Origin: Candidatus Izemoplasmatales bacterium
GTDB lineage: Bacteria > Bacillota_I > Bacilli_A > Izemoplasmatales > Hujiaoplasmataceae
Direction: 5' to 3'
DNA: 22,938 nucleotides
NCBI GenBank assembly: GCA_050177605.1
Contig: JBFXGX010000003.1
Coordinates: 1 to 22,938, forward strand
Under the pieces are notes generated by a model, which had not been told where the DNA came from, searched no databases, and was given only the letters and a program-made list of their open reading frames with translations. Positions within the stretch are counted from its first letter, which is position 1; each line of letters begins with the position of its first letter. The translations under genes were made by a program, and so were the position numbers. Shown one piece after another: positions 1 to 22,938 of this stretch.

Positions 1-1270
1 AAGTCACCAAACTAGAATCACTCAAGTCGCCAAATACTCCACGAACCATATCTCCGTCGACAGCGATTTGACCAACATTACCTTCTCCACTAATAAACCC
101 TGCACCATTTAAGATATCAAATAGTGTTCCAGCAACATCTGCTAAAGTCGATAATTCAGATGCATAATCAATTTGATATAGCTCAGCAGTAGAAACACCA
201 AGCGTTACATCTTGCATCTGCGCTCCTACTTCGATTGCGACTGGAAGTAATGTAGGAATTAATACGGAATGGGATAAAATTTCAAACATTGAACGAATTT
301 CATCGCCGGTTACATCCGAAATAACACCTGTATTAGCATAATCAGATTCTAAGAATACAAGTGCTGCTTCTGTATAAACACTGAGTTCATATCGTAAAGC
401 GATATTTTCATCGCCTATTTTAAAGGATAATACGCTATCAAAAAGGGAAAGATGAAGAGGAATCTGACTAGTACCATCGATATCCGTCACCGTAATTTGA
501 TTGGCTATTTGAACAAAGAAATTATTATTATAATTATCCACCATACCTTGTAGTAATGTAATTGTCGAAGACAAGTCTGTTGGAACAGAGGAATTTGCTA
601 AAGGAATAATGGTTTGTTCAGCTTGATATAATTCATTTCGTGGTGTAAATGTTACGGTTGTTGTATTCCCTAAACCATCTGTAGCTTCCACTAAACTAAC
701 CACATTCTCAGTAACATTCATAAATCCACCAAGAGTTATAAGTAATACAAAGACAGCTAAGGCACCATTTAAAGCACCAAATATCGCACCAAACCCGCGG
801 TTCTTCGATTTATTTTTATCGCGTTTACCAGAGAAGATTGCGTAAATAATCGCTGTGATTAATTTATACACTAATAGAATGACTGTAAAGTAGAGTAATG
901 TGTATACAAGTTTTAATGCAAACTGAGTAACGCCAACGAGTAAAGCTAGTACTTCAGGCGATGCTGTGCTTAAATCAAAAGTATCACCTAAGAATACTTG
1001 ACCAATATTTCCGATGCTATCTTGAAAAGAAGTAAACCCACTGAGTTCAGGCATAATTCCTGATATGGTTCCATCAAGAAAACTCAAATTCATGGTCCAA
1101 ATCATATCGATTACTTGATTAATCGTAAAGAAAAACACTGCATAAAATATCAGCATTGTGATAAAGCTGTATAGCGTCTTTTTCATACCTCTCATAAATC
1201 CGGCAAGTACTGCTAGTCCGAATATGATGTAGAACATCAAATCTAAAGACGTTAAAATTGTTAAGTCCAT
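1..1270 (-). CDS. Partial (runs off window) paralog of the giant CvpA-like membrane-anchored repeat protein; 423 codons visible
   Basis: Not in the ORF track. ATG at 1270 with RBS AAGGAGGGG upstream, and the frame is open to the window edge (MDLTILTSLDLMFYIIFGLAVLAGFMRGMKKTLYSF...VDGDMVRGVFGDLSDSSLVT). It is colinear with the 2679-aa ORF: FALKLVYTLLYFTV vs FAVKLVYTLLYFTV, SKNRGFGAIFGALNGA vs SKNRGLGALFGVLNGA, PRNELYQAEQTIIPL vs PRQEVYQASRTIIPL. Confidence 0.93.
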   Translation of the reverse strand, partial: MDLTILTSLDLMFYIIFGLAVLAGFMRGMKKTLYSFITMLIFYAVFFFTINQVIDMIWTMNLSFLDGTISGIMPELSGFTSFQDSIGNIGQVFLGDTFDLSTASPEVLALLVGVTQFALKLVYTLLYFTVILLVYKLITAIIYAIFSGKRDKNKSKNRGFGAIFGALNGALAVFVLLITLGGFMNVTENVVSLVEATDGLGNTTTVTFTPRNELYQAEQTIIPLANSSVPTDLSSTITLLQGMVDNYNNNFFVQIANQITVTDIDGTSQIPLHLSLFDSVLSFKIGDENIALRYELSVYTEAALVFLESDYANTGVISDVTGDEIRSMFEILSHSVLIPTLLPVAIEVGAQMQDVTLGVSTAELYQIDYASELSTLADVAGTLFDILNGAGFISGEGNVGQIAVDGDMVRGVFGDLSDSSLVT

Positions 1271-1298
1271 ATTACCCCTCCTTATGTCTTATAAATTC

Positions 1299-1326
1299 AT
1301 TATATATTATTTTTGAAAATATTCAA
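1299..1326 (-). promoter_or_regulatory. Putative sigma70/sigmaA promoter for the partial giant-protein gene
   Basis: Minus-strand TTGAAT (1326-1321), 16-nt spacer, TATAAT (1304-1299), located between the rsgA terminator and the RBS. Confidence 0.45.
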
Positions 1327-1345
1327 TTCAGTTTGCCTACAATTT

Positions 1346-1377
1346 AAAAAAAGCGGGAATTCTACTGAATTCGCGCT
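1346..1377 (-). terminator. Intrinsic terminator of rsgA
   Basis: Minus-strand stem AGCGCGAATTC / GAATTCCCGCT (one mismatch, 4-nt loop) followed by a T-run, about 10 nt after the rsgA stop. Confidence 0.8.
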
Positions 1378-1386
1378 AATTTATGG

Positions 1387-2373
1387 TTATTTACTGCGTA
1401 ATTTAAATTTTTTTCTTTCTACAAGCTCATTGCTCATTTTGAGATAATTTTCATATCTCGAATACTCGATTATTTGATCACTCACAGCTTGAATGACGGC
1501 ACATCCGACTTCATTCGTATGTGTACAATCTCGAAAATGACAAGTTGATGCATATTCATAAATATCTTGAAACGTATCTGAAAAATCTGCATCGTCAATT
1601 TGAATTTCCCGCATGCCAGGCATATCAATTATCGCAAAATGATTCGAACTATAAAATAGATTTCGTGAAACAGTTGTATGTCTACCACGATCATCTTTTC
1701 TTGTTTCATTGGTCTTTTGAACATCTTCATTAAGCAAGTAATTTGTGATGGTAGATTTTCCAACACCCGATGAACCAATAATGGCAATGGTGGTGTCTGG
1801 AACTAAAAATTGATTGAGTTCTGAAAATCCATCTTCCAGGTTCGATGAAGTAGTACAAACTTCAACGTTTGGAAAATACTGACTAATCTGACTTTTCTTA
1901 TCCTCAGCATCATCTACTAAATCTCTTTTGGTTAATACAACAATTGGCTTTGCTTTTGATTTTTCAATAATAGATAGATATCTCTCTAACCGACGAATAT
2001 TAAAATCGTTATTTAGTCCCATCGCAACCCATATTTGGTCGATATTACTTGCAAGATACTGGACTTTTCCACTACTACCAGGGCTTTTCCTTTTGAGTAA
2101 AGTCACGCGTTCAAAAACCTTGTGGATGATTGCTCTTTTTTCATCTTGAAAAGCTATCTCAATATAATCTCCAACTATCGGCATATCTTCTTCTTTTTTC
2201 GTATTATAGAAAAATTTCCCTGAAAGTTGAGCTAAGTAGAATTGTTCTTCTGTTTGTACGTAATAATGATTTGCCTGTACGGAGATGACTCTAGCAAGCT
2301 TGCGATCATCTCTTTGAATCATTTTTTGAAAATGAATCGGAAAGATGACCGTTTGAAAATGTGTTTCTAACAT
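1387..2373 (-). CDS. rsgA: Ribosome small subunit-dependent GTPase A (RsgA/YjeQ family), long-form paralog type
   Basis: N-terminal OB-like region (PIVGDYI); circularly permuted G motifs TKRD (G4), GSSGVGKS (G1), GRHTT (G2), DMPG (G3); Zn finger CHFRDCTHTNEVGC; DFNIRRLERYL motif; RBS AAAGGAGG. Confidence 0.95.
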   Translation of the reverse strand: MLETHFQTVIFPIHFQKMIQRDDRKLARVISVQANHYYVQTEEQFYLAQLSGKFFYNTKKEEDMPIVGDYIEIAFQDEKRAIIHKVFERVTLLKRKSPGSSGKVQYLASNIDQIWVAMGLNNDFNIRRLERYLSIIEKSKAKPIVVLTKRDLVDDAEDKKSQISQYFPNVEVCTTSSNLEDGFSELNQFLVPDTTIAIIGSSGVGKSTITNYLLNEDVQKTNETRKDDRGRHTTVSRNLFYSSNHFAIIDMPGMREIQIDDADFSDTFQDIYEYASTCHFRDCTHTNEVGCAVIQAVSDQIIEYSRYENYLKMSNELVERKKFKLRSK

Positions 2374-2377
2374 GATT

Positions 2378-2455
2378 CCTCCTTTCCGGAGGCAGGTTAC
2401 TTACGTATGCCTCCTAAATAAAATGGTTTAAAAATTGTATGTTCAATCATACGTA
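2378..2455 (-). promoter_or_regulatory. Putative translational attenuator (mutually exclusive RNA pairings) in the rsgA leader
   Basis: mRNA segments: 1 UACGUAUG (2455-2448) pairs with CAUACGUA (2409-2402); GGAGGCA (2414-2408) pairs with UGCCUCC (2394-2388); CCUCC (2392-2388) pairs with the rsgA SD GGAGG (2382-2378). Confidence 0.65.
2397..2450 (-). CDS. 17-aa leader peptide (uORF) MIEHTIFKPFYLGGIRK upstream of rsgA
   Basis: Strong RBS GAAAGGAGTGA (2466-2456) 5 nt before ATG 2450; TAA at 2399-2397; lies between the promoter and the rsgA RBS. Confidence 0.75.
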   Translation of the reverse strand: MIEHTIFKPFYLGGIRK

Positions 2456-2480
2456 TCACTCCTTTCATGTATCTAATGTA

Positions 2481-2509
2481 ATCATAATCTATTTTCCTTA
2501 AATAGACAA
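2481..2509 (-). promoter_or_regulatory. sigma70/sigmaA promoter for leader-rsgA
   Basis: TTGTCT (2509-2504), 17-nt spacer, TATGAT (2486-2481) on the minus strand, just downstream of the giant gene's terminator. Confidence 0.65.
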
Positions 2510-2543
2510 GAAAAAGTTGAGGTTTGACCCTCAACTTTTTTGT
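2506..2543 (-). terminator. Intrinsic terminator of the giant repeat-protein gene
   Basis: Perfect 12-bp inverted repeat AAAAAGTTGAGG (2511-2522) / CCTCAACTTTTT (2529-2540) right after the stop at 2545, with T-runs in both directions. Confidence 0.88.
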
Positions 2544-2544
2544 T

Positions 2545-5500
2545 TTAAATTAATCCGTAATGTGTTAATACTTCGTTGATACCCGCTTCAGTTAAGAATG
2601 TCGTATTGTCATTATTCATGTAAGATGTATCAGCTGGCCAATAAAGGTCAAATGGATCATCCGCAAGCATCATAGCTTCTAATTGATCTGTCATAATATT
2701 TCTAACGATCATCGAATCAAGAACAATGTCACGTTCTGCTGGAGTAAGTGAAGCTACCGCATTGACATCAATACTTACATTCGAGATATCACCCGTTGCT
2801 AAAACATTTGTTGCTTTAATAAATGCTTTAATTTCTACTTTAGTGATAATATCAGTTAAATCATAAACATCTTCATAAGCTAAATCAGGAATCTTCGTAT
2901 TAATATTACTATTTCCTTTCAGCATATTGTCGATAGTGACATGCATTGAACCACTGCCAAGGACTGTGTCTAACTGTGCATCTGTTAAACTAGTTACAAC
3001 GCTTGCGTCCATTGCACCTGAGAAATCACTAACTCCTAACGTGCTTAAGGAGGTGAGTAATGCTTTTAATTCTAATTTTTCAATTTGTACTGTACTACCT
3101 ATGCCAACACTGAGTGTTTCTCTAAAGTAAGTTGGTACGATTAAACTACCACTACCTGCAGCTGCAGATTCATCAAGTGCACCCGTTAAGATCTTATCTG
3201 AAATAGTAGCTTGCATTGAATAACTTGCAAGTAATAAATCATAATCTGCTGCGAAGACGAGGTTCGCGGTAATGGTTATGTTACTAAAGTCTGTTAATCC
3301 AAGAGCATCAAGCGAATCTAGGATGGCTTTCATTTCATTAATTTCAATATAAGTTACATCAGATTCTACGATTCGGATTGTGACTGTTCCTAAAATATTA
3401 GCGTTTGGAATAATTAAGTTTCCACCCGTTCCGTTCAGTAACTTATCAGAGAGTGTAGCCTGGATTGAATAAGAGAGTAATAATGTATCTGGGTCATCAA
3501 AGAATTTCGATGAATCGATTGAAGAACCAAAGTTATCTAAGTCAGTGTATCCCATCGCTAAGAAACTATTAATTAAAGCTTTGATTTCTGACTTGATGAT
3601 AAAGTCTGTTGTACTGACAGTTTTTTGAATACGTTCTGCTTCCACTTCTCCTACTGGAGTGTAAAGTGGAACGATTAATACTGCATCATCTAAATCAAGT
3701 AAGGTTTGTGAAATCGTCGCATGCATTGAAGCGCTGGTTAATAAAGTATCTTGGTCTGCTTCTAAAGCAAGACTTGAAATCGTAATTGAGCCAGTGAATG
3801 CTGTAATATCGTTAACGCCTAAAACTTCTAGAGCATTAATAATCGCCTTGATTTCATCTTTATAGATAAATAACGTTGATGAGACGGTCGCTTTAATCGT
3901 AATTCCATCAATATCCGTTGTCGGTACAAGTAATACGCTTGGTCCTAAATCAGTGATTTGTTTTGTAATCGTCGCGTGCATTGATGCACTCGTTAATAAG
4001 ATATTTTGATTTGTTTCATTAAATAAGTTAACAAGTGATACGGTACCATTAAATGCAGTAATGTCGGTGATGCCTAATATCTCAAGTGAATTAATGATGG
4101 CTTTAATTTCATCTTTATAAATGAAGAATGTTGCTGAAACTGTTGCTTGAATTGGATTATTATCTACATCCGTATCAGGAATAAGTAAGACAGAAGGTCC
4201 AAGATCATTAATTTGCTTTGTAATTGTCGCATGCATCGAGGCACTTGATAATAAAATATTCTGATTTGTATCATTAAATAAGTTAACAAGTGATACAGTA
4301 CCATTAAATGCTGTAATGTCAGTGATACCTAAAATCTCAAGACCGTTAATTAATGCCTTTATTTCTGTTTTGTAGATAAATAATGTTCCGCCAACGGTAG
4401 CTTGAATACTTGTTCCAGCAACATCCGTATTTGGTACAAGCAATACAGTAGGTCCTAAATCAGTTATTTGTTTTGTGATTGTCGCATGCATTGAAGCACT
4501 TGATAAAAGAATTGTTTGGTTCGCTTCGCCATAGATGAGCGACAAATCAATACTTCCATTGAAACTGTTAATATCATCAATTCCAAGTAATTCTAATGCT
4601 TCAAACATCGCATCAATTTCATCCTTAACAATATATTCAGTTTCTGTTGATAAAGCACCAACCGTCAAACGAATCACATTACTATCTTGATCAAGTGTAG
4701 GAACTTTTAAAGTAGCTTCCCCTAAATCAAGTAGTTGTTTCGTGATTGTTGCGTGCATTGAACTACTACTTAATAATACAGTGCGATTTGCTTGTTCATA
4801 GAATAAAGTAAGATCGATACTACCATCAAAGCTATTAATATCGGTAATACCAAGGATTTCTAATGCTTCAAACATCGCATGTATTTCAGGTTTAGAAACG
4901 AATTCAGTAGTTTCTCCAACCCCACCTGTTGTTAAACGAATCACAGTCGTATCGTCGTCTGCGAAATAAGGAACGGTAAGTGTTGCACTTCCTAAGTCAA
5001 ATAGTTGTTTTGAAATTGTCGCATGCATCGAGGCACTTGCAAGTAAGATATCACGATTGCCTTCAGCATAGAATAATGATAAGTCAATACTTCCATCAAA
5101 CGTATTAATATCTGTAATACCAAGCACTTCTAATGCTTCAAACATCGCATCAATTTCTGCTTTTAAGACAAACTCTGTTTCGAATCCAACAGCACCTGTT
5201 GTAAGACGGATTGCGAGTGAATCTTCGCTATCTCTATAAGGAATCGTAAGCGTTGCACTTCCTAAATCAAATAATTGTTTTGATATTGTCGCGTGCATTG
5301 AGGCACTGGATAACAGAATATCTCGATTGTCTTGAGTGTAGAATAAACTTAAATCAATATTACCATCAAAGGTATTGATATCGGTAATGCCAAGAACTTC
5401 TAAAGATTCAAACATAGCGTCAATTTCAGTTTTTAATACGAATTCAGTTTCGAATCCAACTTCACCAGTTGTAAGACGAATGTCAAGTGTGTCTAAACTA

Positions 5501-8500
5501 TCACGATATGGAACCGTAAGGGTTGCACTTCCTAAATCAAATAATTGTTTTGAGATTGTCGCATGCATTGATGCACTACCAAGAAGAATATCACGGTTAT
5601 CTTGCGTGTAGAATAGGCTTAAATCAATATTGCCATCAAAGGTATTGATATCGGTAATGCCAAGTACTTCTAAAGATTCAAACATAGCATCAATTTCTGA
5701 TTTTAAGATAAATTCAGTTTCTAGACCAACTGGTCCAATTGTTGAACGTATTGCCAATGTATCAGTGCTATCCGTATAAGGAACGAGAAGTGTATCACTG
5801 CCAAGATCAATTAATTGTTTTGTAATTGTGGCATGCATTGAAGCACTTGCAAGTAATACATCTCGATTTTCTTGAAGATAGAATAAACTAATATCGATAT
5901 CACCATCAAAAGTAGTGATGTCGGTAATGCCTAACATTTCTAGTGTTTCAAATATCGCACTAATCTCCGTTTTTGACACATATTCTGTAGTGTGATCAAC
6001 AGGACCTGTCAATAATCTGATGGCGACTGATAAACTATCTTCGTAAGGTACGAGTAAAGTGTCACTACCTAAATCTATTAATTGTTTTGAAATGGTGGCT
6101 TGCATAATGGATGAAAGTAATAATGTGTCACGGTTTGTTACATCATAGAAAACAGATATATCGACACTTCCATCAAAGGTTTCGACATCCGTAATTCCTA
6201 GTAAATCTAAAGCATGAATCACATGAACTAATTCATCTCGTAGAACATAATCGGTTAAGGTTTCGAGTTCGCCAACTGTAATGCGGATAGCTAAAGTATC
6301 ATCATCCGCCATATAAGGAACTGAAATGGTACCATCAGCATCCAAATCAAGAACTTGTTTTGATACAGTAGCTTGAATGACTGAGGAGGCAAGAACGATA
6401 TCTGCGTTATTTCCTTCAGCTAAAGTGCTTAAATCAACCGTTCCGTTAAATGTTTCTAAATCAGTCAGTCCAAGAATGTCTAGTGCATCAAATATACTTT
6501 CAAGTTCTGTTTTGATTAAATACGTTGTTTCATGTAATACAGGTCCTGTTGTTACGGAAATGGAGGTTACACCATCTTCTTGATACGTTGGTACTTCTAA
6601 AGTTCCATCGGTACCTAAATCAAATATTTGTTTTGATACTGTCGCTTGAATGGTGCTCGATAAAAGTAACGTAGTTGCATTATCGCCCTCTGCTAATATA
6701 CTTAAGTCAACACTTCCATCAAAGGTTTCTACATCCGTAATACCCAAAATATTCAGTCCATCAATCATTGCAGTAAGTTCTGCTTTGGTGATGTATTCGG
6801 TTTGTTGTTCTCCTAACCCAACACTGACGCGAATAGCTGTAATACCATCGTCGGCTACATAAGGAACAGTTAGCGTTCCATCTGTTTCTAGGTCAGTAAT
6901 TTGTTTTGATACTGTCGCTTGGATGACAGAACTTGCAAGTAAAATATCCATATTTCCTTCAACGGATAGAATACTCAAATCAATACTACCATCGAAGGTT
7001 TCGACATCAGTAATACCTAAAACATTAAGTCCATCAATGATGGCTTCTAATTCTGATTTGATTATATATTCAGTATCGTTAGGACTAACCCCTACGGTTT
7101 TACGTATATCTAATACGCCATCATCAGCCTTGTAAGGCACGACTAACGTCCCATCCACTTCGAGATCGGTTAATTGTTTAGAAACTGTAGCTTGAATGAC
7201 AGAACTAGAGAGGAGAATTGACGCGTTATCGCCTTCGGATAATAATGACAAATCGACACTTCCATCAAAAGTAGTAACATCCTCAATACCCAAGACATCA
7301 AGGGCATCAAAAATCGCGCTAATTTCATCTTTGACTAAATACTCAGTTTCAAATCCTACAGGTCCAGCAAATACTCTAATTTCAGTCGTTCCATTCTCAG
7401 CATAATATGGAATGGTTAACGTACCATCATTTTCTAAATCAAACACTTGTTGAGAAACTGTCGCATGGATTATGGCTGAAGAAAGTAAAATATCTAAATT
7501 TCCTTCTTCACTTAAAACAGTTAAGTCGACACTTCCATCAAATGTTGTTACATCTTGAATTCCTAATACATCAAGTGCATCAAAAACAGCACTTATTTCA
7601 TCTTTAACAATATATTCAGTCTGATTTAGAGCTGGTCCAACTGTCACGCGAATATCGTTACCTTCTTCGCTAACATAAGGGACAGTAACGGTGCCATCAG
7701 CATCCAAGTTGAGCACTTGTGTTGAAATCGTTGCTTGAAGAATCGATGAAGAAAGTAAAACATCTAGATTATTCCCTTCGGAAAGAAGCGATAAATCAAT
7801 ATTGCCATCAAATGTCGAAATATCGGTGATATTTAATACTTGGAGGGCATCAAAAATTGCGAACAACTCCGTTTTTTTAATCAAAGTAGTTGCTTCAGTG
7901 TCGCTTCCAACAACGATTTTAATAGGGTTCTCATCCTCATCATAGGTTGGAATCGTAATCATATCTATATCCATATCAAGCAATTGTTTCGAAATCGTCG
8001 CATGGAGGATTGCTGAAGAAAGTAATGTTTCTTTATTTTCACTGATTACGGATAAATCAAGGCTTTCTAAATTATTGAAATCTTGTATGTCGAGAACTAA
8101 AATAGCCGATAAAATATGAGTCAATTCATCTCTTGATACATAATCAATTCCATTTTCGTTATATCTCACAGATACAAGTTCTTCTGAGTAATAAGGTACA
8201 ACGATTAAGGAATCGCCTTCAGTCATTTGCAAAAGATAATCTGAAAGGGTTGCTAGTAAGATATTGGACGCAAAAAGTGTATCTGCCTTTTCAGTATCAA
8301 GGACGGTCGAATCATCTTCAGTCGCTAGATTAGATAAAATGGAAACATCCATTTCAATATTATTGATATCGGTAATTCCAAGAATTGAAACAGCTTTAAA
8401 TACTTTTTTCACTTCTTCTCTTGAAACGACATTTTGTGAAACCTCATTCACAAAAATCTCTTTTAAAGCGGAAGGAGGAATGACTAATGCATCTCCTGCT

Positions 8501-10584
8501 TCAGAAATGATCATGTCGCCAACAGTCGCTTCTAAAATATCAGACGATAATAAAGTATCAATATCTTCATCCGATAAACTAAAAGCTGCAGAAAGATTGA
8601 TACCGATTTCCTCGCAGGCTGTATCTCCTTCTTCACACATTAGTTTATTCGCTACAACCCCAACTGCACTAACTAAATTTTGTAATTCTGTTTTTAGAAT
8701 ATACCCATTCTCATCAAATATAGAATCAGGTAGTATTAAATCAAATCCAATTTGCATCGTTTTTACATATTCAGATATACTAGCCACTAATACTTCAGAT
8801 TCAAAAATGGAGTTAATCGAATCAAAGTCAAGACTAGCAAGATCGGATGTTTGGAAATTCTGGAAATCAACTGTAGAGATAATTGGAGAAATTGCATTAA
8901 TAGCACTTAAGATGTTTCTTAATTCACCGCTTGCAATCAAATTCCCATCATCATCGTACTGATCTAACCAAATGATATTATCTGGTATAACAAGAAAAGC
9001 ATTCAACTCTTCAATATTTAATTTACCTTCAAGAACATTAATTAAGGCTTGAGTAACAATTTTCGAATCTAGTAAGACCGTGAAATCAAGACTAGATAAC
9101 AAAGTAATCATGTCGAGAGGATCAGAGTTTACAATTGATTCAATCGTAACACCAGTATCAAGTACTGCTCCAGCAATTGCACCAAAAGCACTAAATTCAT
9201 CGGCCCAAACAAGACCTTCAGGAATCGTAATCACTGCATTTAAGTCTTCTGACAAAACGGTAGGAAGTAGTGACTCAACTGCAACATAAGCCGAAAGGGT
9301 AACTAGTTCTGATTCTCCTAAGGCATCAAAAAGTCCTCTTACTTCATCTCCAGTGACATCGATCGTCGTAACATCAAAATCTTCTTCAAAGACACCAGTC
9401 ACGCTGATAATTTCAAAAATCGTTCCAGCAACTTCTCCTAGTTGAGCAATTTCAGTTGCCCAATCGATTGCATACAGTTCATCGACAGGTAACGTCAAAT
9501 CAGTTTCGTAAGCAGTTGATCCTACTTCAATCGCAATCGGAATCATGCTTGTTATTAATTTAGAATGAGAGACAAGGTTGAATACTTCAGAAACCTCTGC
9601 CCCAGTGATATCGTTAATTTTTCTTGTTTCCATATAATTAGAATTAACAGCAACACCTGCAATACTGCTAACCGTTTGAAGTTCTTTACGAAGTGCTATT
9701 TGAGTGTCCTTATATTCAAAAGATAATACTTCATCAAACAAATAAAGATTTAAACTAACTTGACTTTCTGTTTGATCATCATATACGGTAATGGATGTAC
9801 CATACTGCACAATCACATTTTCGTTGTAACTAGTCACAAAATTGTTAAGCATATCTACGGTTTCAGCAATTTGATCAAACGGGGAAGAACTATCTTCTAG
9901 AGGAATAATTGTCCGAGAAGCTTGATACACTTCTTGCCTTGGAAACTCAAATGACTGAGTTTGCGTATTTTCGGTTGGGACGAGAAGGGTCATACTTTCA
10001 ATAATTGAAATTAATCCACCATAGAGAATCAATACAACCATAATTCCCATGGCCCCATTTAATACACCAAAAAGTGCTCCTAGTCCTCTGTTTTTAGAGA
10101 CATATTTACTATTATTTTTACGATCAGGGAAGAAAATAACACGAATAATTAAAACCAAAAGTTTATACAAGACATAAAAAACAGTGAAATAGAGAAGTGT
10201 ATACACTAATTTCACTGCAAAAAGTGCGATGCCAGTAGCCATCAGCATCAAATTTTCATTACCAAGTGCAAACGCATAGTCTTCAGGAACAAAGATTGCT
10301 AATGCTTGTGGCAAAGCGTCTTGTAAGGACGTAACACTTGATAAATTTGGAGACACATTAACGAGTAACTGACCAACATATGGCGTATCAAACGTCCATA
10401 TGAAGTTTACTACCGTATTGAGCGTTAAGAAAAATAGCAAATAAAATGCTAAAGTCGTGATAAAAGATATCAGTGTTTTTTTGAATCCACGAAACAATCC
10501 AACAAGCACTGCAATGACAATGATTGATATAAACAGTGAATTAAATAATAAGTCTAGTTGTTCAGCTGTAAAGTATGTAGGCAT
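2545..10584 (-). CDS. Giant (2679 aa) acidic membrane-anchored repeat protein with a CvpA/colicin-V-production-like N-terminal TM domain
   Basis: About four hydrophobic segments in aa 1-200 with GLFRGFKKTL and NRGLGALFGVLNG motifs resembling the CvpA family. The remainder is D/E/T/S/L/I-rich tandem repeats. Purine-rich RBS AGGGGGG. Confidence 0.9.
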   Translation of the reverse strand: MPTYFTAEQLDLLFNSLFISIIVIAVLVGLFRGFKKTLISFITTLAFYLLFFLTLNTVVNFIWTFDTPYVGQLLVNVSPNLSSVTSLQDALPQALAIFVPEDYAFALGNENLMLMATGIALFAVKLVYTLLYFTVFYVLYKLLVLIIRVIFFPDRKNNSKYVSKNRGLGALFGVLNGAMGIMVVLILYGGLISIIESMTLLVPTENTQTQSFEFPRQEVYQASRTIIPLEDSSSPFDQIAETVDMLNNFVTSYNENVIVQYGTSITVYDDQTESQVSLNLYLFDEVLSFEYKDTQIALRKELQTVSSIAGVAVNSNYMETRKINDITGAEVSEVFNLVSHSKLITSMIPIAIEVGSTAYETDLTLPVDELYAIDWATEIAQLGEVAGTIFEIISVTGVFEEDFDVTTIDVTGDEVRGLFDALGESELVTLSAYVAVESLLPTVLSEDLNAVITIPEGLVWADEFSAFGAIAGAVLDTGVTIESIVNSDPLDMITLLSSLDFTVLLDSKIVTQALINVLEGKLNIEELNAFLVIPDNIIWLDQYDDDGNLIASGELRNILSAINAISPIISTVDFQNFQTSDLASLDFDSINSIFESEVLVASISEYVKTMQIGFDLILPDSIFDENGYILKTELQNLVSAVGVVANKLMCEEGDTACEEIGINLSAAFSLSDEDIDTLLSSDILEATVGDMIISEAGDALVIPPSALKEIFVNEVSQNVVSREEVKKVFKAVSILGITDINNIEMDVSILSNLATEDDSTVLDTEKADTLFASNILLATLSDYLLQMTEGDSLIVVPYYSEELVSVRYNENGIDYVSRDELTHILSAILVLDIQDFNNLESLDLSVISENKETLLSSAILHATISKQLLDMDIDMITIPTYDEDENPIKIVVGSDTEATTLIKKTELFAIFDALQVLNITDISTFDGNIDLSLLSEGNNLDVLLSSSILQATISTQVLNLDADGTVTVPYVSEEGNDIRVTVGPALNQTEYIVKDEISAVFDALDVLGIQDVTTFDGSVDLTVLSEEGNLDILLSSAIIHATVSQQVFDLENDGTLTIPYYAENGTTEIRVFAGPVGFETEYLVKDEISAIFDALDVLGIEDVTTFDGSVDLSLLSEGDNASILLSSSVIQATVSKQLTDLEVDGTLVVPYKADDGVLDIRKTVGVSPNDTEYIIKSELEAIIDGLNVLGITDVETFDGSIDLSILSVEGNMDILLASSVIQATVSKQITDLETDGTLTVPYVADDGITAIRVSVGLGEQQTEYITKAELTAMIDGLNILGITDVETFDGSVDLSILAEGDNATTLLLSSTIQATVSKQIFDLGTDGTLEVPTYQEDGVTSISVTTGPVLHETTYLIKTELESIFDALDILGLTDLETFNGTVDLSTLAEGNNADIVLASSVIQATVSKQVLDLDADGTISVPYMADDDTLAIRITVGELETLTDYVLRDELVHVIHALDLLGITDVETFDGSVDISVFYDVTNRDTLLLSSIMQATISKQLIDLGSDTLLVPYEDSLSVAIRLLTGPVDHTTEYVSKTEISAIFETLEMLGITDITTFDGDIDISLFYLQENRDVLLASASMHATITKQLIDLGSDTLLVPYTDSTDTLAIRSTIGPVGLETEFILKSEIDAMFESLEVLGITDINTFDGNIDLSLFYTQDNRDILLGSASMHATISKQLFDLGSATLTVPYRDSLDTLDIRLTTGEVGFETEFVLKTEIDAMFESLEVLGITDINTFDGNIDLSLFYTQDNRDILLSSASMHATISKQLFDLGSATLTIPYRDSEDSLAIRLTTGAVGFETEFVLKAEIDAMFEALEVLGITDINTFDGSIDLSLFYAEGNRDILLASASMHATISKQLFDLGSATLTVPYFADDDTTVIRLTTGGVGETTEFVSKPEIHAMFEALEILGITDINSFDGSIDLTLFYEQANRTVLLSSSSMHATITKQLLDLGEATLKVPTLDQDSNVIRLTVGALSTETEYIVKDEIDAMFEALELLGIDDINSFNGSIDLSLIYGEANQTILLSSASMHATITKQITDLGPTVLLVPNTDVAGTSIQATVGGTLFIYKTEIKALINGLEILGITDITAFNGTVSLVNLFNDTNQNILLSSASMHATITKQINDLGPSVLLIPDTDVDNNPIQATVSATFFIYKDEIKAIINSLEILGITDITAFNGTVSLVNLFNETNQNILLTSASMHATITKQITDLGPSVLLVPTTDIDGITIKATVSSTLFIYKDEIKAIINALEVLGVNDITAFTGSITISSLALEADQDTLLTSASMHATISQTLLDLDDAVLIVPLYTPVGEVEAERIQKTVSTTDFIIKSEIKALINSFLAMGYTDLDNFGSSIDSSKFFDDPDTLLLSYSIQATLSDKLLNGTGGNLIIPNANILGTVTIRIVESDVTYIEINEMKAILDSLDALGLTDFSNITITANLVFAADYDLLLASYSMQATISDKILTGALDESAAAGSGSLIVPTYFRETLSVGIGSTVQIEKLELKALLTSLSTLGVSDFSGAMDASVVTSLTDAQLDTVLGSGSMHVTIDNMLKGNSNINTKIPDLAYEDVYDLTDIITKVEIKAFIKATNVLATGDISNVSIDVNAVASLTPAERDIVLDSMIVRNIMTDQLEAMMLADDPFDLYWPADTSYMNNDNTTFLTEAGINEVLTHYGLI
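2700..8830 (-). repeat. Intragenic tandem repeat array, about 24 units of 255-273 bp (85-91 aa)
   Basis: Recurring motif LLxSxxxxAT(I/V)(S/T)KQ...VPY...IR...TE(Y/F)IxKxEIxAxFxALxxLGITDIxxFxGxIDLS. The motif recurs at 3719/3974/4229/4484 (255 bp), 4751/5021/5291/5561/5831 (270 bp), and with 273-bp period around 6377-7196. Units are more degenerate at both ends. Confidence 0.95.
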
Positions 10585-10737
10585 TGTTTTCCCCCCTAAA
10601 ATTACAAATAACCGATTTTATTATATTATAAATAATAATAAAGTCACAGACTAAAATCAAAAAAAGTAATAATTTCTTGCATAATCACACAATAAACATT
10701 GAATTTATTGTATAATATTATCGAATTCGAGGTGATA

Positions 10738-11613
10738 ATGGTGAAAAAGAAAATAATGTTGGTTCTTCTCTTTGTAAGTTTCTTTTACTTAAGTGGATGT
10801 TCTTTATTAACCATGACCTTAAATATTGGCAATACAGATGCATCTACAACCCTTCCTTCAACGATTGATGGAACGATTAGTATAGGAGATTTAGAGTATT
10901 CAACGTTTCCAACTTATCATAGTGAAACATATGATCTTACCAACATCGATGAGTATAATGACGTTTTGCTAAACACAAGAGATATGATCCGTCATAGCAA
11001 CATTCAAATTACAACGACACTTTACAATTATGTGCAAAAATTTCCTTGGTCTACCTTGACAGAATTAACTCTAGCTGGGGGTTCTGAAGGAAGTGGCGTT
11101 ATATTCATGGAAGATGATACCTATTATTATGCATTAACCAACTATCATGTTGTTGATGGCGAAGCAGACGAACGAGTGTATCAAATTCAGGCGTTTGAAG
11201 ATAGTGAACCGAGTGAAGCTACATTGGTCACGTACGATACTAATTATGATTTAGCAGTATTAAAATTTGAAAAGCAAGGACGCACTCAAGTTCACATTAT
11301 TGATTACACTACAAGATTATTTACACAGTTTACTCCTGGAGAACTTGTGTTTGCGGTAGGAAATCCACTCGATGTAAACAATAATGTTACCTTCGGTGAA
11401 TTCAAATCAATGCAAACATTATCAAACGTTTCATTTAGTGTTATCTACCATGATGCACCAATTCATGAGGGAAGTTCAGGTGGGGCACTGGTTGATGTCG
11501 ATGGGAATTTATTAGGATTAAATACATGGGGTTATGAAGATGATGATGAATATTCATTTTCAGTTCCAAACTATATCATCTATACTTTTTTAATTAATAA
11601 TGGCGTTATTTAA
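10738..11613 (+). CDS. Trypsin-like (S1C/HtrA-type, no PDZ) serine protease lipoprotein
   Basis: Likely start ATG 10738 after RBS GAGGTGA. Signal peptide MVKKKIMLVLLFVSFFYLSGC with lipobox LSGC. Triad motifs TNYHVV, YDLAVL and IHEGSSGGAL; GSEGSG and AVGNPL also present. Confidence 0.9.
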   Translation: MVKKKIMLVLLFVSFFYLSGCSLLTMTLNIGNTDASTTLPSTIDGTISIGDLEYSTFPTYHSETYDLTNIDEYNDVLLNTRDMIRHSNIQITTTLYNYVQKFPWSTLTELTLAGGSEGSGVIFMEDDTYYYALTNYHVVDGEADERVYQIQAFEDSEPSEATLVTYDTNYDLAVLKFEKQGRTQVHIIDYTTRLFTQFTPGELVFAVGNPLDVNNNVTFGEFKSMQTLSNVSFSVIYHDAPIHEGSSGGALVDVDGNLLGLNTWGYEDDDEYSFSVPNYIIYTFLINNGVI

Positions 11614-11615
11614 AG

Positions 11616-11648
11616 AAAAAAAGGAACACAAAATGTGTTCCTTATTTT
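11616..11648. terminator. Bidirectional intrinsic terminator between convergent protease and beta-galactosidase genes
   Basis: AAGGAACACA-aaa-TGTGTTCCTT (11621-11643) flanked by an A-run on the left and a T-rich run on the right. Confidence 0.85.
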
Positions 11649-14035
11649 ATTTCTACCGCGATTTTTATATCTTCAAATCCAGGACAAGAGATGGTTATTT
11701 TAGCCTTCCCTTTTTCTTTTGTCCTTACATAGAACCCAGTGCTACCACCATTTAAAGCGGTACTTTTAGGGCCTAATACTGCAAGCTCTTTTGTCGTTGT
11801 AATATTCACCACATGATTTGCAAATGGATAAGTATTTCCATGTTCATCCTCTAGCGAAACAACGATTCTGGTTGCGTCATACGTGTCTTTATGATGTAAT
11901 GTCGGATGATCTATTTTTGCATTTAAGATAAATTCTTTGGTTTGTCCAACAGTTTTGGAGATAACAAGTTCATCATTGATATAACCATCAAAACGATATT
12001 TCCCATGTTCAGTTCCCCAATTTCCTAAATATTTACCATAGATTTCCATCGCTTTATTCATTGTGAACTTATGAAACATCATCAAGTTTAACATTGTTAG
12101 TTTATCTTTTAAAGGCATAGCCATACCATGATGATTATAGGAAATAAGCACTTTCTTAATCATATTCGCGACATTTTTCTTGTATAATCCATCGCTTACT
12201 AATTGCTTACCAATAAAATCATCAACGATAATTGGAGCGTGTTTCACATACCGATAAAGGTCATAATCACTATAAAAAGTATTGATTTCTTGTTCATTGT
12301 GATATATTTTGATGTAATCGCAATTGGACATCACTGTAACACTTGGAATCACACTACGAGGATATTCACCAATGTTCATATTGGACAACACTTCAAGGAC
12401 TGGATATTTGTCCTGTTGAGAAGCATAAGTATAACTAGCATATTTTGGAATCCTAAACATATCTGATACGCCATGATGACAGATTCTATCTCCAGATCCA
12501 AAATCTTTATGCGTATTATAATCGGACATACACCAACCAATCGCGCCATTAATCATTGGATATTTCATCATTGAATCTAGTACATTCATATGTCTTAAAG
12601 CTTGTTCTTCTCTTTTTTGAAGTGGATCTGATTTTTTTGTAGGGAAGATATGTCCGTTATGTTCACTTACAAGGTAAGGAACGAGTTTTCGTGTAATTTT
12701 TAAAGGATTCTCTAGCCCTGGATTATTCCCAATATGTGAAAAATCATTATAGGTATATACGTCCTCAAGAAGTTCTGAACCAGCAAAATTACGGACACCA
12801 CCGTTTTGTCTTGAATCATCGAGTTCCATCGATAACTCGCTGAGTTTTTCATAGAAATCATGATCATCTGGAGACTCATTGATTCTCGTACCCCAAAGAA
12901 CAATCGAAGGATGGTTCTTGTGATGTTGAATCATTTCTCTCAAGTTTTGATAACTTCTTTCTTTAAACTCCGCATTACCAATATACTGCCAACCAGGAAT
13001 CTCTTCAAATACTAACAAACCGATTTCATCACAACGATTAATAAAGTGGTCACTTTGCATATAGTGAGATGTTCTGACGATATTACATCCTAGTGTGAAT
13101 TTTAGAAAGTCAGCATCTGCTTCTTGCATTGTCTTTGGCATAGCGTAACCTACATACGGATAACTTTGATGACGATTTAATCCCATTAGCTTTAATTTTT
13201 GATTATTGAGAATAAATCCATCCTCAGTAAACCTTGCATCTCGATAGCCAAACTTAATCTCTACTTCATCTTGTAAACTATTCTTCGAATAAAGTTTAAT
13301 CACCAAAAGGTATAATTTTGGGCAATCAACCGACCATCTAGTAATTGGTTGATGTGTTTCTTGTCTTGTAAAACATGGGGCGACTTCGTCATACATGTGA
13401 TTGTATATTGCTTTATTTCCATCAAGAACACTTACTTCTACACGAGGATTTTTCATTCCTTCAATCATTAAGTTTACGCGTAAATCAAGCGTCATCGCAT
13501 CTTCTGAGAGTTGTAAAGCCTCACGCGTTTTTACCGCAACATCTTCAATATAATACTTTGGAATGATTTCTATCTCGACTTCACGGTAGATTCCTCCATA
13601 GCCGAGATAATCTACTACATTTCCAAAGGGAGGTATATTTTCAATTTCGCTTGAATCAACGCAAACATAAATATCAAAAATTGGTTGATCAAGTTTCGCA
13701 ACCTCTGAAGTAATATCAAAACTAAATGGTGTATATCCACCTTCGTGAACACCTAATAGATGATGATTAAAATAAACCGTCGCTTTCGTTGCTACACCAT
13801 AAAATCTCAAAAAAATATGTTCGTCTTTTTTTATCTCATCAAGCGACACTTTTTTATGATAAAGTGCGTTTAACTCATAGAGTTGTGGGTCATAATGACT
13901 AAATGGAACTTCTTTAATCGTATGAGGGATATCGACGAGTTCTTTGACTAAGAACTGGCTTTCATCAGTTGGTTTTGATTCATCATAATGATCAATGAAA
14001 TCCCAATCATAATTTAAATGGATGGTTCTACGCAT
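11642..14035 (-). CDS. GH2 beta-galactosidase
   Basis: HEGGYTPF, DYLGYGGIYR, GLNRHQSYPYVG, NIVRTSHY, NHPSIVLWGTRINE (acid/base E), VSEHNGH (nucleophile E). True start is probably ATG 14035 (MRRTIHLN) after RBS AAGGAGG, overlapping the GH36 stop. Confidence 0.93.
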   Translation of the reverse strand: MRRTIHLNYDWDFIDHYDESKPTDESQFLVKELVDIPHTIKEVPFSHYDPQLYELNALYHKKVSLDEIKKDEHIFLRFYGVATKATVYFNHHLLGVHEGGYTPFSFDITSEVAKLDQPIFDIYVCVDSSEIENIPPFGNVVDYLGYGGIYREVEIEIIPKYYIEDVAVKTREALQLSEDAMTLDLRVNLMIEGMKNPRVEVSVLDGNKAIYNHMYDEVAPCFTRQETHQPITRWSVDCPKLYLLVIKLYSKNSLQDEVEIKFGYRDARFTEDGFILNNQKLKLMGLNRHQSYPYVGYAMPKTMQEADADFLKFTLGCNIVRTSHYMQSDHFINRCDEIGLLVFEEIPGWQYIGNAEFKERSYQNLREMIQHHKNHPSIVLWGTRINESPDDHDFYEKLSELSMELDDSRQNGGVRNFAGSELLEDVYTYNDFSHIGNNPGLENPLKITRKLVPYLVSEHNGHIFPTKKSDPLQKREEQALRHMNVLDSMMKYPMINGAIGWCMSDYNTHKDFGSGDRICHHGVSDMFRIPKYASYTYASQQDKYPVLEVLSNMNIGEYPRSVIPSVTVMSNCDYIKIYHNEQEINTFYSDYDLYRYVKHAPIIVDDFIGKQLVSDGLYKKNVANMIKKVLISYNHHGMAMPLKDKLTMLNLMMFHKFTMNKAMEIYGKYLGNWGTEHGKYRFDGYINDELVISKTVGQTKEFILNAKIDHPTLHHKDTYDATRIVVSLEDEHGNTYPFANHVVNITTTKELAVLGPKSTALNGGSTGFYVRTKEKGKAKITISCPGFEDIKIAVEIK

Positions 14036-16400
14036 TGTTGTCCTCCTTAATGCTAGATAGAATATATACGCGGGATTCATAATCTCCCATCAATCTTACT
14101 TTGTCGGTATATCCTGAGCCAATAAACGGTTGATATGGCGCAAATCCGTGATAAAGAAGTTCTTCACCGGAGATCGACTTATCAAATTTCTCTATTGGCA
14201 TTAAATATCGATTTTTTAATAAATGAAAAAGCAAACCGTTCGCGTTGATTTTAATCGGTAATGCGTGATGGACTAAATGTCCAAATTTAGAGAGGTTAAA
14301 ATATTGTTCCTTGTTGCGAACATGATATTTCTTTGCAGGATCAATTCCCCGAACTTCAAAACGCTCCAATTTGTTATTTGGCTGTTCTCTTAATTGATAT
14401 AGCCCATAGATTTGAGTCTCTTTATTTATCGATGTTACTGCCCAAGCAGCTTCATCATGTTCAAATGGAGATAAATATCTTTCAAACGTACCAAATTGTA
14501 ATAAAGAACGATATTGTTTATAAAAAGCAATTTGTTTTTTGATTACTTTCTTTTCAAAAGGAGTAATCTTGGTTACATCAAGTTCATATCCTAAAAGGCC
14601 AAACATCGCGGTATTAAATCTCGTTTCAAGCGGAGTTTGACGAATTGTTTGCTGGTTTGGAATCTCGCTTACATGCGCAGATATTGTTGATAATGGATAG
14701 ACGATGCTTGTTCCATACTGTATTTTGACCCTTTCGAGTCCGTCTGTATTATCACTTGTCCAGGTTTGTGGCATAAAGCACAACATTCCTAAGTCAAATC
14801 GATTTCCACCACTTGCGCATGATTCGAATAATATATTGGGAAATTTTTGGGTCAGTTTTGTAAGCAACTCAGTTAAGCCTAAATAATATCGGTAGTTTAA
14901 AGAACCTTGTTCTTCTTTCTGTAAATGATTTGAATAAAGATCAGATAAATTGCGATTCATATCCCATTTTACATAAGCAATATTCCCACTTTCAAATACA
15001 CGGGATAAAGATTCAAAAAGATAAGTTCTAACGACACTTGAAGATAAATCTAAAACCAGTTGGTTTCTTCCTTCTGAAGGCTGATATCCCGGATGTGATA
15101 ATGCCCAGTCTGGGTGCGAGCGATATAAATCACTATCTTTACTAATCATTTCTGGCTCAACCCATAAGCCAAAAGATAAACCTAGTTTGTTGATTTTAGC
15201 TGAGAGCCCTTCGAGGCCATGGGGTAATTTTTTTTGATTTACATAGAAATCACCAAGTGAAGAATGATCATCAAACCTATTACCAAACCATCCATCATCG
15301 AGGACGAAAAGTTCAATGCCTAGTTGCTTTGCGGCTTTCGCAAGTTTGAGTATCTTTTTTTCGTTAAAATCAAAATAAGTTGCTTCCCAGTTATTCAACA
15401 CGATGGGACGGTCTTTATTTTGCCATTGTTTGGGAATAATGTTTTTTTTTACAAATTCGTGATATTGGTGACTTAACTCACTCAATCCATGATTTGAGAA
15501 AGTCATGGCTACTTCAGGAGACACAAAGGTATTATTAGGCTTTAAATTATAATAGAAGTCAAACGAATTAATCCCAAATAAAACACGAATGTTTTGATGC
15601 GGAGACAGTTCAACACTCGCTTCAAAATCGCCACTATAAACAAGTGAAAAACCGTAACATCTACCAAATTCTTCAGAAGTACTAGGTTCTAGTAGTGCAA
15701 TAAATGGATTATGGTCGTTCGATGAAACTCCCTTTTTTGAGTCTATCGTATATATACCAGGTTGAACCGGTCTTCTTGTGACCATTCTTTCACGAATCCA
15801 TGCGCCATCCAGTGTCATCAGTTCATAATCTTTATTACACATATCTAAGTTCATACTACTTGCTTTTTCAATGGTAACATCCTCATGACTGTTATTCATC
15901 ACGGTAATTCTTCTTGTAATAACATCTGACTCCTCGAATACAGAATAATATAGACATATTTCTAGTGCACGCACTTCATCTACCAAGACGATTTTTAGTG
16001 TACTAACCCTTGAATTGTCGTTTGATTTAGACTCTGGCAGAACTTCAAATAAAGGCTTCCCTTCCAGGATTTCATGGCTAGTATACAAAAAATCACTTAA
16101 TCTAGATCCATCATTAAAACGAAAATGACACATTGGTGCTCTGAAATCCCCTTTTCCATACGTTGATAATTCAAGATGAGCAGTATTGAGATTAAAGGTT
16201 CGATCTTCTTGATGATAGAGTACTTGATTGCCTACTTCAATATCAAACTTCGTACGTAATGTATCTGGTTCAATTTCATCGACTAATTTAGAACCATAAA
16301 ATAGATGTCCAAGATGTTTTGTGGGTAATATTTCAAATACATAGGACGTTTTATTTGTAATTAAATGAAATAACTTTTTATCTTCAAGATATCGAATCAT
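14028..16400 (-). CDS. GH36 alpha-galactosidase
   Basis: PIVLNNWEATYFDF, LFVLDDGWFG, FGLWVEPEM, YVKWDMNR (nucleophile D), ESCASGGNRFD, WTSDNTD (acid/base D). ATGA overlap with the upstream gene. Confidence 0.96.
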   Translation of the reverse strand: MIRYLEDKKLFHLITNKTSYVFEILPTKHLGHLFYGSKLVDEIEPDTLRTKFDIEVGNQVLYHQEDRTFNLNTAHLELSTYGKGDFRAPMCHFRFNDGSRLSDFLYTSHEILEGKPLFEVLPESKSNDNSRVSTLKIVLVDEVRALEICLYYSVFEESDVITRRITVMNNSHEDVTIEKASSMNLDMCNKDYELMTLDGAWIRERMVTRRPVQPGIYTIDSKKGVSSNDHNPFIALLEPSTSEEFGRCYGFSLVYSGDFEASVELSPHQNIRVLFGINSFDFYYNLKPNNTFVSPEVAMTFSNHGLSELSHQYHEFVKKNIIPKQWQNKDRPIVLNNWEATYFDFNEKKILKLAKAAKQLGIELFVLDDGWFGNRFDDHSSLGDFYVNQKKLPHGLEGLSAKINKLGLSFGLWVEPEMISKDSDLYRSHPDWALSHPGYQPSEGRNQLVLDLSSSVVRTYLFESLSRVFESGNIAYVKWDMNRNLSDLYSNHLQKEEQGSLNYRYYLGLTELLTKLTQKFPNILFESCASGGNRFDLGMLCFMPQTWTSDNTDGLERVKIQYGTSIVYPLSTISAHVSEIPNQQTIRQTPLETRFNTAMFGLLGYELDVTKITPFEKKVIKKQIAFYKQYRSLLQFGTFERYLSPFEHDEAAWAVTSINKETQIYGLYQLREQPNNKLERFEVRGIDPAKKYHVRNKEQYFNLSKFGHLVHHALPIKINANGLLFHLLKNRYLMPIEKFDKSISGEELLYHGFAPYQPFIGSGYTDKVRLMGDYESRVYILSSIKEDNNA

Positions 16401-17227
16401 TCTACATTCCTCTCTAAATATCTTTGTATTAATGAACCTGCATCACATATCTCAACAATGTTTCCCATTTTTGAGATTTGATTTACAATTTCTTCCTTAA
16501 AAATAGAGTTTTTATCAAACAAGCAACCTGAAAAGACTAATTTAATTGGTTTTTCTCTGATTTCTGACAAAAGATGTTCTGACCGATAACGAATTTCATC
16601 CATACGATCCGAAAAATTACGATAAGCATATTGGTTTACAGATGAGAAATTCGCGGTTAAAAGGGCAATATCAATCATTTCCATCTTTGAACAATTCTCA
16701 GTAAATGAAGATATATCATCACTCGATAATAAATGGTACCTTTGAATCAATTCGTTTGAAAAATTCGTCCGTTCGACGATGCCTGATAGTACACTCGATA
16801 GATATCTCATTGTATCAAAAAAGATTCGTTTTGCACTCCCTGGAGAACCTTCTCCTAGGTCCAAATTCTCGATGGCAATCACTTTATTTTGATAATAGAG
16901 AACTGTTTCTGTCTTTATATCTCCAGATAAATGATAGGTCACTTCATTTGGATTTAAAAAAGAATCAAAAGAAATATATTTAATCACTGATTTTGGCGCA
17001 AAGCTCCTACAGATTTCTCCATAATAGTGCAAAATGGCTCTGCTTTTTTGTGGGTAATTGAGGTCAACAAACAATACCTTTACGTCGTTCATATCAAGTT
17101 GGACCCTCGACAATGCCATATGAAAGTCACCTTGATATTCTATATAAGTTGTGATTTCTTCGCCCTGAAAATGATAGTGTAATTGAATTTGACATGATCT
17201 AAATATAATAGAAAGTATTTTTTGCAT
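16397..17227 (-). CDS. Hypothetical protein, probable degenerate BadF/N-acetylglucosamine-kinase-like (ASKHA fold)
   Basis: RBS AGGAGG. LGEGSPGSAKRIFFDTMRYL resembles the NAGK-type LGDEGSGYWIGxxALR, and LVFSGCLFDKNSIFKE resembles VxLxGGVFxxxxxxxE. Length fits; ATP motifs are not recognisable. The family call is by eye only. Confidence 0.55.
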   Translation of the reverse strand: MQKILSIIFRSCQIQLHYHFQGEEITTYIEYQGDFHMALSRVQLDMNDVKVLFVDLNYPQKSRAILHYYGEICRSFAPKSVIKYISFDSFLNPNEVTYHLSGDIKTETVLYYQNKVIAIENLDLGEGSPGSAKRIFFDTMRYLSSVLSGIVERTNFSNELIQRYHLLSSDDISSFTENCSKMEMIDIALLTANFSSVNQYAYRNFSDRMDEIRYRSEHLLSEIREKPIKLVFSGCLFDKNSIFKEEIVNQISKMGNIVEICDAGSLIQRYLERNVE

Positions 17228-17245
17228 AGCAACCTCCTAAACGGT

Positions 17246-17968
17246 TTACTTTTTGCAGCAATCCTCTAAATAGTTTTTCGCAAATGGTCTAATAATAAAA
17301 TAGCTAAGTAATAATACATAAATAACTTGTAAAACAGCGCTAATGATAGCAATTCCAAGTGATGAGCCAACACTCGAGATGAGTACGTCATCAATGAGAA
17401 TTCCAGACAAATAAGCTGGAGATACAAGTAATGCATATTGAAACTGTAATGGAATCAATCCTGCTGAATAAAAAATAGGTATCGAACTAAAAAGTATAAT
17501 ATATGTCAAATAACTAAAGGAAAGAACACCCGAGGTTTTTGAGATAATTGAAAGCGTTAAGCCGATTAGAATATGAAGCAAAGATCCTAATAAGAAAGCA
17601 AGTATGAATAACAAGTAAGAAAAGTGAAGATGATATGCAAATGTGATGACGATGATGTAGAAAAAGAGTGGGATTAATTGTAAAGTTAAGGAAGAAACAA
17701 TCTTCGAAAATACGATTTGATTTTTATCTATATCTCCTTCTTCTTTTGGAATTACCGTCTGATCTTCTCTTTCAATAAACAGTAACATAGCAAACAAAAT
17801 AACAGGTAAAACAAAAATACTAATGTAAATATAATTTGCCATCGAAATATTACGATAAAATGCCATCAATGCGGCCAATAAGAAACTAATTGCGACATGA
17901 ATATGAAGAATTTTATATTCTTTCATTCTTATAAAATCATTTCGCACTAATTTTTTGAAATTATTCAT
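17246..17968 (-). CDS. ABC-2-type exporter permease (about 6 TM; fluoroquinolone/multidrug export permease-like)
   Basis: About six hydrophobic segments; LLFIEREDQT...IVFSKIVS matches the ABC-2 'ExExxT...xxxxK' pattern; LGLTLSIISKT and LLVSPAY. Start likely ATG 17968 after RBS GGGGAG, overlapping the upstream stop. Confidence 0.75.
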   Translation of the reverse strand: MNNFKKLVRNDFIRMKEYKILHIHVAISFLLAALMAFYRNISMANYIYISIFVLPVILFAMLLFIEREDQTVIPKEEGDIDKNQIVFSKIVSSLTLQLIPLFFYIIVITFAYHLHFSYLLFILAFLLGSLLHILIGLTLSIISKTSGVLSFSYLTYIILFSSIPIFYSAGLIPLQFQYALLVSPAYLSGILIDDVLISSVGSSLGIAIISAVLQVIYVLLLSYFIIRPFAKNYLEDCCKK

Positions 17969-19298
17969 CACAAGACTCCCCCATTTCAATTTGATAGATG
18001 ATATTTAAGTAACTTTGAAGGCTATAAAAATATGATTTATGTAATTTTTTTGAACTCGAAAAATAATTAGCAGATACAAGTTCATACTCATTTGATTCTT
18101 TAATAATTACACTGTCTGTAGGATACTTAACAACTAAATCTGAATGTTGATAGGTGTGAATCTGATTTTTAGAACCAATCATCGTAATCGTGGATGCAAA
18201 GTAATAAGATAGATGAACATTATTATCAATCAATACTATTTTACTTCCGTTTGGTCGATACTTCAATAGAAACTCAAAAAGCTTTGCTTTTTCACCTTCA
18301 TTAAAGTCATCGAATGAATGATAGATAACAAAAGTTTGTTTTGGCTCTTGAAGAGCTAAGAAAATAAGCACCATTTTTTGTGACACTTTATCGAGTGTAT
18401 GAATAGAATCACTCATCCAATCAATGGATTGAAATAAATCCAGATTAATCATAACTGATTTTTTCTTCAATTCTTTTGTGAGATAGGTGAACACTTTTAA
18501 TTTTGATGATAATTTCTTACTTAATAAAACTTGATTATCGACTTCAAACGGTAATTTCCTATTTGAAATATAAGTTGTTGTATCAGATTGAAAGGATTTC
18601 ATCAAGTCAAAAAGTGTAGATTTGTTGAAAAAAGGATCAATAATACCATAAATTTGATTATTTTCAACGGATGGAAGAAACGATGTACTTAATTGGATTT
18701 GTTTTGCCAAATAGTTTTCTTTCGAAACCATTTCATTTGAATTTTCAAATAATGCGATGGACAAGATATCAATAAATCGGTCTAGATTAAAATCACTTTC
18801 GCGATAATACAAGATAAAATCTCCATAAAAACGATGAATTGTGACCGCCCAGAATGGTTTCAATTTTACCTCAGTATCGGTGATTCTTTTTAGAATTCTT
18901 TCATAAGGAGATTTGATTGTATTTTGTATAACATTCTCGTAAAAATCGCTAGACTCTCTAAAAAGTTGTTGGTTTAGATTTAGGTAACGGATATCTTCTC
19001 TTGAAACATCGATTAATGACTCAAATAATAGCGTCAAATAGCCTTTTGGAGTTTGTTCTGTACTTCCCTCTAAACGTAAGTTAACATAAGTAATTTGTTC
19101 AACAAACATCGCGTCTATAAGTGCAAAGTATAACTCTTGTTTATCTTTAAAGCGATAATAAAAACTTCCTTTATTTGAGTTACTTTCCTTGATGATGTCA
19201 TTTAATGAGGCACTTTCAAAAGACTTATTTGAAAACATCTCAATAGTTGCATTATATAGAGCACTGTTTGATCGTAAGTAATAGGTTCTATCATTCAT
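17961..19298 (-). CDS. TetR/AcrR-family regulator fused to a degenerate ABC-ATPase-like domain
   Basis: N-terminal HTH FSNKSFESASLNDIIKESNSNKGSFYYRFKDKQELY. C-terminal half is colinear with an ABC NBD (QIYGIIDPFFNKSTLFDLM; IHTLDKVSQKMVLIFLAL; TFVIYHSFDDFN; GSKIVLIDNNVHLSYYFASTITMI). Confidence 0.8.
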   Translation of the reverse strand: MNDRTYYLRSNSALYNATIEMFSNKSFESASLNDIIKESNSNKGSFYYRFKDKQELYFALIDAMFVEQITYVNLRLEGSTEQTPKGYLTLLFESLIDVSREDIRYLNLNQQLFRESSDFYENVIQNTIKSPYERILKRITDTEVKLKPFWAVTIHRFYGDFILYYRESDFNLDRFIDILSIALFENSNEMVSKENYLAKQIQLSTSFLPSVENNQIYGIIDPFFNKSTLFDLMKSFQSDTTTYISNRKLPFEVDNQVLLSKKLSSKLKVFTYLTKELKKKSVMINLDLFQSIDWMSDSIHTLDKVSQKMVLIFLALQEPKQTFVIYHSFDDFNEGEKAKLFEFLLKYRPNGSKIVLIDNNVHLSYYFASTITMIGSKNQIHTYQHSDLVVKYPTDSVIIKESNEYELVSANYFSSSKKLHKSYFYSLQSYLNIIYQIEMGESCDE

Positions 19299-19318
19299 TT
19301 TAGTAATCCCTTCCTTTG

Positions 19319-19348
19319 TATACCACTTGGTCTAGACTGACTAGTCTA
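19319..19348. promoter_or_regulatory. Tandem palindromic TetR-type operators
   Basis: TATACC-actt-GGTCTA (19319-19334) and TAGACT-gact-AGTCTA (19333-19348), overlapping by 2 nt, between the -10 box and the RBS of the tetR fusion. Confidence 0.75.
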
Positions 19349-19376
19349 TTATAAAATGTTTTTTCAAAAAAGTCAA
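19348..19376 (-). promoter_or_regulatory. sigma70/sigmaA promoter of the tetR-fusion operon
   Basis: TTGACT (19376-19371), 17-nt spacer, TATAAT (19353-19348); near consensus. Confidence 0.85.
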
Positions 19377-19385
19377 TATTCCATG

Positions 19386-19409
19386 AAAAAAAGCAACCAA
19401 AAAGTTGCC
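19386..19409 (-). terminator. Intrinsic terminator of the folA-plsC-cof-pap2-ycxB run
   Basis: Minus strand GGCAAC-tttttg-GTTGCT followed by a T-run, immediately after the stop at 19409. Confidence 0.65.
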
Positions 19410-19909
19410 TATTTCAATGATTTTATTTTGTCAGATAAGAAATGAAAGAGGTTCTCTCCATCTTCTTGGTTTCTAAATCCATTCTTTGAAATAATCATTG
19501 GAACCGGTGATTTCTTAAAATAACCAAGAAGGAGATCTCTTGTCAGAACCACTTTCTTAAGTTCGACATATGATACTTCTTTTTCGGTTGTTTCATTCAT
19601 TTGAGATACAACAAATGTATCTTCATTAAAATGGTATTCCATTGAAACCTGATTTTTATCAAACTCTTTGGCTGTTCTTGAGGATGTGACCATGTTGACC
19701 AGCAAAAGGATCAGTAAATTAAAGGCAAAAATACCCCACAACACAAGAATATATTTACCCATATGAATGATATTTAGATAAAATGAAGCAACAATGACAA
19801 CTACAAATAACAAACTAAATCTCGTCAATAAGAAGCGAAATAGGAAATAACGATTGTACTTGATTGACAAGTCTTTATTGTATACAGTTTGATTATAAAG
19901 ATCCATCAT
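19409..19909 (-). CDS. YcxB-like membrane protein
   Basis: Two TM segments followed by YHFNEDTF...VSYVELKKV...MIISKNGF...LFHFL, typical YcxB-like architecture. ATGA overlap with the upstream gene. Confidence 0.65.
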   Translation of the reverse strand: MMDLYNQTVYNKDLSIKYNRYFLFRFLLTRFSLLFVVVIVASFYLNIIHMGKYILVLWGIFAFNLLILLLVNMVTSSRTAKEFDKNQVSMEYHFNEDTFVVSQMNETTEKEVSYVELKKVVLTRDLLLGYFKKSPVPMIISKNGFRNQEDGENLFHFLSDKIKSLK

Positions 19910-20862
19910 ATTCTAACCTTCTTAAACAACATTGGATAAACGCCAATGCCGATAAAGACCATGGATAAGTAACGAATTAAGTCAAATAATAATGCAATAC
20001 TAGATTTAAGGAGTTCTCCTTCAAGTAATTCTTCAGGATTAATAAAAACCCCAAATATGGCTTTTAAAAGAATACGAACTGCCATGACAACTGCGATTCC
20101 AAGGATAAAACGAATTAAATTTTTGAGAACATGATGGTGTGTTTCAAAATTAACCTTTTTCTTTTCAAAAGATACCCCGAATATGAAACCAATAATCGAT
20201 CCTGCCATTTTAGCTAGACCTTCGATATTATTATATAAGACGGAAGCGTTACTTAATTCAGCTGTCGCTTTCGAAGTAAATAAGAAATACATATAAGTTA
20301 AGAAAGTAACAATTAACGTTCCTTCTAAAATGAATAGATAAAGTTTATGCTCATCAAGATTCTTTCTAAAATACCATGCCATAACAAATGATATTCCAAC
20401 ACCAAGTAAACCGCCAACGATCACGTCAGATAAATAATGAGCGCCTAAATACATTCTACTAAGGGCGACCATCACAATAATCACCGTCGCAGAGACACTA
20501 ATCCAGTTTTTCTTAAGCCAAATAGCGAAACTTGTAAAGAGGGTAGCTGCCCCTTGCGTATGTCCTGATGGAAACGCGTATCCTGTCGCTGTATCTGGTC
20601 GAATATTTTGTACGTTACTGTCGACAACATAAGGTCGAGGTCGCGACACCAAAATCTTAATTGTGGAATTCAAAACTAACGAAATAAATACGGTTACGCC
20701 AACGCGTTCGCCAATCTTTTTATCGTAAATCCAATATAAAAATCCAAGGATTCCGATAATAATGAGTTCCTCTCCAAACATTGTCCAAAACTGAAAGAAA
20801 AAATCAAGTATTGTGGATCTAAATGATTGAAGCCAATGAATAATTTCTAGTTCAAAGTTCAT
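19906..20862 (-). CDS. PAP2-family membrane phosphatase
   Basis: Motifs K-x4-RPRP, FPSGH and SRMYLGAHYLSD; multiple TM segments. Confidence 0.93.
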   Translation of the reverse strand: MNFELEIIHWLQSFRSTILDFFFQFWTMFGEELIIIGILGFLYWIYDKKIGERVGVTVFISLVLNSTIKILVSRPRPYVVDSNVQNIRPDTATGYAFPSGHTQGAATLFTSFAIWLKKNWISVSATVIIVMVALSRMYLGAHYLSDVIVGGLLGVGISFVMAWYFRKNLDEHKLYLFILEGTLIVTFLTYMYFLFTSKATAELSNASVLYNNIEGLAKMAGSIIGFIFGVSFEKKKVNFETHHHVLKNLIRFILGIAVVMAVRILLKAIFGVFINPEELLEGELLKSSIALLFDLIRYLSMVFIGIGVYPMLFKKVRI

Positions 20863-21680
20863 AATTTATTCTCCTTGGATATTAAATAATATGATAAAAC
20901 TTCACTAACACCATCGAAATCATTCGATAATGTCACCATGTTTGCTGCTTCTTTGACGGACGATTTCGCATTTCCCATCGCAACTCCCAGCCCAGCGAAT
21001 TCTAACATGGATATGTCATTTTCTTCATCACCAAATGCAATGACATCTTTCGGTTGAATACCTAAATCATTACATAATCTACTGAGAGCATCCCCTTTGG
21101 TGCCATTTAGTGCTACAAATTCTAAGAGTCGTGGATGGCTTTTAAATAGATTAAAAGGCATCATTTTATTCTGTTGAAAATGCCTTTTAAACTCGTTTAA
21201 TCGATTTTCATCTTCATAGACGAGAATTTTATAAAGTGGATGATTCACTTTCCAATGATGCATATTAATATCTTTCATTTTTAGTGGCGAATTTTCAGTT
21301 TGATGTAATTGAAAAATCAAATCTTTTGAACGATAAACTGTATCTTTCGAAAAAGCATGTATTTTTAAATCGGCTTCGTTGAGCATCTTGATAATTTCAC
21401 GCGAATCTTCAATTGATAAGAAGACTTCATGTAAAACTTTTTTTGACTTCAAATGGGTTGTTTTTACGCCATTATAGGAAATGATATACGCTAAATCATA
21501 ATCTTCAAGTTGAAGTGGTGATAACATATCGATTAATTCATAATCGGTTCTTCCAGATGCAACAACAATCGTATAACCTTGTTCCTTTAGATACTGAAAA
21601 GATGCGATTGTTTTCTTTGAAAAATTACCACTTGAGGTAAGTAATGTTCCATCTAAATCCGTCGCTATACATTTCATCAT
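20859..21680 (-). CDS. Cof-type HAD-IIB hydrolase
   Basis: DLDGTLL, ASGR, SYNG, KGDAL and AFGDEENDISML...GVAMGNA. Start uncertain (ATG 21680/21677 vs TTG 21692). Confidence 0.93.
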   Translation of the reverse strand: MMKCIATDLDGTLLTSSGNFSKKTIASFQYLKEQGYTIVVASGRTDYELIDMLSPLQLEDYDLAYIISYNGVKTTHLKSKKVLHEVFLSIEDSREIIKMLNEADLKIHAFSKDTVYRSKDLIFQLHQTENSPLKMKDINMHHWKVNHPLYKILVYEDENRLNEFKRHFQQNKMMPFNLFKSHPRLLEFVALNGTKGDALSRLCNDLGIQPKDVIAFGDEENDISMLEFAGLGVAMGNAKSSVKEAANMVTLSNDFDGVSEVLSYYLISKENKL

Positions 21681-21685
21681 AACAA

Positions 21686-22516
21686 CTAACAATCTTCCTT
21701 GATTGTTTTTTTAAATTCATTTTGTTTTTCAAGAATAATTGCTTTTACTTTTTCAGCTACATCGATCGTATCTAGATCTTGATATTCTGAATAAGGAATC
21801 TTCGGAAAAATGTGAATATAAGCCGTATGACGCTTAATCCGTCCTTTTTTAAGCACGCCATGCATATTATATAGACAAACAGGGATAATATCAGCACCTG
21901 GTTTTTGAGCTAACTTAAATGCACCTGGTTTAAAATCGATTAACTCATTCTTATAAGTTCTCATTCCTTCAGGAAAAATACCCATCGGTTGTCCATCTTT
22001 CACAGCTTTGATACTTTCAACAATGGATTTCATTGCACTTCTATCGGCATTTTTAGAGATAGGAATATTGCCAGAGCCTGCTAGTATTTGTTTAATCAAG
22101 AATACCTTAAATAAAGGTTCTTTAGCGACAAAGGACAATGGAAATTTATGAAAGACTACTTTTAAATAAATCGGGTCAGTATACTCTATATGGTTTGAAA
22201 TAACAACAAATAAACGGTTAGTTGGTAGATTTTCTTTACCCGTCACAACAAGTTTCACTCGGAATAAATCAAGGAAAACATAACGAGCAAAAACGTTTAA
22301 CAAACCATGTTTAAACATGCTTTTCTTATCAGATTTCTCAGTCACAAAAATCGTTATTGCAAATAAAATAACTAACACAATCATGAAAGCAACTGCACTC
22401 GCAATGAATACCCCTAAAATAGACAAAACTCCAAGAAAGTTTAAGACAACAGCGGATTTCACTACATAATATACAGTCATTGCTAAAGCAAAGAATAGTT
22501 GAAGTAACAAAATCAT
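21686..22516 (-). CDS. plsC: 1-acyl-sn-glycerol-3-phosphate acyltransferase (PlsC family)
   Basis: NHIEYTD (HX4D), FVAKEPL, IFPEGMR, FKPGAF; N-terminal TM segments. Confidence 0.88.
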   Translation of the reverse strand: MILLLQLFFALAMTVYYVVKSAVVLNFLGVLSILGVFIASAVAFMIVLVILFAITIFVTEKSDKKSMFKHGLLNVFARYVFLDLFRVKLVVTGKENLPTNRLFVVISNHIEYTDPIYLKVVFHKFPLSFVAKEPLFKVFLIKQILAGSGNIPISKNADRSAMKSIVESIKAVKDGQPMGIFPEGMRTYKNELIDFKPGAFKLAQKPGADIIPVCLYNMHGVLKKGRIKRHTAYIHIFPKIPYSEYQDLDTIDVAEKVKAIILEKQNEFKKTIKEDC

Positions 22517-22938
22517 TTATCTCACCCTCTCATACACAGCAAATGTCAAATCTTCAGTTTCTTCTTTTGAGATGACCTTAAAATCAGATAAATCAAATTT
22601 TTTCAGATAAACATCACCAACATGTTCTTTCTTGATATGTGTAATGTAAAGACGATCAGCGTATGGGAATGAAAGTTCATAAATCGTTTTTCCGCCAATA
22701 ACAAAGATTTCTTCTTCTCTTGGCTTTTTTAAGTAAGCAAATAAATCATCAATAACCTCTGCACCAGGGTATTCATAAGGAACCAAAGAGGCAATCACAC
22801 TATGACGATTTGGAAGTGGTTTATGAATTCTGGATAAAATCGACTTGAATGTTTCAAGTCCCATTAATACAGTTTTACCACTTGTTTTCTCACGAAAATA
22901 TTTTAAATCTGCTTTGTAATCCCATGGTAAGTCATTTC
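22517..22938 (-). CDS. folA: Dihydrofolate reductase, 5'-truncated by the window edge
   Basis: Frame extends past the track's start: NDLPWDYKADLKYFREKTSGKTVLMGLETFKSI...PLPNR...IFVIGGKTIY...LYITHI...GDVY. Confidence 0.95.
   Translation of the reverse strand, partial: NDLPWDYKADLKYFREKTSGKTVLMGLETFKSILSRIHKPLPNRHSVIASLVPYEYPGAEVIDDLFAYLKKPREEEIFVIGGKTIYELSFPYADRLYITHIKKEHVGDVYLKKFDLSDFKVISKEETEDLTFAVYERVR

Follow-up and report, generated by a model that had tools for sequence, protein, structure and literature searches.

Inducible factors that protect or rescue ribosomes are usually recognised through the uORF leaders of their genes. In ermC and ermB, the regulated gene is preceded by a short leader ORF that has an SD of its own; pairing of segments 3 and 4 of the leader hides the SD of that gene, pairing of segments 2 and 3 frees it, and a ribosome on segment 1 selects the 2:3 pairing, so that control is translational and operates without a terminator. 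In trp-type attenuation, translation through to the end of the leader frame places a ribosome over the ON strand and switches expression off, and a ribosome held earlier in the frame switches it on.

Other uORF leaders respond to the state of the translation machinery. The leader of vmlR in Bacillus subtilis is induced by antibiotics and by ribosome-assembly defects (PMC9226507). The toiL uORF, located before topAI-yjhQ in Escherichia coli, reads general translation stress: ribosomes stalled at various positions, the start codon under tetracycline among them, change how the RNA pairs near the ribosome-binding site downstream (PMC12121999). As for RsgA-type GTPases themselves, tetracycline switches on the RsgA/EngC paralog SCO6149 of Streptomyces coelicolor through WblC, and the housekeeping copy SCO5211 is reported not to be switched on under the same stress (PMC7157823). 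Here, we describe a leader in the window, that is, the whole stretch of 22,938 nucleotides that was analysed (contig JBFXGX010000003.1 of a Candidatus Izemoplasmatales bacterium, family Hujiaoplasmataceae), which we consider reasonably likely to be a uORF-dependent translational attenuator controlling RsgA2, a second RsgA-type GTPase.

The gene concerned (rsgA2, 1387-2373, minus strand) encodes a 328-aa protein whose OB domain, circularly permuted GTPase domain and Cys/His zinc motif place it in the RsgA/YjeQ family; the product scores 157.4 bits against TIGR00157 (cut-off 100), 144 bits against PF03193 and 28.9 bits against PF16745, and C278, C283, H285, C291 and GSSGVGKS are invariant. The preliminary description had taken it for rsgA itself, an assignment that had to be corrected. 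The canonical rsgA lies on another contig (G000:C1:130802-131476) and scores higher (235.6 bits), the two proteins of this genome are 29% identical, and in the tree 10 canonical and 118 paralog rows are split by one branch with an SH-aLRT support of 100%. Orthology with the housekeeping gene was rejected on account of this better-scoring copy and of the separate clade, and by its profile scores and tree position the gene is a divergent second RsgA paralog, here called RsgA2. The paralog was found in 41 of the 71 genomes of the window's family, the Hujiaoplasmataceae, and also across many phyla. A protein search of plasmids returned many RsgA matches on large replicons and on mislabelled chromosomes, and gave the Listeria locus. 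In the literature, rsgA2 or a similar name was found only as a name, for Lactiplantibacillus plantarum lp_1687, and nothing was found on the locus tag lmo1332. For the DNA of the window, public sequencing runs gave 4 DNA entries and no RNA entry.

All the elements of the unit are read on the minus strand. The upstream ORF of 2679 aa is followed by an intrinsic terminator (2540-2511; a 12-pair stem, then a T-run), which is predicted to shield the rsgA2 unit from transcription arriving from upstream. Next comes a promoter-like TTGTCT-N17-TATGAT (2509-2481; 9 of 12 matches, a consensus match only), from which the transcript would start at about 2474. The uORF, MIEHTIFKPFYLGGIRK (2450-2397), consists of 17 codons plus stop and is preceded by its own SD, GAAAGGAG (2466-2459), 8 nt ahead of the AUG; a gap of 23 nt separates it from the ATG of rsgA2 at 2373. 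No terminator lies between the uORF and rsgA2, the rule-based scan of 1200-2800 having given only that at 2540-2511. Downstream of the gene, a hairpin followed by U7 (1346-1377, minus strand; –12.7 kcal/mol, z –4.5), although absent from the list produced by the scan, is a likely terminator, so that the rsgA2 unit would be monocistronic.

Within this leader, segment 1, UACGUAUG (2455-2448), spans the uORF AUG and complements the 3' end portion of segment 2, GGAGGCAUACGUA (2414-2402), which occupies codons 13-16 of the uORF. This 3' portion, CAUACGUA (2409-2402), overlaps the 5' part of the same segment, GGAGGCA (2414-2408), which is a decoy SD for pairing with segment 3. Segment 3, UGCCUCC (2394-2388), is an anti-SD whose partner can be either the decoy or segment 4, the SD of rsgA2 (AGGAGG, 2383-2378), 4 nt ahead of the ATG, whose GGAGG (2382-2378) begins 5 nt downstream of the CCUCC of segment 3. 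Promoter, SD, uORF, gap and segments had all been pointed out in the preliminary description and were recovered at the same positions; its observation is confirmed, and its interpretation is partly supported, as detailed below.

The leader folds at –23.3 kcal/mol compared with –16.5 kcal/mol in shuffles (z –2.3), 6 of 200 shuffles being equally good. Both of the alternative pairings that had been proposed to free or to hide the rsgA SD are present: the 2:3 helix has 7 bp (GGAGGCA:UGCCUCC, –11.5 kcal/mol) and the 3:4 hairpin, CCUCC-GGAAA-GGAGG, reaches –9.0 kcal/mol alone. The 1:2 helix (8 bp, duplex –10.1 kcal/mol) was matched by 5.2% of 1000 shuffles and, taken alone, is borderline with respect to chance. 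When 2:3 or 1:2 plus 3:4 is enforced, the best structures are both at –21.6 kcal/mol, and in the free RNA P(2:3) is 0.71 and the SD is 0.19 unpaired; the suggestion that 1:2 with 3:4 is a clear OFF ground state is thus not borne out. Blocking segment 1 selects the 2:3 state, as had been anticipated, and this state also remains in the folding when an initiating ribosome is placed. In equilibrium folding with an assumed ribosome footprint, a ribosome at codons 1-4 of the uORF gives a P(2:3) of 0.84 with the SD 0.50 unpaired, and a ribosome in the late codons gives a P(3:4) of 0.85 with the SD 0.11 unpaired. For these accessibilities, a criterion requiring all six bases to be unpaired was dropped, under which SDs in hairpin loops would count as closed. 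Even when 2:3 has formed in the window, weak pairing persists between the SD and a U-rich stretch of the uORF.

The resemblance to ermC and ermB lies in a uORF with its own SD, in masking of the SD by 3:4, in the alternative 2:3 helix, in its predicted selection by a ribosome on segment 1 and in the lack of a terminator, and these parts of the ermC-like four-segment logic proposed earlier stand. Two further features of the ermC type find less support, namely the ground state, since in the window 1:2 plus 3:4 ties with 2:3, and an arrest peptide, none being conserved in this leader family across lineages, in which the shared residues are only those imposed by the RNA elements. Moreover, ermC and ermB have an arrest motif in the middle of the frame, whereas segment 1 of the window falls on the start codon of the uORF, which would place the sensing ribosome at initiation or within the opening codons; the decoy copies the SD within the uORF and keeps a fixed spacing to the stop codon; and the regulated gene encodes a GTPase instead of an rRNA methyltransferase.

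A uORF before homologous genes, on which the earlier reading depended, is indeed conserved. Under a rule of 16-24 codons plus a strong SD, with thresholds chosen after inspection of the data, it was found at 33 of 42 RsgA2 loci of the same family and at 39 of 78 broad RsgA2 loci from other phyla, against 0/42 and 1/78, respectively, in reverse-complement controls, the related genomes in these comparative counts being non-independent samples. The same rule was satisfied at none of 11 canonical rsgA loci and at 9 of 608 of the window genome's own genes. Lactococcus and strains of Peribacillus and Lysinibacillus are among the carriers of the leader. Homologous uORFs share the strong SD and a G/U-rich spacer, and where the sequence has diverged the uORF persists, along with its strong SD and its narrow range of lengths; the usual gap between uORF and gene among the relatives is 40-55 nt.

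The three switch motifs recur as a set. A GGAGG in the uORF, a CCUCC after its stop and an SD occur together in 41 of 55 terminator-less leaders and in 1 of the 569 genes taken from the same genome as controls, scored for a CCTCC at most 60 nt upstream of the SD and a GGAGG further upstream; the CCTCC between uORF stop and SD alone is found in 41/55 leaders and 6/569 controls. For covariation, 40 aligned leaders were used; because GGAGG and CCTCC were the criterion for choosing them, independent evidence comes from the flanking pairs alone. The mean energy of cognate 2:3 duplexes is –16.5 kcal/mol and that of non-cognate ones –12.9 kcal/mol (cognate better in 37/40), the corresponding means for 3:4 are –12.3 and –11.1 kcal/mol (28/40), and two control pairings gave a better cognate in 19/40 each. 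The covariation score of 2:3 is 0.191 compared with 0.089 when shuffled, none of 500 shuffles reaching 0.191, and slid versions of the helix stayed at or below 0.086. The 3:4 helix is mostly invariant among the leaders and its flanks covary modestly (0.098 vs 0.075, with 9 of 500 shuffles reaching 0.098). For the 1:2 helix the count is 25/40 among the terminator-less leaders, and this helix is lineage-specific rather than general. The expectation of covarying pairs is upheld for 2:3 and, to a modest degree, for the flanks of 3:4. In two Bacillaceae leaders the minimum free energy structure contained a further helix, which joins the 5' part of the uORF to the 3-4 loop; overall it showed no cognate advantage (19/40) and was discarded.

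Run on 151 genomes of the order, a covariance model of the leader gave 21 matches; 17 stand directly upstream of rsgA2 and the remaining 4 are the weakest. The model also matched 15 of 57 loci outside its seed, including that of Listeria monocytogenes. In the window's genome the search missed the window's own leader, having scored 150 of 1999 first-look candidates and returned 6 matches with E values of at least 0.28; with the filters off, this leader scored 30.7 bits. Taken together, the comparative evidence for the leader, drawn from sequence, is strong. No description of a leader peptide, attenuation or a uORF before rsgA was found in the literature, nor any Term-seq paper dealing with rsgA.

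In a sister clade, a terminator stands in the corresponding place between uORF and gene. The consensus of these leaders contains a helix in which the start region of the uORF pairs with its 3' part, analogous to the 1:2 helix of the window, followed by the terminator, and in several of them a ribosome at the stop codon eliminates the predicted antiterminator. The terminator is predicted to form in 22/25 leaders with a ribosome at the stop codon, in 18/25 in the free RNA and in 15/25 with an initiating ribosome; 18 of the 25 are predicted to form irrespective of the ribosome, which counts against ribosome control.

On the reading that we prefer, we infer that the uORF is translated and that the single anti-SD CCUCC of segment 3 chooses between two partners. 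When the decoy in the last third of the uORF pairs with the anti-SD, the SD would be open and rsgA2 ON; when the real SD does so, it would be hidden and the gene OFF. A ribosome finishing the uORF would occupy the decoy, with the result that 3:4 forms and rsgA2 is off, and a ribosome halted on the start codon or within the first few codons would cover segment 1 and leave the decoy free to trap the anti-SD, making the SD available; in most relatives the same opening may occur when no ribosome comes in time. In the folding predictions, a ribosome on the last codons yields 3:4 in 38 of the 40 leaders. The free RNA is dominated by 2:3 in 23/40 and by 3:4 in 17/40, and with a ribosome at codons 1-4 the dominance of 2:3 is hardly changed (24/40), so for most of the relatives an early stall does not clearly select the ON state. 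By this logic the leader would report whether ribosomes can begin and complete a short test frame, and RsgA2 would be raised when the frame fails, for example when subunits are defective or when inhibitors stop ribosomes at initiation or close to it.

The direction of the switch could also be the opposite. Positive coupling, which we judge unlikely, would have the uORF deliver ribosomes, expression following uORF translation instead of opposing it: the terminating ribosome would melt the leader, be held by the internal GGAGG and restart at rsgA2, 23 nt downstream, a short distance from stop to start that favours this mechanism in the window, although the usual gap among relatives speaks against it. 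The position of the GGAGG lends it further weight, since a site 10-11 nt before the stop corresponds to the spacing between an SD and the P-site codon, and it lies exactly 11 nt before the stop in 27 of 41 leaders (10 nt in the window), while the distance between stop and CCUCC can be anything between 1 and 38 nt. When a ribosome is modelled at the uORF stop of the window, segment 3 lies beneath it and the SD is 0.63 unpaired, a value that would fit coupling and repression equally. Against coupling, 3:4 is still predicted with a ribosome at the stop codon in 23 of the 40 leaders, the terminator of the sister clade lies between uORF and gene, where restart cannot be the control point, and an anti-SD that covaries with the decoy would be purposeless in simple coupling.

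Quite improbable, in our estimate, is a leader that binds a protein or a ligand, with RsgA2 or another factor recognising a mimic of the 16S 3' end, or a small molecule binding the fold, and with the uORF incidental. The CCUCC of segment 3 is the same as in the 16S 3' end, near which RsgA acts on the 30S subunit, and some relatives lengthen it to ACCUCCUU, all of which agrees with such binding. However, pairing with the SD fully accounts for the CCUCC, a conserved unpaired pocket is not seen, and a merely incidental uORF sits badly with its persistence, together with its SD and length range, where the sequence is not kept. Rfam, too, offers no matching family: on 2200-2700 of the window the best E was 0.82 and everything lay far below the gathering score, and on 18 homologous loci the sole confident match was an unrelated TPP riboswitch. 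Scarcely credible, finally, is the absence of any regulation, with uORF and hairpins arising by chance in an AT-rich intergenic region or serving as a simple stabilising 5' structure, a reading to which the moderate window-only statistics (the z of the fold and the shuffles equalling 1:2) lend some colour and which is already contradicted by the comparative counts, as in different phyla the layout recurs before this type of gene but not in other places, the 2:3 helix covaries, and protein identities of 34-47% speak against the loci being one recently transferred element.

Attenuation through the uORF can then be set beside the other known systems. The leader shares with trp-type attenuation the proposed logic of end of frame and early hold, and differs from it in that the uORF has no run of codons for a single amino acid and the output is masking of the SD, not termination. 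As in vmlR, occupancy of the uORF by ribosomes would pick the RNA structure and the regulated factor acts on ribosomes (PMC9226507); the closest resemblance is that of the terminator-type relatives of the window's leader. The window itself, with its uORF of 17 codons, has no terminator between uORF and gene, its product is an RsgA-family GTPase and not an ABCF ATPase, and no sequence or Rfam relationship to vmlR was found. With toiL it would have in common that stalling on the uORF, including at the start codon, shifts the pairing near the downstream ribosome-binding site; toiL belongs to a different host group, controls a toxin-antitoxin pair and adds Rho-dependent termination, and a triple of decoy SD, anti-SD and SD is not described in the portions of that report available (PMC12121999). 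The likeness to SCO6149 would be that of a second RsgA copy induced by antibiotic stress that targets translation, in that case under control of a transcription factor (WblC/WhiB7), in contrast to a cis-acting leader on the gene itself in the window.

Many bacterial groups have similar leaders in front of this type of gene, and for this reason the leader probably turns rsgA2 on when ribosomes falter. A rather doubtful extension of this idea is that RsgA2 and its leader constitute a widespread and undescribed “translation-capacity” circuit in several phyla, made of a test frame of 16-24 codons that has an extra-strong SD of its own and, 11 nt ahead of its stop, a second one. Such a circuit would probe the engagement of mRNA by the 30S subunit through the 3' end of 16S rRNA as well as the completion of a short round of translation and, on failure, would have a dedicated 30S-acting GTPase made to rescue or re-check subunits. 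The leader combines decoy SD, anti-SD and SD in a compact RNA device, and its fixed spacing from decoy to stop bears on a possible contact between the terminating ribosome and an internal SD. It suggests that many bacteria, including Listeria and lactobacilli, treat RsgA2 as a stress-induced and not a housekeeping protein, and it nominates a 30S-directed protein family for a role in tolerance to ribosome-targeting drugs or assembly stress. If the capacity circuit were true, RsgA2 would be the small-subunit counterpart of the inducible rescue and protection factors of the HflXr and ABCF types.

The rsgA gene of the window (2373-1387, minus strand; 328 aa) is, judged by its sequence, a paralog distinct from the canonical copy. 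The genome holds two RsgA-family genes above the TIGR00157 cut-off, one on another contig (235.6 bits) and that of the window (158 bits), whose products share 29% identity, and in a protein tree of 118 paralog and 10 canonical rows a single branch divides the two groups (SH-aLRT 100%). The window's protein retains an OB domain, a permuted GTPase domain and a zinc motif. We call the paralog RsgA2, a label already in use for lp_1687 of Lactiplantibacillus plantarum (available text of PMC7278804). In the same tree the branch of the window's protein measures 1.33 changes per column against a median of 0.28, and no firm position within the paralog group is obtained for it; even with copies from its own genus its identity is just 34-47%. 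Of 40 relatives sampled, 19 give paralog-level matches (E <= 1.8e-47), and in the family the paralog is carried by 41 of 71 genomes, this one included. In the species collection, 578 of 601 candidate stretches encode a relative of RsgA2, the best 80 coming from Bacillota (among them Lactococcus, lactobacilli, Peribacillus, Lysinibacillus and Halobacillus), Synergistota, Fusobacteriota, Mycoplasmatota and others.

The leader, read like the gene on the minus strand, lies directly downstream of an ORF of 2679 aa (10584-2545), whose sole Pfam signal is a sub-threshold DUF7881_C (26.7 bits, cut-off 27). A terminator ending that unit (2540-2511) is followed by a promoter-like TTGTCT-N17-TATGAT (2509-2481), a strong Shine-Dalgarno sequence (SD), GAAAGGAG (2466-2459), and a 17-codon uORF, MIEHTIFKPFYLGGIRK (2450-2397); the rsgA2 ATG stands 23 nt past the uORF, and a hairpin with U7 lies 3' of the gene. 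The preliminary description had proposed here an ermC-like switch of four segments, all of which are present exactly as it stated: segment 1, UACGUAUG (2455-2448), containing the uORF AUG; segment 2, GGAGGCA overlapping CAUACGUA (2414-2402, uORF codons 13-16), the decoy; segment 3, UGCCUCC (2394-2388), the anti-SD; and segment 4, GGAGG (2382-2378), the rsgA2 SD, 5 nt past CCUCC. Pairing 2:3 would leave the SD open (ON) and 3:4 would hide it (OFF). Near the predicted transcript 5' end, ACAUGA (2463-2468) is a perfect 6-nt complement of UCAUGU spanning the rsgA2 start codon (2371-2376), and this helix is present in the minimum free energy (MFE) structure of both switch states.

The 116-nt leader folds at -23.3 kcal/mol against -16.5 for shuffled sequences (z -2.3; 6 of 200 as good), its MFE structure containing 2:3. 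Isolated helices are worth -6.25 (1:2), -11.5 (2:3) and -9.0 kcal/mol (3:4), the 1:2 duplex alone being equalled by 5.2% of shuffles. With 2:3 forced, or with 1:2 and 3:4 forced together, the best fold is the same, -21.6 kcal/mol, and the leader RNA is predicted to be bistable. Blocking segment 1, as had been suggested, leaves 2:3 as the sole remaining state, and so does an initiating ribosome. In equilibrium folding with a ribosome assumed to cover -12 to +14 relative to the P site (from -18 when initiating), P(2:3), P(3:4) and the probability of an unpaired SD are 0.71, 0.29 and 0.19 for the free RNA; 0.84, 0.15 and 0.50 with a ribosome on codons 1-4; 0.00, 0.85 and 0.11 when it occupies the last sense codons short of the final one; and 0.00, 0.00 (segment 3 being covered) and 0.63 at the stop. 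In the 2:3 state the SD pairs weakly with a U-rich part of the uORF.

Inspection of upstream DNA revealed short ORFs with a strong SD before rsgA2 at almost all loci. For counting, a uORF rule (ATG start, SD 5-12 nt upstream, 11-30 codons, end at most 135 nt before the gene, score threshold) was drawn up, with its thresholds, after the data had been inspected; rsgA2 start codons and uORF choices are heuristic, and the counts include related, non-independent genomes. The conserved uORF that the preliminary description called for was recovered at 33 of 42 family and 39 of 78 broad loci, against 0/42 and 1/78 on the reverse complements of the same regions. None of 11 canonical rsgA loci satisfied the rule, and it selected 9 of 608 genes of the window's genome, with RsgA2 as the top match. 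The peptide sequence of the uORF is not conserved between lineages. Upstream of three Lactobacillaceae rsgA2 genes (L081, L116, L133), which lack a 16-24-codon uORF, mini-ORFs of 4-5 codons (MLFI, MSDIQ, MSVSR) with strong SDs lie 160-190 nt away and precede hairpins and a terminator-like T-run, a layout that looks like a third leader architecture for this gene type. At Lachnospiraceae loci (L078, L098, L100, L115, L140) and others, rsgA2 closely follows another coding region and no uORF occurs within 300 nt of it; any leader there would have to stand before an operon.

Two main architectures can be distinguished. Leaders with an intrinsic terminator after the uORF form one protein-tree clade (23 of 24 terminator-type rows), and the remaining ones, the window's included, have no terminator between uORF and gene; both occur in the genus of the window's RsgA2 (L011 and L012 versus L023). 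Among 55 terminator-less leaders, 41 carry CCTCC between uORF stop and SD, and all 41 also carry GGAGG inside the uORF; in a control set of 569 genes from the window's genome, CCTCC is so placed in 6 and the two motifs occur together in 1. Exactly 11 nt separate the end of the uORF GGAGG from the stop codon in 27 of the 41 (the window has 10 nt, 2414-2397); the motif is read in the frame G-GAG-G in 33, and it occupies columns 88-92 of A2, our MAFFT alignment of 40 terminator-less leaders with decoy, anti-SD and SD. The distance from stop to CCTCC varies from 1 to 38 nt, and the uORF stop is thus positioned relative to the decoy, not to the anti-SD. The Listeria monocytogenes rsgA adjoining pnp (L143, 2321-2434) has an 18-codon uORF, MAIVKMENLIINTGVFYL, whose stop comes 11 nt after GGGGG; CUCCC and the SD AGGAGC follow in that order, the same layout with letters changed on all three strands. 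Many Bacillota and Synergistota leaders (L070, L126, L074 and L088, for example) also conserve GA(G/U)AUUGU about 10 nt 5' of the decoy (A2 columns about 64-78), read as Asp/Glu-Ile-Val/Ala and absent from the window; in two leaders the MFE structure joins it to the 3-4 loop, and a comparison of cognate and non-cognate partners in 40 leaders gave no general pairing signal.

When the segments of each A2 leader were compared with those of the other 39, cognate partners were better in 37 of 40 cases for 2:3 (-16.5 vs -12.9 kcal/mol), 28 for 3:4 (-12.3 vs -11.1) and 25 for the uORF start region with segment 2 (-6.8 vs -5.6); the controls, uORF start region with segment 3 (-8.57 vs -8.53) and 2:4 (-3.49 vs -3.38), each gave 19. 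Because these leaders were picked for GGAGG and CCTCC, only the flanks provide independent evidence of covariation, and at the first flanking position of 2:3, where 36 of 40 leaders form a pair, six pair types occur. The covarying pairs sought by the preliminary description are clear for 2:3 (score 0.191 vs 0.089 shuffled, reached by 0/500; slid partners at most 0.086) and weaker for 3:4 (0.098 vs 0.075, reached by 9/500), the core of which is invariant. In two genus-level relatives the decoy changes from GGAGG to GAGGG together with the anti-SD from CCUCC to CCUUC, keeping the pairing to both partners. A covariance model built from A2 with the 2:3 helix finds 21 places (E <= 0.01), spread over 20 of the 151 genomes from the order, 17 of these places directly upstream of rsgA2 genes, some outside the seed, and the other 4 being the weakest (E 0.003-0.007). 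It also matches 15 of 57 non-seed loci, all on the gene's strand, including the Listeria rsgA adjoining pnp (37.7 bits); 13 end at or just before the gene, and the remaining two are upstream of the protein match by about 460 nt (L096) and 115 nt (L080). The window's leader fits the model weakly (30.7 bits, with E 2e-4 in a search of the window) and was not recovered in filtered genome searches. No Rfam family matches the leader in the window or at 18 homologous loci.

As to the direction of the switch, 2:3 and 3:4 exceed 0.5 in 23 and 17 of the 40 free leaders, in 24 and 15 with a ribosome on codons 1-4, in 0 (by construction) and 38 with a ribosome on the last sense codons, and in 2 and 23 with one at the stop. 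The robust prediction of this modeling is that a ribosome completing the uORF would push the anti-SD onto the SD, ON being the residual state otherwise. The consensus of the terminator clade is the terminator together with a helix joining uORF start region and uORF 3' part. In several of its leaders, the terminator's 5' arm and loop are paired with the final uORF codons, the stop and the bases that follow, and a ribosome at the stop abolishes this predicted antiterminator. Of 25 such leaders, 22 are predicted to form the terminator when a ribosome is at the stop, 18 as free RNA and 15 when a ribosome is initiating; thus 18 of the 25 look ribosome-insensitive in equilibrium folding. In trp-type attenuation, a ribosome completing the leader frame covers the strand needed for the ON structure, and both rsgA2 architectures resemble it, since in each the folding places the ON-structure strand under the uORF-completing ribosome. 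The window comes nearest to the ermC scheme, having an additional 1:2 helix that resembles that of the terminator clade.

The constant distance from GGAGG to the stop is that found between an SD and the P site, which suggests that the anti-SD of the terminating ribosome itself engages the decoy. Such engagement could lengthen the OFF signal; the main rival reading is that it could instead promote restart at rsgA2.

The literature searched, which covered few subscription papers, yielded no account of an rsgA gene with a leader, uORF or attenuator; the class of mechanism is already known, and what appears undescribed is the gene family under control, the layout with a decoy SD and how widely that layout occurs. 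Since segment 1 holds the start codon, the ribosome selecting ON would be stalled while initiating or within the first uORF codons. Published uORF sensors, as far as the available texts describe them, have responses matching this mode: toiL reacts to antibiotics of at least five classes, tetracycline stalling the ribosome at its start codon (PMC12121999), and vmlR is induced by its cognate antibiotics and constitutively also by ribosome-assembly defects (PMC9226507). In Streptomyces coelicolor, the RsgA/EngC paralog SCO6149, unlike the housekeeping copy, depends on WblC and tetracycline according to the available text (PMC7157823), and by analogy it may serve as a precedent for a stress-induced second RsgA.
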